Shown here one piece after another: positions 1 through 64,000 of a stretch of DNA of 64,000 bases. The notes under the pieces are model-generated. The model worked only from the letters and a program-made list of their open reading frames with translations, made no database searches and was not told the origin of the DNA. Each line of letters starts with the position of its first letter. The first letter of the stretch is position 1. Source of the stretch: Escherichia coli (GTDB lineage: Bacteria; Pseudomonadota; Gammaproteobacteria; Enterobacterales; Enterobacteriaceae); NCBI RefSeq assembly GCF_024223415.1, contig NZ_CP100500.1. The stretch is one strand, 5' to 3'. Made by a program: the position numbers and the translations under genes.

Positions 1-825
1 GACCAGAGATATCCAGTGCACAGCGGGCAAGGCATTCGTCCATCGGCAGCACAAAACCAAAGCGGCAAATACCGCGTTTGTCGCCGAGGGCGATTTTTAA
101 CGCTTCGCCCAGCGCCAGGCCGGTATCTTCGACGGTGTGGTGATCGTCGATATAGAGGTCGCCTTTGACGTTGATTTCCATGCGGAAACCGCCGTGGGTG
201 GCGATCTGATCCAGCATATGATCAAAGAAGCCAACGCCGGTGTTAATCTTGCTGCCACCTTCGCGATCCAGCCACACCTGGACGTCAATTTGCGTCTCTT
301 TGGTGTTGCGCACTACATGGGCGTAACGGTCTCGTTTAGTGAGCTGCTCGCCAATCATTGGCCAGTTCAGGGTTTCGCGGTCATAGCGTAAACCATTAAT
401 GCCCATGTTTTCCGCCAGCTGAATATCGGTCGCGCGATCGCCAATCACATAACTATTGGCACGATCCATCGCTTGCTCAGCGAGATAACGCTCCACCAGT
501 TTTACTTTCGGCTTACGGCAGTCGCACTCATCGGCGGGCAGGTGCGGACAAATCAGCACTTCATCAAACTGCACGCCTTGCGAGGTGAAGAACTGCATCA
601 TCAGGTTGTGCGGGCCATCAAAATCCGCCTGCGGGAAACTTTGTGTTCCCAGACCATCCTGATTAGTGATCATCACCAGCTTGTAGCCCGCTTTTTGCAG
701 CTTCAGCAGCTCCGGGATCACGCCTGGTTCAAAGGCGAGTTTGTCAAAACGGTCCACCTGAAAATCACTCGGCGGTTCGCTAATCAGGGTTCCATCGCGA
801 TCGATAAAAAGATACTTCTGACTCA

Positions 826-826
<1 letters not shown>
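1..826 (-). CDS. hisB: Histidine biosynthesis bifunctional protein HisB, N-terminal ~275 codons; 3' end lies beyond the window start
   Basis: Minus-strand translation from ATG at 826-824 reads [19 protein letters not shown]...; window start translates ...[27 protein letters not shown] overlap with hisC stop. Confidence 0.9.
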
Positions 827-3197
<2,371 letters not shown>

Positions 3198-3202
3198 GGC
3201 GA

Positions 3203-4102
3203 TCACTCCATCATTTTCTCAATCGGCAGCACCAGGATTGAACTGGCACCCAGCGCTTTCAGTTTTTCCATCGTTTCCCAGAACAGGGTTTCGCTACTCA
3301 CCATGTGCATCGCTACGCGCTGTTGATCACCCGCCAGCGGTAGAATAGTTGGGCGTTCGGCACCTGGCAGCAGGGCGATGACTTCATCCAGGCGTTCGGT
3401 CGGTGCGTGCATCATGATGTATTTTGATTCGCGCGCCTGGATCACACCCTGAATACGGGTCAGCAGTTTGTCGATCAGCTGCTGTTTGGATTCTTCCATT
3501 TCGCCATCGCGTTGTATCAGGCAAGCTTTCGAGCGGTAGATAACTTCGACTTCGCGCAGGCCGTTTGCTTCCAGCGTGGCACCGGTGGAAACCAGATCGC
3601 AAATCGCATCCGCCAGTCCGGCGCGCGGGGCGACTTCAACAGAACCGTTCAGTAAGCAGGATTTAAAAGAGATGCCTTTCTGGTCGAGATAACGCTTGAG
3701 CAGGTGAGGATAAGAGGTGGCGATACGTTTACCGTTTAAGGAGAGCGGGCCGTCCCAGGCTTCATCAACCGGCGTTGCCAGCGAAAGACGGCAGCCGCCG
3801 AAATCCAGACGACGCAGGGTAAAGTAGCGTGGATCTTCACCCTGGGCGCGGCGGTTAAGCAGTTCTTCTTCCAGCACGTTTTCGCCGATAATCCCAAGGT
3901 CTACCACGCCGTCCATTACCAGACCGGGAATGTCGTCGTCACGCACGCGCAGAATATCAATCGGCATGTTTTCTGCCATCGCGATCAGGCGCTGGGTGTG
4001 AAGATTGATTTTAATGCCACAGCGCGCCAGTAATTCGCGTGAGTCATCACTTAAACGGCCGGATTTCTGCATAGCTATGCGTAAACGAGTGTTGTCTGTC
4101 AT
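3203..4102 (-). CDS. hisG: ATP phosphoribosyltransferase
   Basis: ORF 3203..4141; 299-aa product if started at [15 protein letters not shown] (4102). Confidence 0.93.
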
Positions 4103-4148
4103 TTTCTTATTCCTCTTTAAACCTGTCTGAACCGTTATCAATCGCGCA

Positions 4149-4184
4149 ATAAAAAAGCCCCCGGAAGGTGATCTTCCGGGGGCT
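4149..4184 (-). terminator. his attenuator terminator (GC-rich hairpin plus U-run) between hisL and hisG
   Basis: Plus strand aaaaaagcccccggaaggtgatcttccgggggct; on minus strand a 12-bp stem followed by a T-run. Confidence 0.85.
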
Positions 4185-4247
4185 TTCTCATGCGTTCATG
4201 CACCACTGGAAGATCTGAATGTCTTCCAGCACACATCGCCTGAAAGA

Positions 4248-4298
4248 CTAGTCAGGATGATGGTGATGATGGTGGTGTTTAAATTGAACGCGTGTCAT
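4248..4298 (-). CDS. hisL: his operon leader peptide with seven consecutive His codons
   Basis: Minus strand ATGACACGCGTTCAATTTAAACACCACCATCATCACCATCATCCTGACTAG = MTRVQFKHHHHHHHPD. Confidence 0.95.
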   Translation of the reverse strand: MTRVQFKHHHHHHHPD

Positions 4299-4336
4299 AA
4301 AAGTCTCTGTGAATGTTTATTCAACTGATGTCTTTT

Positions 4337-4366
4337 AACCTAAACCACTTTCACGTTAGAAAGCAA
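4337..4366 (-). promoter_or_regulatory. his operon primary promoter (-35 TTGCTT, -10 TAGGTT)
   Basis: Minus strand reads gcccTTGCTTtctaacgtgaaagtggttTAGGTTaaaag upstream of hisL. Confidence 0.7.
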
Positions 4367-4547
4367 GGGCTTTTTTATATATTTTATGGCAATGGATTTG
4401 TTTAATGAATGAGCGGGGAAAGGAGGGGGCTAAGAGGACTGTCCTCTAACCTGACGGCACCAAAAATAGCGAAGCCTGGATTTTCGTCTCACTGACAATA
4501 TCTTGATCTACAAACTAATTAATAAATAGTTAATTAACGCCCATCAT

Positions 4548-4565
4548 TGTACAATGAGCTGTACA
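4548..4565 (+). promoter_or_regulatory. Palindromic operator with two TGTACA hexamers in the yefM-yoeB promoter
   Basis: tgtacaatgagctgtaca about 15 bp upstream of yefM ATG; SD gaggag follows. Confidence 0.6.
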
Positions 4566-4580
4566 TAAGAGGAGATTGAT

Positions 4581-4832
4581 ATGCGTACAATTAGCTACAG
4601 CGAAGCGCGTCAGAATTTGTCGGCAACAATGATGAAAGCCGTTGAAGATCATGCCCCGATCCTTATTACTCGTCAGAATGGAGAGGCTTGTGTTCTGATG
4701 TCACTCGAAGAATACAACTCGCTGGAAGAGACGGCTTATCTACTGCGCTCCCCCGCTAACGCCCGGAGATTGATGGACTCAATCGATAGCCTGAAATCTG
4801 GCAAAGGAACGGAAAAGGACATCATTGAGTGA
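4581..4832 (+). CDS. yefM: Antitoxin YefM
   Basis: 83-aa [53 protein letters not shown]...; 4-nt overlap with yoeB. Confidence 0.93.
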
Positions 4833-5083
4833 AACTAATCTGGTCTGAGGAATCATGGGACGATTATCTGTACTGGCAGGAAACAGATAAGCGAATTGTT
4901 AAAAAGATCAATGAACTTATCAAAGATACCCGCAGAACGCCATTTGAAGGTAAGGGGAAGCCAGAACCCCTGAAACATAATTTGTCAGGTTTCTGGTCCC
5001 GACGCATTACAGAGGAGCACCGTCTGGTATACGCGGTTACCGACGATTCACTGCTCATTGCAGCATGTCGTTATCATTATTGA
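4829..5083 (+). CDS. yoeB: mRNA interferase toxin YoeB
   Basis: 84-aa ORF ending ...[26 protein letters not shown]; coupled to yefM. Confidence 0.93.
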
Positions 5084-5165
5084 ACAGATTCATTCATAGA
5101 ATGAATTGTCAGTTTTGATACGCTAGCGTAGCCTTATAGATCTAAGGTGTATCAGGAGATAACGG

Positions 5166-5990
5166 ATGAAAAAGGTCGCAATTGTCGGGTTAGGGTGGTT
5201 AGGCATGCCGCTGGCGATGTCACTTTCAGCGCGAGGCTGGCAAGTCACCGGGAGTAAAACCACACAAGATGGTGTCGAAGCGGCCCGAATGAGTGGCATT
5301 GATAGCTATCTGCTTCGCATGGAGCCTGAGTTAGTTTGCGATTCTGACGATCTGGATGCCCTGATGGATGCCGACGCGCTGGTCATTACGCTTCCGGCAC
5401 GTCGTAGCGGCCCCGGCGATGAGTTCTATTTACAAGCGGTACAAGAGTTAGTGGATAGCGCGCTGGCCCATCGTATTCCCCGCATTATTTTTACCAGCTC
5501 AACGTCTGTCTATGGCGACGCGCAAGGCACGGTGAAAGAAACCACCCCGCGTAATCCGGTAACCAACAGTGGACGAGTATTAGAAGAACTCGAAGACTGG
5601 CTGCACAATTTACCCGGTACTTCGGTCGATATTCTGCGTCTTGCGGGGCTGGTCGGACCGGGACGTCATCCCGGACGCTTCTTTGCCGGAAAAACCGCGC
5701 CTGATGGTGAACATGGTGTTAATTTAGTCCATTTAGAAGATGTTATTGGCGCTATCACTCTGTTGTTACAGGCACCTAAAGGCGGACACATCTATAATAT
5801 ATGTGCGCCAGCTCACCCTGCGCGTAATGTTTTCTATCCGCAGATGGCCCGTTTACTGGGGCTGGAACCTCCGCAGTTCAGAAATAGTCTGGACAGCGGC
5901 AAAGGTAAGATTATTGATGGCAGTCGGATTTGTAATGAACTGGGATTTGAATACCAGTATCCCGATCCGCTGGTAATGCCGCTGGAGTAA
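5166..5990 (+). CDS. yeeZ: NAD-dependent epimerase/dehydratase-family protein
   Basis: 274-aa ORF with N-terminal Rossmann motif VAIVGLGWLGMPLA; synteny. Confidence 0.8.
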   Translation: MKKVAIVGLGWLGMPLAMSLSARGWQVTGSKTTQDGVEAARMSGIDSYLLRMEPELVCDSDDLDALMDADALVITLPARRSGPGDEFYLQAVQELVDSALAHRIPRIIFTSSTSVYGDAQGTVKETTPRNPVTNSGRVLEELEDWLHNLPGTSVDILRLAGLVGPGRHPGRFFAGKTAPDGEHGVNLVHLEDVIGAITLLLQAPKGGHIYNICAPAHPARNVFYPQMARLLGLEPPQFRNSLDSGKGKIIDGSRICNELGFEYQYPDPLVMPLE

Positions 5991-6035
5991 ACGATCACGC
6001 CAGCAGGACGCCGCATACACTGCAAGGGGGCGTGT

Positions 6036-6965
6036 ATGAAACCACTGCTGGATGTGTTGATGATCCTCGATGCCTTAGAAAAAGAAGGTAGTTTTGCGGC
6101 GGCGTCGGCCAAACTCTATAAGACGCCGTCCGCTCTGAGTTACACCGTTCACAAGCTGGAAAGCGACCTTAATATTCAATTGCTTGATCGTAGCGGTCAC
6201 CGCGCTAAATTCACCCGTACCGGAAAAATGTTATTAGAGAAAGGGCGGGAAGTTCTGCATACCGTGCGGGAACTGGAAAAGCAGGCGATCAAACTGCATG
6301 AAGGCTGGGAAAACGAGCTGGTGATTGGCGTGGACGACACGTTTCCTTTTTCTCTGCTTGCGCCACTGATTGAAGCTTTTTATCAACATCATAGCGTGAC
6401 GCGCCTGAAGTTTATCAATGGCGTACTCGGTGGTTCCTGGGATGCCCTGACTCAGGGGCGAGCGGATATTATTGTTGGCGCGATGCATGAGCCACCATCT
6501 TCCAGTGAGTTTGGTTTTTCACGGTTGGGCGATCTGGAACAAGTCTTTGCGGTCGCGCCTCATCATCCGTTAGCCCTGGAAGAAGAGCCGTTAAATCGTC
6601 GTATTATTAAGCGATATCGGGCGATTGTGGTGGGGGATACTGCGCAGGCAGGCGCTTCTACGGCCTCACAACTTCTCGACGAACAAGAAGCCATTACCGT
6701 TTTCGATTTTAAAACCAAGCTGGAGCTGCAAATTAGCGGCCTCGGCTGCGGCTATTTACCCCGTTATCTGGCGCAACGTTTTCTCGATAGTGGCGCGTTA
6801 ATCGAGAAGAAAGTGGTCGCCCAAACTCTCTTTGAACCCGTCTGGATTGGCTGGAACGAACAGACCGCAGGGCTTGCCAGCGGCTGGTGGCGAGATGAAA
6901 TTTTAGCAAATAGTGCGATCGCCGGTGTTTATGCAAAATCTGATGACGGAAAATCAGCCATTTAA
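6036..6965 (+). CDS. yeeY: LysR-family transcriptional regulator
   Basis: 309-aa ORF; N-terminal HTH then LysR substrate-binding region; synteny. Confidence 0.8.
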   Translation: MKPLLDVLMILDALEKEGSFAAASAKLYKTPSALSYTVHKLESDLNIQLLDRSGHRAKFTRTGKMLLEKGREVLHTVRELEKQAIKLHEGWENELVIGVDDTFPFSLLAPLIEAFYQHHSVTRLKFINGVLGGSWDALTQGRADIIVGAMHEPPSSSEFGFSRLGDLEQVFAVAPHHPLALEEEPLNRRIIKRYRAIVVGDTAQAGASTASQLLDEQEAITVFDFKTKLELQISGLGCGYLPRYLAQRFLDSGALIEKKVVAQTLFEPVWIGWNEQTAGLASGWWRDEILANSAIAGVYAKSDDGKSAI

Positions 6966-7231
6966 AGAAAAATTATTATGGCAAGCCTCTCATTCTCTTG
7001 TCATTTCCCCCCCATTTAGGCACAATGCGCCGCTGTCAAAAAATGACTAAAAACCGACGTTTCATCAGCGTCGGTTATTTTTTGCTTCAAACCAATCATT
7101 CATACCAAGAGGCCGGGCTTCGTACCGGATAGATATTTACTAAAAATCGACAGTTGTTGTCGCTGAGGAATCCAAAAAAATGGGGCAATTTTTTGCTTAC
7201 GCGACGGTTATCACCGTAAAGGAGAATGACC

Positions 7232-8590
7232 ATGTCGCATAACGTTACTCCAAACACCTCTCGCGTGGAATTGCGTAAAACGCTTACGTTAGTTCCGGTT
7301 GTAATGATGGGTCTTGCCTATATGCAGCCGATGACGCTGTTTGATACTTTTGGTATCGTTTCAGGCCTCACGGATGGTCATGTGCCGACAGCCTATGCGT
7401 TCGCATTGATTGCGATCCTGTTTACGGCTCTGAGCTACGGGAAGCTGGTTCGCCGCTATCCTTCTGCTGGCTCTGCATACACTTACGCCCAGAAATCCAT
7501 TAGCCCGACTGTCGGCTTTATGGTGGGTTGGTCTTCTCTGCTCGACTATCTGTTCGCGCCGATGATCAACATTCTGCTGGCGAAAATTTATTTTGAAGCT
7601 CTGGTGCCTTCCATCCCATCGTGGATGTTTGTGGTGGCGCTGGTGGCCTTTATGACCGCCTTTAACCTGCGTAGTCTGAAATCTGTAGCGAACTTCAACA
7701 CTGTAATCGTCGTGTTGCAGGTAGTGCTGATCGCGGTGATTCTGGGCATGGTTGTTTATGGCGTATTTGAAGGTGAAGGCGCTGGTACGCTGGCGAGCAC
7801 TCGTCCGTTCTGGTCTGGCGATGCGCATGTTATCCCGATGATTACCGGGGCGACAATCCTGTGCTTCTCCTTTACCGGCTTTGACGGCATCAGCAACCTG
7901 TCGGAAGAAACCAAAGATGCAGAGCGCGTGATCCCGCGTGCGATTTTCCTGACCGCGCTGATCGGCGGCATGATCTTCATCTTTGCAACTTACTTCCTGC
8001 AGCTGTACTTCCCGGATATCTCTCGCTTTAAAGATCCGGATGCGTCACAGCCTGAAATCATGCTGTACGTTGCGGGTAAAGCGTTCCAGGTTGGCGCGCT
8101 GATCTTCTCCACCATTACCGTACTGGCGTCTGGTATGGCGGCGCACGCAGGTGTTGCGCGTCTGATGTACGTAATGGGTCGTGACGGCGTGTTCCCGAAA
8201 AGCTTCTTCGGTTATGTTCACCCGAAATGGCGTACTCCGGCGATGAACATCATCCTGGTTGGCGCGATTGCCCTGCTGGCAATCAACTTCGACCTGGTAA
8301 TGGCAACGGCGCTGATTAACTTTGGTGCGCTGGTGGCGTTCACCTTTGTTAACCTGTCGGTCATCTCGCAGTTCTGGATCCGTGAGAAGCGTAATAAGAC
8401 GCTGAAAGATCACTTCCAGTATCTGTTCCTGCCGATGTGTGGTGCGCTGACCGTTGGTGCGCTGTGGGTTAATCTGGAAGAAAGCTCAATGGTTCTGGGT
8501 CTGATCTGGGCTGCTATCGGTCTGATTTACCTGGCTTGCGTCACCAAGAGCTTCCGTAACCCGGTTCCGCAGTACGAAGACGTAGCATAA
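7232..8590 (+). CDS. plaP: Putrescine importer (APC-family amino acid/polyamine permease)
   Basis: ORF 7226..8590; SD aaggag positioned for ATG 7232 ([10 protein letters not shown]...), giving 452 aa; multi-TM. Confidence 0.88.
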
Positions 8591-8608
8591 TCATCTTTTC
8601 TAATAATC

Positions 8609-8647
8609 AACCGGAGTCGAATGAACAGTTGGCTCCGGTTTTTTTAT
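8609..8647 (+). terminator. Rho-independent terminator after plaP
   Basis: aaccggagtcgaatgaacagttggctccggttttttt. Confidence 0.8.
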
Positions 8648-8768
8648 TCTTTTTTATCGACATCCTCATTAATAACCATTTGTTCTAATTTAGAGAATTT
8701 GGTTATTGGTCTGCATTCCACCAGTCATGAATAATTTCCCTATTAACATTCATCTGGTTAATTAATTT

Positions 8769-9729
8769 ATGTTTTCAATGATATTAAGCGGGCTAATTTG
8801 TGGTGCTCTGCTGGGATTTGTCATGCAGCGTGGGGGTTTTTGCGTTAATTCAGGCGGGCCTACTGACTTACGAAGCCGGGGCGTTCCCGTGGCTTGGTAC
8901 TGTTATAGGTGGGTATATCTTCGGGCTGGGAATTGTTCTGGCGGGTGGATGTGCCACCGGGACCTGGTATCGCGCGGGTGAGGGATTGATCGGCAGTTGG
9001 ATCGCGCTTTTCACTTATATGGTGATGAGTGCGGTGATGCGTTCTCCACACGCCAGTGGTTTAAATCAAACCTTGCAGCACTACACTACTGAACATAACT
9101 CTATTGCTGATACTTTTAATTTGTCTGTGTGGCCGTTGGTTGCCGTTTTGCTGGTGATAACGCTCTGGGTGGTGATGAAAGAGTTGAAGAAGCCAAAACT
9201 GAAAGTCGCGACCTTACCGCCGCGCCGAACCGGGATCGCTCATATTCTGTTTGAAAAACGCTGGCATCCCTTTGTCACTGCTGTACTCATCGGTTTGATT
9301 GCGCTTTTAGCCTGGCCCCTGAGTGAAGCAACCGGACGCATGTTTGGGTTAGGAATCACTTCCCCAACGGCCAATATTCTGCAATTTCTGGTCGCGGGTG
9401 ACGTGAAATACATTAACTGGGGCGTTTTCCTGGTGTTAGGGATCTTCGTGGGGTCATTTATTGCAGCCAAAGCGAGCCGTGAGTTCCGCGTTCGCGCAGC
9501 TGATGCACAAACAACAGTACGTAGCGGGTTAGGTGGTGTACTGATGGGCTTCGGTGCCAGTATTGCAGGTGGTTGCTCTATCGGTAATGGACTGGTTATG
9601 ACTGCAATGATGACCTGGCAGGGCTGGGTTGGCCTTGTATTTATGATTCTCGGAGTCTGGACTGCGTCCTGGCTTGTGTATGTTCGACCGCAGCGTAAGG
9701 CGCGACTGGCAACTGCTGCGGCAAATTAA
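8769..9729 (+). pseudogene. yeeE: YeeE/YedE-family thiosulfate transporter (TsuA) reading frame split by a frameshift or internal deletion
   Basis: ORF 8769..8981 (MFSMILSGLICGALLGFVMQRGGFC...) and ORF 8800..9729 are in different frames; downstream frame carries two GGC(A/S)xG repeat motifs; 961-nt span is not a multiple of 3. Confidence 0.6.
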
Positions 9730-9742
9730 GTAAGGTGTAAAG

Positions 9743-9970
9743 ATGGCGATTAAAAAGCTGGATGTGGTGACGCAGGTCTGTCCGTTTCCACTCATAGAAG
9801 CAAAAGCAGCACTGGCAGAAATGGCCAGCGGCGATAAGTTGGTAATTGAGTTTGATTGCACCCAGGCAACTGAAGCAATCCCACAGTGGGCGGCAGAAGA
9901 AGGACATGCCATCACCGATTATCAGCAGATTGGCGATGCTGCGTGGAGCATCACCGTTCAAAAAGCCTGA
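9743..9970 (+). CDS. yeeD: TusA-like sulfur carrier protein
   Basis: 75-aa ORF with CPFP motif (VCPFPLIEAKAA); follows yeeE. Confidence 0.85.
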   Translation: MAIKKLDVVTQVCPFPLIEAKAALAEMASGDKLVIEFDCTQATEAIPQWAAEEGHAITDYQQIGDAAWSITVQKA

Positions 9971-9981
9971 CCCAACATTGT

Positions 9982-10005
9982 CCTCCGCCGTATCAGCGGC
10001 GGAGG
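9982..10005. terminator. Bidirectional hairpin between convergent yeeD and sbcB
   Basis: cctccgccgtatcagcggcggagg, 8-9 bp GC stem. Confidence 0.6.
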
Positions 10006-10012
10006 CTTCAAA

Positions 10013-11440
10013 CTAGACGATCTCTTCCGCGTACTGCCAAAGCGCTTTTAACAGCGCCACTTTTTCTTTATCGTCGGCATACTGCTGCGCCAGCATCTGA
10101 ATCTCTTCTGCATAGCCTTGTAAAAACTCGGGTGTGAATACCTGGCGGCGGTGCTCCAGCCAACGTTGCTGCTCGGCATAATCCAGCGTCCCCGGGAAGT
10201 TGCGTGCCCGATAATTGAACAACAGCTTTTCAATCCGTTTATCAACAAAAGTGATATCCAGTGCCGGTAAATTACGCGGCTCGGTTTCCAGCACAATTTT
10301 CATTGCTGCACGATCGGCGTCACTGAAAAAGCCGTTATAAAGCTGTGCATCCACGTTATCTGAAGGCGTAAACGGTTCGGCTTCCGCGAATATCGCCACC
10401 ACTTTTTCACGCACTTGCGGATTTTCACGCAGAATTTTTAGGTTATCGAGGCAATGCTGACGATTAATTCCCAGTCGGTCGGCATCTTCCGGGCGTAGCG
10501 TATTCGCCTGGGCCAGTACCGGACATTTATTGATGTGCACCAGCTTAACCGGAACGGCGGCGTTATCGCCAAGATCGGCTTTTGCGGTATATAAACGCTC
10601 GCGCAATGTGTCGCTATCCAGCTCCAGTAATGGCGAAATGTCTCCTGCCAAATCCACCATAATTACGGCATTGCGATTTTCAGGATGCCACGCCAGCGGT
10701 GCCACCCAGCTGGTATTGCCACGCCATGCCCCAAACATTCCGGAAACGTGAACCAGGGGTTTCATCTGCGGAACATCAATCAACGCCATCAGTTTGTGTT
10801 TATTACGATGGGTAAAGAGATAATCAAACAGACGTGGCTGACGCGTTTTTACCAGTTTCGCCATCGCAATAGTGGCGTACACATCAGCCATCGCATCGTG
10901 GGCGTTGCTATGTTCAATACCATTCGCTTTGGTTAAATGCTCAAGGCGAAAGCTCGGTAGACCGTCATCATTTTCAGGCCAGTTTATTCCTTCCGGGCGC
11001 AGGGCATAACAGGCACGCATAACATCCAGTAAATCCCAGCGCGAGTTATCATGCTGCCAGCTCCAGGCGTAAGGATCGTAGAAATTACGATAAAAAACGT
11101 TGCGTGTGACTTCGTCGTCGAAACGCACATTGTTGTAGCCCAGAATACAGGTCTTCGGTACGGTAAAAAGCGAGTGAATACGGGCGGCAAACGTGGCTTC
11201 GTTTTCTCCTTTCGCCCGTGCTTCCTGCGGGGTAATACCGGTAATTAATACTGCTCCAGGCTGGGGTAAATAGTCATCCGCGGGCTTGCAGTAAAAGACT
11301 TCGGGTTCGCCGATGACATTGAATTCGTTATCAGTGCGAATGGCTGCGAACTGTGCAGGGCGATCTAACGCGGGGTGCGTTCCAAAGGTTTCGTAATCGT
11401 GAAACAAAAAGGTAGATTGTTGCTTACCGTCATTCATCAT
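10013..11440 (-). CDS. sbcB: Exodeoxyribonuclease I
   Basis: ORF 10013..11512; product starts MMNDGKQQSTFLFHDYETFG at 11440, giving 475 aa. Confidence 0.93.
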   Translation of the reverse strand: MMNDGKQQSTFLFHDYETFGTHPALDRPAQFAAIRTDNEFNVIGEPEVFYCKPADDYLPQPGAVLITGITPQEARAKGENEATFAARIHSLFTVPKTCILGYNNVRFDDEVTRNVFYRNFYDPYAWSWQHDNSRWDLLDVMRACYALRPEGINWPENDDGLPSFRLEHLTKANGIEHSNAHDAMADVYATIAMAKLVKTRQPRLFDYLFTHRNKHKLMALIDVPQMKPLVHVSGMFGAWRGNTSWVAPLAWHPENRNAVIMVDLAGDISPLLELDSDTLRERLYTAKADLGDNAAVPVKLVHINKCPVLAQANTLRPEDADRLGINRQHCLDNLKILRENPQVREKVVAIFAEAEPFTPSDNVDAQLYNGFFSDADRAAMKIVLETEPRNLPALDITFVDKRIEKLLFNYRARNFPGTLDYAEQQRWLEHRRQVFTPEFLQGYAEEIQMLAQQYADDKEKVALLKALWQYAEEIV

Positions 11441-11642
11441 TAGGTTAAATCCGTTATTTCTGCTGTCTGCCAGAGTATCAAATATCACCGTGCTAATCAG
11501 CTTTAGCGCCACAATTTGGCAGCGAGTGGCAACAGATCATGTCAGATAAAAATGAGAGGGTAGTCACATTTTCTTGCACTTTATTCCAGCCAGTTCATAA
11601 GTATTTCCGTAAAAAGAACAGCTATTTGAAACTCCTGAGGGT

Positions 11643-12815
11643 TTGCTGTTGAAACGCCGTCTTATTATTGCTGCTTCTTTGTTCGTTTTTAACTTATCGT
11701 CTGGTTTTGCGGCGGAAAACATTCCTTTTTCACCTCAGCCTCCAGAGATTCATGCCGGGTCCTGGGTATTGATGGATTACACCACCGGTCAGATCCTCAC
11801 CGCGGTTAATGAGCATCAACAGCGCAATCCCGCCAGCCTGACAAAGCTGATGACGGGTTATGTCGTGGATCGCGCTATCGATAGTCATCGCATTACGCCA
11901 GACGATATTGTCACCGTGGGGCGCAATGCGTGGGCGAAAGATAATCCGGTGTTTGTCGGTTCTTCACTGATGTTTTTGAAAGAGGGCGATCGCGTATCGG
12001 TACGTGATTTAAGCCGTGGTTTAATTGTGGATTCCGGAAATGACGCTTGTGTTGCTCTGGCTGACTATATTGCCGGTGGGCAACGGCAGTTTGTTGAAAT
12101 GATGAACAACTATGCCGAGAAGCTGCATCTCAAGGATACGCATTTTGAAACAGTGCATGGTCTGGATGCACCTGGCCAGCATAGCTCGGCTTATGATTTA
12201 GCTGTGCTTTCTCGCGCTATCATCCACGGCGAGCCCGAGTTTTATCATATGTACAGTGAGAAAAGTCTCACCTGGAACGGTATCACCCAGCAAAACCGTA
12301 ACGGGTTGTTGTGGGATAAAACCATGAATGTTGACGGCCTGAAAACGGGTCATACTTCTGGTGCCGGGTTTAATCTCATTGCTTCGGCTGTAGATGGGCA
12401 GCGTCGTCTCATTGCAGTGGTAATGGGGGCTGACAGTGCAAAAGGTCGTGAGGAAGAGGCAAGAAAATTACTGCGTTGGGGGCAACAAAACTTTACTACG
12501 GTGCAAATTTTGCACCGTGGGAAAAAGGTCGGAACGGAACGCATCTGGTATGGCGATAAAGAAAATATCGACCTGGGAACGGAACAAGAGTTCTGGATGG
12601 TGCTACCGAAAGCCGAAATTCCACATATCAAAGCCAAATATACCCTTAATGGTAAAGAGCTCACCGCGCCAATTAGCGCCCATCAGCGGGTAGGGGAAAT
12701 TGAACTTTACGACCGTGATAAACAGGTGGCGCACTGGCCGCTGGTTACCCTGGAATCTGTCGGGGAAGGCAGCATGTTTTCTCGCCTGAGTGATTATTTC
12801 CACCATAAGGCCTGA
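11643..12815 (+). CDS. dacD: D-alanyl-D-alanine carboxypeptidase (PBP6b)
   Basis: About 390-aa ORF with signal peptide, SxxK motif (ASLTKLM), SGN motif (DSGNDA) and KTG motif (LKTGHT); probable TTG start. Confidence 0.9.
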   Translation: MLLKRRLIIAASLFVFNLSSGFAAENIPFSPQPPEIHAGSWVLMDYTTGQILTAVNEHQQRNPASLTKLMTGYVVDRAIDSHRITPDDIVTVGRNAWAKDNPVFVGSSLMFLKEGDRVSVRDLSRGLIVDSGNDACVALADYIAGGQRQFVEMMNNYAEKLHLKDTHFETVHGLDAPGQHSSAYDLAVLSRAIIHGEPEFYHMYSEKSLTWNGITQQNRNGLLWDKTMNVDGLKTGHTSGAGFNLIASAVDGQRRLIAVVMGADSAKGREEEARKLLRWGQQNFTTVQILHRGKKVGTERIWYGDKENIDLGTEQEFWMVLPKAEIPHIKAKYTLNGKELTAPISAHQRVGEIELYDRDKQVAHWPLVTLESVGEGSMFSRLSDYFHHKA

Positions 12816-12901
12816 CCTTTCTTTTGCAGCAGACTGGCAGGAGTGCGAGTCTGCTCGCATAATCAACACTCATTCCTTGTGGTTTTAATATTGCAACTAT
12901 A

Positions 12902-12917
12902 CTGTATATAAAAACAG
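12902..12917 (+). promoter_or_regulatory. LexA (SOS) box upstream of sbmC
   Basis: CTGTATATAAAAACAG matches CTGT-N8-ACAG, 17 bp upstream of sbmC ATG. Confidence 0.85.
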
Positions 12918-12933
12918 TAATAATGGAGGCGTC

Positions 12934-13407
12934 ATGAACTACGAGATTAAGCAGGAAGATAAACGTACCGTTGCAGGTTTCCATCTCGTTGGCCCGTGGG
13001 AACAGACGGTAAAGAAAGGTTTTGAGCAGTTGATGATGTGGGTAGATAGCAAAAATATTGTGCCGAAGGAGTGGGTTGCTGTCTATTACGACAATCCGGA
13101 TGAAACACCCGCCGAAAAATTACGCTGCGACACCGTCGTGACGGTACCGAATAACTTTACGCTCCCCGAAAACAGTGAGGGCGTCATTCTGACAGAAATT
13201 TCAGGTGGTCAATATGCGGTGGCGGTGGCTCGTGTAGTCGGTGATGATTTTGCTAAACCCTGGTATCAGTTCTTTAATAGCCTCTTGCAGGACAGTGCTT
13301 ATGAAATGTTACCAAAGCCCTGCTTCGAGGTTTACTTGAACAATGGCGCGGAAGATGGGTACTGGGATATCGAAATGTATGTTGCGGTGCAGCCAAAACA
13401 TCACTAA
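12934..13407 (+). CDS. sbmC: DNA gyrase inhibitor SbmC (GyrI)
   Basis: 157-aa [27 protein letters not shown]... Confidence 0.92.
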
Positions 13408-13604
13408 TTCATCTCAGGGCGGTGTGTTGACGCGAAGACCACTCTTTTTTTGAAAACGAAAAGAGTAAGATGCGCCTTTCAATTTTTTCGCTCCTGCCGG
13501 GAAATTACACTGTTCCCGGTTTGTCCGTCGGATAATTCAGAGGCGCGCCTTCTGGCCGACAGATGAGTTATGAGCGCTTTTAATCTTCATTACGGAGTTT
13601 CTGC

Positions 13605-14663
13605 GTGCGTGCCGATAAGTCATTAAGCCCGTTTGAAATCCGGGTATACCGCCATTACCGCATTGTGCATGGTACTCGGGTCGCGCTGGCATTCCTGCTC
13701 ACTTTTCTCATTATCCGCCTGTTTACTATCCCGGAAAGCACCTGGCCGCTGGTCACCATGGTGGTGATTATGGGGCCAATCTCGTTCTGGGGGAACGTTG
13801 TCCCTCGCGCATTCGAACGTATTGGCGGTACGGTGTTGGGGTCGATTTTAGGTCTTATCGCTCTGCAACTGGAGTTAATCTCGTTACCGCTGATGTTAGT
13901 CTGGTGCGCGGCGGCTATGTTTCTTTGCGGTTGGCTGGCGCTGGGCAAGAAACCGTATCAAGGTTTATTGATTGGGGTGACGCTGGCAATTGTTGTTGGT
14001 TCCCCGACAGGTGAAATTAATACGGCGTTATGGCGAAGCGGCGATGTGATCCTCGGCTCTTTACTGGCAATGTTGTTTACCGGTATCTGGCCACAACGGG
14101 CGTTCATCCACTGGCGCATTCAACTGGCGAAAAGTCTGACCGAGTATAATCGGGTCTATCAATCTGCATTCTCACCGAACTTACTCGAACGCCCACGTCT
14201 GGAAAGCCATCTACAAAAACTCCTGACCGATGCCGTGAAAATGCGTGGGCTGATTGCGCCCGCCAGCAAAGAAACCCGTATTCCAAAATCGATATATGAA
14301 GGTATCCAGACCATTAACCGCAATCTGGTTTGTATGCTGGAGTTGCAAATCAATGCGTACTGGGCCACGCGCCCCAGCCATTTCGTGTTATTGAGCGCGC
14401 AAAAACTTCGTGATACCCAGCACATGATGCAGCAAATACTGCTGAGCCTTGTTCATGCGCTGTACGAAGGTAATCCGCAGCCGGTTTTTGCCAATACGGA
14501 AAAATTGAACGATGCTGTGGAAGAGCTGCGTCAGTTGCTCAATAACCACCATGACCTGAAGGTAGTGGAAACACCAATCTATGGTTATGTGTGGCTGAAC
14601 ATGGAAACGGCGCATCAGCTTGAGTTGCTATCGAATCTGATTTGCCGGGCCTTGCGCAAATAA
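13605..14663 (+). CDS. yeeA: Inner membrane protein YeeA (FUSC-like)
   Basis: 352-aa ORF with several hydrophobic helices; synteny. Confidence 0.85.
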   Translation: MRADKSLSPFEIRVYRHYRIVHGTRVALAFLLTFLIIRLFTIPESTWPLVTMVVIMGPISFWGNVVPRAFERIGGTVLGSILGLIALQLELISLPLMLVWCAAAMFLCGWLALGKKPYQGLLIGVTLAIVVGSPTGEINTALWRSGDVILGSLLAMLFTGIWPQRAFIHWRIQLAKSLTEYNRVYQSAFSPNLLERPRLESHLQKLLTDAVKMRGLIAPASKETRIPKSIYEGIQTINRNLVCMLELQINAYWATRPSHFVLLSAQKLRDTQHMMQQILLSLVHALYEGNPQPVFANTEKLNDAVEELRQLLNNHHDLKVVETPIYGYVWLNMETAHQLELLSNLICRALRK

Positions 14664-14834
14664 TTCCTGAACTTCAGAATCATCTTGCTGCTGCTTCGAT
14701 TCAGCAAGGATAAAGGGTATGATAGTGAAAAGGGATAAAAGCATTGTCATCTGCGGCAGCTATGAGTAATGTTGGCCCTAACGAATAGCGGTTGCTTAAA
14801 CGAATCCGACTCTCACATTATCAGGGGTATAAAA

Positions 14835-15164
14835 ATGGAAACTACCAAGCCTTCATTCCAGGACGTACTGGAATTTGTTCGTCTGTTCCGTCGTAAGAAC
14901 AAACTGCAACGTGAAATTCAGGACGTTGAGAAAAAGATCCGTGACAACCAGAAGCGCGTCCTGCTGCTGGACAACCTGAGCGATTACATCAAGCCTGGGA
15001 TGAGCGTTGAAGCAATCCAGGGCATCATCGCCAGCATGAAAGGTGACTATGAAGATCGCGTTGACGATTACATCATCAAAAATGCCGAGCTCTCCAAAGA
15101 ACGCCGCGATATCTCCAAAAAGCTGAAAGCTATGGGCGAAATGAAAAACGGCGAAGCGAAGTAA
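14835..15164 (+). CDS. yeeX: DUF496/UPF0265 protein YeeX
   Basis: ORF 14769..15164; 109-aa product from [23 protein letters not shown] (ATG 14835). Confidence 0.9.
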
Positions 15165-15177
15165 TTCCCGTTTTATT

Positions 15178-15204
15178 CAATGAGGGTTGCCCGGCAACCC
15201 TCAT
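15178..15204 (+). terminator. Palindromic terminator after yeeX
   Basis: aatgagggttgcccggcaaccctcatt, perfect 13-bp arms. Confidence 0.7.
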
Positions 15205-15264
15205 TGCTCATTGATTCTTATCTGTGTATCACCGTCATCATTCTCATCTGAGAACCAATCGAAA

Positions 15265-15495
15265 TTAACAACAGCCTTCTTCTGTATGCAGCAAGGCAAA
15301 AAGTTCTGTAACTCCATTGTTATTAACTGCACTGGTTACTAACACGTTGTGCGCTCCAGCTTCCCGTAACCAACTTTTCACCAAAGATATTTGTTCCATG
15401 CTGGCTAAATCTGCTTTGGTTACTACTCCAATGACCGGGTGATTCATGGCCCGGTAGGGCGTTTTTACCTCTAATTCCTGCTTCAGCACTGAGAT
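15265..15495 (-). pseudogene. 3' fragment of an EutP/PduV-like GTPase gene (island-edge remnant)
   Basis: Minus-strand translation ...GISVLKQELEVKTPYRAMNHPVIGVVTKADLASMEQISLVKSWLREAGAHNVLVTSAVNNNGVTELFALL; no N-terminal P-loop region present. Confidence 0.5.
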
Positions 15496-15504
15496 TCCTG
15501 CTTG

Positions 15505-15677
15505 TTGCCGGAAAAGCAGGCACCTGCCGTCTGAACGGTATCGATCCGGAAGCGTATCTGCGCCATATTCTGAGCATACTGCCGGAATGGCCCTCCAACC
15601 GTGTTGACGAACTCCTGCCATGGAACGTAGTTCTCACCAATAAATAAGCGTCAATACGGTGCTCCGTTGACGCTTAC
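15505..15677 (+). mobile_element. IS66-family 3' remnant: last ~45 codons of the transposase plus terminal inverted repeat ending ...CGCTTAC
   Basis: Translates ...LNGIDPEAYLRHILSILPEWPSNRVDELLPWNVVLTNK*, similar to the C-terminus of the intact copy at 29821..31356; inverted partner at 45289. Confidence 0.75.
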
Positions 15678-15877
15678 TTTAATCCGTTTTCTGAGCTTAG
15701 ATTTTTCTGTTCCTACCCAGACCGTGGATTTGGAATTCATTTTTTGTCAGGTCAATGCTAATCGTTAAAACGGCCATAACGCACCTCCACTGGAAGGTTT
15801 ATCAGTAATATCCTACCGTTGCTTCATGGTCGGGGCGTCCATTCCATTATTATCGGTTTTCCTTTCTGTTTATAAAT

Positions 15878-15905
15878 GAAAACGCCAGCTGTATTCAGGC
15901 TGGCG
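15878..15905 (-). terminator. Hairpin downstream of yeeW (possible terminator)
   Basis: cgccagctgtattcaggctggcg with a short A/T run. Confidence 0.4.
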
Positions 15906-16061
15906 TCAGGGGAAATGAAGCCTGTTGAGTGAGATTCACCGGTTCTGGTGCAGAAGCTGCAGATGGCGCAGGGTAAGGACATCTTCTCTTGCCTGCTTAA
16001 TACAGGACAACAGTGCTGTTTCTGTGGTTAATGGCACTATACCCTGCATCACTGCATTGTC

Positions 16062-16256
16062 TTACAGCAACTGGTGAGGGCTGGCATAAGTTGCCGGTGT
16101 TTCGGTAGAGTCACGGTCATCCACCACGCGGAGTGAATAACCTTTTTCAGCGGCCTTATTAATCAGTTCAGTGATATTAACACCATCAATGTCAACGGCA
16201 ATGTGCCCCATATCCAGCGCCTGTACGTTAACGCTGTCGGCTTCCAGTGTCATCAT
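16062..16256 (-). CDS. yeeW: Small prophage protein YeeW
   Basis: 64-aa ORF directly downstream of cbtA; start overlaps cbtA stop. Confidence 0.7.
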   Translation of the reverse strand: MMTLEADSVNVQALDMGHIAVDIDGVNITELINKAAEKGYSLRVVDDRDSTETPATYASPHQLL

Positions 16257-16626
16257 TTCGCCTCCGGATACTTACCCAGGGTAATGTTATTTACCGTTCT
16301 GTAATTGTCGCGGGTCATCAGGCCGGTCGCCCTGCGAGCCCGGAGGATATCGATGCTGTTTATTAACTGAGAGCGGGTACAGGCGCTGAATCCCGGCTGG
16401 TCGGTAGCACCAGCGCGTATTTTTCCACGAGAAAGTTCACCGCATCACACAGTGAAATGCCTGCCTCAATATGCTGCTCAATCACACGTTCATCGGCAAA
16501 AGGTGTGTCATTCAGTGTGAGGCCATAGTGCTGGTCCAGCAGTCGGGACAGCAGTATCTGCCAGATTTCAACAGGAGACGGGCGAGAACTGGTCGCCTGC
16601 CCGGGTAATACAGGTAATGTTTTCAT
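16253..16626 (-). pseudogene. cbtA: CbtA (YeeV) type IV toxin gene with a frameshift after codon ~80
   Basis: ORF 16363..16626 gives [36 protein letters not shown]...EKYALV then [14 protein letters not shown]; the +1 frame continues [50 protein letters not shown]. Confidence 0.8.
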
Positions 16627-16714
16627 ACTGAAGATTTTCCTGATATGCAGATATAAAAATGGAAAAGTGGCGTGGTGAAAACACCAGGCCGTAGCAGAAG
16701 GCTATTCTGGAGAG

Positions 16715-17083
16715 TTAATTTTTCATTTCGGGCGTCGGATAAACAGCCAGATAAACGTAACCACAACTGCTGAGGGTATCGGCTTTGCAGGTCAGCCCTT
16801 TTGCATACAGCGTGACGGTATGCTGATGGCGGGGATTCAGTTCACCGCTGGTGAGCATGAGTTCCAGTTGTTTCATCAGCAGCGGAAAGGCCTGGTCCAG
16901 GTGGTACGCATCTGCATCGCTGAACAGGCCTCTGATACCGGCGCGGTCGGCAAGGTAATGCAACCGGTTACCCTCCTGCACCAGACGTGCCCCGAAACAG
17001 GGCGTCACGGTGCAGGGCAGCCCCCACCAGGGGCGGTCGTGATTGTCGTCGGGAAGTGTTGTCCCGGGGAGTGTGTCTGACAC
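16715..17083 (-). CDS. cbeA: Antitoxin CbeA (YeeU)
   Basis: 122-aa ORF MSDTLPGTTLPDDNHDRPWWGLPCTVTPCFGARLVQEGNRLHYLADRAG... Confidence 0.9.
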   Translation of the reverse strand: MSDTLPGTTLPDDNHDRPWWGLPCTVTPCFGARLVQEGNRLHYLADRAGIRGLFSDADAYHLDQAFPLLMKQLELMLTSGELNPRHQHTVTLYAKGLTCKADTLSSCGYVYLAVYPTPEMKN

Positions 17084-17156
17084 GATAAAATCCTTACAGA
17101 AAATCGGCTAAGAATGGTCCGGTAGTGGCGATAATTCTGCTCATCAGAATTCCCAC

Positions 17157-17378
17157 TCAGTTCAGGGTGACGCTCATCAGCCGGACATACGGACCAAAAC
17201 TGTCCTTACGGCGTTCAGCAAACACGGCCAGCACACCGGGAATATCCTGCACTTCACGACCGGTATACGCTTCAGCACTGCCGTGCCAGCGGTATTTACC
17301 GGTACAGAACGGAAAAAGACGGGATGTCGGATGTTGTTGGTGAATACGCATGGCTTCACCACGGGTGATAATTTTCAT
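17157..17378 (-). CDS. yeeT: Prophage protein YeeT (DUF987)
   Basis: 73-aa ORF MKIITRGEAMRIHQQHPTSRLFPFCTGKYRWHGSAEAYTGREV... Confidence 0.88.
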   Translation of the reverse strand: MKIITRGEAMRIHQQHPTSRLFPFCTGKYRWHGSAEAYTGREVQDIPGVLAVFAERRKDSFGPYVRLMSVTLN

Positions 17379-17440
17379 AATGGGATACCTCTGAAGACAG
17401 AAGATAAAAGTGAAAACAGGTGTGATGTGGTTGTGAAGGG

Positions 17441-17917
17441 TTAAAGCAGACCATGTTCGGCAAAGGAGAAAACCTGGTTGCCACCGACTATCAGATGGTC
17501 CGGCACCCGGATATCCACCAGGCCCAGTGCCTGTACCAGACGTTCCGTGATAAGGCGGTCTGCCTTACTGGGTGTGACTTCACCGGAGGGGTGATTGTGT
17601 GCCAGCACCACGGCAGCGGCATTGTGGTACAGGGCGCGTTTAATCACTTCCCGGGGATGGACTTCCGTGCGGTTGATGGTGCCGGTAAAGAGGGTTTCAC
17701 CGGCAATCAGTTGATTCTGGTTATTCAGATACAGCACCCGGAATTCTTCACGCTCCAGTCCCGCCATGTTCAGAATCAGCCATTCCCGTGCTGCACGGGT
17801 GGAGGTGAAGGCCACGCCGGGTTCATGAAGATGGCGGTCCAGGGTTTTCAGGGCCCGTTGAATGAGGCTGCGCTCGCCGGGCGTCATCTCTCCGGGCAGA
17901 AAGGAAAGTTGTTGCAT
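17441..17917 (-). CDS. yeeS: RadC-like JAB-domain protein YeeS
   Basis: 158-aa ORF (possible start at MTPGER, 17887); HNHPSGEVTPSKAD JAMM-type motif. Confidence 0.88.
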   Translation of the reverse strand: MQQLSFLPGEMTPGERSLIQRALKTLDRHLHEPGVAFTSTRAAREWLILNMAGLEREEFRVLYLNNQNQLIAGETLFTGTINRTEVHPREVIKRALYHNAAAVVLAHNHPSGEVTPSKADRLITERLVQALGLVDIRVPDHLIVGGNQVFSFAEHGLL

Positions 17918-17932
17918 TGTGCTTCTCTCAAT

Positions 17933-18412
17933 TCAGTCGATGATGCGCATAATGGCGCTGCATTCCGGATGCTGCAGGGCGTAATCCCGCAACCGGTAAT
18001 AATGGACCGTCATGGCATAATTCTCCGTACGACAGGCATGATGACTGTACGTCATCAGACAGGCGGCAATACCGGCGGCTTCCGGGCTCATTTCTGCGCG
18101 GTTACCGTTCATGGCATTGAACAGTACCCATGTTTCGTCATCATCGTCATCCGGTTCGGGTGCCATAAATGCCCCGCCGTTGTTCAGGGTGTACAGATTC
18201 CAGATACCACCGCAGTAGTCTTCGCACAGACGGTCCATCCAGCCGAAGACACGGGGCTCCAGGGTCACCCACTGTGGAATGAGGCCAAAATGCTGCGGCC
18301 AGAAGCTGATGCGCTGTTCATCAGGGACGAGGCTGGCAACCAACTGAGGCGGATTATTCTCTGGTGTTGTAGCTGAATAAATTGTGGGGGTATTCTGAGA
18401 AACGGTTTTCAT
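17933..18412 (-). CDS. Antirestriction protein (KlcA/ArdB/YfjX-like)
   Basis: 159-aa ORF with acidic stretch EPDDDDDETW; sits upstream of radC in the position yfjX occupies in CP4-57. Confidence 0.6.
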   Translation of the reverse strand: MKTVSQNTPTIYSATTPENNPPQLVASLVPDEQRISFWPQHFGLIPQWVTLEPRVFGWMDRLCEDYCGGIWNLYTLNNGGAFMAPEPDDDDDETWVLFNAMNGNRAEMSPEAAGIAACLMTYSHHACRTENYAMTVHYYRLRDYALQHPECSAIMRIID

Positions 18413-18493
18413 GAGATAACTCCTTAAATAACAAATAAATGTGTGTTTTTCAGGAACGAAAGCTGAATGATTCCCTCACTCAGGGAAACGGCA

Positions 18494-19315
18494 TCAGCGC
18501 AGGCTCTCCAGCATCGTTTCTGCCATCACCCACAATGCGCGATTGAGCTTAATGTCGGTATCAATGCTGTGAATGGCCCGGGTATGGATACGTTTTCCTT
18601 TTGCACTGCGACCGGAAATCCCGCCTTTCAGCATATTCTCCTGGATGGTCTGATATGCGCTCCACAGGTCCTTACCGTAATCCTCCCGGCGTCGCGGCGT
18701 CAGAATGTCGGCGGTGGTGACGGGCTGATGTTCGTCACCATAACGGTAAGTCAGTGCCGCCTGTGCCAGCGCCTGGCGTGCCGGTGGCGGCAGGACCAGC
18801 GACTGCATGGCATCACGCTTCTCCTCTATCCGGTCAAACACGCCCACCACCTCGTAAGCCCCTTCAATGACTCTGTCCACCACATTTCCCCGGTGCGGAA
18901 CACGCACTTCCCCCAGAGACTGACCACAGACGCAGCCGTTCTGGCAGACGAACCTGAAGTAACCCGGCAGCATCTGGTAGCTGGAGGTACCGTCATGAGA
19001 GTTGAGCAGAATAATTTCAGGGACATGTTCTCCGTTTATCTCTCCGGCCCGCCGCAGACGCAGCATGTGTTTGGTATATTCCCGGCGGCTCTGGTCGCGC
19101 ACACGGGTCTGGCAGGCGAAGAACGGCTGAAAGCCTTCCCGCTGCAGATTTTCCAGGACGGTAATGGTGGGAATGTACGCATACCGTTCACTGCGGGAGG
19201 TGTGCCGGTCTTCCCCAAAAATACTGGGTACATGGCGTATCAGTTCTTCATGTGTCAGCGGACGGTCACGGCGTATCTGGTTTGCAGCATAACCAAAACG
19301 ACTGGCTAATCGCAT
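18494..19315 (-). CDS. DUF932-family protein (YfjQ/YafZ-like)
   Basis: 273-aa ORF; position and size match the DUF932 gene of CP4-type elements. Confidence 0.6.
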   Translation of the reverse strand: MRLASRFGYAANQIRRDRPLTHEELIRHVPSIFGEDRHTSRSERYAYIPTITVLENLQREGFQPFFACQTRVRDQSRREYTKHMLRLRRAGEINGEHVPEIILLNSHDGTSSYQMLPGYFRFVCQNGCVCGQSLGEVRVPHRGNVVDRVIEGAYEVVGVFDRIEEKRDAMQSLVLPPPARQALAQAALTYRYGDEHQPVTTADILTPRRREDYGKDLWSAYQTIQENMLKGGISGRSAKGKRIHTRAIHSIDTDIKLNRALWVMAETMLESLR

Positions 19316-19535
19316 ACTTTGCTCCTTATCGGTGGTTAAGATTTACTGGTGCAATAAATGAAAAAAGCCGCGTCTCCCGGAGAAGACGCGGCCTGACGGG
19401 TGAAATGAATAAGGTTTATTGTCTGAGAGGCCTTTCACTGGCGAGCCACGCATTAAGCGGCTTTCCGGTAACAATGGCTGGGGCTGTATTTACCTTTGAT
19501 ATTAATAATGTGCAGAGAAACGCATGGTTTACTCC

Positions 19536-19946
19536 TTAGATTTTAAGTTTGTCCTGGGCTACAACGACAGGTTTTCCGGATGTGTCGATGACTCCTACCG
19601 TCGGTACGCCATTTTTGATTTCGAAGAACGGTTTGTTGCTACCTGAGCACAGTTGATTGTCCCCGTATTCAATCATTTGTGCTTTCCCGGTTTTCAGGTT
19701 AACTACCGAGACAGTGTAGTCGTAGCACCAGGCACCACCACGTTCAAGCACGAAAACATAGCTGTTATCTTTATAGTTGAACTGATTCTTTGTCTGGCAA
19801 TTCATACCGTCAATTTCGGTACAGGAAAACGCTTCTGTAGTATTAACGTATTTGATGTTATTTGGCAGTTTTACTTGTTTCGCAGTAGCGAAGACAGAGA
19901 ACAGAATAGTTACAGCAACGAGTAAAGTTTTGATAAAAGTTTTCAT
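19536..19946 (-). CDS. Small secreted protein of unknown function (four Cys)
   Basis: 136-aa ORF with signal peptide MKTFIKTLLVAVTILFSVFATA; AT-rich; SD present. Confidence 0.6.
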   Translation of the reverse strand: MKTFIKTLLVAVTILFSVFATAKQVKLPNNIKYVNTTEAFSCTEIDGMNCQTKNQFNYKDNSYVFVLERGGAWCYDYTVSVVNLKTGKAQMIEYGDNQLCSGSNKPFFEIKNGVPTVGVIDTSGKPVVVAQDKLKI

Positions 19947-19961
19947 GATAGACTCCTTAAA

Positions 19962-20450
19962 TTAGTTAAACGCAGCTACGTAGTTTTTCACCAGATACGC
20001 GAATTCATGCACGCCAATTTCACCGAACCAAACCAGGTAGGCCGGGTCATCTAAACCAAAGTAACGGTAGCCAACAACTTCATGGGTTTTTGGGTTATAG
20101 AGTGTTACGATAAAGTCCCAGCCGCAGGTATTGGCTTTGCAACCGTCGCCCTGGAGCCAGACTGTATCGTTAATGTTTACTGGCGTGATACCTCCACCAG
20201 GGCCATCCATATAGCCGCCTTTACCGAACATGCCGCTCAGTCCGACCGGTTTTAATGCTTTGTCGATAGCGGCTTTGTAGGTAGCGTCACCTTCGTACAA
20301 CTCGTACGTTGATGGACACGCTCCAGGTTGTTCAGCCCAGGCTTCCGGGTTACAACTAAGTGCTTGTTTTACGGTAGCCGCTTCTGCGTTAAAGTTAAAG
20401 CCCGTGAACAGAACCGCCAGAAATAACATAAGGGTATGTAAACGTTTCAT
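19962..20450 (-). CDS. Secreted/periplasmic protein of unknown function
   Basis: Signal peptide MKRLHTLMLFLAVLFTGFNFNAEA with GGAAG SD; ORF track extends in frame to 20753 (263 aa) with a second upstream Met at 20645. Confidence 0.55.
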   Translation of the reverse strand: MKRLHTLMLFLAVLFTGFNFNAEAATVKQALSCNPEAWAEQPGACPSTYELYEGDATYKAAIDKALKPVGLSGMFGKGGYMDGPGGGITPVNINDTVWLQGDGCKANTCGWDFIVTLYNPKTHEVVGYRYFGLDDPAYLVWFGEIGVHEFAYLVKNYVAAFN

Positions 20451-20780
20451 TGTAAATATTCTTCCGTTGTAAATGGCGCTGGAAAATTTCTCATCAGTGA
20501 AACCTTCCGGAAGTTTCCCCCCCTTGTATGATGTATATCGCCAGTATTTTATTTCATCCCGGCTGTAATTTTTATATTCCCCGGCACGTGCAATAACGCT
20601 GACCAGAGATATAAGGCTCATTAATAACTTTACAGGTAATTTCATAATTAAATTTCCAGTGAGTGAATTGACAGGTGAGGGGTAAAACTTTCTCTCAGGT
20701 AATATATATCTGAAAATATTTTCAATAACACCAGACAGGAAAAACACCACCACAGGCGGTGGCGTTTCTTTGGGGCGTCT

Positions 20781-21851
20781 TTATTTAATCCGGGCCATCG
20801 CGTTTCTCAGTGCCAAATCTGCCTCTTCCGTTATATCCAGGCTTTTCTGCAATACCGCCTCTGACCGGGTCAGTGCCTGACGTGCTGCCAAGGGGTTCCG
20901 GATATGCTCCATCGTCAGCATCGTGTCTTCATAGCCCTGCTGACGCCAGATGTCGGTATGTGCCGATGTAAAACTGAGCAGACCGCCACTTTTGCCTTCT
21001 TCCCCTGTGTGTTTCAGCCTTTTCCGGGGACGGATTTCAAGGATTGTGGTGTCCGGAAAAGCCCGGCGATCCCATAAAGAACCGTCACTCAGATGCGTCA
21101 CAATCACCATATTGCATCCGGCATCGACCAGAGGCGTTACAGGGGTATTTCCCTGCATATTTCGCCATCCTCCCATCCCACCATCACCGAACATTGTCCC
21201 CTGAACCTCACGGGGATGGAACAACAGGGGCAGTGCGGCTGACGCAAGCAGAGCCTCTTTCTGCTGTCCGCGGGGCAGACTCTGGATATGCTGAAAAACG
21301 GCGTTTTTCGTGGTTCCGGCACCCAGTTCAGCACGAATGCAGTCAATAATATCCTGCATGCCCCCTTCTGTGGGGTACAGCGACACATACAGCGGTAGCC
21401 CGTCTGCCAGAGCATCAGTATCAAGATAATGATCCATCAGCGCTGTCAGAGGCTCATCTGACAACAGCGGCTGAGCCATCGGATTGTCGAAGCCGTTGAT
21501 TATCGATATATGGCGAAGAAGTATCGTAAGCAGTGCTCCTGCACGTCCGGGGATCTGGCAGAGGTTCATTGCCTGGAACAATTTTTTCAGCAATGAAAAG
21601 TAAACCGATCGGTTTACCGACAGCACCTGATTATTCCCCAGATGATCCCAGAGCGCCTCCAGGCGTACGGCAGCTTCTGACAGATCGGGAGAGGCCGCGA
21701 TAATGGCACCATTGAATGCGCCAATGCTGGCCCCTGAAACCATGCTGATCTGTGTACCACACTCTGCCAGTGCCTTAACCACTCCCGCCTGATAAGCGCC
21801 CACCGCCCCGCCACCGGACAGCACCAGCCCCGTTTTCATTTCTGTACTCAT
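20781..21851 (-). CDS. Patatin-like phospholipase
   Basis: 356 aa; oxyanion-hole motif LSGGGAVGAYQAG, GxSxG nucleophile elbow (GASIGA), DGG motif (FGDGGMGG); ATG overlaps stop of upstream gene. Confidence 0.8.
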   Translation of the reverse strand: MSTEMKTGLVLSGGGAVGAYQAGVVKALAECGTQISMVSGASIGAFNGAIIAASPDLSEAAVRLEALWDHLGNNQVLSVNRSVYFSLLKKLFQAMNLCQIPGRAGALLTILLRHISIINGFDNPMAQPLLSDEPLTALMDHYLDTDALADGLPLYVSLYPTEGGMQDIIDCIRAELGAGTTKNAVFQHIQSLPRGQQKEALLASAALPLLFHPREVQGTMFGDGGMGGWRNMQGNTPVTPLVDAGCNMVIVTHLSDGSLWDRRAFPDTTILEIRPRKRLKHTGEEGKSGGLLSFTSAHTDIWRQQGYEDTMLTMEHIRNPLAARQALTRSEAVLQKSLDITEEADLALRNAMARIK

Positions 21852-22753
21852 GCAGCCCCCTTCTGAAATATTTCATCGACCATACTTTCAGAGAGGCGTT
21901 CTGCAGAGCAGAGGCGAGGCATGCGAACCGGTAAGTGTTCTGCAGCCTGCGTGGTTGACCAGATCACCGGATGCTGCTCTTCACTGCACCAGTCTCCCAG
22001 CCAGTTAATCGCGTCATGCCACTCGTTATCTGCCTGCTCCCGGCCCTGACCACCAAGCCAGTCCAGAGTGTTCAGACGCACGGTTGCACTACCGCCACTC
22101 TCCTGTGCCATCTGCGTTAATGCTTTATGTCTGAGAATATCCAGTAGCTGGTTAACCTGGCCTGTTTCGCTCTGACGTATCACATCACCAAACGCGCCCC
22201 AGCGAAGCTCTTCAAGTGCCACATAACAACGTCCGGCAGGGGAAAATGACGCATATCGCCCGGCGCTCCACCATGAGAATATCTGCTCAAGATGTAACTG
22301 CGCCCGCTGAACCTGGTCAACACGGTGGAGTTTTTCTTCAAGATGATTCAGTTTATGGTGAACCTGATCGGCCAGGGTGAGTAACTGCTCCCGCGTATCT
22401 GCGGAATAATGCGCCAGCCTGGCTGTATCACTGACCAGTGAACTGACCCTGTCGTTTACCCGGGTAATCGCGTAGTTTGTGGTGGCAAGTGACGTTGTCA
22501 TCTCCGTCAGCCAGCGCAGGGACGCCTCAACGCCCTGTGCAAGCGACGCATTGATGGCATTCTGCCGTGCAGCGCCTTCGCCGGTCAGCCCCTCTTTTAA
22601 ACGCCGGAAGAACGTGCGCTCTCCGGCCGTGCGGATATGCTCCTGTGCAACATCGATTCCGTTTGCGAAATCAACCACAAATTTTTCAGGAAGACAGGTG
22701 AGTACCTGACATACCCGGTTATCAGCAATTTGTTGAATAAATGGTGAAGTCAC
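21848..22753 (-). CDS. Hypothetical 301-aa helical protein, middle gene of the GTPase-patatin operon
   Basis: No P-loop; likely GTG start overlapping the GTPase stop (GTGA) and stop overlapping patatin start (ATGA). Confidence 0.6.
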   Translation of the reverse strand: MTSPFIQQIADNRVCQVLTCLPEKFVVDFANGIDVAQEHIRTAGERTFFRRLKEGLTGEGAARQNAINASLAQGVEASLRWLTEMTTSLATTNYAITRVNDRVSSLVSDTARLAHYSADTREQLLTLADQVHHKLNHLEEKLHRVDQVQRAQLHLEQIFSWWSAGRYASFSPAGRCYVALEELRWGAFGDVIRQSETGQVNQLLDILRHKALTQMAQESGGSATVRLNTLDWLGGQGREQADNEWHDAINWLGDWCSEEQHPVIWSTTQAAEHLPVRMPRLCSAERLSESMVDEIFQKGAA

Positions 22754-25146
22754 AGCATTGTCTCCAGCTCTTCCCTCAGCGCCTTACTGTCAGTAATGAG
22801 CTCAGGAACCCTTTCATTTAATGCCTGAAGTCGCCCGGTAAGTCGTTCCTGCGCCTGCTGATCGCGTTTATGATCTTCAGAGCTCTGAATCAGCGTGTTA
22901 CGCAGTTGTTCAACTTTCTCCCTGAATGCGCAGAAAAAGGCATCGATTTCCTGGCGGACGGGCTGGTTAATATCCTGCTCAATGGATGCCTGCAGCTCCC
23001 CGAAATATGCCCGGGTCAGTGACATAACTTCCTCTCTGACCTTGTTGATATTGATCACGCTGCGACTCACATCCTCGTCATAGTTTTCCCAGCCCAGGTC
23101 ACTGGTGCCAAACCATCGACAAACGGTTCCCCATACGCCACTCTGCCGACGGCGACGGGTGACGGTCTCCGTTCTTTCCTCCATAAGCGCACTCAGATTT
23201 ATTTTTACCGCGAGCCGGGTCTGTAACTGGCTGACTGCCGGAAAACTGATTTTTACGGTAAAGCCCTCATCCTCCAGGCGGGCATTGATGCGACCGGCAA
23301 TGTTTTCTGTGGCGTACAGGGCCGTGCCACGAAAACCTGTTTCAATCCCGCTGACGATTTTCTCCAGCTCAGGCCGGAACTGTGCTTCAGCCTCACGGTG
23401 CAGGCTGGTCACGGTCGATTCGATTTGCGTCATCAGTTCAAGGGCTTCCCTGCGATCACTGAATTTTATTTCGGGGCTGTCCGGGGCAAAATCTCGTTTC
23501 CTGTAATCCTCCCGGCCCTGGTTGTTGATACCGGACCATTGAGAAATTTTCCCCCATAATCCGGACTGAGACCTTCGTTGTTCTGCGTCTTCTTCCTCCA
23601 GCATTTGCTGTTCTTTGCGTTTACCGCTTCTGAAATAGTCATTCAGCTCCTCTTCCAGTGAGGTGCAGACCCCCGTCAGTAATTCCCGGGTTTTAGTATC
23701 GATCTCCTCCATGGCCATTCTGACATCAGTGGTCATCTGCTCCTGACAGTCCGCGATTTCCCGGATATCCGCAAGCAGGCTGGTGATATGCGACTGCAGT
23801 GACTGAATGCTTTGCTGTAGCCCCTGATGGCGTAACAACAGGTATTCACTGATATTTTCTGCATTCTGCATCAGTTTTGCGGCGGCAGAGTCAACCGCCA
23901 GTGCCGCAGCTCTGGAATGTGAGCTCTGTATGACTTCCGTTATCAGTTGATCGATAAGTGAGCCTTCCCACAGGTCTGTCGCCCCTTCAGTTGCCAGTTC
24001 ACTGTCTTTACAGACGTATTCTTTTTTCATGCAACCGAAGGCACCTCTGATAAAATCATCGACCCAGGCTTCATCAACAGGAAGGGTTCCGTTTTTCCGT
24101 AACTCATGAAGCGCACGGTTAGCCAGGTATGCCTGGCGTGAGGATCCGGGATAAACGCGGGAGGCGGGCAGCACATCGCTGTTCAGCATTGCCGGAACTT
24201 TCTGGCGTACGGCATCTGCCCCATCGCCATTGCGGTCTTTCTCATCAAATTTATTGACCAGTACAAACAGGCGGCCGGCTGATACGTCAGCAATGGCATT
24301 AAGCTCTTTACGGACGTCTTCATCCGCTTTTGAGTTCATCTGGGTGTAATCCATCACAGCCAGAACCGCAGAGGCTTTCTGCAGTTGATCCCGCATCATC
24401 ACTTCCATCTGCGGTTGTCCGGCCTCATTAGGGCCGGGGGTATCCAGCAGTGTGAGTGTTCCCTGGCATGCATCCATCCCCACCAGATGGCTGAATTCCA
24501 CGTCGATCACCGGCAGTTTCTGCACTTCTGCGTATTCATCAAAAGGAAATTCAGTCCCCATTGCCGCAGCAAGACGAACCAGATCGTTTAACGATGCCAG
24601 TCCGGTAAAGATTTCCTCCTCCCCGTGGTATTCATTTTTGAGCCAGCCATCATCCGTCAGAATATCCAGCAGTTCGCGGGTATCCCCGGTTTGCTGCAGG
24701 GTCTGTGCGACCTGCTGTCCTGCCGGGGTGGCGAGTTTTTCCTGCAGTGTGATTAATAAATTGCGGACAGGCTGAATATGTTCCAGATGGAGAACCGGCT
24801 CAGTTTTTCCGGGAACGTGGCGGATGAGCGTCGGTACAGAGGTCATGGGGCGGTTACGGTTAGGCAGAATTTCCTGCCCCACAATGGCGTTGATGGTGGT
24901 TGATTTGCCTGCTTTCATCGTGCCGACAACAGCCAGCACCATCTCCCTGCGGGCGGTTTTGATTTGTTCGCCCTCCAGCTCCTCAATTCTTTTCAGTGCT
25001 TTCTGTTTATCAAAAAGCAGTCTGTTTTCGTTCTTACTGTCAGATAACACATCTGGCTCCTCAACCATTTGCCGGAGCAGATTAATGTTCAGTTGCAAAA
25101 GTCGGTCGGCTTCATCACAAAGCAGGGCGATGTTCTTTTCGTGCAT
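22750..25146 (-). CDS. Large dynamin-like GTPase (798 aa)
   Basis: P-loop GTMKAGKST, switch II DTPG, G4 NKFD, then ~450 aa of predicted helical region; SD AGGAAGG upstream of ATG 25146. Confidence 0.75.
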   Translation of the reverse strand: MHEKNIALLCDEADRLLQLNINLLRQMVEEPDVLSDSKNENRLLFDKQKALKRIEELEGEQIKTARREMVLAVVGTMKAGKSTTINAIVGQEILPNRNRPMTSVPTLIRHVPGKTEPVLHLEHIQPVRNLLITLQEKLATPAGQQVAQTLQQTGDTRELLDILTDDGWLKNEYHGEEEIFTGLASLNDLVRLAAAMGTEFPFDEYAEVQKLPVIDVEFSHLVGMDACQGTLTLLDTPGPNEAGQPQMEVMMRDQLQKASAVLAVMDYTQMNSKADEDVRKELNAIADVSAGRLFVLVNKFDEKDRNGDGADAVRQKVPAMLNSDVLPASRVYPGSSRQAYLANRALHELRKNGTLPVDEAWVDDFIRGAFGCMKKEYVCKDSELATEGATDLWEGSLIDQLITEVIQSSHSRAAALAVDSAAAKLMQNAENISEYLLLRHQGLQQSIQSLQSHITSLLADIREIADCQEQMTTDVRMAMEEIDTKTRELLTGVCTSLEEELNDYFRSGKRKEQQMLEEEDAEQRRSQSGLWGKISQWSGINNQGREDYRKRDFAPDSPEIKFSDRREALELMTQIESTVTSLHREAEAQFRPELEKIVSGIETGFRGTALYATENIAGRINARLEDEGFTVKISFPAVSQLQTRLAVKINLSALMEERTETVTRRRRQSGVWGTVCRWFGTSDLGWENYDEDVSRSVININKVREEVMSLTRAYFGELQASIEQDINQPVRQEIDAFFCAFREKVEQLRNTLIQSSEDHKRDQQAQERLTGRLQALNERVPELITDSKALREELETML

Positions 25147-25207
25147 TATTTAACCTTCCTAAGACGCATTTTCATGACAACCACGGAGGAGGTCATTTAC
25201 TACAAAC

Positions 25208-25242
25208 GATCGTTTATAACGATCGATATGATAGTAACGATC
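25208..25242. promoter_or_regulatory. Cluster of three GATC (Dam) sites within repeated AACGATCG motifs in the leader of the GTPase operon
   Basis: aaacGATCgtttataacGATCgatatgatagtaacGATCgatac; GATC at 25208, 25221, 25239. Confidence 0.5.
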
Positions 25243-25363
25243 GATACATTCTATTAACTTGAGAAACACAACGCAAGGGGACAACCCGGGTATGGCTGCG
25301 TTTGCATAGTGTTTTCATGGAGTTAAAAATCTGTAACAACAGCCTGGTACATCACCACCGGGT

Positions 25364-26241
25364 TCAGAAGAAAATCCAGTTCCATACCGCGCGGGCAACA
25401 GAGACCACCGAGTCACGGACGGCGCGCAGAACCGTGCGTGCAACAGAGGCAATGCAGACGCTCTCCGCCGTGTCAAATATCCGGTCCACCGCACCGGTAA
25501 ACTGTTCACGGGCCTGAGACCGGACAGACTCCGTGCGCAGCTCGTCCTGCAGGCGGGTCATCAGGGGACTGGCGGCATGGTCGGGAAGTGCTGTCATGAG
25601 CGCACTGACCAGCGTATCCAGTTCCCAGCCGGTGCGGGCCGATACGGCAACAACCCGATGTACGGGCCGGAACAGACGGAATACCGCCTCCGTTTTTTCG
25701 CGAATGTTCTGTGCCTGTGCGGGAGAAGGCTGAATACCGGCCATATCCCATTCATGGCAGGGCTCCGTTTTATCGGCCTGCATCACCACAAACAGTACCC
25801 GCTGATGTCCCCGGTGCAGGATGTGTCGCCAGAAATACTCATCCACAGACAGGGCACGGTCATCGGCTTTAATCAGCCACAGTACCAGGTCCAGTTCGAG
25901 CAGAATGTCACGGTACAGGGCTTCATACTCTGCATCCCTGTCCCGGCTCTCGCCCACCCCACCCCGGGCAGGTCAGTGATAACCATGCTGTGACCATGGC
26001 CATTCAGACGGAAGCGCTGCACTTCCCGGGGGCCGGCGTGAACATCACTGACCGGGGTGACCTCCCCCTGAAACAGCGCATTACAGAGTGAGGATTTACC
26101 GGCCCCGCTTTTACCCATAATGCCAGGCACGGGTTCGTGACTGGTGAGTTTGCGCAGATGTTCCAGGATGTGACGGGAAAGTGAGTAAGGCAGGGAGGAG
26201 AGCGGTTTTTCAATTGCCTCAATGGCATCAGACGGATTCAT
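25364..26241 (-). pseudogene. yeeP: YeeP/YfjP/YkfA-family GTPase split by a 5-bp tandem duplication
   Basis: ORF 25873..26280 (P-loop GIMGKSGAGKSSLCNALF ... ITDLPGVGW) and ORF 25364..25957 (GESRDRDAEYEALY...) in different frames; junction reads cccggggtgggGTGGGcgagagc. Confidence 0.75.
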
Positions 26242-26324
26242 ACATGTATTCCCGGTGAAAAAAGACAAAACCCCGCGCACCGGAAAGGTGGCGGGGGATT
26301 CACGGAAATAATATCTGTCTGAAA

Positions 26325-27488
26325 TTATCTGGAATCGATTTGGCTGTTCTGCCTGGTTGCCACCAAATCATGGTACGCCTGCTCAATCATTTCATTCAGC
26401 AGTTTTTTTGGGAGGACACCACGACTTCGGGCAATACTTTCAAGCTGTTTGTGGATTTTTCCGGACAGTTTCAGAGGGACGGAACCATCAGCACGTTCAT
26501 CACGCCTTTTTTGTTGCTCCCGGGCACTTTTCAGCTCATCAAGAAGAATCGCTTTATGCTGAATCCTGGGGGCCTGGAAGGAGACCTGCGTAAACTTCGC
26601 TCTGTTCCGTCTGGGATTACTTTCCAGTAAAAACTGTACCTGTTGCTCATTCCAGCCCTCCCAGTTATCAAACGTGGCGCAGGCAAACCAGTATTTCTGC
26701 TCCGGGGTAAGGGGATTCAGCGGGGTTCCCACACACCGGACCTGCATGGCGTTCCATAACCAGTCACACTGTTCACTGTCCCTGCTGTCCACCCACGAAA
26801 AGGGGGAGGGGTAATCATTGTTTATGCTGGCCCATTCAGAGAATACTGAGTTGATAATCGTCCTCGTAGCCTCTGGTCCGGATTTCAGCAGGTAACTGGA
26901 GCAGAACCATATAATTTCACGGTAGATTTTATCCGGATGCACGGTGCGCATCGGCTTTTCTCTGGGACCGGCAATCTTCGGTTGCGATGGAAACCCCGTG
27001 GCAAACCGCAGATGTTCCGGGGGCATTCCTGAACGTTTTTCAGGAATGGGTGTGAGTCCTGCGTTTCTGGTCTTTTCCGCTTGTCCGGTATTGCCTCCGG
27101 CCGGAGTGTTGTCGGGAGTATCTTCCGGAGGCGAGGTGTTTTCATTAGTTGGGGGAACAACAGCAGAACTGTCCATCTCCGGAATGGGTTGAGGGGCATA
27201 ATCACTGTGGTAGCCAGGGGAAAGCGTTAAGTCCCGAAGGGTGACATCAGGTTCCGGGCAGTGAGTGCCACCGGGAGTGAACGGGAGTTGTTGCTTTTGG
27301 GAGAAAAATGTATTGTGAATGCGGGTATACAGCTGGAACAGAAAAAAATAAGATGCCCGTGGTTCTTTTTTTAACCACTGTGTATATTCCTCTATGGCAC
27401 CGAGCTGTTGTTTGTGCCGTTTTACAGCATCGATATACGGACAGCTGGTGCAGATATCATCCAGTTCCTTTCCCACAATACACCTCAC
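26325..27488 (-). CDS. Hypothetical 387-aa island protein with a Pro/Thr-rich linker
   Basis: Long ORF with no recognised motif; sits between the island GTPase and the IS66 insertions. Confidence 0.45.
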   Translation of the reverse strand: MRCIVGKELDDICTSCPYIDAVKRHKQQLGAIEEYTQWLKKEPRASYFFLFQLYTRIHNTFFSQKQQLPFTPGGTHCPEPDVTLRDLTLSPGYHSDYAPQPIPEMDSSAVVPPTNENTSPPEDTPDNTPAGGNTGQAEKTRNAGLTPIPEKRSGMPPEHLRFATGFPSQPKIAGPREKPMRTVHPDKIYREIIWFCSSYLLKSGPEATRTIINSVFSEWASINNDYPSPFSWVDSRDSEQCDWLWNAMQVRCVGTPLNPLTPEQKYWFACATFDNWEGWNEQQVQFLLESNPRRNRAKFTQVSFQAPRIQHKAILLDELKSAREQQKRRDERADGSVPLKLSGKIHKQLESIARSRGVLPKKLLNEMIEQAYHDLVATRQNSQIDSR

Positions 27489-29043
27489 CTGCTTTTCTCA
27501 CATTTGCAGATTTTAAAAAAGCAAACAAAAACCTCCGTACATGATGTACAGAACAATCTACCAGGTAGTGGCGTCAGAAAACCCCCGGGCCGCCTGCACT
27601 TTCCAGAATGCGCCGGTTATGAAAAACCGGAAATTCAGTCTCTGTTGTAAGATGTACCCTCTGATACTACGTTTTCTCTGTGTATTTAACTCACTGTATT
27701 TATTGTCTTTTTAAGCTTGACTGATATTCTCCGGTCATAGTGTGCCGGATATACATCCCGTAAACTTCTCATTTTTATATAAAAATACCTGCACTCTCTT
27801 CAGCGCATCTGTCTCCTTTAAGTAAAAAATGTTTTCACGTATTGCTGTAAATTCATTTTAAATCAGTATATTACCTTGATATTGCTGTCTCCTGGTTTGA
27901 TGCGTAATCGTTCTGCCTTTCTGGATGATTCTGGTGCTTCCGGGTGCATTCTCCTCTGCACATGCAACAGTTCGTCATCGCCACGCTCCCAAAAAGCATA
28001 TAAAAACGAATCGAATTTGATATTTTTTTCAATCGTTTTTCATAGGAATTTCGTAGGGTATTCTCCGCTATAACCTCCATATTTGCTGCCTTTTTCTCCA
28101 TAAATCGTATGCAATATAGCCTGTCTGTCAAGACCTCTTCTCTGCTGTTGAGGAGACGATCTCATTTTTGGTCTTTTCCGGGAGAGAGGCTGTCAGATGA
28201 GCGAGCCGGATATACTGTCAGAGGTACACCCCGTAGCAGACCTGTGCTCCCATTTCCGCGATCCGGAACCAACAACACCCTACGGTTAATACCATTTGAA
28301 GCGTCAGGTACTGCAGGAAGTTCCCCCCTGCGCGGACATCGGTTCCTGCCGACATCTCACAATACGGCCAGACTGTCATGCAGTAACACCCGCATGCGGT
28401 CTGCGGTTTTAAGCGCACTCTCCCGTTTTCAGTGCACCGATAATGCGTCATAGTAAGTCTGGGGGAAGTTACGGAATGCCTGTTAAGTGGTGCCGTGGGT
28501 GGAGACAGCTTACTTTTCTACAGCAACTGCAGTCATTCAGGATGATCAGGAGATATTCTGTCAATGTCACGATCCTGCCATTTTCGTACCCGCTAAGATA
28601 CTTCCGTTACTGATGCTGTCCGCTTTTCACCATTTCATCCTCACTGACAGGCGTTGCGTTTTGGGTCATCACCACAGCTTTACGTTTCTCTTTTAACCGG
28701 TAACGCTCTCCTTTGATATTCAGCGTGGTTGAGTGATGCAGCAGTCAATCCAGGAGCGCTGTTGTCCGGCAACCACCATATCAACTTCTTCCCGGGTGTG
28801 GCGGAGAGGTGGTATCCTGGCTGAGTTTCGAAGCGAACCGTTCTTTTTGACGGGCGCATTTTACGTCCGGGCTGAATGTAGTAACGCGGCATGGAACGTC
28901 GGCCCGTATACCATTGCCTTAATCTCCGCAAAGATAACCTCGTCATTCCGGACATTCTCTGTAAGCGTCGTCTGAGTACCGTCTGGTCCCGAATCCAGGA
29001 TCCTGTAACTTAAGCACCCACTTATTTTGCAGGTGGACACCTC

Positions 29044-29427
29044 ATGCGCGCTAAAGAAAGACTTCCCCGGAAACACTATTCCCCTGAATTCAAAATGGAA
29101 CTGGTCAGGCTGGCTCTTGAAGAAGAAGGCAGTATTGCCGCACTGGCCCGGAAACATGACGTCAATGATAACCTGCTCTTTAAATGGATAAGGCTCTGGC
29201 AGCGTGAAGGGCGGGTCTGTCGGCCCCGAAAAAACTCATCGTCGCTTCCTGCCCTGATACCCGTGCAGCTTCAGGCGGGCTCTTCTCTCCCAACCTTCGA
29301 ACTACCATCCTGCTCTCCTCCCGCTACCTGCCACATAAAATGTCGGGGAGGAGAAATAACACTGACTCATCCCTCTGCTGAACTCATGAGCACTGTCCTG
29401 CGCGAACTGATGCGGGGGCCTGTATGA
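29044..29427 (+). CDS. IS66-family accessory protein TnpA (orfA)
   Basis: 127-aa ORF with HTH-like N-terminus; first of three IS66 ORFs. Confidence 0.8.
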   Translation: MRAKERLPRKHYSPEFKMELVRLALEEEGSIAALARKHDVNDNLLFKWIRLWQREGRVCRPRKNSSSLPALIPVQLQAGSSLPTFELPSCSPPATCHIKCRGGEITLTHPSAELMSTVLRELMRGPV

Positions 29428-29771
29428 TAAATCTTCCCGCAGGCACAAAAATCTGGCTGGTTGCCGGTATCACCGATATGCGCAACGGCTTCAATGGCCT
29501 CGCCGCAAAGGTGCAGACCGCGCTGAAAGATGACCCGATGTCCGGCCACGTCTTCATCTTCCGGGGACGCAGCGGCAGTCAGGTAAAACTGCTCTGGTCC
29601 ACCGGCGATGGTCTGTGCCTGCTGACAAAGCGACTAGAACGTGGTCGCTTCGCCTGGCCCTCAGCCCGCGATGGCAAAGTGTTCCTGACGCTGGCGCAAC
29701 TGGCGATGCTGATGGAAGGTATCGACTGGCGACAGCCAAAGCGGTTACTGACATCCCTGACCATGTTGTAG
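29424..29771 (+). CDS. IS66-family TnpB (orfB)
   Basis: 115-aa [33 protein letters not shown]...; 4-nt overlap with orfA. Confidence 0.85.
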   Translation: MINLPAGTKIWLVAGITDMRNGFNGLAAKVQTALKDDPMSGHVFIFRGRSGSQVKLLWSTGDGLCLLTKRLERGRFAWPSARDGKVFLTLAQLAMLMEGIDWRQPKRLLTSLTML

Positions 29772-29820
29772 CGCTCTTTATCCTGGTTGTCGCAGAATAA
29801 GCCTGGTAAAATACAGGCTT

Positions 29821-31356
29821 ATGAACGACACCTCTTCTGACGACATCCTTCTGCTGAAACAGCGCCTGGCCGAACAGGAAGCGTTGATCCACGCCCTGCA
29901 GGAAAAGCTGAGCAACCGGGAACGCGAAATAGACCATCTGCAGGCGCAACTGGATAAGCTGCGCCGGATGAACTTCGGCAGTCGTTCCGAAAAGGTATCC
30001 CGCCGTATCGCGCAAATGGAAGCTGACCTGAACCTGCTGCAGCAGGAAAGCGATACGCTGACCGGCCGGGTGGATGACCCGGCAGTGCAGCGCCCGCTGC
30101 GTCAGACCCGCACCCGCAAACCGTTCCCTGAGTCACTCCCACGGGATGAGAAGCGGCTGCTGCCGACTGAGCCGTGTTGCCCGGAGTGCGGTGGTTCGCT
30201 GAGTTACCTGGGTGAGGATGCCGCCGAACAGCTGGAGCTGATGCGCAGCGCCTTCCGGGTTATCCGGACAGTCCGTGAAAAGCATGCCTGCCGTCGGTGC
30301 GATCGCATCGTTCAGGCCCCGGCTCCTTCGCGCCCCATCGAACGGGGGATCGCCGGACCGGGGCTGCTGGCCCGAGTGCTGACCTCAAAGTATGCAGAGC
30401 ACATACCGCTGTATCGCCAGTCGGAGATCTATGCCCGCCAGGGTGTAGTGTTGAGTCGTTCTGTACTGTCGGGCTGGGTGGATGCGTGTTGTCGTCTGCT
30501 GGCACCGCTGGATGAAGCCCTTCAGCACTATGTCCTGACCGACGGCAAACTCCATGCTGACGATATGCCTGTCCCGGTGCTGTTGCCGGGCAATAAGAAG
30601 ACGAAGACCGGGCGCTTATGGACGTACGTTCGAGACGACCGCAACGCCGGATCAGCGCTGGCCCCCGCAGTGTGGTTCGCTTACAGCCCGGACAGAAAAG
30701 GTATCCACCCTCAGACCCATCTTGCAGGCTTCAGTGGCGTACTGCAGGCTGATGCCTACGCCGGGTTCAACGAGCTCTACCGCGACGGCCATATAAAGGA
30801 AGCCGCGTGCTGGGCCCATGCCCGCCGAAAAATCCACGATGTTCACGTCCGTACCCCGTCAGCCCTGACGGAGGAGGCGCTGAAACGGATCGGCGAGCTG
30901 TATGCCATCGAGTCGGAGCTCAGAGGTAAAAGAGCAGAGGAACGGCAGGCAGTCCGGCACCAAAAAGTGCTGCCGCTGCTGGCGTCACTGGAGGGGTGGC
31001 TGCGGGAGAAACAGAAAACCCTCTCAAGGCACTCAGAACTGGCGAAGGCGTTCGGGTATGCGCTGAACCAGTGGCCGGCGCTGACCCGCTATGCAGAAGA
31101 TGGCTGGGTGGAGGTGGATAATAACATTGCCGAAAACGCCCTACGACTGGTCAGTCTGGGGAGAAAAAACTGGCTGTTCTTCGGCTCGGATCATGGTGGT
31201 GAGCGCGGTGCGTCACTGTACAGTCTTATCGGGACGTGCAAATTAAACGGCGTGGATCCGGAACGCTATCTGCATCATGTACTTGATGTCATCGCCGACT
31301 GGCCTGTGAACCGGGTGGGTGCTCTGCTCCCGTGGCGGGTTACTCTGCCTGCCTGA
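29821..31356 (+). CDS. IS66-family transposase TnpC
   Basis: 511-aa ORF with N-terminal leucine zipper, CPECGG zinc motif and DDE region. Confidence 0.88.
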   Translation: MNDTSSDDILLLKQRLAEQEALIHALQEKLSNREREIDHLQAQLDKLRRMNFGSRSEKVSRRIAQMEADLNLLQQESDTLTGRVDDPAVQRPLRQTRTRKPFPESLPRDEKRLLPTEPCCPECGGSLSYLGEDAAEQLELMRSAFRVIRTVREKHACRRCDRIVQAPAPSRPIERGIAGPGLLARVLTSKYAEHIPLYRQSEIYARQGVVLSRSVLSGWVDACCRLLAPLDEALQHYVLTDGKLHADDMPVPVLLPGNKKTKTGRLWTYVRDDRNAGSALAPAVWFAYSPDRKGIHPQTHLAGFSGVLQADAYAGFNELYRDGHIKEAACWAHARRKIHDVHVRTPSALTEEALKRIGELYAIESELRGKRAEERQAVRHQKVLPLLASLEGWLREKQKTLSRHSELAKAFGYALNQWPALTRYAEDGWVEVDNNIAENALRLVSLGRKNWLFFGSDHGGERGASLYSLIGTCKLNGVDPERYLHHVLDVIADWPVNRVGALLPWRVTLPA

Positions 31357-31999
31357 CCAGCTTCACTTCGTCAATACGGTTCTCACTGCACGCTTACCAT
31401 TCTCTGCCAGGCATATGTCGATGTAATCCATAAACGATTTCAGCTTACCCCTTTTGTGGCCAGTCTTTCTGGCTGGCGGTTCAGGGGATGTTTTCTGGTT
31501 ATCGTGTACCACAAAGCAGGGATATTGCCCCGATAGTCACATTTCAGATTGATCGCGGTCTGAAGATGTGGCACTGAGGTAACGTGCTGGTGTCACTGGT
31601 ATTGCTGAAGTTATGGTTTTTCGGGGTCAGGTGAGCCTGTTGTGTGTATGCTTTTTGTTCAGGTCAGAGGGGGACTGTGTGGACAGCGGCTTTTGTCTCC
31701 GGGCATTCACGCCTGAACGATGAATGCGATTTTCAGCAATATTTGTCTTTGTGACACTCTCTGGTTGAGAAGCTAATGCGCGCCCCTGTTTCCACAGAGA
31801 ATGAGGCTTGCCATCAGCCGAAACATCAGTATTCCACGCCATACAGACGGCGCCTGACCATGTGCTGATGCAGGTAAAATGTTTCACTACAACTGTTCGG
31901 GTTGCTATGCAACGAAACAGCGATTCTCACGATCTTTAACTGCAACGTTTTTCCGCCTGAAAGTAAGCGTACAGCGAGGGCCGTATTGACGGGGATGTG

Positions 32000-33538
32000 T
32001 TATTCAGCTGGCAGTGCTATGCGCCACGGAAGCAGTTCGCTGACCCGGTTGACCGGCCAGTCTGCTATGACGCCAAGCACATGGCGAAGGTAGCTTTCTG
32101 GATCCACGTCATTCAGTTTGCACGTCCCTATCAGGCTGTACAGTAGCGCTCCCCGCTCACCACCATGGCCAGAGCCGAAGAACAGGAAGTTTTTACGACC
32201 CAGACTTACCGCCCGCAGGGCATTTTCAGCGATGTTGTTGTCGATTTCCACCCAGCCATCGTTCGCATAGTACGTCAGTGCCGGCCACTGGTTAAGTGCG
32301 TACGCGAACGCCTTCGCCAACTCTGAGTGTCGCGACAGGGTCTTCATCTTTTCACGCAACCAGCTTTCCAGGGATTTCAACAGCGGTTTCGTTTTTCGCT
32401 GACGTTCAGCAAGCCGCTGCTCTGCCGGCATTCCCCTTATATCCGCCTCTATGGCGTACAACTGACCGATCTGCTCCAGGGCTTCTTCCGTCAGTGCTGA
32501 CGGGATGCGGACGTGCACATCGTGGATCTTTCGGCGGGCATGAGCCCAGCAGGCAGCTTCCGTTATCCCACCATTGCGATACAGCTCGTTGAACCCGGCG
32601 TACGCATCCGCTTGCAGCACACCGCTGAAGCAAGCAAGATGAGTCTGCGGATGGATGCCTTTTCTGTCCGGGCTGTAAGCGAACCACACTGCAGGTGCCA
32701 ACGCTGACCCGGCATTGCGGTCATCACGAACATACGCCCACAACCGCCCGGTCTTCGTCTTCTTATTACCCGGCATCAGTACCTGGACCGGGGTATCATC
32801 GGCATGGAGTTTGCCGTCAGTCATGACATAGCCATGAAGCGCCTCTTCCAGCGGAGACAGCAGCCGGCAGCATGCATCCACCCAGCCCGACAGCAGTGAA
32901 CGGCTCAGCTCCACACCTTGCCGGCCGTATATTTCTGACTGGCGATACAGCGGGGTGTGCTCTGCATACTTCGAGGTCAGCACGCGGGCCAGCAGCCCCG
33001 GTCCGGCGATACCCCGCTCGATGGGCCGCGAAGGTGCAGGTGCCTGCACGATGGCATCGCACTGAGTACAGGCATGTTTTTCCCGTACCGTCCGGATAAC
33101 CCGGAAGGCGCTACGCATCAACTCCAGCTGTTCGGCGGTATCCTCGCCCAGATAGCTCAGTGAACCGCCGCAGTTCGGGCAGCACGGCGCCGCAGGCAAC
33201 AGTCGCTTTTCGTCACGGGGTAGTGATTCAGGGAACGGCTTACGGATGCGGGTCTGACGCAACGGACGCTGTACTGCCGGGTCATACACCCTACCAGTCA
33301 GCGTATCGCTCTCTTTCTGAAGCTGGTTCAGATCGGCTTCCATTTGTGCGATACGGCGGGAGACTTTTTCGGAACGACTGCCGAAGTTCATCCGGCGGAG
33401 TTTATCCAGCTGCGCCTGCAGATGGTCTATTTCGCGCTCCCGGTTGCTCAGCTTTTCCTGCAGGGCGTGGATCAGCGCTTCCTGTTCGGCCAGGCGCTGT
33501 TTCAGCAGGAAGATGTCGTCAGAAGAGATGTCGTTCAT
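32000..33538 (-). CDS. IS66-family transposase TnpC (second copy, diverged from the first)
   Basis: 512-aa [33 protein letters not shown]... Confidence 0.88.
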
Positions 33539-33587
33539 AAGCCCGTATTTTACCGGGCTTATTCTGTGACAACCAGGATAAAGAGAT

Positions 33588-33935
33588 TTACAGCATGGTC
33601 AGGGAGGTCAGCAGCCGCTTAGGCTGTCGCCAGTCGATACCTTCCAGCAGCATCGCCAGCTGCGCCTGTGTAAGGAACACTTTGCCATCACGGGCTGACG
33701 GCCAGGCGAAGCGCCCACGCTCCAGCCGTTTGGTCAGGAGGCACAGTCCGTCACCGGTGGACCACAGCAGTTTAACCTGACTGCCGCTGCGGCCCCGGAA
33801 AATGAAAACATGGCCGGACATGGGATCGTCTTTCAGCGCCGTCTGTACTTTCGCAGCCAGGCCGTTGAAGCCATTTCTCATATCGGTGATACCGGCAACC
33901 AGCCAAATTTTGGTCCCGGAAGGTAAAGGGATCAT
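33588..33935 (-). CDS. IS66-family TnpB (second copy)
   Basis: 115-aa ORF nearly identical to 29424..29771. Confidence 0.85.
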
Positions 33936-34333
33936 CGCTTCAGTTCCTGTATCAGCAGAGTCAGGAGCTTTTCGCTGACATTGCCATTGAAGCGGAGCGT
34001 CCCGTGCCGGAACGTTACCTCACAGCTGATACTGAGGGTTTCCGGGTCCTCTGCGAGCGATTCTGGCTGTTCGGCAGCTGCATCGAGAGTCACAGGAAGT
34101 AGCTGGGGGCTCTCTGAAGAAGGTAATAGCAGCTTTCCCTCGCGCCATTGTTGTCGCCATTTGAACAACAGATTGGCGTTAATGCCATTTTCAAGAGCAA
34201 GTTTTGAGATGGATATCCCGGGTTCACAGGAGGCAGCAACGAGCTGCTGTTTAAATTCGGGAGGATAATTAGGGCAGCCTTTTCGCCTGCCGGGAGTCAC
34301 ATTTTTCTGCATATCTGACACTTTGGTTCCCAC
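33932..34333 (-). CDS. IS66-family TnpA (second copy, diverged)
   Basis: 133-aa ORF overlapping orfB by 4 nt. Confidence 0.75.
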   Translation of the reverse strand: MGTKVSDMQKNVTPGRRKGCPNYPPEFKQQLVAASCEPGISISKLALENGINANLLFKWRQQWREGKLLLPSSESPQLLPVTLDAAAEQPESLAEDPETLSISCEVTFRHGTLRFNGNVSEKLLTLLIQELKR

Positions 34334-34764
34334 TACTTATTTGGTGGACACCACTTTGTCTAATTCGTCAGATTCTGACCAGACGGTTCAGGCTGTACGC
34401 TTACGCCTGAAAGCTGACTGCCTCCTGCTGAGGTGGGAGGCTATGATTCAGTGCGTTTATAGTCTCCGGGGTATGCATGTACCGGAGCATACCATTTCTG
34501 GTGGATAACAAGCCGGCACATTCAGACTGCAGTGAAGATGGAGGCACCTGGTTGTGAAGAACGTTTCTGCCCGTGGCTGCTTCGCATCATCAATGGTATT
34601 CATACCCGCTCAGAAATGACCGGGTGCTGAAGCCCTCCGTTATCGCGCAGTATAATGACGTATATGATCTGTGGACGAGTGAGCGGCGTGCCTGATGTAC
34701 GCCGCTATTACTGTATTTTACCACAGGGCTGGTTTTCTGCTGCCAGCCCTGTGGTTCTCAGACA

Positions 34765-35382
34765 TCAACTGTGAGCGGCATCAACCGATGTACGGTATGC
34801 CATAAGCACGTACTGATCCATCAGATTTGTCAGTGGTTCACTCTGACCCTGACGTGCAATGATCCATTGCTCCAGATCTTTTTCTGATTTGTGTTTCAGG
34901 TTTTTCGTCCAGTCGTCAAGGCTGTTTCCGGTCATTAAGTCAAGCCAGCAGAGCCAGACCAGTTTGAGACGTAACTCCGTGCCGCCAAACTGACGGAAGA
35001 GGCTGATCAGTTTGTTTGCCAGAGAATGTTGCTTCAGGCGCTCACATTCAGACAGCAGGATCCCTTCCAGCATCGGATGATGAACCAGCAGGTGTTCGCT
35101 GGTGCATAAATTCACCACCAGATCATCATCCAGGGACGGGGAGCTCCGTTTGTCCGGACCATAAATCAGCCGGTGCAGACTCTGGGGAACGATGGCAATC
35201 TCCGGTTTTTCGCCATTGAATGACACCCACCCGGGCGTCAGATTATGGAAATAGTAGATATTCGGATGACACACGCCCCATGATACGGCGTGCCGGGTGA
35301 AGCCGGTCAGCCATTTCTGGTAGTTTTCATGGAGCAGCTCGTAACGGGTCTGATACTGTTGTTTCATTTTCATATTCCTCAC
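34765..35382 (-). CDS. Hypothetical 205-aa island protein
   Basis: ORF downstream of alpA on the same strand; two hairpins follow its stop (34690-34754). Confidence 0.45.
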   Translation of the reverse strand: MRNMKMKQQYQTRYELLHENYQKWLTGFTRHAVSWGVCHPNIYYFHNLTPGWVSFNGEKPEIAIVPQSLHRLIYGPDKRSSPSLDDDLVVNLCTSEHLLVHHPMLEGILLSECERLKQHSLANKLISLFRQFGGTELRLKLVWLCWLDLMTGNSLDDWTKNLKHKSEKDLEQWIIARQGQSEPLTNLMDQYVLMAYRTSVDAAHS

Positions 35383-35460
35383 GGGGGATAACAGGCAGCA
35401 GAGCGCCGCCGGCAGGCCGGAGATTGCGTCTGCTGTGGGCGAAGGGTTAGTGGTTAAAAA

Positions 35461-35667
35461 TTACGGACGGGACTGTGCAATACGCGCCTGCAGCCAGGCT
35501 TCCACTTCACTTTTCAGCCAGCGGGAGCTGCGCCCCATTTTGATGGGCGCAGGAAAGCCCCCATCTTTGATGAGTTTGTCAAACCACTTATCGGTTAGGC
35601 CGGTCAGTTGAGTGATAAACGCCATGTCGACCATCTGGTCATCCATCAGCGAAACTGGGGTAGCCAT
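35461..35667 (-). CDS. alpA: AlpA-family prophage transcriptional regulator
   Basis: ORF 35461..35739; about 68-aa product from MATPVSLMDDQMVDMAFITQLTGLTDKWFDKLIKDGGFPAPIKMGRSSRWLKSEVEAWL. Confidence 0.75.
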   Translation of the reverse strand: MATPVSLMDDQMVDMAFITQLTGLTDKWFDKLIKDGGFPAPIKMGRSSRWLKSEVEAWLQARIAQSRP

Positions 35668-36792
35668 GAGAATGTTCCTCCGGATGTTGTTAAACCAGCC
35701 GGTGTGGTCATGAAAACAGCGCGCCACCTTCACCGGCATAACAACCGGGGAGAAACGTAAAAAATAATCGGGAATGTGGCTGTCCGGAGATAAACGGGGG
35801 GATTGCGATGGCAGAGCCGTAGCGGAATCCCGGAGGGGGGTGTTGCAAAAGATGCTTCCGCACGCACGCGCGATAAAGAGGGGATAGTTTTCGTGAGGAC
35901 AGGGAGAGAAGCAGGCGTTCTGATAATTGCAGAGTTGTTTTCGGAGGTGGTTACAGTGAGTCAGCCCGTTCCTGGCGAGCAGGAGACTGATATCACCGAT
36001 GGGATAAGGTTGTCTGATTGGTATTATAAATATAAGAAGTCATCAGAGAGTAACGTAAAGGATTTGCCAGAATAACCTAAGAGAGTAAATCTCTCCGGTA
36101 ACAGAGCGCTATGAAGCATTCTGTATCAGAGTGCAGATACATGAACGCTGATGCGTAAAATCAGCAGTGACACGCCAGCTCCCCCTATGCCCATTCCTGT
36201 ATAAGACATGAACTGAGTGTATTAATGCTTCTGCCCTGAGACTGAGCCGGTGAGTGAGGGGCTGAGAAATCCCTCTTGACACAGCTCTAACCAGAAATAC
36301 TTCCCCGGTTGTTGCGGTGCGTCCGGATCCCCGATAACGGAACACTAAGGCTGTATTGCGGGACACCGGGTAAGTAGCAGCCCGTAAGGCGTTCTGTCAA
36401 CGCCAGAAAAAATGATTTCCCACACGCGTTATAGACTCACTCCTGTGGACCTGGAAGCCCGTAACTCTGCGGTTGCCCACTGACTGACGGAACTGACCGC
36501 AAATTTTACGAGTGCGTGCTGGGCTTCAGTCTGGTCACCTGAGCGTTCGGTAACGGAGGCGCGGGCGGTAATAGGCTGATTTTCAGGTATTACCGGCTTA
36601 CAGCGTGTGGTTGATATTGAGGGGCTGTGAGTTTCGCGTATTTGTCAGAAACCCAGACGAGTTTTCCTGTATGGGACGAAATAAGGCAGCGGCAATACCT
36701 GGAAAAATTTAATATGGTATGAAGGAGAACCTGTCGGTTACGCTTAATATACCCGGTACACTGTCAGCTCAGGGGATACATGAACCGTTATC

Positions 36793-36996
36793 TCACCAGC
36801 TACACAGTATATACACACTGACGCTGACAGTAGTCAGCAGGACCACAATAATCAGTGCCAGCAGTATGGTAACGATACGGTCTGTATTCCGGTAATAGCC
36901 GAAGGGGTCGACAGAACCACAATACGGGCAACACACTGTATTATGAGTAATCGCGTTTCCACAGTCCCTGCACTTCTTTTTGCGTATCACCATCAC
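36793..36996 (-). CDS. Small zinc-ribbon membrane protein (CxxC...CxxC then one TM helix)
   Basis: 67-aa ORF KKKCRDCGNAITHNTVCCPYCGSVDPF ... IVTILLALIIVVLLTTVSVSVYILCSW. Confidence 0.4.
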   Translation of the reverse strand: MMVIRKKKCRDCGNAITHNTVCCPYCGSVDPFGYYRNTDRIVTILLALIIVVLLTTVSVSVYILCSW

Positions 36997-37192
36997 TCCC
37001 TCCTCACAGCCTTACCCGTAACCGGTTTTTTACATTAAAAAAACAACGCTGAAAATTCAACCGTCAGTCCGGAGACGACCGTTCGGGTTATCACAGAGTG
37101 CCTGAGACAGTGTCCTGCCGGAGGTCACTTCAGGGACTCTGCGCATTTTTTACGACGTGGCTATTCCGTATGAACCATACGGAGATTTAACC

Positions 37193-37762
37193 ATGACCTA
37201 CAAATACAACCCCTTCTGGCAGCAACGTATTCGTGAGACGGTGCGGCACGCACTGAATGTTCATCCCCGCCTGACGGCATTGCGGGTTGACCTGCGTTTC
37301 CCGGATGTACCGGCAGCAACGGACGCAGCTGTGATATCCCGCTTCATCAATGCCCTGAAAGCCCGAATCGACGCTTACCAGAAACGTAAGCATCGGGAAG
37401 GTAAACGCGTGCATCCCACCACCCTGCATTACGTCTGGGCCCGGGAGTTTGGGGAGTGCAAAGGTAAAAAACACTATCACCTGATGCTGCTGGTTAACCG
37501 GGATACCTGGTGTCGTGCCGGTGATTACCGTGCTCCGGGATCACTGGCCGGGATGATTAAACAGGCGTGGTGCAGTGCCCTGGGAGTGGATGTCGGGTGC
37601 CATGCCACGCTGGTGCATTTTCCGGCCTGGCCGGCGGTGTGGCTGGAACGCGATGATGACACTGGCTTTCAGCAGGTGCTGGAACGTGCTGACTATCTGG
37701 CGAAGGAACATACCAAAGCTCACTGCACCGGTGAGCGCAATTTTGGCTGTAGCCGGAGTTGA
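37193..37762 (+). CDS. Hypothetical island protein, possibly YagK/YfjJ (inovirus Gp2-like) family
   Basis: ORF 37157..37762; SD ggaga precedes ATG 37193 (MTYKYNPFWQQRIRETV...). Confidence 0.45.
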   Translation: MTYKYNPFWQQRIRETVRHALNVHPRLTALRVDLRFPDVPAATDAAVISRFINALKARIDAYQKRKHREGKRVHPTTLHYVWAREFGECKGKKHYHLMLLVNRDTWCRAGDYRAPGSLAGMIKQAWCSALGVDVGCHATLVHFPAWPAVWLERDDDTGFQQVLERADYLAKEHTKAHCTGERNFGCSRS

Positions 37763-38015
37763 GCACGACTGGCGCGCCAATATCCGGCAAACCAAAAGTA
37801 TGGGTTGTTGTCTGGCGGCAACGATGTATCCACTCGCCCACTGACTGTTTTTTACGTCAGTGTTCCATTGTGTGACAACCACAGTGCTGTAACAGCAACC
37901 AGCCTGCTTTACCCAAACTCCAGTCCAGATTTTAACTGAACCGCCATTCACACCCTGACCACGCTGCCCGTACCGGGACGGCTGTTGCCTGCGTGTCGTC
38001 TGGCGGCTGAGGAAT

Positions 38016-38423
38016 ATGACTATGTACGCAAAATCCTTTATCGCTCTTGATGGCAACGGACGTCTGACGGGCGCCCGTACTGCACAGGCCGCACCTTATG
38101 CTAACTACACCTGCCACTTGTGTGGCAGTGCACTCAGATACCATCCGCAATACGACACTGAACTTCCCTGGTTTGAACACACTGACGACAGGCTGACAGA
38201 GCACGGTCAACAGTGCCCTTATGTCAGGCCGGAGCGCAGAGAAATACAGTTGATTAAACGTCTGCAGCAATTCGTACCGGATGCCTTACCCGTGGTGCGT
38301 AAAGCCAGCTGGCACTGCAGACAATGTCACCACGATTATTATGGGGAGCGGTACTGCACACACTGCCAGACCGGAGGATTCAGTATTCCCCGGACAACTC
38401 AGGAGGAAATATGCGAATTCTGA
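38016..38423 (+). CDS. Cys-rich zinc-ribbon protein, paralog A (unknown function)
   Basis: 135 aa with CHLCG...PWFEH...CRQCHHDYYGERYCTHCQTGG. Confidence 0.5.
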   Translation: MTMYAKSFIALDGNGRLTGARTAQAAPYANYTCHLCGSALRYHPQYDTELPWFEHTDDRLTEHGQQCPYVRPERREIQLIKRLQQFVPDALPVVRKASWHCRQCHHDYYGERYCTHCQTGGFSIPRTTQEEICEF

Positions 38424-38821
38424 ACTGTTATATGGCGAATGACAGCAAAGGCCATTTTGTTACGGCGAAAGAAGCAGCGAAGCACAACCGCCAGGACGTT
38501 TTGTGCTGTGTGTCCTGTGGATGCCCGTTAACACTTCAGCGGGGCAATGACGGACAACCACCGTGGTTTGAACATGACCAGATGACTGTCGCTGAGAAAA
38601 TCCTGCTGCGATGCACCTGGCTTGACCCGGCAGAGAAAGAGGCCCGTCGTTTGCATCTGCAGGGTATGACGGTTCCGGATTATACGGTGAAGGTGAGAAA
38701 GTGGTTTTGTGTGATGTGTGACGAAGATTATGAAGGAGAAAAGTGCTGCCCGCGTTGTGGTACCGGGGTATACAGCAGGGAGGGGGGGCTGCAGGAAGGC
38801 AACTGGAAGGATAGGAACTGA
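38411..38821 (+). CDS. Cys-rich zinc-ribbon protein, paralog B (unknown function)
   Basis: ORF 38324..38821; perfect SD aggagg before ATG 38411 (MRILNCYMAND...); CCVSCGC...PWFEH...CVMCDEDYEGEKCCPRCGTG mirrors paralog A. Confidence 0.5.
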   Translation: MRILNCYMANDSKGHFVTAKEAAKHNRQDVLCCVSCGCPLTLQRGNDGQPPWFEHDQMTVAEKILLRCTWLDPAEKEARRLHLQGMTVPDYTVKVRKWFCVMCDEDYEGEKCCPRCGTGVYSREGGLQEGNWKDRN

Positions 38822-39006
38822 GCGGTTCAGTCGCGGAAATCAGTTGCAGAGCTGTAATGATATCTCCGGGAGTGCTGCGTTGGTAGGGGCATCCCGGGAT
38901 AGAGAAATTTTAGCACTTTGCCCTGAATGATTGTAGACGTTCCGAGTACTCGTACCGGTCTGAGTTATTACAGTTAGATATTCACTTTTTCTCCCGCATA
39001 CTTCAC

Positions 39007-40790
39007 ATCTGTCAACGACGGATGAAAAGTGGTTCTTCCGCAACCTGGGTGGAAGAAAATGGATGAAACTTTCTGGCGAACAAGGATCTAAGCTGTTTTA
39101 AGTTATGGGCAACGCAATGCACTCTCTTAAGACACTTCTACAGTTACCTTGCGGATGGCGATGCAGTCGACAAATTATTAGCTCTGACGGTATAACCCTC
39201 CATCTCCACGGAAAACGCAAAACAGCACAATGTCCTGAATGCTTTAAGCGTAGCGACTCTGTTCATAGTTGTCGTCGGCGCCGGATACAGCATCTACCCT
39301 GCTCAGGGCAGACGCTATGGCTTGTATTTTCCGTCCGCCACTGGTACTGCCGTAACCCGGCTTGTTCACGTAAAATTTTTGCCGAGTCGCTTGCTCCCTT
39401 CGCCGGTTCACACCAGCAGTCTTCACAGGCGTTACAAAATTTACAACGTCAACTGGGATTAATAGCTGGAGGTGAGGCTGGAAAACGGGCTGCAACGGCA
39501 GCGGGTCTCCGTTGCAGTGCTGATACTCTTCTTCGCAGGGTATCAATACCCCGGAGACGAAACAGTCAGGCGCGCCTCATGTCGGTATTGATGAGTGGGC
39601 GTGGCATCGGGGCCACTGCTGCGGTATGTTAATAGTCAATCTTGATACTCACCGTCCCCTCGTCCTGCTTCCCGGCCGTGATCAGCGTACGCTGGCGACC
39701 TGGTTCAGAAAATATCCGGAAATACAGGTTGTCTCGCGTGATCGCAGTGGAGTCTATGCGACAGCAGCACGTGAAGGTGCACCTCAGGCCAGACAGGTGG
39801 CCGATCGATGGCACCTGCTAAAAAATATTGGTGATGAGCCTGAACGAATGATGTACAGACATATGCCTCTGATACGTCTTGTTGTCAGAGAGTTATCACT
39901 GAAGAAATCACCTGAGCCAGAAATATCTGTGCCTGTAGCATCGCTCCGTCGTCTGGAACGCCTTAAACAGCACATCCGCAAAAAACGGCATCAGCGTTGG
40001 ACAGAGGTTATGGCCCTGCATAACAAGGGATGTAGTTTCAGGGAAATATCCCGTATTACAGGCCTGTCGCGAGTGACAGTCAGTCGCTGGGTGGGTTCAG
40101 GAACATTCCCTGAAATGTCAACTAGGCCTCCAAAGCGAGGGCTTCTGGACCCATGGAGGGAGTGGTTAAAAGAGCAACGAGAATGTGGTAATTATAACTC
40201 CGGCCGGATATGGCGGGAAATGGTGGCCAGGGGGGTTACAGGCAGTGAAACCATCGTCAGGGATGCTGTTGCCAAATGGCGTAAAGGCTGGATCCCACCG
40301 GTTACTACTGCCGCAAGACTTCCTTCAGTGTCCCGGGTAAGCCGCTGGTTGATGCCCTGGAGAATAATCAGGGGTGAAGAAAATTATGCTTTCCGATTTA
40401 TTAGTCTGATGTGTGAAAAAGAACCGGAGTTGAAAATAGCGCAGCAACTGGTACTCGAGTTCTACCGTATTCTGAAAACCTAAAATAAATCACAGCTAAG
40501 CAGCTGGTTCACTCGGGTCCACGAAAGCGGCTCAGCAGAACTTCGGTGCGTAGCTGCGGGGATGGAAGCTGATGCTGCGGCTATATGTGAGGCAATCAGC
40601 AGTCGCTGGAGTACTGGTGTTGTCGAAGGTCATGTAAATCGCCTGAAGGTGCTGATACGCCAGATGTATGGTCGAGCCGGACTTGAACTACTTAGGCGGA
40701 GGGTAATGAGTCCACTGGCATGAAAATCTTCACCCAGGTTGCGGAAGAGCCACTTTTGCACTGTTCGTGACAGTATGGCCTTTATGTACT
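39007..40790 (+). mobile_element. ISL3-family-like insertion sequence with a frameshifted transposase; ends approximate
   Basis: Imperfect terminal inverted repeats containing GG(T/C)TCTTCCGCAACCTGGGTG at 39031 and (reverse) 40751; transposase split into frames 39105..39632, 39626..40483 and a C-terminal piece ending ...EGHVNRLKVLIRQMYGRAGLELLRRRVM (~40722). Confidence 0.5.
39105..40483 (+). pseudogene. Disrupted ISL3-like transposase (at least two frameshifts)
   Basis: Zinc-finger N-terminus (CPECFKRSDSVHSCRRRRIQHLPCSGQ), ADRWHLLKN segment and HTH-like segment lie in different frames. Confidence 0.5.
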
Positions 40791-40793
40791 CAC

Positions 40794-41095
40794 TTTGTTA
40801 CCGGTAGCTGGATCATCACTACCGTGCTGCAAATGGTGGTGAACAGCATCAATTGTGGAATGAATGTTGCCGAAGCGACCAATGCGCCTCGTTTCCACTA
40901 TCAGTGGTTGCCGGACGAGCTGCGTGTTGAAAAGGGTTTAGTCCGGATACGCTCAAGCTGCTGGATGCAAAAGGTCAGAAAGTGGCGCTGAATGAGGCGA
41001 TGGGCAGCACGCAAAGCATTATGGTTGGGTCGGATGGTGAGTTGTACGGCGCATCCGACTCGCGCTTGGTGGATGATTTAACGGCGGGGTATTAA
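40794..41095 (+). pseudogene. ggt: 3' remnant of a gamma-glutamyltranspeptidase gene with an internal frameshift
   Basis: Translates ...VTGSWIITTVLQMVVNSINCGMNVAEATNAPRFHYQWLPDELRVEKG then, after a frameshift, SPDTLKLLDAKGQKVALNEAMGSTQSIMVGSDGELYGASDSRLVDDLTAGY*. Confidence 0.7.
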
Positions 41096-41134
41096 TTGAC
41101 ATCCCCCGGCGCAATGTGCCGGGGGATAATGGTT

Positions 41135-42169
41135 TTATGCGGTCAATAATCGTCCGGGATTATCGATACAGAGTTTTTTGAGGATCGTTTTATCGACGCC
41201 GCGCTCCGCCAGATAGGCCAGAAAAACATCTGGAACAAATCCCCAGCCATTACCGCCATTTTTAGCCCACATTTGTTTAAGGAAGACATCGTGGCTGAGA
41301 ACAAGCTGATCGGCGTATCCCAACTCAATGAGATGAGCGACGGCATCGGCAGTCTCCTGCACCCCTGGCGCTATTCCCTCTTTCGGGAAGGTAATGTCTA
41401 GGCCAATCATGTCGAATTCCAGCCAGACACCTTTATCAAGCATTTTCCGCTGATACGCCACGTCTTTTCCTGACGGATCCGAGTGTGCGAGAGAGACTTT
41501 ATTTGGCGAGACGCCCATTTCACCTAACACAATGTCGAGTACTTCATCACCGCGACGAAGCCAGCCCGGCATGTGAATATTCATCGCCACATGAGGATTG
41601 TTAATCTGTGCCAGCGAGGCAGCCCGCAAGCTGTTATGCTCGGCTTCGGTAAATGTCGGTGAAACACCTATTTCACCGATCATTCCGGCACGAATATCCG
41701 TATCGCCAATCCCTTGATTCAATTCTTTATCGATCGTTGTCGCCAGTTCATCAACCGTTTTATGAATTCTCTGGCTTTCAAATTTTTCCAGGTAGGGACC
41801 GGAGGAAGCAACAATATTCAGACCTGTTTTTAATGCGACTTCTCGTAATGCCTGCGCATCTCGTCCGATAGACTCAGACCCTGTGGCATCAATAATGGTG
41901 CGACCACCGAGCGAGATAAAGTTATTGATTTCGAAGATCACATCTTCAATAGGTTTGCGGTCCATATTATCAGCGCAGCAATAAGGATCGTGTTTTAATG
42001 CCCACTGGATTTCTGCCGTGACTTTTTTATCAACAAGCCGTTGTGAAAAAGGATAGCAAGGAGCATCCACAACAGAGGAAAGATCGTTGAACAGATGTTC
42101 ATGAGGAAGTGTTAGCCCCATATCTTCACGGGCGACGGGGCCCGTCACAGTTTGTAGATAATCTTTCAT
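41135..42169 (-). CDS. Phosphotriesterase-family (PTE/PHP-like) metal-dependent hydrolase
   Basis: 344 aa; N-terminal GLTLPHEHL metal-binding signature. Confidence 0.7.
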   Translation of the reverse strand: MKDYLQTVTGPVAREDMGLTLPHEHLFNDLSSVVDAPCYPFSQRLVDKKVTAEIQWALKHDPYCCADNMDRKPIEDVIFEINNFISLGGRTIIDATGSESIGRDAQALREVALKTGLNIVASSGPYLEKFESQRIHKTVDELATTIDKELNQGIGDTDIRAGMIGEIGVSPTFTEAEHNSLRAASLAQINNPHVAMNIHMPGWLRRGDEVLDIVLGEMGVSPNKVSLAHSDPSGKDVAYQRKMLDKGVWLEFDMIGLDITFPKEGIAPGVQETADAVAHLIELGYADQLVLSHDVFLKQMWAKNGGNGWGFVPDVFLAYLAERGVDKTILKKLCIDNPGRLLTA

Positions 42170-42171
42170 GA

Positions 42172-43137
42172 TTATACCTCCATTTTCTTCATTGTTTTCG
42201 AGGTTCTGTATTCCGGAATAGTGGTAACAATTGCACCGACCAGTGCAAACAGTGTTCCGATGATCGTGACCAGATAAACGCTATTGCCCAGCGATGGAAT
42301 TAATACGTCAATCAATACTGATCCCAGTAACTGGCCCGCCGTTGAAGCAACCCCCAGCATCAGTAACCCCAGACCTCTGACCAAAATGGCCATTAAACCG
42401 ATAGACATTAGTCCAAGCGGGCCGCCAAGATACATCCACCAGACATCTGGTAATTGAACAGTGACGTGCCCTAATGCGACACGAATAGCAAGCGCTGTGC
42501 CTAAAACACAAAATCCAACGATGAAATTCTAGGTGATTGAAACCAGCATGGATCCCGTAGCTTCAGCTACTTTTGCATTTCCAGCGGGCTGCCATCCTGC
42601 AAGCAAACCAGCTAAGAACGGAAGAATGGCAAGTAAGATGAAAGAGGTAGAATGCCACTGAGGTGACACAACAAAAATCGTAGCAATAACCGCAAATAAT
42701 GCACCGATGATGCAATAAGGGGTAAAGTATTTTTTCTCGTCGACACCGATACCAAAGCGATCGCAAAGTAAACCAGACAGCAATAGCGCGGAGATCAGTG
42801 CGGTTTGAAACGTTGCGACCCCGAGTGCGCTGGCTGATGCGCCTTCAGAAAATACCACCATCGCTCCACAGAGACCGGCAAACCAGTTCCAGAGAGGAAC
42901 TTTTCGGTTTTTAATCAGAGAAGGAATTGCCGCAAATTGTTGCCGGGTTTCTTTTCGCGCCATAATAATAAAAAACATCACGACTAAACCACTGGCAAAG
43001 GAGATAACTGCGCATGCATTACCATCCTGTAACCAGTGACCTAATTGACCATTCACCGCTGATTGCATAGGGGAGAGCATACCCGCAAGAATCGTGGCAA
43101 GCATCCATAAGGGAGTTGAGTACTTATTCTTTTTCAT
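42172..43137 (-). pseudogene. Inner-membrane transporter gene interrupted by one in-frame amber codon (TAG at 42529-42531)
   Basis: ORFs 42529..43137 and 42172..42435 share a frame; membrane-like sequence continues straight across the TAG (...LVSIT*NFIVGFCVLGTALAIRVALGHVTVQLPDVWWMYLGGPLGLM...). Confidence 0.7.
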
Positions 43138-43193
43138 ACATCAATCCTTCTATTATAGTAAATGGAGTAACTGGAGTTACCCCATTATTATTA

Positions 43194-43952
43194 TTATCTT
43201 GCAATATGAGTCAGTATATTTACCCACAACGCGGTATAGAACGGCCAGGACATAAACTGCTGTGTACCCCAGTGCGGTGAACAGTCACTCATAAAGCAGG
43301 CTATTTTCCCGTTGTGATAGTTACCAAAGACCAGTAATGGAGCGTTGTTTATTGTTAATACCACCTCAGCATTTTCTTTAGCGATCGCCCGGTTATAACC
43401 TAGGAAAAAAGGATATTCAGAGAACCCTTTAATAACTGGATGTTCAGGTTGTGATGGCTGTGCAATAACACCCTCTGGTTTTTCGACACGATCGTCACCA
43501 TCTAACATCGTAACCGGGAGCACATCAGCCAGAACTGTATTTTTATAATTGGCTTTTGCTTCAATTCCCATGAATGAGAGATAGCCGCCAATCATCAATA
43601 ACCCACCACCGTTATTCACATATTCTTTAATCAGTTCGAGAGCGTTTGGTTTTATGCGAAGCTGATAAAAAGTATCATTTTGTAGCAGGAAAGTATTACT
43701 ACCAATATCACTAATAACGATGGCATCATATTGTTCTAACTGTGCCACATCTTCAGGGAAGGCAATTTGTACCGTATGTGCTGGCATATAGGTGACATCT
43801 ACCTGACTATTTTTCAGACACTGGAGTAACCAGGTCGCACCTTCTTCATATTTACTTGAGGTAAAACTGTCATATCCTTTTGAATGAATCATATGAATAT
43901 GCCAGGATTCCCCAATAAAGAGCACTTTTAGTGATTTTTTGGTGTTATTCAT
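43194..43952 (-). CDS. Class-I glutamine amidotransferase-like/ThuA-like domain protein
   Basis: 252-aa ORF; fold assignment by weak recollection only. Confidence 0.4.
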   Translation of the reverse strand: MNNTKKSLKVLFIGESWHIHMIHSKGYDSFTSSKYEEGATWLLQCLKNSQVDVTYMPAHTVQIAFPEDVAQLEQYDAIVISDIGSNTFLLQNDTFYQLRIKPNALELIKEYVNNGGGLLMIGGYLSFMGIEAKANYKNTVLADVLPVTMLDGDDRVEKPEGVIAQPSQPEHPVIKGFSEYPFFLGYNRAIAKENAEVVLTINNAPLLVFGNYHNGKIACFMSDCSPHWGTQQFMSWPFYTALWVNILTHIAR

Positions 43953-43965
43953 TCTCTGTCCCTTC

Positions 43966-45180
43966 TTAATGCGTAAAAATAGTTTGCTGATAATGTATAC
44001 TCTGAATTCGATGTATCACAGATTCATGTTCAGGCATGTCGGAAGCATTGCTTGTCTCCACCGCTAGGGATGCAAAGGCGCTGGCATAACACAGTGCTGA
44101 TTCCAGTGATTTTCCTTTCGCAAGTCCTGATGCCAGAGAGCCGTTAAACGCATCCCCGGCTCCTGCCGTATTTTTAACGACCGCTGGAAACGCTGGCGAA
44201 TGAATGAATTTTTTGCCATCAAATGCGAGCGAGCCCTTGCTACCGAGCGTGATAACCGTGTTTTTTACCCCTTTATTGTGGATAGCTTCTGCAGCTCGTT
44301 TAGCTGATTCAAGATCGTGTACGTCTATGCCGGACAGTAAACCAGCTTCTGTTTCATTGGGGGTGATATAATCAACATCCTGAATAAGTTCGTTGACGAT
44401 ATCATTATAGGGTGCCGGGTTAATAATGACCGGGATACTGTTTTTTTGCGCCAATGTGATCGCTTGTTGCAGAGCGGTATAATTTGTTTCGAGCTGCAGA
44501 AGTATGACATCAGAATTAATAATCGCTTCTTTCTGAATAGTTATTTCATCGGACGACATTGTCATGTTGGCACCGGGATAGATCGCAATAACATTATCGC
44601 CAGTACCTTCATTAACAAGGATCGTGGCAGTTCCGGTTTGCGTTTCTTTCGTTTGATAAATTATACTTTTATAAATCTTAGACGAATTCATAAAGTTGAT
44701 CGCATAATCACTAAAGTGATCTGTACCTACTTTTGTTATGAAATAAACATCAGTATCGGCAAAGCTTGCTGCCAGCGCCTGGTTACAGCCTTTTCCCCCC
44801 GGTGAAAATATAAAATTACTTGCCAGAAGCGATTCTCCGATAGTGGGAAGCCTCGGCAAATAACTGATGATATCAACATTAAACGAACCAATAACGCATA
44901 CTTGACTTTTCATAGTTGAGTGGCCTTTTTTTATTCCCTGGGCTGTATCATAATTTTCAAGCGCATAAGCGATTTCATTTTTCGCAATAGTATCAAGCGA
45001 GTCTAGGACGATAAAAGCACCGCCATGACATCGAGTCAGATAGCCAAGCCTGGCAAGTTCATTAAGATCTGAACGAATAGTTTCTTTCGTTACATTGAGG
45101 CTATTGGACAGATCGGATACTTTTACAGAACCGAATTTACTGAGTCGTTTCAATATTTCATGATGGCGTTCAAATTTCAT
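43966..45180 (-). CDS. DeoR-type HTH regulator fused to a PfkB/ribokinase-family sugar kinase
   Basis: 404 aa; N-terminal DeoR HTH (MKFERHHEILKRLSKFGSVKVSDLSNSLNVTKETIRSDLNELARLGYL); C-terminal PfkB signature DTAGAGDAFNG. Confidence 0.7.
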   Translation of the reverse strand: MKFERHHEILKRLSKFGSVKVSDLSNSLNVTKETIRSDLNELARLGYLTRCHGGAFIVLDSLDTIAKNEIAYALENYDTAQGIKKGHSTMKSQVCVIGSFNVDIISYLPRLPTIGESLLASNFIFSPGGKGCNQALAASFADTDVYFITKVGTDHFSDYAINFMNSSKIYKSIIYQTKETQTGTATILVNEGTGDNVIAIYPGANMTMSSDEITIQKEAIINSDVILLQLETNYTALQQAITLAQKNSIPVIINPAPYNDIVNELIQDVDYITPNETEAGLLSGIDVHDLESAKRAAEAIHNKGVKNTVITLGSKGSLAFDGKKFIHSPAFPAVVKNTAGAGDAFNGSLASGLAKGKSLESALCYASAFASLAVETSNASDMPEHESVIHRIQSIHYQQTIFTH

Positions 45181-45288
45181 GCTTCACCTCACTTCAGTTA
45201 CGTTAATATCTATCGATGTATATTGATGTGATAATCACCATAAAGTGGCGGGGAAAAGCAAAAAAAAGCAAAAATAGCCTGAGAAAAG

Positions 45289-45700
45289 GTAAGCGTTAAT
45301 GGAGAATCATATTGATGCTTATTTATTGGTGAGAACTACGTTCCATGGCAGGAGTTCATCAATACGGTTGGAAGGTTATTCCGGCAGTACGCTCAGGATA
45401 TGGCGCAGATACGCTTCCGGATCAATGTCGTTCAGAAGGCAAGTGCCGATAAGCCCATACAACAGTGCACTGCGCTCGCCGCCGAAGAACATAAAGTTTT
45501 TATTTCCGAGACAGATGGCACAAAGGGCTTTTTCCGCGGCATTATGTCTGCCTCCGCCTGACCGTCAACACTGTAATAACAGAGTGCGCCCCACTGATTC
45601 AGTACACAGCTGAACCATTCTCCCAGTCTGGATTTTTGGATAGCGTGGCATTTTTCTCCACCATGCATGCAGTGAGTCCAGTAACAGTTTGCTCTTCTTC
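45289..45700 (-). mobile_element. Degraded IS66-family 3' remnant (terminal IR GTAAGCG at 45289, decayed tnpC 3' region), inverted copy of the 15505-15677 fragment
   Basis: Reverse complement of 45289-45430 aligns base-for-base with 15541-15677 (about 90 percent identity by eye); ORF fragments 45432..45791 and 45565..45840 retain ...LNQWGAL... like tnpC. Confidence 0.7.
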
Positions 45701-47230
45701 TGCCTGACCACAAGATGTGCTGGACTGGTAAACGATGGGGATACCTGCTTACGCGAGAGCAATAAGTGGCTGGCCACAATTCTCGGTACAAAACTCTGCT
45801 GAATAGCAGCGATTTTCCCAGCGTGGTGCGTCGTTTTCATTTTACTGGTTCTAAGTTAACAATTATCTGTTCACTAATGACTACTCTAAAAACTTGTATC
45901 AGGACTATCACTTATTTAAGTGATATTGGTTGTCTGGAGATTCAGGGGGCCAGTCTATAAACTTTTTACAAAAGGATGAATGCAGAAGGTTACTCTAATG
46001 GCCAGAGTGATGACAATGATGGTCAGACGTTGACCTGCAGAAACTGCATTTTAATTGGTCTATAAAGTCTGCAAGAGGAATCAGGGTCAGATCAGTGAGT
46101 CTTATCGCGGCCCGAAGCTATGACTGAAAGAAGGCTGGATACAGAATTGCAACAATTTGGCAATGTCAGAACACAGAAGCTTTGCAAGCAGGTGAAAGGT
46201 TATGTCTAGCAAAAGGAGTATATCAGAATACATCTACTGATGTACAAAACACAACAATAGCTTCATGATATATAAATACGTGATGACGAGTGGTACTCCG
46301 CATGGTTATTTAACTTCTCAGCACCACTAATGATCCTGAGCAACTTCGTATTTGGGCCATTGCCATGGAGTAGAAAGCTGTGTCTGAGAATGCAGAATTT
46401 GAGAAAAGAATTCGCTTTCTTGGAGAGCTTCTGAAAATGGCACGCTAACAACGTTTTGTTAAAAAATGTGAATCACTTGCCGGGGCTGCATTTTCTATTC
46501 GAGGAGAATGTTGACGTAGATATTACAGAAATCTCAGCGCATCAGGATAAACTGCTACCTTAGGTCAACCACCAAAAGAAAATACAATACGTCCAGTTTG
46601 TATGCCTTTAATAACACATCTTCTAAATGTTGAAGAATTATCCCGCCTGCTGAAGAACGTTGCTCTGAGTGTGATAAACCTTTTTATTCTTGATGATGTC
46701 AGCGAGAAGATGGAATATATCCCCGACTGGGTCGTGGTTACCCGGTTAAACATCTGGTGGCGCTAATAAATCTGGCAAGTCACATTCTGTTGAATGCTGT
46801 GACAGTGCCTTACCGAGAGAGCGAAATTGTGGTGTTCTAGTGCATAGTCGCCACCATTCCGGATAATTCTATTGCGTTGTTTTACAAGTTCTTTTACAGC
46901 GCAGATCTGTTGCTGACGTTGAATCAATAGCCTGGATTTCAGAACACAATGCCCGTTTGCTGGTTGGTCCGGCAGTAGCATTAATTCATTATCTGAATGA
47001 AATGTGTCAATCCACAGAAACCGCTGTCAATGACACATTTTGTCGGACGTTAACACGAGAAAGTCTGGCTATTCCGTAATGCCATCTTATTTCGTAATGG
47101 ATTGAGAATGCTGGATTTTTAATTATATTACGCGCAGTATTAATCGCGTAAATGTTTTGCGGTCAGCAACGGTGGGGGATCCATTGTTCTGTTCAATGAA
47201 TACCATCATACATTTGAATCAGGAGTCGGT

Positions 47231-47776
47231 ATGATGATTTTGGTGACGGGGGGCGCACGGAGCGGGAAGAGTCGCCACGCAGAGGCGCTTATTGGGGACT
47301 CTTCACAGGTTCTGTATATCGCTACCTCGCAAATCCTTGATGATGAGATGGCTGCACGGATAGAACATCATCGGCAAGGCCGCCCGGAGCACTGGCGCAC
47401 AGTGGAGCGCTGGCAACATCTTGATGAATTAATTCATGCAGACATTAACCCGAATGAGGTTGTGTTGCTGGAATGCGTTACCACAATGGTGACTAATCTG
47501 TTGTTTGATTATGGCGGCGATAAAGACCCTGATGAATGGGATTATCAGGCGATGGAACAGGCGATTAATGCTGAGATTCAGTCGTTGATTGCTGCCTGCC
47601 AACGTTGCCCCGCAAAGGTTGTATTAGTGACTAACGAAGTGGGAATGGGGATTGTGCCGGAGAGTCGTCTGGCACGACATTTTCGTGATATTGCCGGGCG
47701 GGTAAATCAGCAGTTGGCCGCTGCGGCAAATGAAGTATGGCTGGTGGTTTCGGGTATTGGAGTAAAAATCAAATGA
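47231..47776 (+). CDS. cobU: Adenosylcobinamide kinase/adenosylcobinamide-phosphate guanylyltransferase
   Basis: 181 aa with P-loop [15 protein letters not shown] overlap with cobS. Confidence 0.93.
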
Positions 47777-48516
47777 GTAAATTATTTTGGGCGATGCTCT
47801 CATTTATTACGCGTCTGCCTGTACCGCGTCGCTGGTCCCAGGGACTGGATTTCGAGCATTATTCTCGCGGTATTATTACTTTTCCTTTAATTGGATTATT
47901 GCTTGGCGCGATTAGCGGGCTGGTCTTCATGGTGCTGCAGGCATGGTGTGGCGTACCACTGGCGGCACTGTTTAGCGTACTTGTGCTGGCGCTGATGACC
48001 GGGGGATTCCACCTGGACGGCCTCGCCGATACCTGTGATGGCGTATTTTCTGCACGTAGCCGCGATCGCATGTTGGAAATCATGCGTGATAGCCGTTTAG
48101 GCACCCATGGCGGTCTGGCATTGATTTTTGTTGTACTGGCAAAGATTCTGGTATTAAGCGAGTTGGCTCTGCGTGGCGAACCGATCCTTGCATCGCTGGC
48201 GGCAGCATGTGCGGTCAGCCGCGGGACTGCCGCATTATTGATGTATCGTCATCGTTATGCGCGGGAAGAAGGGCTTGGCAATGTGTTCATTGGCAAAATT
48301 GATGGGCGACAAACCTGCGTCACACTCGGCTTAGCCGCTATTTTTGCTGCCGTATTATTGCCGGGTATGCATGGTGTGGCTGCTATGGTGGTGACGATGG
48401 TGGCGATTTTCATCCTCGGTCAGCTTCTCAAACGTACGCTGGGCGGGCAAACCGGCGATACGCTGGGAGCTGCTATAGAGCTTGGTGAACTGGTCTTCCT
48501 GCTGGCACTGCTATAA
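47773..48516 (+). CDS. cobS: Adenosylcobinamide-GDP ribazoletransferase (cobalamin synthase)
   Basis: ORF 47737..48516; 247-aa product from [18 protein letters not shown] (47773). Confidence 0.92.
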
Positions 48517-48527
48517 AGAGACGTGAC

Positions 48528-49607
48528 ATGCAAACACTTGCCGATTTACTGAATACGATCCCTGCTATCGATCCTGCCGCTATGTCGCGTGCACAACGGC
48601 ATATTGACGGGTTACTCAAACCTGTTGGTAGCCTGGGAAGGCTGGAGGCGCTTGCCATACAACTGGCGGGAATGCCGGGGTTGAATGGCATACCGCATGT
48701 GGGCAAAAAAGCGGTACTGGTTATGTGTGCCGATCACGGCGTCTGGGAGGAAGGGGTCGCTATTTCCCCAAAAGAAGTGACAGCCATTCAGGCTGAAAAT
48801 ATGACCCGCGGAACAACCGGCGTGTGTGTGCTGGCAGCACAAGCGGGCGCTAACGTCCACGTAGTTGATGTTGGTATTGATAGTGCTGAGCCTATCCCCG
48901 GGCTTATCAACATGCGTGTCGCACGAGGTAGCGGCAATATTGCTTCAGCTCCGGCAATGAGTCGCCGTCAGGCTGAAAAGTTGCTTTTGGACGTCATATG
49001 TTATACGCGGGAGCTGGCAAAAAACGGTGTCACGCTGTTTGGTGTAGGTGAACTGGGGATGGCAAACACGACACCGGCAGCGGCAATAGTCAGCACAATC
49101 ACTGGCCGGGATCCTGAAGAAGTGGTTGGGATTGGCGCAAACCTGCCGACAGATAAACTGGCTAATAAAATTGATGTTGTGCGCCGGGCGATTACGTTGA
49201 ATCAACCAAATCCGCAGGATGGCGTTGATGTCCTGGCAAAAGTGGGTGGATTTGATTTGGTCGGAATGGCTGGCGTGATGTTAGGCGCTGCTTCCTGCGG
49301 TTTACCCGTGTTGCTGGATGGATTTCTTTCTTATGCTGCCGCGCTCGCAGCCTGCCAGATGTCTCCTGCAAACAAACCGTATCTCATTCCTTCTCACCTG
49401 TCGGCAGAAAAAGGGGCGCGTATTGCGCTGTCGCATTTGGGGCTGGAGCCTTATCTCAATATGGAGATGCGTTTAGGTGAGGGGAGTGGCGCAGCTCTGG
49501 CGATGCCCATCATCGAAGCTGTCTGTGCGATATATAACAACATGGGCGAACTTGCTGCCAGTAATATTGTTCTACCGGGGAATACGACTTCTGATTTGAA
49601 CAGTTAA
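48528..49607 (+). CDS. cobT: Nicotinate-nucleotide--dimethylbenzimidazole phosphoribosyltransferase
   Basis: 359-aa [43 protein letters not shown]... Confidence 0.93.
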
Positions 49608-49668
49608 AAACGAAAAGTCTGATAAAAGCTATACTTAACGGATAGCTTTCGCGACTTAGGAAAGGGAC

Positions 49669-50604
49669 ATGATGCGTCGTGTAAATATTTTTTGCTCATT
49701 TGCTCTGCTTTTTGCCAGCCAAAATAGCCTGGCGGTAACTTATCCATTACCTCCAGAGGGTAGCCGTTTAGTGGGGCAGTCGCTTACTGTAACTGTTCCT
49801 GATCACAATACTCAGCCGCTGGAGACTTTTGCCGCACAATACGGGCAAGGGTTAAGTAATATGCTGGAAGCGAATCCGGGCGCTGATGTTTTTTTGCCGA
49901 AGCCTGGCTCACAACTCACCATTCCGCAGCAACTGATTTTGCCCGCCACTGTTCGTAAAGGGATTGTGGTTAACGTCGCTGAAATGCGTCTTTATTACTA
50001 TCCGCCAGACAGTAATACAGTGGAAGTCTTTCCTATTGGTATCGGCCAGGCTGGGCGAGAAACCCCGCGTAACTGGGTGACTACCGTTGAACGTAAACAA
50101 GAAGCACCAACCTGGACGCCAACGCCGAACACCCGGCGCGAATATGCGAAACGAGGGGAGAGTTTGCCCGCATTTGTTCCTGCGGGGCCCGATAACCCCA
50201 TGGGGCTGTACGCGATTTATATTGGCAGGTTGTATGCCATCCACGGTACCAATGCCAATTTTGGTATTGGGCTCCGTGTAAGTCAGGGCTGTATTCGTCT
50301 GCGTAATGACGATATCAAATATCTGTTTGATAATGTTCCTGTAGGCACTCGTGTACAAATTATTGATCAGCCAGTGAAATACACAACGGAACCGGATGGT
50401 TCAAAGTGGCTGGAAGTTCATGAGCCGCTGTCGCGCAATCGTGCAGAATATGAGTCTGACCGAAAAGTGCCATTGCCGGTAACCCCATCTTTGCGGGCGT
50501 TTATCAACGGGCAAGAAGTTGATGTAAATCGCGCAAATGCTGCGTTGCAACGTCGATCGGGAATGCCTGTGCAAATTAGTTCTGGTTCAAGACAGATGTT
50601 CTAA
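49669..50604 (+). CDS. ldtA: L,D-transpeptidase LdtA (ErfK)
   Basis: 310/311-aa ORF with signal peptide and YkuD-domain catalytic motif HGT...SQGCIRL. Confidence 0.9.
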
Positions 50605-50630
50605 GAGCGTTGATAATTAGAAAGTAAAAA

Positions 50631-50654
50631 GCCTGCTCGAAAGCAGGCTTTTTT
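50631..50654. terminator. Hairpin terminator between ldtA and tRNA-Asn
   Basis: gcctgctcgaaagcaggctttttt. Confidence 0.75.
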
Positions 50655-50659
50655 GAATT

Positions 50660-50735
50660 TGGCTCCTCTGACTGGACTCGAACCAGTGACATACGGATTA
50701 ACAGTCCGCCGTTCTACCGACTGAACTACAGAGGA
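50660..50735 (-). tRNA. asnV: tRNA-Asn (anticodon GUU)
   Basis: Reverse complement is TCCTCTGTAGTTCAGTCGGTAGAACGGCGGACTGTTAATCCGTATGTCACTGGTTCGAGTCCAGTCAGAGGAGCCA; -35 TTGACA / -10 TAATAT upstream on minus strand. Confidence 0.95.
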
Positions 50736-50990
50736 ATCGTGTGAACGGGGCGCATATTAATGGCAGTGCATGGTGATGTCAAAGGGTGAAATGCATTTTT
50801 TTGTTTGTTTGCTGCCAATTTCAACAAAGTGGTGAGCTTTCAATCTTATTGGGTAATGAACCATCGTGGTGCATACCCTCCTTTTATAGGGCAGGTGAAT
50901 GCGACTGCAGATAAAAAGAGCCAATGACGAATCTATCATAATCTCTTATTTGACAGTTGGTTAGCTTGCGCATCAACGCCAAAATAGAAC

Positions 50991-51006
50991 TGGCAAGCAT
51001 CTTGCA
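50991..51006 (+). promoter_or_regulatory. Sigma-54-type promoter element upstream of nac
   Basis: TGGCAagcatcTTGCA matches GG-N10-GC, about 55 bp upstream of nac ATG. Confidence 0.7.
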
Positions 51007-51061
51007 TTCTGGTTGTAAGTAATGGCGGCACTTGGGCCGACTCTTAAAAACCGGAGGCAAC

Positions 51062-51979
51062 ATGAACTTCAGACGCCTGAAATACTTCGTAAAAATTGTA
51101 GATATTGGTAGCCTGACCCAGGCTGCTGAAGTATTGCATATCGCACAACCAGCGCTCAGCCAGCAGGTTGCCACACTGGAAGGTGAGTTTAATCAACAAC
51201 TTTTGATTCGCACAAAACGGGGCGTTACGCCAACTGACGCCGGAAAAATTCTCTATACCCATGCGCGGGCCATTTTACGTCAGTGTGAGCAGGCCCAACT
51301 GGCGGTGCATAACGTTGGTCAGGCATTATCGGGGCAAGTCTCGATTGGCTTTGCGCCAGGAACCGCTGCGTCATCCATCACCATGCCCTTATTACAGGCG
51401 GTTCGCGCTGAATTCCCGGAGGTCGTTATCTATCTTCATGAAAATAGCGGTGCAGTGCTTAACGAAAAACTGATAAATCACCAACTCGATATGGCGGTGA
51501 TTTATGAGCATTCCCCTGTGGCTGGTGTATCCAGTCAGGCTTTACTGAAAGAAGATCTTTTCCTGGTAGGGACTCAAGATTGTCCGGGGCAAAGCGTTGA
51601 TGTTAATGCTATTGCGCAAATGAACCTCTTTCTTCCCAGTGATTACAGTGCTGTTAGACTTCGTGTTGATGAGGCTTTTTCCCTACGGCGACTCACGGCA
51701 AAAGTCATTGGTGAAATTGAGTCTATTGCCACGCTTACCGCAGCGATTGCCAGCGGCATGGGCGTTGCAGTATTACCCGAATCGGCCGCGCGTTCGTTAT
51801 GTGGCGCAGTAAACGGGTGGATGTCACGCATTACCACACCTTCCATGAGTCTCTCTTTGTCATTAAATTTACCCGCCAGAGCGAACTTATCACCACAGGC
51901 ACAGGCAGTGAAAGAGTTGTTAATGTCAGTGATGAGTTCTCCAGTGATGGAAAAAAGGCAGTGGCAATTGGTGAGCTAA
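51062..51979 (+). CDS. nac: Nitrogen assimilation control protein (LysR family)
   Basis: ORF 51032..51979; 305-aa product from MNFRRLKYFVKIVDIGSLTQAAEVLHIAQPALSQQV. Confidence 0.93.
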   Translation: MNFRRLKYFVKIVDIGSLTQAAEVLHIAQPALSQQVATLEGEFNQQLLIRTKRGVTPTDAGKILYTHARAILRQCEQAQLAVHNVGQALSGQVSIGFAPGTAASSITMPLLQAVRAEFPEVVIYLHENSGAVLNEKLINHQLDMAVIYEHSPVAGVSSQALLKEDLFLVGTQDCPGQSVDVNAIAQMNLFLPSDYSAVRLRVDEAFSLRRLTAKVIGEIESIATLTAAIASGMGVAVLPESAARSLCGAVNGWMSRITTPSMSLSLSLNLPARANLSPQAQAVKELLMSVMSSPVMEKRQWQLVS

Positions 51980-52080
51980 GCGTTATATCGGGATGGAATA
52001 AGATGCGGGTTTTTATTATTTGTTATGCCGGGCATTAGACTTTAACAATAACGGAAAATCTGAACTGCCCGGAGTTTACC

Positions 52081-53031
52081 GTGAATTTCCAACAACTAAA
52101 GATAATCCGCGAGGCTGCACGTCAGGATTACAACCTGACAGAGGTTGCGAATATGCTTTTTACCTCACAGTCCGGCGTCAGCCGTCATATTCGGGAACTG
52201 GAGGATGAACTTGGCATCGAAATATTTGTTCGACGAGGTAAGCGACTGCTGGGCATGACTGAACCGGGCAAAGCATTACTGGTCATTGCTGAACGTATTC
52301 TGAATGAAGCCAGTAATGTTCGTCGGCTTGCAGACCTGTTTACCAACGATACGTCTGGCGTTCTCACTATTGCAACGACGCATACTCAGGCACGTTATAG
52401 TTTGCCAGAGGTCATTAAATCTTTTCGCGAACTTTTCCCGGAGGTTCGGCTCGAGCTAATCCAGGGGACGCCACAGGAAATTGCGACGTTGTTGCATAAT
52501 GGTGAAGCTGATATTGGTATCGCCAGCGAGCGTTTGAGTAATGACCCGCAGCTCGTCGCCTTCCCGTGGTTTCGTTGGCACCATAGTTTGCTTGTTCCAC
52601 TCGATCATCCCTTGACGCAAATTACACCATTGACGCTGGAATCAATAGCGAAGTGGCCGTTAATCACTTACCGACAGGGGATTACGGGGCGCTCACGTAT
52701 TGATGACGCATTTGCCCGCAAAGGTTTGCTGGCAGATATTGTATTAAGTGCGCAGGATTCTGATGTCATTAAAACCTATGTTGCTCTTGGGCTTGGGATC
52801 GGAATAGTTGCCGAACAATCCAGCGGTGAACAAGAGGAAAAGAATTTAATCCGCCTGGATACGCGGCATCTTTTTGATGCTAATACTGTCTGGTTGGGAC
52901 TGAAGCGAGGACAACTTCAGCGTAACTATGTCTGGCGCTTTCTGGAACTTTGTAATGCAGGGCTTTCAGTTGAGGATATCAAGCGGCAGGTGATGGAAAA
53001 CAGTGAAGAGGAAATTGATTATCAGATATAG
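52081..53031 (+). CDS. cbl: CysB-like LysR-family regulator Cbl
   Basis: 316-aa ORF MNFQQLKIIREAARQDYNLTEVANMLFTSQSGVSRHIRELE... Confidence 0.93.
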   Translation: MNFQQLKIIREAARQDYNLTEVANMLFTSQSGVSRHIRELEDELGIEIFVRRGKRLLGMTEPGKALLVIAERILNEASNVRRLADLFTNDTSGVLTIATTHTQARYSLPEVIKSFRELFPEVRLELIQGTPQEIATLLHNGEADIGIASERLSNDPQLVAFPWFRWHHSLLVPLDHPLTQITPLTLESIAKWPLITYRQGITGRSRIDDAFARKGLLADIVLSAQDSDVIKTYVALGLGIGIVAEQSSGEQEEKNLIRLDTRHLFDANTVWLGLKRGQLQRNYVWRFLELCNAGLSVEDIKRQVMENSEEEIDYQI

Positions 53032-53068
53032 CAAAAAGCCCGCTATAAAAGCGGGCTTTTCAGAAATT

Positions 53069-53144
53069 TGGCTCCTCTGACTGGACTCGAACCAGTGACA
53101 TACGGATTAACAGTCCGCCGTTCTACCGACTGAACTACAGAGGA
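53069..53144 (-). tRNA. asnU: tRNA-Asn (anticodon GUU)
   Basis: Identical 76-nt tRNA-Asn sequence on minus strand; terminator hairpin of cbl directly upstream at 53034-53062. Confidence 0.95.
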
Positions 53145-53304
53145 ATCGCTGTTGAGGCACATCTTAACGGCGAAAAATCTTTTGTCAAACCCGATTTTTA
53201 ATTTTCCCAACTGTTTGCCGTTTCTATCAACAGTTTGTTGCATTTGCAGACAATTTGTTGGCGAAAATCTTTGCAGCTTTGCTGATTCTCCCTCATTATT
53301 TGAA

Positions 53305-54792
53305 ATGTGGTTTCACTTTCTGCAATTAAGGTCGGCTTTGAATATCTCCTCTGCTTTACGCCAGGTTGTTCACGGCACTCGCTGGCACGCTAAACGCAAG
53401 AGCTACAAAGTGTTGTTCTGGCGCGAGATAACCCCGCTTGCTGTTCCTATCTTCATGGAGAATGCCTGTGTCCTGTTGATGGGGGTTCTGAGCACTTTTC
53501 TGGTCAGCTGGCTGGGAAAAGATGCGATGGCCGGCGTGGGATTGGCGGACAGCTTCAATATGGTCATTATGGCTTTTTTTGCTGCTATCGATCTTGGTAC
53601 TACTGTCGTTGTGGCATTTAGTCTCGGTAAGCGGGATCGACGACGAGCGAGGGTGGCGACGCGGCAGTCATTGGTGATCATGACGTTGTTTGCCGTACTG
53701 TTGGCAACGATTATTCATCATTTTGGCGAGCAAATTATTGATTTTGTCGCGGGTGATGCCACGACAGAAGTTAAAGCACTGGCGTTGACTTATCTGGAGC
53801 TGACGGTACTCAGTTATCCAGCAGCTGCCATCACTTTGATTGGTAGCGGGGCACTTCGTGGTGCAGGGAATACGAAAATACCGCTACTGATTAACGGTAG
53901 CCTGAATATTCTTAATATTATTATTAGCGGCATATTGATTTACGGCCTTTTCTCCTGGCCGGGACTGGGATTTGTCGGGGCTGGGTTGGGGTTAACCATT
54001 TCTCGTTATATTGGCGCAGTGGCAATTTTGTGGGTGCTGGCGATTGGTTTTAATCCTGCGCTAAGGATTTCGTTAAAGAGCTATTTTAAACCGCTGAATT
54101 TTAGCATTATCTGGGAAGTCATGGGGATTGGTATTCCCGCGAGTGTCGAATCAGTGTTATTTACCAGTGGTCGGTTATTAACCCAAATGTTCGTTGCCGG
54201 GATGGGGACCAGTGTTATTGCCGGAAATTTTATCGCGTTTTCAATTGCGGCTCTTATCAACTTACCCGGAAGTGCGCTCGGCTCTGCTTCTACGATCATT
54301 ACAGGCCGAAGGTTGGGTGTAGGACAGATAGCGCAAGCAGAGATTCAGTTGCGGCATGTGTTCTGGCTTTCCACTCTTGGATTAACGGCCATCGCCTGGC
54401 TAACGGCTCCCTTTGCCGGGGTTATGGCATCGTTTTACACCCAGGATCCACAGGTTAAACATGTCGTTGTGATTCTGATTTGGCTAAATGCTTTATTTAT
54501 GCCTATTTGGTCTGCCTCATGGGTGCTACCCGCTGGATTTAAGGGTGCTCGCGATGCACGTTACGCCATGTGGGTTTCTATGTTGAGCATGTGGGGTTGC
54601 CGGGTTGTAGTCGGTTATGTGCTGGGAATCATGCTTGGCTGGGGTGTGGTTGGTGTCTGGATGGGAATGTTTGCCGACTGGGCTGTGCGGGCCGTGCTGT
54701 TTTACTGGCGAATGGTTACTGGACGTTGGCTGTGGAAATATCCTCGACCTGAGCCGCAAAAGTGTGAAAAAAAGCCAGTTGTGTCGGAATAA
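53305..54792 (+). CDS. yeeO: MATE-family multidrug/flavin efflux transporter YeeO
   Basis: ORF 53152..54792; 495-aa product from MWFHFLQLRSALN (53305); multi-TM. Confidence 0.85.
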   Translation: MWFHFLQLRSALNISSALRQVVHGTRWHAKRKSYKVLFWREITPLAVPIFMENACVLLMGVLSTFLVSWLGKDAMAGVGLADSFNMVIMAFFAAIDLGTTVVVAFSLGKRDRRRARVATRQSLVIMTLFAVLLATIIHHFGEQIIDFVAGDATTEVKALALTYLELTVLSYPAAAITLIGSGALRGAGNTKIPLLINGSLNILNIIISGILIYGLFSWPGLGFVGAGLGLTISRYIGAVAILWVLAIGFNPALRISLKSYFKPLNFSIIWEVMGIGIPASVESVLFTSGRLLTQMFVAGMGTSVIAGNFIAFSIAALINLPGSALGSASTIITGRRLGVGQIAQAEIQLRHVFWLSTLGLTAIAWLTAPFAGVMASFYTQDPQVKHVVVILIWLNALFMPIWSASWVLPAGFKGARDARYAMWVSMLSMWGCRVVVGYVLGIMLGWGVVGVWMGMFADWAVRAVLFYWRMVTGRWLWKYPRPEPQKCEKKPVVSE

Positions 54793-54845
54793 ACGACAAA
54801 GTGCAGATTATTTCAGCAAACGATTTCAAATTTAAAAAACAGGCT

Positions 54846-54874
54846 TTGACATTGTGGATGAGCGTCGCTAATAT
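54846..54874 (+). promoter_or_regulatory. Sigma-70 promoter of tRNA-Asn (TTGACA-17-TAATAT)
   Basis: TTGACAttgtggatgagcgtcgcTAATAT about 19 bp upstream of the tRNA 5' end. Confidence 0.75.
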
Positions 54875-54892
54875 TCGCCTCGTTCTCACGAT

Positions 54893-54968
54893 TCCTCTGT
54901 AGTTCAGTCGGTAGAACGGCGGACTGTTAATCCGTATGTCACTGGTTCGAGTCCAGTCAGAGGAGCCA
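54893..54968 (+). tRNA. asnW: tRNA-Asn (anticodon GUU)
   Basis: TCCTCTGTAGTTCAGTCGGTAGAACGGCGGACTGTTAATCCGTATGTCACTGGTTCGAGTCCAGTCAGAGGAGCCA. Confidence 0.95.
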
Positions 54969-55423
54969 AATTTTAGTTTTGAGATATCTCTATAAGTCTC
55001 AAAACAGTTAAAAAATAAAAATTATTTTTACCCGGCCGCTTTGTAAAAAAAAGTGGCCGGGTTTTTTGATTTCTGTGTTTCGTGCGCTTAATCGAGTCTC
55101 ACGCTTCAGTGAGCAAATTGCCCCTCCCCAACAGACATCACGATTCACAGGGTCAAAAATTCTGTTCCATGAAGTACCGTACAAAGATAAAGAGAAAAAT
55201 GCCTTATGCGGGATGTAGCTGTCGCGTCTTTATCGGGAAACTATACGTAATTGCCACTTTGTCTTCGGTAATCAGAAAAAGAAGACCTGGAATTTTAATA
55301 AATATTATTTCTCTGGGGGCGGTATTTTTATAATCAATATGACGAGTTGAACATTATATTTATTATAAGAATTATATGAAATTAAAGAAATCTGCCATAA
55401 AGACAGATTTCTTTAAAATATAA

Positions 55424-56140
55424 TTAGAGATTTGCGACGTTATGATAAACTTTTTGAACATCGTCGTCATCTTCAAGGGCATCAACAAGCCCTTCAAAGA
55501 TTTCTAAATCTTCTGGGGAAAGCTCAACTTCAGATTGAGCAATCATTTCTAATTCTGTTGTTGAGAACTCAGTGATTCCAGCAGCTTTTAGAGCCGCGAT
55601 TCCTTTATGAAGGTCAGTAGGTTCAGTATAAATAACAATATTACCTTCTTCTTCAGTTACATCACGAACATCAACTTCAGCTTCAAGTAAAATTTCAAAA
55701 ATATGGTCAGGGTCTGTTCCTTTAAATACAATCACACCCGTATTGTCAAACATATAGCTGACAGAACCTGCCGCTCCGATATTGCCGCCTTTTTTATTGA
55801 AAATTGTGCGAACGTTAGCAATCGTACGGTTAACATTTGAAGTCAAGGTCTCGGCGATAATCATTGAGCCATTAGGACCAAAGCCTTCATAACGGCCCTG
55901 CACGAACGTTTCATCTCCGCCGCCTTTGGCTTTATCAATTGCTTTATCAATAACATGCTTTGGAACTTGTGCCTGCTTTGCTCGTTCAATAACGAATTTT
56001 AAAGATGTGTTTAATTCTGGATCGGGTTCACCTTGTTTGGCAGCAGCATAGATTTCTACACCGAATTTTGCATAAATTTTAGACGTCGCACCGTCTTTAG
56101 CCGTTTTTTTAGCAACAATATTGGCCCATTTACGTCCCAC
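55424..56140 (-). CDS. yeeN: YebC/PmpR-family probable transcriptional regulator YeeN
   Basis: 238-aa [47 protein letters not shown]... Confidence 0.9.
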
Positions 56141-56481
56141 TGGAATGATCTCCTCGAAAATTTATTTACATTACTGGTAAATCGTTAACATGTGTTAATT
56201 CGGCATATTATATCATAACAGGAAAAATCTCGTCTATTAGAAATAAAAATATTCTAAATCCATAATCTTATATTTAATCTCATAAAAACTAATGTTGTTG
56301 GCGGATTTTTTTATAATTGTGTTTTGAAAGCATACTTGCTTTTAATATGTGGAAATCATTAAGGCTATAATAAAACTCGCATCTGCCCAAGGAAGCAAAC
56401 AGCCTGCTTTATTGCAGGCTATTTGCTGGATGACTTACTAAATCCTTCACATCTATTCCTGATAAAAAGGAACAGAACTTA

Positions 56482-57936
56482 TTACCGGAACGGCGGTTCA
56501 TTAAAGGTTCGTAATTTACGTGAATGCAGTCGGTCGCCTTCTGCGCGCAGCAAATCGATCGCCCGAATGCCAATTTGCAGGTGTTCGGAAATAGCGCCTT
56601 CATAAAAACGGTTAGCCTGACCGGGAAGTTTAATCTCACCATGCAACGGTTTATCTGAAACACACAGTAGTGTCCCGTATGGCACGCGGAAACGATATCC
56701 TTGCGCGGCAATGGTTGCACTTTCCATATCAATTGCTACGGCCCGGCTTAAGTTAAAACGAAGTGCAGAAGCTGAGTAACGTAATTCCCAGTTCCTGTCA
56801 TCTGTGGTTACCACAGTGCCAGTACGTAGCCGCTGTTTAACTTCCTCACCGGGCCTGCCGCTGACTAACTTGGTAGCGTCATAAAGCGCACGTTGCACTT
56901 CAGCAATGCTCGGAATAGGAATATCGGGCGGCAGTACCGCATCAAGAACGTGGTCATCGCGTAAATAAGCGTGTGCAAGTACATAATCTCCAATGGCCTG
57001 GCTTTCACGTAAGCCACCACAGTGACCAATCATCAACCAGACATCCGGGCGTAGTACTGCCAGATGATCGCAGATGGTTTTAGCATTTGACGGTCCCACG
57101 CCAATATTCACCAGAGTAATACCCTGACCATCGGCGGTAATTAAATGCCATGCTGGCATCTGGTGTTTTTTCCATGCAAGGTCGGAAATGGCTTCTTCTG
57201 GCGCTTCGGTTTCGGCGGTGATCCAGTTCCCGCCAGCACAAGAAAGGGCAATGTAGGGACTATCAGGATCGAGGATCTGGCTGCATCCCCAACGAACGAA
57301 TTCATCCACATAACGTGTGTAGTTGGTAAACAAGACGAACGGCTGAAAATGTTCAACTGGCGTACCGGTATAATGGCGCAACCGCGCGAGGGAAAAATCG
57401 ACGCGGCGCGCATCAAAATGCGATAGCGGGGAGAATTCCGTTGGATGATAAATGCCGTCTGCAGTTTCATCGCCAATTTGCGCCAGTTCTGTTGTCGGGA
57501 AGTAGCGAGTTAACCCAGCGCTCATTGAGCGATCAAGGGTCAATTCTGAGCCATCGATGACATAAGGATAAGGGATTTCATGCTGCGAGGGTTGCACCGA
57601 GATATGCGCACCATAATCCTGATACAGCAACGTAAGTTGTTCATTGAGATACGAACGAAAGAGAGTAGGGCGAGTAATCGTGGTGGTGTAGCTGCCTGCG
57701 TGGGTAAAACGACCAAATGCGCGCGTTTTGGGGGGATTGGTTGTGCTACCGTCCCAGGTTACGGTCAGTGATGGATAGACAAAAAGACCTTGTTTGCGGG
57801 CGTTTTCATCAGGTAATTCGCCACTTTTAATATATTTGCCAATGGCGTTGCGTAAAGCGACTACAGATTGCTCATACAGCGCGTCGAGTTTATCCAGTGC
57901 CTGAGCTGGGGTCAGACCGGAGCCCTTATTATTCAT
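56482..57936 (-). CDS. amn: AMP nucleosidase
   Basis: ORF 56482..58092; 484-aa product from MNNKGSGLTPAQALDKLDALYEQ (57936). Confidence 0.92.
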   Translation of the reverse strand: MNNKGSGLTPAQALDKLDALYEQSVVALRNAIGKYIKSGELPDENARKQGLFVYPSLTVTWDGSTTNPPKTRAFGRFTHAGSYTTTITRPTLFRSYLNEQLTLLYQDYGAHISVQPSQHEIPYPYVIDGSELTLDRSMSAGLTRYFPTTELAQIGDETADGIYHPTEFSPLSHFDARRVDFSLARLRHYTGTPVEHFQPFVLFTNYTRYVDEFVRWGCSQILDPDSPYIALSCAGGNWITAETEAPEEAISDLAWKKHQMPAWHLITADGQGITLVNIGVGPSNAKTICDHLAVLRPDVWLMIGHCGGLRESQAIGDYVLAHAYLRDDHVLDAVLPPDIPIPSIAEVQRALYDATKLVSGRPGEEVKQRLRTGTVVTTDDRNWELRYSASALRFNLSRAVAIDMESATIAAQGYRFRVPYGTLLCVSDKPLHGEIKLPGQANRFYEGAISEHLQIGIRAIDLLRAEGDRLHSRKLRTFNEPPFR

Positions 57937-58037
57937 GTGTGTCTCCTGTTCCATACAATTACCGCACATCCGATAGTATGTCACAGGAATGTGAAACAAA
58001 AGTGTAAGGCGAAGATCGGATGATCTTCGCCAGGCTA

Positions 58038-59354
58038 TTAAGCGCGTTGATTGTCTTTCATCAACAAAGCGGTCATTGCGGAAATCAGGCATCCAGCCAG
58101 CAAATAAATGGCGACGCTATGCCAGTTCCCCGCAAAGTAAGTGATGAGTGCAGCGGCAATGAAAGGTGTAAATCCACCGCCAACCACACTGGCAACCTGA
58201 TATCCGACTCCAGCGCCACTATAGCGATAACTGGCACCAAACATTTCGGTAAACATCGGTTGTTGTACACACACCACCATGTCATGCGCAATGTTTGCCA
58301 GCATTATGGAGAAGAAAACTATCCAGAAAATAGATTGTGCTTCAAGCGCCATAAAGAAAGGAAATGCGCTCAACGTTCCGATTAACGCACCTGTGATATA
58401 AACCCTGCGGCGACCAAAACGATCGGCAAGCCAGGCAAAACAGGGAATTGTCAGGCAGCTTAATCCACCTACCAGCAAACCAATATTGAGGAAAAGTTCG
58501 CGCGGTAACCCCATATTCTGGGTTGAATAATTAAGTGCGAAGGCGGTAACGATGTACATCGTCAGCAACTCGCACAGTCGTAGCGCAATAATCTTCAGGA
58601 AAGCACCGGGATGTCGTAATAGTGCTTCGATAACCGGGATGCGTTTTTTCGCGGCCGCTTGATTATGTTGCTGTTGTTCAAATTCCGCGGACTCCTCCAT
58701 GCCATTACGCACCCACAATGCTCCCAGTACCAGTACGATGCTAAACAGGAAAGGAATGCGCCAGCCCCAGCTTAAAAACTGTTCGTCAGTCGTCATCATA
58801 CTGATCAATGAAACCAGTCCGGTTGAAAGCAGTAAACCTACACCGTAGCCAACTTGTACACCGCTACTGTAAAAGGCTTTTTTATTTTTCGGAGCACTTT
58901 CAACGGAAAGCAACGCTGCGCCTCCCCATTCGCCGCCGACGGCAAATCCCTGAATGGCACGCAGCGTCACCAGTAAAATGGGGGCCCACCACCCAATGGT
59001 CGAGAAGGAAGGAAGAATACCAATCAAGGCTGTCGCGATACCCATCATCCAGACGGTCAGCATTAACATGCGTTTACGTCCCAGTCGGTCGCCAAAGTGA
59101 CCGAAAATGACACCGCCGAGCGGACGGAACAGGAATCCGACACCAAAGGTGGCAAATGCGGCGAGCGTTCCCATAGCAGGGCTTACTTGCGGGAAAAACT
59201 CGCGATTAAACACCAGTGCGGCGGTAATGCCATAGAGTAAAAAATCATACCAGTCGACGACGGCACCAGCGAAACTGCCTAACGCAGCTCGTCGGGCGCG
59301 ACTTAACGAAAGCGTCCCTTCATCGGGACGAGTGGAGATGAGCGTGGAGTCCAT
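58038..59354 (-). CDS. shiA: Shikimate transporter (MFS)
   Basis: 438-aa multi-TM ORF MDSTLISTRPDEGTLSLSRARRAALGSFAGAVVDWYDFLLYG... Confidence 0.92.
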   Translation of the reverse strand: MDSTLISTRPDEGTLSLSRARRAALGSFAGAVVDWYDFLLYGITAALVFNREFFPQVSPAMGTLAAFATFGVGFLFRPLGGVIFGHFGDRLGRKRMLMLTVWMMGIATALIGILPSFSTIGWWAPILLVTLRAIQGFAVGGEWGGAALLSVESAPKNKKAFYSSGVQVGYGVGLLLSTGLVSLISMMTTDEQFLSWGWRIPFLFSIVLVLGALWVRNGMEESAEFEQQQHNQAAAKKRIPVIEALLRHPGAFLKIIALRLCELLTMYIVTAFALNYSTQNMGLPRELFLNIGLLVGGLSCLTIPCFAWLADRFGRRRVYITGALIGTLSAFPFFMALEAQSIFWIVFFSIMLANIAHDMVVCVQQPMFTEMFGASYRYSGAGVGYQVASVVGGGFTPFIAAALITYFAGNWHSVAIYLLAGCLISAMTALLMKDNQRA

Positions 59355-59659
59355 AATGATCCTGTTTGTACTGTCTTTTTATAATTAGTATGGAAAAGGT
59401 AACTCACATTGCCGTCGATCTATAAACGAACCTTATGAGACTACCTCGACAGAGCGCATCTGCAAATGATTTTATGGCTGATTAACGGCAACATGAAAAA
59501 TTCGATGGAAGATGAAAGCGCAGGAGTTGCATAAGGATTAAGCAGGGCACCTACAGTTTTGAGATATGAAACATAAAAGTCCGCATATGCACAAAATTGC
59601 CCCCTGATGATTCTGATAGACTGCATTGCATTATAACCAGTAGGGAGGCGAGGTTAATT

Positions 59660-60712
59660 ATGTTTTTAGCATCATTGTTGAGACGTATTGCATTTAGTTA
59701 CTACGATTATAAAGCTTATAATTTCAATATTGAAAAAACAGACTTTGTTGTTATCCATATTCCCGATCAAATTGGCGATGCTATGGCCATCTTTCCAGTT
59801 ATTCGGGCGCTTGAAATGCATAAAATTAAGCGTCTTTTAATTGTTACTTCGACAATTAATTTAGAAGTCTTTAATACGCTCAAACTTGAACAGACTAAAT
59901 TAACATTAGTCACAATGACTATGCAGGATCACGCAACATTAAAAGAAATAAAAGATTTAGCGAAGAACATAACACAGCAATACGGTACGCCGGATCTTTG
60001 TATAGAGGCGATGCGTAAAAAGAACCTGAAAACGATGTTATTTATCAGTCAGTTGAAAGCAAAAACGAATTTTCAGGTAGTCGGTTTAACCATGCAGTGC
60101 TATTCCCCTTTGTGTAAGAACGCGTCCCGGATGGATCAGCATCTCAGGGCTCCCGTACCCATGACATGGGCATTTATGATGCGTGAGGCGGGTTTTCCAG
60201 CAGTCAGGCCAATATATGAATTGCCATTAAGCGAGGATGTACTCGATGAGGTGCGCGAGCAAATGCGATCGTTAGGATCTTACATTGCGCTTAATTTAGA
60301 AGGTAGCTCGCAGGAGCGTACATTTTCATTATCGATTGCAGAAAATCTAATAGCAAAAATTCAAAGTGAAACAGATATGCCAATAGTGATCGTTCATGGA
60401 CCCAAAGGGGAAGATAAAGCCAGGGTATTAGTGGATTGTTATAATAATGTCTTCCGTTTATCCTTATCATCCTCGATTAAACGTTCGGCAGCAATCATAA
60501 AAGATGCTTATATCGCAATAACTCCTGACACCTCAATATTACATATGGCAAGTGCCTATAATACCCCCGTTGTTGCAATTTATGCTGATTACAAAACGCG
60601 ATGGCCCGCAATGGCCGATGTCTCGGAGTCAGTCGTCGTTGGACAAAAAATTGACAATATAAGTCTGGATGAATTCGCAAAGGCATTAAAAAGTGTTTTG
60701 TCGAGAATATGA
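59660..60712 (+). CDS. yeeL: Glycosyltransferase family 9 (heptosyltransferase-like) protein, uninterrupted frame
   Basis: ORF 59597..60712; SD ggaggcgagg precedes ATG 59660 (MFLASLLRRIAFSYYDYKAYNF...), 350 aa. Confidence 0.7.
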   Translation: MFLASLLRRIAFSYYDYKAYNFNIEKTDFVVIHIPDQIGDAMAIFPVIRALEMHKIKRLLIVTSTINLEVFNTLKLEQTKLTLVTMTMQDHATLKEIKDLAKNITQQYGTPDLCIEAMRKKNLKTMLFISQLKAKTNFQVVGLTMQCYSPLCKNASRMDQHLRAPVPMTWAFMMREAGFPAVRPIYELPLSEDVLDEVREQMRSLGSYIALNLEGSSQERTFSLSIAENLIAKIQSETDMPIVIVHGPKGEDKARVLVDCYNNVFRLSLSSSIKRSAAIIKDAYIAITPDTSILHMASAYNTPVVAIYADYKTRWPAMADVSESVVVGQKIDNISLDEFAKALKSVLSRI

Positions 60713-60971
60713 GGAGTACTTATGCATAGTAGTACCGAACTGTTATGAACGGTGGTGTCATCAATACTCTGAGGCTGGTCAATCATCACAGAAAGCCAGC
60801 CTTTGGATCAAAGCAATACTCACCAAATACGATCATAGTCACACCGAACGCGATTCAGGTGGTGCCGTATTGTTATTTATTCATTTTCTTTGAGAGAGGG
60901 CAAGCTCTATAGTGGGAATGTAAAAAAGAGTGCCCCGAATGGAGCACTCTTTAAGAAATTATAGCGGAAAA

Positions 60972-63900
60972 TCAGAGGTTTTTATAACATGTCGCATAAG
61001 CAAACCCAAGCTTTTCAAATACGCTTTGATCACCTGTTGCCAGGGAAACTACGTATTGTTCGCTTGAGTTTGCGGGACTAGATGACCAATACATATTTGA
61101 TTGAAAACCAGCTTCAGTCGTGTAATGCCCCATATCTCCCCATTCACTGTACAGTGACCCGATGCCTCGGGAACGACTATGGTTTAAATGGTCTGCACGG
61201 GGAAGTGTGTAGCCATTGCTACTGCAAAAATTTTCAGCAAGGCTGTATATCATGAAAGCATCGCCGGCGTTCACCCACCAACTCTTCACACGGATTTCGT
61301 ATACATAGCTAGGGCCTCCTGATTTTGGCGTCGCCGTAATCCTTTCCCAATTGCTGCCGACATTTTTAAATGTCACTTTACCGGTAGCATCAACATCGAC
61401 CCAGGAGGCAGAGCTTGAAAACTCATAATCAGCCGCCGTTTTTCCTGGGGCAAAGTTGTCATTATTCAACTGATAATACGCCCCAGTGAACCCCTGCGAA
61501 GGGAATGTAGTTGTCGGTAGGTCAGTACCATTGACTGATACTGTACCGCTCATTATTTTGTCTTCTGCGCGAGTGAATTGTATTGTGGTACTCAGACCAG
61601 CTTGATGAACACCATTCAATACAGGGATCAGCGTTGCGATACCCTCTCCGCCGCCTGTAACAGTGGCTTTGTAATCACCGTTGATATTTAGACTGTAATC
61701 AATTGCGCTAATTTTTATATAGGGCACGTTAGTACCTGATTGCACAAATTCCATCCCTTCAGAAACTTTGATCGGATTGCCTGATATATCGTGCAGAACA
61801 AGACGTAATTCAGCACTATCGGTATAGTCCCCTTTCAGTGATGACCGATTGCTCTTAAGGACGGACTGCGAGGTGTCTGCCGGGCCAGCCACCAGCGTTA
61901 TATCTACTGTTTGCATTCCACCAGCGGTCGTGACTGCGCTTACCGTGACGCTACCTGTCATCGCTCCTTTCACGCTTGTTGTCGCGATTCCGTTTTGATC
62001 GGTCACCGCTGTTAATGACGTTAATGTGGCAGAGCCGCTTTTTAAGGCGAAGTACACAGTTAGACCTTCGATCAGGTTACCACTGCCATCCTCAACCGTT
62101 GCCTTTAAGGTACTTAAATCAGTGTTGGTGGCGGCGATAGTCGATGGATCAGCGATAAAGCTAGCAACATGTGCGGTGCTTGAGTTGCCAGTGACTTTCA
62201 CGGTTGTCTGTGTCTGTATTGTTACGCCGTTATGGAACGATGCAGTCACCGTATATGTACCGACTTTATTGCTGGTCAGAACGACTGGTGCCTGACCTGA
62301 AGAGTTGGTTCTCACTTTTCCGCCACTTAACGTTGCACCTTCTGGCGTTACGCTAAAGTTGATGACCTGACCCTCCACTGGCGTGCCATTTGCAGAAGTT
62401 AGCGTTGCCGTCAGAGTTGCACCTGTTGGGGAATTGACACCGATAAGCGGGCTGGACGCCGTGAGTGTCAGTTTTTCATCAATAGCCTCCAGTTGTTTCT
62501 CAATTGAGGCTCCATTCGCCAGGGATGCTTTCACCATATACGAACCGTTTCTTTCGGGCGTCATGGTGACCTCGGCTACACCCTGCGTATTAGTAGAGAC
62601 CGTATTCTGGCTGATGATCATTTGCGAGGATGGCTCTGCACTGAATGTCACGGGTTGATGCGCAACCGGGTTGCCAAACTGGTCGTTAACGTGAGCTTTA
62701 ACTGCTACGTCTTGTGCGACCATTACCTGACCTTCAGGTATCTCCAGACTGGTAATCGTCGCAGAATTAACATCTGCACTGGCATTCAGTAATCGCGAGA
62801 TGACTTCAGTAGGTTTATCTGCCAGAGAGGCTGAAACTGTTTTCAGTCCGACCTCGGTGCTTGTCACAAGAATTTCAGCGAATCCCTGACTATCCGTTTC
62901 AACGCTGGTGCTGCTTAGCGTGACGGAGGTTCCGCGGAAATTAACTTTTATGCCTTCTACCGGGTTGCCGTTAGCGTCAGTGACGCTTACCGTCATGGTT
63001 GCGCCCTCGGTCGTGCTGACGACGAATGAGTATACAGAGGTTAAGGAGGTCAGTTGAGCGGTACCCGGATCGCCAATCAACGTCACCTGTTTCGTATCAC
63101 TGACACCATAATTGATCACGCTAACTGTCACGGGATAGGTACCGGATTTGGTACCGCTCAGAGTAACTTCAGCCTTGCCGTTGATATCAGTAATGGCGGA
63201 ACCGCCTTGTCCGAGAGTGAAGCTTGCGCTCACATCTGCCGGTAGCGTGAATGTCACCGCCTCATTGGCGAATGGGTTGCCGTTTCCATCAGTCACTGTT
63301 GCCTGAAGTTTGGTCATCCCAATGTTATTGGCGATGAAATTGTCCTCGGTAACGTTAAGATTAACCTGCGCAGTGAGCGTATCCGCAGTAAAGTTCACCA
63401 TCAGTTGTCCGCTCTTACTGCCAGCCATCGATGCTGTAACAGTATGAGCGCCTGCTTTTGTACCTTTCAGCGTGACTTTCGCTTTGCCTTCAGTATCAGT
63501 AATCGCTTTACCGCCATCGCTCAGCGTGAAGTTCGCCCTCACATCTTCCGGCAGAGTAAATGTTACCCCAGTGTTGGCTATCGCATTGCCCTCTGTATCA
63601 GCGACTGTTGCTGTTAGTGTCGTGAGATCGTTATTGTCGGCAATCACCGGATCCTTCGAGGCTGCCAGCGTGATTTCAGCATTCGCGACGTTCGGCACAT
63701 AGGTCACTGTTTGTTGCATCGAATCGCCATTGTCGAGGGTTGCCGTCACTTGATAAACCCCGGCTTTTGTAGCGGTCATGCTTGCGTATAAATAGCCGTC
63801 GTGGTTGGTAGTATTTATACCGTTATTACTGAGGGTCACGCCTTCACTCGGCGAAACGCTGAGGGTTACCTGATGCAGGGGTACACCATTGCCGTAATTA

Positions 63901-64000
63901 TCATTCACCGTAATGTAGAGAGTGGTATCGTCGCCTGCCAATTGTGTGTCATAAAGTGTATATAGCGAGGTGAGATGTGCCGTAGACGCATCAGCGTCGA
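60972..64000 (-). CDS. yeeJ: Inverse-autotransporter adhesin YeeJ, C-terminal ~1000 codons (5' part beyond window end)
   Basis: Open frame to the window edge; repeated ~95-aa Ig-like modules (...TFTLPADV...FTL..GG.AITD..GKA.VTL.GTK.G...VT.S) then a C-terminal lectin-like domain. Confidence 0.85.
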   Translation of the reverse strand, partial: DADASTAHLTSLYTLYDTQLAGDDTTLYITVNDNYGNGVPLHQVTLSVSPSEGVTLSNNGINTTNHDGYLYASMTATKAGVYQVTATLDNGDSMQQTVTYVPNVANAEITLAASKDPVIADNNDLTTLTATVADTEGNAIANTGVTFTLPEDVRANFTLSDGGKAITDTEGKAKVTLKGTKAGAHTVTASMAGSKSGQLMVNFTADTLTAQVNLNVTEDNFIANNIGMTKLQATVTDGNGNPFANEAVTFTLPADVSASFTLGQGGSAITDINGKAEVTLSGTKSGTYPVTVSVINYGVSDTKQVTLIGDPGTAQLTSLTSVYSFVVSTTEGATMTVSVTDANGNPVEGIKVNFRGTSVTLSSTSVETDSQGFAEILVTSTEVGLKTVSASLADKPTEVISRLLNASADVNSATITSLEIPEGQVMVAQDVAVKAHVNDQFGNPVAHQPVTFSAEPSSQMIISQNTVSTNTQGVAEVTMTPERNGSYMVKASLANGASIEKQLEAIDEKLTLTASSPLIGVNSPTGATLTATLTSANGTPVEGQVINFSVTPEGATLSGGKVRTNSSGQAPVVLTSNKVGTYTVTASFHNGVTIQTQTTVKVTGNSSTAHVASFIADPSTIAATNTDLSTLKATVEDGSGNLIEGLTVYFALKSGSATLTSLTAVTDQNGIATTSVKGAMTGSVTVSAVTTAGGMQTVDITLVAGPADTSQSVLKSNRSSLKGDYTDSAELRLVLHDISGNPIKVSEGMEFVQSGTNVPYIKISAIDYSLNINGDYKATVTGGGEGIATLIPVLNGVHQAGLSTTIQFTRAEDKIMSGTVSVNGTDLPTTTFPSQGFTGAYYQLNNDNFAPGKTAADYEFSSSASWVDVDATGKVTFKNVGSNWERITATPKSGGPSYVYEIRVKSWWVNAGDAFMIYSLAENFCSSNGYTLPRADHLNHSRSRGIGSLYSEWGDMGHYTTEAGFQSNMYWSSSPANSSEQYVVSLATGDQSVFEKLGFAYATCYKNL

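Follow-up and report, generated by a model that had tools for sequence, protein, structure and literature searches.

What occupies the DNA immediately upstream of cobU in Escherichia coli, where a genomic island meets the core chromosome, and does any of it still function? In the window (the whole 64,000-nucleotide stretch of E. coli DNA that was analysed), the gene order leads from the his operon to yeeZ, sbcB, dacD, sbmC, yeeA and tmaR (yeeX), followed by the island and by cobU-cobS-cobT-ldtA. A first-pass annotation had described positions 45700-47230 as about 1.5 kb of AT-rich DNA with only short broken open reading frames (ORFs), lying between an IS66 remnant and cobU, and had suggested that it consists of eroded island-edge genes and may contain the junction of the accessory segment with the core chromosome. 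Alignment to K-12 and other E. coli and translated searches for gene relics had been proposed as checks, with a conserved intact gene or a structured RNA named as evidence to the contrary. The analysis reported here points, with a probability of about 0.9, to a non-functional scar built in layers, with insertion sequence (IS) relics at the island edge followed by the remains of a cbiG'-'cbiP deletion. Within it, the cobUST promoter would be the sole working element. The features of the region are collected in Table 1.

Table 1. Features at the right edge of the island and upstream of cobU, in window coordinates.
Feature	Position	Strand	Evidence or remark
IS66-family relic: last ~137 tnpC codons plus one terminal inverted repeat (starting GTAAGCG, 45290)	45290-45714	-	
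IS2-like (IS3 family) left end: leader and first ~30 orfA codons	45720-45957	-	blastn, megablast
Non-coding island spacer, 229 bp	45958-46186	none	collinearity with other strains
IS66-like relic (yoeG): tnpB 3' tail, spacer, tnpC codons 1-151	46187-46745	+	blastn, tblastn
Putative internal fragment of an IS4-family transposase gene (includes yeeH), one stop, no element end	46730-46933	+	NCBIfam, PGAP
Junction of accessory island DNA and ancestral chromosome	46934/46935		precise to about 2 bp
cbiG' relic	46935-47079	+	PGAP, NCBIfam, tblastn
Decayed cbiP 3' end	~47091-47230	+	blastn, alignment; no reading frame left
Predicted sigma-70 promoter of cobUST, TTGAGA-16-TATATT	47102-47129	+	consensus scan, 10/12
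cobU, first intact core gene	47231-47776	+	ORF list, RefSeq annotation

Base composition and coding content

The coordinates and general description given by the first-pass annotation hold, with a GC content of 41.6% over the 1531 bp of 45700-47230 compared with 49.8% across the whole window, and with no ORF starting at ATG, GTG or TTG and lying fully inside the stretch exceeding 72 aa in the ORF list. The longest stop-free run in six frames is 87 codons, which is the minimum among all windows of the same size in the 64 kb (median 282) and is comparable to the mean of 91 (sd 20) obtained from mononucleotide shuffles. As the longest frame equals that of the shuffles, the stretch behaves as random sequence. 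In six-frame Pfam and NCBIfam scans, the 3' relic of IS66 was recovered together with a low-scoring IS4 match and nothing else, while an Rfam scan with permissive filters over 44500-48000 gave zero matches at E<=1 and ARAGORN found neither tRNA nor tmRNA in the stretch. Across the ORF list, Rfam, Pfam, NCBIfam and ARAGORN, no conserved intact gene or structured RNA was recovered here. A repeat search in the stretch yielded short families only, attributable to chance, and a hairpin-like repeat at 47003-47037 is not kept in the allele of E. coli strains that still carry the pdu genes (pdu+). All segments except the 229-bp spacer significantly match an IS gene or a cbi gene, each match being truncated, interrupted by stops or both, and the fragments are already annotated as pseudogene pieces in RefSeq/PGAP and in K-12. 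No product would be expected from 45700-47090, the lack of function being an inference.

Insertion sequence relics and spacer at the island edge

The left flank is the IS66 remnant that had been recognised before, with 45700 falling about 15 bp within it. Its tnpC portion corresponds to the 3' third of the gene, is frameshifted and stop-bearing, and matches Pfam PF13817 (IS66_C; E 1.7e-13, above cut-off), PF03050 and NCBIfam NF033517 (E 1e-8). Residues 376-509 of the intact TnpC encoded in the window align to 45714-45331 (tblastn E 5e-28), and PGAP places a pseudogene labelled 'IS66 family transposase' at 45376-45714. As the full tnpA-tnpB-tnpC set is missing and TnpC residues ~376-512 and one end are what is left, this is a relic and not an element. 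The adjoining IS2-like relic is also incomplete, lacking a complete orfA-orfB and a second inverted repeat, with about 240 bp remaining before the IS66 remnant is reached. Its terminal 45 nt (45913-45957) are the same as the IRL end of the K-12 IS2, and 45784-45957 shows 82.9% identity over 175 bp to K-12 IS2F in blastn, or about 83% over the ~130 nt past the 45-mer. In megablast, matches at 82-83% were obtained to features annotated as 'IS3-like element IS2 family transposase', together with a 90.8% copy that spans 45720-45957.

The IS2-like end cuts an intergenic spacer, of which the 229 bp to its right are 100% identical in K-12, Nissle 1917 and O157:H7. In Nissle 1917 and O157:H7 this spacer extends about 400 bp further left, to the start of an intact hma-type TonB-dependent receptor gene. 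Searches of the 229 bp with Pfam, NCBIfam and tblastn of IS66 proteins gave neither a protein-family nor an IS match, and the known origin of the spacer is limited to its position upstream of hma in other strains.

The spacer is followed by a second IS66-like relic, which was identified via distant blastn matches to plasmids. Positions 46187-46738 share 71.5% DNA identity over 552 bp with the tnpB end and tnpC start of an intact plasmid IS66-family element, and residues 1-151 of the plasmid TnpC align to the relic in tblastn (E 5e-24) with several stops and frame changes, the alignment ending at residue 151. The relic is 99.6% identical to K-12, where the pseudogene yoeG corresponds to ~46303-46835, and the repeat search found no inverted repeats for it. 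No match to it was obtained in tblastn with the TnpA, TnpB and TnpC of the window's own IS66, and the yoeG relic is assigned, on sequence comparison, to a different IS66 subgroup. The putative IS4-family fragment overlapping its right end was recognised through a weak match to positions 132-199 of the 332-position NCBIfam profile NF033592. At E 9.8e-5 and 21.6 bits, this match lies well under the curated cut-off of 115, and Pfam gave none. PGAP annotates an 'IS4 family transposase' pseudogene at 46739-46927, and the K-12 pseudogene yeeH (46841-46927) is the right part of the same fragment. The IS4 assignment rests on this weak profile match together with the PGAP label. As the piece is internal to the transposase gene, its right border is not an element end.

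Together, these relics support the suggestion that the right edge of the island is eroded DNA, while refining the proposal that island genes had decayed there: what remains is pieces of four ISs and an intergenic spacer, not cargo genes.

The junction with the core chromosome

Alignment to K-12 and other E. coli showed that 45958-47230 is collinear with K-12 and 99-100% identical to it, and the translated searches recovered the IS66 tnpC and cbiG relics. The junction suspected within the stretch is indeed present and could be located at 46934/46935, where homology to the island-free, pdu-carrying E. coli 2014C-3655 starts, running to 47829 at 92.8% identity. The PGAP IS4 fragment ends on the junction side, at 46927. 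Attribution of the stretch to the island consequently stands up to 46934, while the last 296 bp (46935-47230) are ancestral chromosome, the scar of a lost cbi operon. This sets the right island boundary about 40 bp from the annotated end of CP4-44 in K-12. At the left breakpoint, homology to pdu+ E. coli stops at 15447, inside pduV (15447/8), so that 17.5 kb of the pdu+ layout (pdu, pocR, riboswitch and 5' cbiG') are replaced by the island in the window. Considering the pduV relic at the left edge as well, the island occupies the gap left by the pdu-cbi block.

Of 5426 complete E. coli genomes, 3728 contain an uninterrupted match to a 121-bp probe over the junction, and 45959-46837 was found in 4011 (74%), nearly always at >=99% identity. 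The arrangement of the present strain recurs in 774 genomes. Between the IS2-like end and the junction (45958-46934), identity to K-12, Nissle 1917 and O157:H7, representing phylogroups A, B2 and E, is 98.5-100%. Taken by itself, such identity of the island's right arm is readable as constraint.

Island-bearing genomes of different phylogroups share 99.3-99.8% identity over the cbi scar and cobU, falling to 97-98.4% only in cobS and cobT, and the reverse pattern across these two segments is seen in pdu+ strains and in an empty-site strain, which has neither island nor pdu block (tmaR-pduV'-cobU). As cobU and the cbi relic are equally similar among island genomes, the arm identity points to a shared haplotype or recombination block, ending near the cobU/cobS boundary and travelling with the island, and not to constraint on the debris. 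Later insertions have also struck the debris repeatedly: an IS5 at CTAG 46838-46841 in K-12, an ISEc8 in O157:H7, accompanied by an 8-bp duplication (46962-46969), and IS1 insertions in other strains. These events fit DNA that is free to be disrupted.

The cbiG'-'cbiP scar upstream of cobU

In the 296 bp of ancestral chromosome, 46935 to ~47014 corresponds to codons ~89-118 of a truncated 145-codon cbiG ORF, whose frame continues to a stop at 47079. The window retains codons ~89-145 of this cbiG' ORF, of which about 30 codons are CbiG-homologous sequence, whereas pdu+ E. coli and other Escherichia have kept the ORF in full. The window fragment gives no family match when searched alone, and its homology to CbiG, the cobalt-precorrin-5A hydrolase, is established indirectly, through the pdu+ ORF, to which it is 73% identical over residues 86-145 (tblastn). 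The 145-aa product of that ORF matches the NCBIfam CbiG equivalog model NF004463 over positions 1-125 of 351 (E 1.6e-19; 70 bits against a cut-off of 546), and its residues 1-112 match the cbiG of Citrobacter, Salmonella and Klebsiella, a gene located about 8.1 kb upstream of cobU (tblastn). A full-length CbiG (~351 aa) with its C-terminal domain is absent. PGAP annotates 46936-47079 as 'cobalamin biosynthesis protein, missing N-terminus', a fragment that can now be given as the tail of the truncated cbiG. A reading of the same fragment as the cbiP C-terminus was rejected, since its frame is CbiG N-terminal and homology to cbiP extends over no more than the final ~140 bp, which are non-coding.

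These last bases (47091-47230) align collinearly, at 62-68% identity, with the 3'-terminal ~145 bp of the Citrobacter and Salmonella cbiP (cobyric acid synthase) genes, and the alignments always end exactly at the cobU start. The match has a blastn E-value of 4e-7 with the window sequence and of 9e-13 with E. whittamii as intermediate. In the relatives, cbiP has ~512-525 codons and overlaps the cobU start, and no corresponding open frame is found in the relic. As cbiG homology ends at ~47014 and cbiP homology begins at ~47062-47091, some 50 bp further on, the fusion point lies within 47014-47090, which is an approximate placement. Taken together, the two relics show the so-called 'intergenic' DNA in front of E. 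coli cobU to be what remains of a cbiG'-'cbiP deletion. The cobalamin riboswitch (Rfam RF00174) gave no match in 44500-48000, and pdu+ strains have one annotated upstream of cbiG'.

The cobUST promoter and possible co-option of the debris

The predicted cobUST promoter falls within what is left of cbiP, and a published list of RpoD constitutive promoters gives identical hexamers, equally spaced, for cobUST (PMC3946193). Its -35 hexamer is kept in all aligned Escherichia and is missing from cbiP in Citrobacter, Salmonella and Klebsiella, where that gene is still coding. It illustrates how dead coding sequence can give rise to a promoter. The added value of the analysis is modest in this respect, consisting of the reassignment of the last 296 bp to a cbiG'-'cbiP scar which now supplies the cobUST promoter.

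A second site invites the question of whether the IS debris has itself been put to use. The hexamers TGTACA-17-CATGAT occur in the yoeG relic at 46241-46269 on the + strand, oriented as cobU, and this sequence has been listed as an RpoD-holoenzyme site for yoeG (PMC3946193). The reported binding site upstream of the relic makes some relic transcription possible. With no terminator-like site predicted on the + strand of 46270-47231, a promoter at this position might read through into cobUST in strains where the K-12 IS5 is absent, the present one included, and so supplement cobUST expression once the cbi leader with its riboswitch control had disappeared. This is considered improbable: the site derives from SELEX, which reports in vitro binding and not in vivo transcription, and the number of promoter-like sites in the region (5) is close to that in shuffled sequence (4.4). 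The IS5 of K-12 separates the yoeG site from cobU, yet K-12 keeps its own cobUST promoter, and the debris of further strains has been hit by ISEc8 or IS1 or has suffered deletions. The broader proposal, that IS debris and decayed cbi scar jointly form a makeshift regulatory region in which cobUST is driven by both the cbiP-tail and the yoeG read-through promoters, and that the ~1 kb arm has been retained in ~70% of E. coli for that role, is equally doubtful. Retention of the arm in 74% of genomes speaks for co-option, but its high identity is accounted for by the shared haplotype block.

Less probable still is a genuine small-protein gene among the short ORFs, the candidates being a 54-codon frame at 46602-46766 (WP_001128468.1) and a 40-codon frame at 46957-47079. 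Both are conserved in DNA sequence, and PGAP calls the 54-aa ORF as a CDS for a hypothetical protein in some genomes. Nonetheless, the 54-aa ORF is merely a part of the IS66 TnpC relic that has stayed open, aligned to TnpC residues ~100-151, and the 40-aa ORF corresponds to what is left of the cbiG' tail; their lengths are as in random sequence, neither has a family match, and the locus is broken at different points in other strains. Integration of the island through an integrase at a site-specific att site next to cobU is just as implausible, in spite of cobU being a recurrent island location with PAI-cobU in many extraintestinal pathogenic (ExPEC) strains (PMC7545054), given that the stretch has no tRNA or tmRNA gene and no annotated integrase, that no direct repeat links the two island junctions, and that both junctions lie inside truncated genes (the left in pduV, the right between the internal IS4 fragment and mid-cbiG), which is typical of deletion or replacement and not of integrase-mediated insertion. 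A layered, non-functional scar remains the preferred reading of the stretch.

Proposed history of the locus

From the homologies, breakpoints and population frequencies, an order of events can be proposed for the formation of this scar. The ancestor of Escherichia would have had the gene order customary in enterobacteria, tmaR-pdu-pocR-riboswitch-cbiA..cbiP-cobUST. A deletion within this block would then have fused codon ~118 of cbiG with the final ~150 bp of cbiP, leaving the 145-codon cbiG' ORF beside cobU. The cbiG'-'cbiP fusion is common to pdu+ E. coli, E. whittamii and a genome labelled E. coli E69, and its occurrence in the latter two suggests that it predates the island. A promoter born in the decayed cbiP tail would have taken over from read-through under riboswitch control and from the overlap of the cbiP stop with the cobU start, both seen in the relatives. 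In the lineage of most E. coli, the segment from the interior of pduV (15447/8) to the interior of cbiG' (46934/5) was probably replaced by an island of the CP4-44 / PAI-cobU family, whose right arm would consist of the hma upstream spacer and truncated IS66-like and IS4-like elements. In the sub-lineage of this strain, an IS2-like element may have landed at 45957/8 and been truncated later beside a further IS66 copy, hma being lost.

The empty-site strain was considered as a pre-insertion state and rejected. It is without 46935-47042, a segment found in island and pdu+ strains alike; the relic allele next to its cobU is of the pdu+ type (98.9%), its cobU, cobS and cobT follow the pdu+ strain in their identities to the window, and its junction shows an imperfect microhomology of 7-8 bp. 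The missing segment, the pdu+-type allele and the microhomology together indicate that this strain arose by secondary deletion. No new kind of gene, RNA or mechanism emerges from this history, and its importance is mainly one of bookkeeping.

Comparison with known systems

The gap between tmaR and cobU is a recognised site for islands, called CP4-44 in K-12 and PAI-cobU in uropathogenic E. coli (UPEC). The stretch closely resembles the right end of the cryptic prophage CP4-44 in K-12, with yoeG and yeeH both alike. The two differ in the IS5H inserted in K-12, which is not in the window, and in the DNA to the left of 45957, where K-12 has yoeH and yoeA, an hma relic split by IS2, and the window has the IS2-like end and the IS66 3' remnant. 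The annotated CP4-44 boundary of K-12 corresponds to about window position 46975, inside the cbiG' relic.

The PAI-cobU islands described in the ExPEC strains 536, CFT073 and UTI89, with Hma and Fbp as cargo (PMC7545054), occupy the same tmaR-cobU gap, and the right arm is alike in Nissle 1917, a B2 representative, where spacer, IS66-like, IS4 and cbiG' relics are all found. These islands keep an intact hma about 400 bp to the left of 45958, unlike the island in the window, which is without hma. The cargo also differs, the window's island having a PfkB kinase, an amidotransferase, a DMT transporter and dynamin-like genes.

When compared to the cbi-cobUST operons of Salmonella, Citrobacter and Klebsiella, the window retains a 5' part of cbiG, the 3' end of cbiP and the position of cobU, and lacks about 8 kb (the 3' part of cbiG through most of cbiP), the reading frame and the riboswitch. 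The window cobU has its own promoter, whereas in the three relatives cobU overlaps the cbiP stop codon. A counterpart of the scar is found in pdu+ E. coli, where strain 2014C-3655 shares both the cbiG'-'cbiP fusion and the promoter hexamers with the window. Its layout is tmaR-pduV..pduA-pduF-pocR-riboswitch-cbiG'(145 aa)-cobUST with no island, and it is the interval from mid-pduV to mid-cbiG' that is occupied in the window by a 31.5 kb island.

Left margin of the island and the empty site

The left junction of the island lies at 15447/15448, where homology to pdu+ E. coli stops, and a relic of pduV is preserved there beside tmaR. Taken together, the relic and the point at which homology ends indicate that the island occupies the space vacated by the pdu-pocR-cbi block. 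Another 3'-end remnant of IS66 has been detected ~70 bp inside this junction. Its identity to the right-hand remnant is 88% and its orientation is inverted, so that IS66 ends in inverted arrangement flank the island of this strain on both sides. An "empty site", with neither island nor pdu, occurs in E. coli O152:H23 Res13-Lact-ER01-35, where pduV' (equivalent to window position 15439) is fused straight to window position 47043, with the imperfect microhomology TCGGGCG/TCGGACG at the joint. In this strain, pduV is broken just ~8 bp away from the left island junction.

As regards island content, the cargo adjoining the debris comprises a PfkB-family kinase with an N-terminal HTH, a glutamine amidotransferase, a DMT transporter and a phosphotriesterase-related protein. 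An internal stop has been annotated in the DMT transporter of a strain identical to the window across 45200-47300. Deeper in the island, an ISL3 pseudogene and a gamma-glutamyltransferase fragment occur.

Coordinates of features at the island margins and in compared loci (window positions unless a locus is named)
Feature	Position	Strand	Genome	Remark
pduV 3' relic (EutP/PduV family), 61 codons	15265-15447	-		adjoins tmaR
Left IS66 3'-end remnant	15519-15680			
Island cargo beside the debris	41135-45180			
Right-hand IS66 remnant	45286-45447			
IS5H	46838-46841 (CTAG)		K-12	
ISEc8	46962-46969		O157:H7	8-bp target duplication
IS1	~47090/47091		Ec-050-T5-ESBL	all DNA left of 47091 removed
145-codon cbiG' ORF regions	L006 3342-4172; L010 9432-9866; L008 9443-9877		pdu+ E. 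coli; E. whittamii; genome labelled E. coli E69	
Empty-site joint	L005 3990-4010		O152:H23 Res13-Lact-ER01-35	
Possible cbiA 5' remnant	L006 3517-3734		pdu+ E. coli	riboswitch-to-cbiG' interval

Truncated cbiG upstream of cobU

In pdu+ E. coli, in E. whittamii and in a genome labelled E. coli E69, cobU is directly preceded by a 145-codon truncated cbiG ORF (cbiG'), with a cobalamin riboswitch annotated upstream of it in the pdu+ strain. The frame is intact in all three lineages, at 69-75% amino acid identity, and pairwise dN/dS values are 0.45-0.64 for cbiG' as opposed to 0.09-0.20 for cobU. Judged from these sequences, selection on cbiG' looks relaxed, yet not clearly neutral. In the pdu+ strain, a short stretch (MAASFSSFIAVPTG...) lying between the riboswitch and cbiG' was read by eye, in comparison with Salmonella CbiA, as a possible cbiA 5' remnant. 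Such a remnant would imply a second internal deletion, with cbiA' and the end of cbiF as its limits.

Haplotype change near the cobU/cobS boundary

Across the cbi scar, cobU, cobS and cobT (46935-49607), a change of haplotype has been located near the cobU/cobS boundary. The island-type strains K-12, Nissle and O157 share 99.3-99.8% identity with the window as far as the end of cobU and 97-98.4% in cobS and cobT; for the pdu+ and empty-site strains, the values are 92.8-97.8% up to cobU and 98.6-99.5% in cobS and cobT. This switch in identity suggests joint recombinational exchange of the island and cobU.

Later insertions and the annotated end of CP4-44

The same debris has been struck by independent later insertions in other strains, at the three sites listed for IS5H, ISEc8 and IS1. 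In the K-12 record, the "cryptic prophage CP4-44" ends at NC_000913.3 position 2066020, equivalent to window position ~46975. The junction located here lies ~40 bp further left, and the annotated end falls within the cbiG' relic.

Follow-up and report, generated by a model that had tools for sequence, protein, structure and literature searches.

The closest described relatives of YeeL are the lipopolysaccharide (LPS) heptosyltransferases I and II, WaaC (RfaC) and WaaF (RfaF), which belong to glycosyltransferase family 9 (GT9) and are represented by the structures 2GT1, 2H1H, 6DFE and 1PSW. In WaaC, following the literature on this enzyme, we take Asp13 to be the catalytic base and Lys192, Asp261 and His266 to be the donor-binding residues. 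The waaC and waaF mutants of Escherichia coli K-12 are deep-rough. A further GT9 structure, 3TOV, comes from an uncharacterized protein of Veillonella parvula solved by structural genomics. The bacterial autotransporter heptosyltransferases (BAHT) TibC and AAH (4RAP, 4RB4) have a GT-B catalytic core in common with YeeL; they are ADP-heptose-dependent and their genes adjoin an adhesin gene. In both tibC–tibA and aah–aidA the enzyme gene is linked, in the same orientation, to the gene for its substrate adhesin. TibC also contains a four-cysteine iron finger (C339, C342, C358 and C370) that is required for both the dodecamer and activity (PMC4358343).

The yeeL coding sequence lies at positions 59660..60712 on the plus strand of the window, which is the whole 64,000-nucleotide stretch of E. 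coli DNA that was analysed (contig NZ_CP100500.1). It is 1053 nt long and consists of an ATG at 59660, 350 sense codons and a TGA at 60710-60712, with zero internal stops. The sequence encodes an intact GT9-family GT-B glycosyltransferase and is identical to the gene for RefSeq WP_000477903.1, with 0 differences from strain ECCTRSRTH03. A Shine-Dalgarno region, TAGGGAGG (GGGAGG; 59644..59651, plus strand), precedes the ATG by 9 nt, as read from the sequence; this region and the start codon alike are invariant in five alleles (window, K-12, O157, CE10 and MLI107). The uninterrupted 350-codon frame with a strong Shine-Dalgarno sequence, as described in the first-pass annotation, is thus confirmed. 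An alternative TTG start at 59597 (371 aa) was dropped in favour of the ATG, for which the Shine-Dalgarno spacing is right and with which the RefSeq annotation and the N-termini of the orthologues agree.

The region corresponds to the yeeJ–yeeL–shiA–amn region of K-12 in reversed orientation, with amn and shiA both on the minus strand. The shikimate transporter gene shiA (58038..59354, minus strand) is divergent from yeeL, and the intergenic region between them (59355..59659) is the presumed site of the yeeL promoter. This region carries a 9-bp deletion (CTGGTGTTG-type) at ~59531 in comparison to K-12, O157, CE10 and MLI107, and is otherwise 98%-conserved among the compared alleles. On the other side, the 3′ part of yeeJ (60972..64000, minus strand), encoding an inverse autotransporter adhesin, is convergent with yeeL and its frame remains open past the end of the window. 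An apparent interruption of yeeJ near the window end was rejected; the start at 63941 in the list of open reading frames is an artefact of the listing, and the translation is open to the edge. The convergent spacer is 259 bp long and contains a terminator-like hairpin just 3′ of the yeeJ stop codon (60925..60952, minus strand), with a 12-bp stem, 6 GC pairs and a T-run. When read on the plus strand, in the direction of yeeL, the hairpin has a weak tail. The mechanically called amn reading frame (56482-58092, minus strand) is 536 aa long and overlaps the 3′ end of shiA, while the annotated Amn has 484 aa; the extra N-terminal codons are an artefact of ORF calling.

In K-12 MG1655 yeeL (b4497, earlier recorded in two parts, yeeL_1 and yeeL_2) is marked as a pseudogene, and a second K-12 record notes an ‘internal stop’. 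The K-12 gene is likewise 1053 bp long and has its locus, length, Shine-Dalgarno sequence and start codon in common with the window allele. Comparing the two base by base shows that 44 of the 1053 nt differ (95.8% identity) and that the sole inactivating lesion is at codon 235, which is CAA (Gln) in the window (60362..60364, plus strand) and TAA in K-12; no frameshift separates the two. The K-12 pseudogene differs in addition by 17 amino-acid substitutions. The statement in the first-pass annotation that yeeL is a pseudogene in K-12 is therefore borne out, and can be narrowed to a single nonsense codon. K-12 does not share the continuous frame, and the window frame is not truncated, as orthologues of 349-377 aa align over 99-100% of it, it is full-length beside orthologues of 341-377 aa, and solved GT9 structures align over residues 29-343; on both counts the basic claim of an intact gene stands.

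Of 5426 complete E. coli genomes, 5284 have the yeeL locus; 4114 (about three quarters of the 5426) have CAA at codon 235 and 770 have TAA. The two alleles were counted with 40-nt queries in which every 28-nt megablast seed was forced to span the variant base. The TAA allele circulates in a minority lineage, and many of the genomes with it are laboratory K-12 or B strains, K-12 derivatives and a B/DE3 strain among them; some others are from human, livestock and wastewater isolates. In RefSeq, the gene of strain 98215 is annotated with an ‘internal stop’ like that of K-12. One cluster of 350-aa proteins, named ‘glycosyltransferase family 9 protein [Escherichia coli]’, has 10,923 members, and RefSeq holds intact yeeL genes for O157:H7 F8797, CE10, ST69, MLI107 and ECCTRSRTH03. 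Outgroup orthologues of 349-377 aa have a sense codon at position 235, for Q, K, T or R, from which it follows that the K-12 stop is the derived state. In E. coli the intact gene is both ancestral and in the majority, and K-12 is the exception. These allele counts and the orthologues leave the significance that was implied for an intact frame unsupported. The intact allele was already known, its coding sequence being in RefSeq and the K-12 pseudogene being annotated as such. As a discovery the intact frame carries little weight, and its value is corrective in that the adjacency to yeeJ is not to be read as a glycosylation pair (see below).

The proposed membership of GT9 was upheld by profile searches. 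Pfam GT9 (PF01075) matches YeeL with 30 bits against a cutoff of 22, the match being limited to residues 209-321. The NCBIfam equivalogs for heptosyltransferases I, II and III (WaaC, WaaF and WaaQ), TIGR02193, TIGR02195 and TIGR02201, score 40, 20.6 and 17.8 bits against cutoffs of 185.3, 134.6 and 170.2, respectively, and as these scores are far below the cutoffs neither donor nor acceptor can be transferred from WaaC, WaaF or WaaQ. YeeL is 12-14% identical to WaaC and WaaF, and 13-14% identical to 3TOV, from which no function can be transferred to YeeL. A PDB search with YeeL as a single sequence was almost blank (E 1.2 to WaaF), the homology becoming visible with a family profile. HMMER was run exhaustively against 1.84 billion cluster representatives and returned a small divergent YeeL subfamily; apart from the Enterobacterales orthologues it has only ~20 full-length representatives, which are 21-38% identical. 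The profile built from 56 family sequences matches 3TOV (E 2.6e-25) and WaaC (6e-14) over approximately residues 29-343, and WaaF (E 1e-15) in two stretches (31-108 and 213-324). AlphaFold2, run on the 56-sequence alignment, gives two Rossmann-like domains after a helix at residues 2-13 (pLDDT 95.9, pTM 0.93). The GT9 score above cutoff, the fold and the catalytic motifs all identify YeeL as a member of GT9, with a GT-B fold closest to the solved GT9 enzymes.

The predicted active site is formed from both domains. Gly39-Asp40 (59775..59780, plus strand) is the GT9 ‘GD’ motif, present in 56/56 sequences, and Asp40 aligns with WaaC Asp13 in the alignment to 2GT1. Codons 289-295 (P-D-T-S-I-L-H; 60524..60544, plus strand) encode a predicted donor-binding motif that corresponds, in the family and 2GT1 alignments, to WaaC Asp261-Thr262...His266. 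Across the 56 sequences G39, D40, N212, T291 and H295 are invariant and D290 is found in 54. At the residue level YeeL G215-S216 aligns with WaaC Thr187-Thr188, and Arg220 (60317-60319, plus strand) with WaaC Lys192; residue 220 is R in 50 of the 56 sequences and K in 5. YeeL differs from WaaC and WaaF not only in having this Arg in place of Lys192 but also in ~28 extra N-terminal residues. Residues 1-28 (59660-59743) form a family-specific extension, absent from both enzymes, in which a basic, hydrophobic and amphipathic helix (muH 0.47, residues 2-13) precedes a conserved D-Y motif; the first Rossmann strand comes after this motif. The helix, the DY motif and the Arg would be the marks of a YeeL subfamily.

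The yeeL gene of the window is probably an ordinary functional allele, encoding an orphan, chromosomally ancient GT9 enzyme that resembles WaaC and WaaF and acts on an envelope glycan, not on YeeJ. Judged from its sequence, YeeL is a complete and probably active glycosyltransferase. Its donor, by homology, is most likely an ADP-heptose-type nucleotide sugar, which would be bound by the C-terminal domain via Arg220, Asp290-Thr291 and His295. The general base would then be Asp40 of the N-terminal domain, deprotonating the acceptor hydroxyl for an inverting transfer. Our best guess for the acceptor class is a lipid-linked or LPS-type envelope glycan; in that case a lipid-linked or LPS-core-type glycan would receive the sugar on the cytoplasmic side of the inner membrane.

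An envelope glycan is preferred to a protein acceptor because of several hints. Relatives at 34-36% identity are encoded inside polysaccharide clusters, together with Wzy_C, GT2, GT4, Bac_transf, WecG and Glf proteins. The NCBIfam names of the neighbours of these distant homologues describe a generic polysaccharide cluster and no definable LPS-core cluster. In Enterobacterales yeeL itself lies outside any glycan cluster, and in genera other than Escherichia its neighbours are mtfA, amn or unrelated genes. The basic N-terminal helix and the DY motif are a second hint, being consistent with peripheral membrane association. The third is base composition: yeeL has 39% GC and 37% GC3, compared with 50% GC for shiA and amn and 49% for yeeJ, and low GC is typical of surface-polysaccharide genes. 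Lastly, in a TraDIS screen of the ST131 strain EC958, yeeL insertions were enriched among hyper-motile cells with a log2FC of 7.46, a hit that was not individually validated (PMC5425062). Two separate observations may be added. One metagenomic polysaccharide cluster (locus 5750-9059) contains two YeeL-like GT9 genes ~1.2 kb apart, along with two Wzy_C proteins, GT2 and GT4 enzymes, WecG and Bac_transf. Also, yeeL is a GC outlier although it is syntenic in Pseudocitrobacter.

A more specific form of this proposal, which is put forward only tentatively, is that YeeL represents a distinct GT9 subfamily and, in most wild E. coli, adds a conditional or non-stoichiometric sugar, possibly heptose, to an envelope glycolipid such as the LPS core. 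If so, it could underlie the hyper-motility hit in ST131. Should YeeL indeed act on the envelope, the core structure of K-12 would be an incomplete model for E. coli as a whole, the modification being missing from the textbook K-12 envelope because the K-12 and B laboratory strains carry the nonsense allele. These strains are natural yeeL nulls, and work on the function therefore calls for wild backgrounds, for example O157, ST131 or strains like E. coli C but without its IS insertion.

It is also conceivable, although unlikely, that yeeL is intact in the window only as a decaying relic: an unexpressed, H-NS-silenced, AT-rich gene that is drifting towards pseudogenization. Loss of the gene has been independent and repeated, as besides the TAA allele in 770 genomes there are insertions of IS1, ISEc35 and ISSen4 and truncations in other strains, including truncated forms in Shigella sonnei. 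The low GC content would fit a relic, as would a promoter scan of the shiA–yeeL spacer, in which no sigma-70 match rose above shuffled expectation. The K-12 locus serves metabolic engineers as a neutral integration site, and in the literature on yeeL only such uses, a phi80 secondary attachment site between yeeJ and yeeL (PMC6016239) and the one TraDIS table entry were found. The repeated natural loss does mean that the gene is dispensable and that any role is conditional or minor, and the derived TAA allele of the K-12 and B laboratory strains shows that it is dispensable in culture. The substitution pattern nevertheless argues against a relic. Pairwise dN/dS between well-diverged yeeL alleles is 0.09-0.27, which is several times the value for shiA (0.03) but well below 1; yeeL is under purifying selection, weaker than that on shiA. 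The catalytic residues are kept across orthologues down to 21% identity, the full-length frame is kept across genera at 52-71% identity, and the Shine-Dalgarno sequence and start codon are conserved. The TraDIS phenotype reported in ST131 also counts against a relic.

Less probable again is that YeeL is a redundant LPS inner-core heptosyltransferase, a paralogue that backs up WaaC, WaaF or WaaQ. LPS heptosyltransferases I and II are its best NCBIfam and PDB matches, and some sources annotate YeeL as ‘ADP-heptose-LPS heptosyltransferase 2’; however, the low equivalog scores and the 12-14% identity given above, together with the N-terminal helix and DY motif that are its own, set it apart from these enzymes. 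In addition the gene is found between shiA and yeeJ, outside the waa (rfa) core-biosynthesis cluster. The deep-rough phenotype of waaC and waaF mutants is no test of redundancy, since it was obtained in K-12, which is without YeeL. YeeL is not an equivalog of WaaC, WaaF or WaaQ, and neither is it a BAHT. Neither the single YeeL sequence (at E<=10) nor the family profile (at E<=1) matched a TibC chain. The iron finger of TibC is missing, as the only cysteines in YeeL are at positions 114, 147, 152 and 260, which form neither a CxxC motif nor a C-terminal cluster. The N-terminal β-barrel and the β-hairpin thumb of the BAHT enzymes are absent from the predicted structure of YeeL.

The suggestion in the first-pass annotation that yeeL, lying next to yeeJ, may matter for surface glycosylation is contradicted by gene orientation, by the neighbours of the orthologues and by the uncoupled decay of the two genes. 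That YeeL modifies YeeJ as an adhesin heptosyltransferase, in the manner of TibC for TibA or AAH for AIDA-I, is scarcely credible given that the two genes are placed tail to tail with a terminator hairpin between them, that no adhesin gene is adjacent at any of five other loci examined, and that YeeL has neither the TibC/AAH hallmarks nor a TibC sequence match. In Pseudocitrobacter the order is amn–shiA–yeeL–mtfA and yeeJ is absent; a 71%-identical Escherichia variant has the arrangement hchA–GT9–mtfA–shiA–amn with no adhesin, and the Erwinia and Rosenbergiella orthologues have unrelated neighbours, again with no adhesin. The yeeJ gene directly follows tRNA-asnT, which is an insertion hotspot, and no more than 38 of 96 genomes (40%) carry an intact yeeJ (PMC5595812), whereas yeeL is near-universal. 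Moreover, CE10, ST69, MLI107 and ECCTRSRTH03 all keep an intact yeeL beside a frameshifted, fragmented or truncated yeeJ. YeeJ is surface-exposed and promotes biofilm in MG1655, and both yeeL and glycosylation are unmentioned in the paper describing this (PMC5595812); the adhesin thus works in a natural yeeL null. The adjacency of yeeL and yeeJ should not be taken for a glycosylation pair, and there is no conserved linkage to an adhesin.

A conserved partnership with an MFS transporter was also considered and rejected. An MFS gene adjoins yeeL in Erwinia and Rosenbergiella, as shiA does in E. coli, but the three proteins show no relationship to one another (BLASTP E > 1) and the arrangement is taken to be a coincidence. 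In E. albertii (CP117647.1, locus coordinates 10001-11059) a 66%-identical homologue is found at a different locus with no adhesin adjacent, flanked by a yciI/tonB-like pair and by yciA–yciB–yciC–ompW, and beside a prophage integrase. Translocation or paralogy may account for this copy.

Insertion sequences have hit the locus repeatedly, with IS1, ISEc35 or ISSen4 in or beside yeeL in various strains, E. coli C included. In E. coli G1/2, two IS1A copies flank an inverted shiA–amn segment and yeeL is in two fragments. The haplotype of the window from shiA to yeeL (58038-60712) is rare, 38 of 5285 records being at least 99% identical, among them E. coli C, NCTC122 and WG5; the next-best match falls to 95.7%. 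The dS between the window and K-12 is ~0.11 at yeeL and at shiA alike, and the comparison of these sequences suggests that the shiA–yeeL segment of the window was imported or is recombinant.
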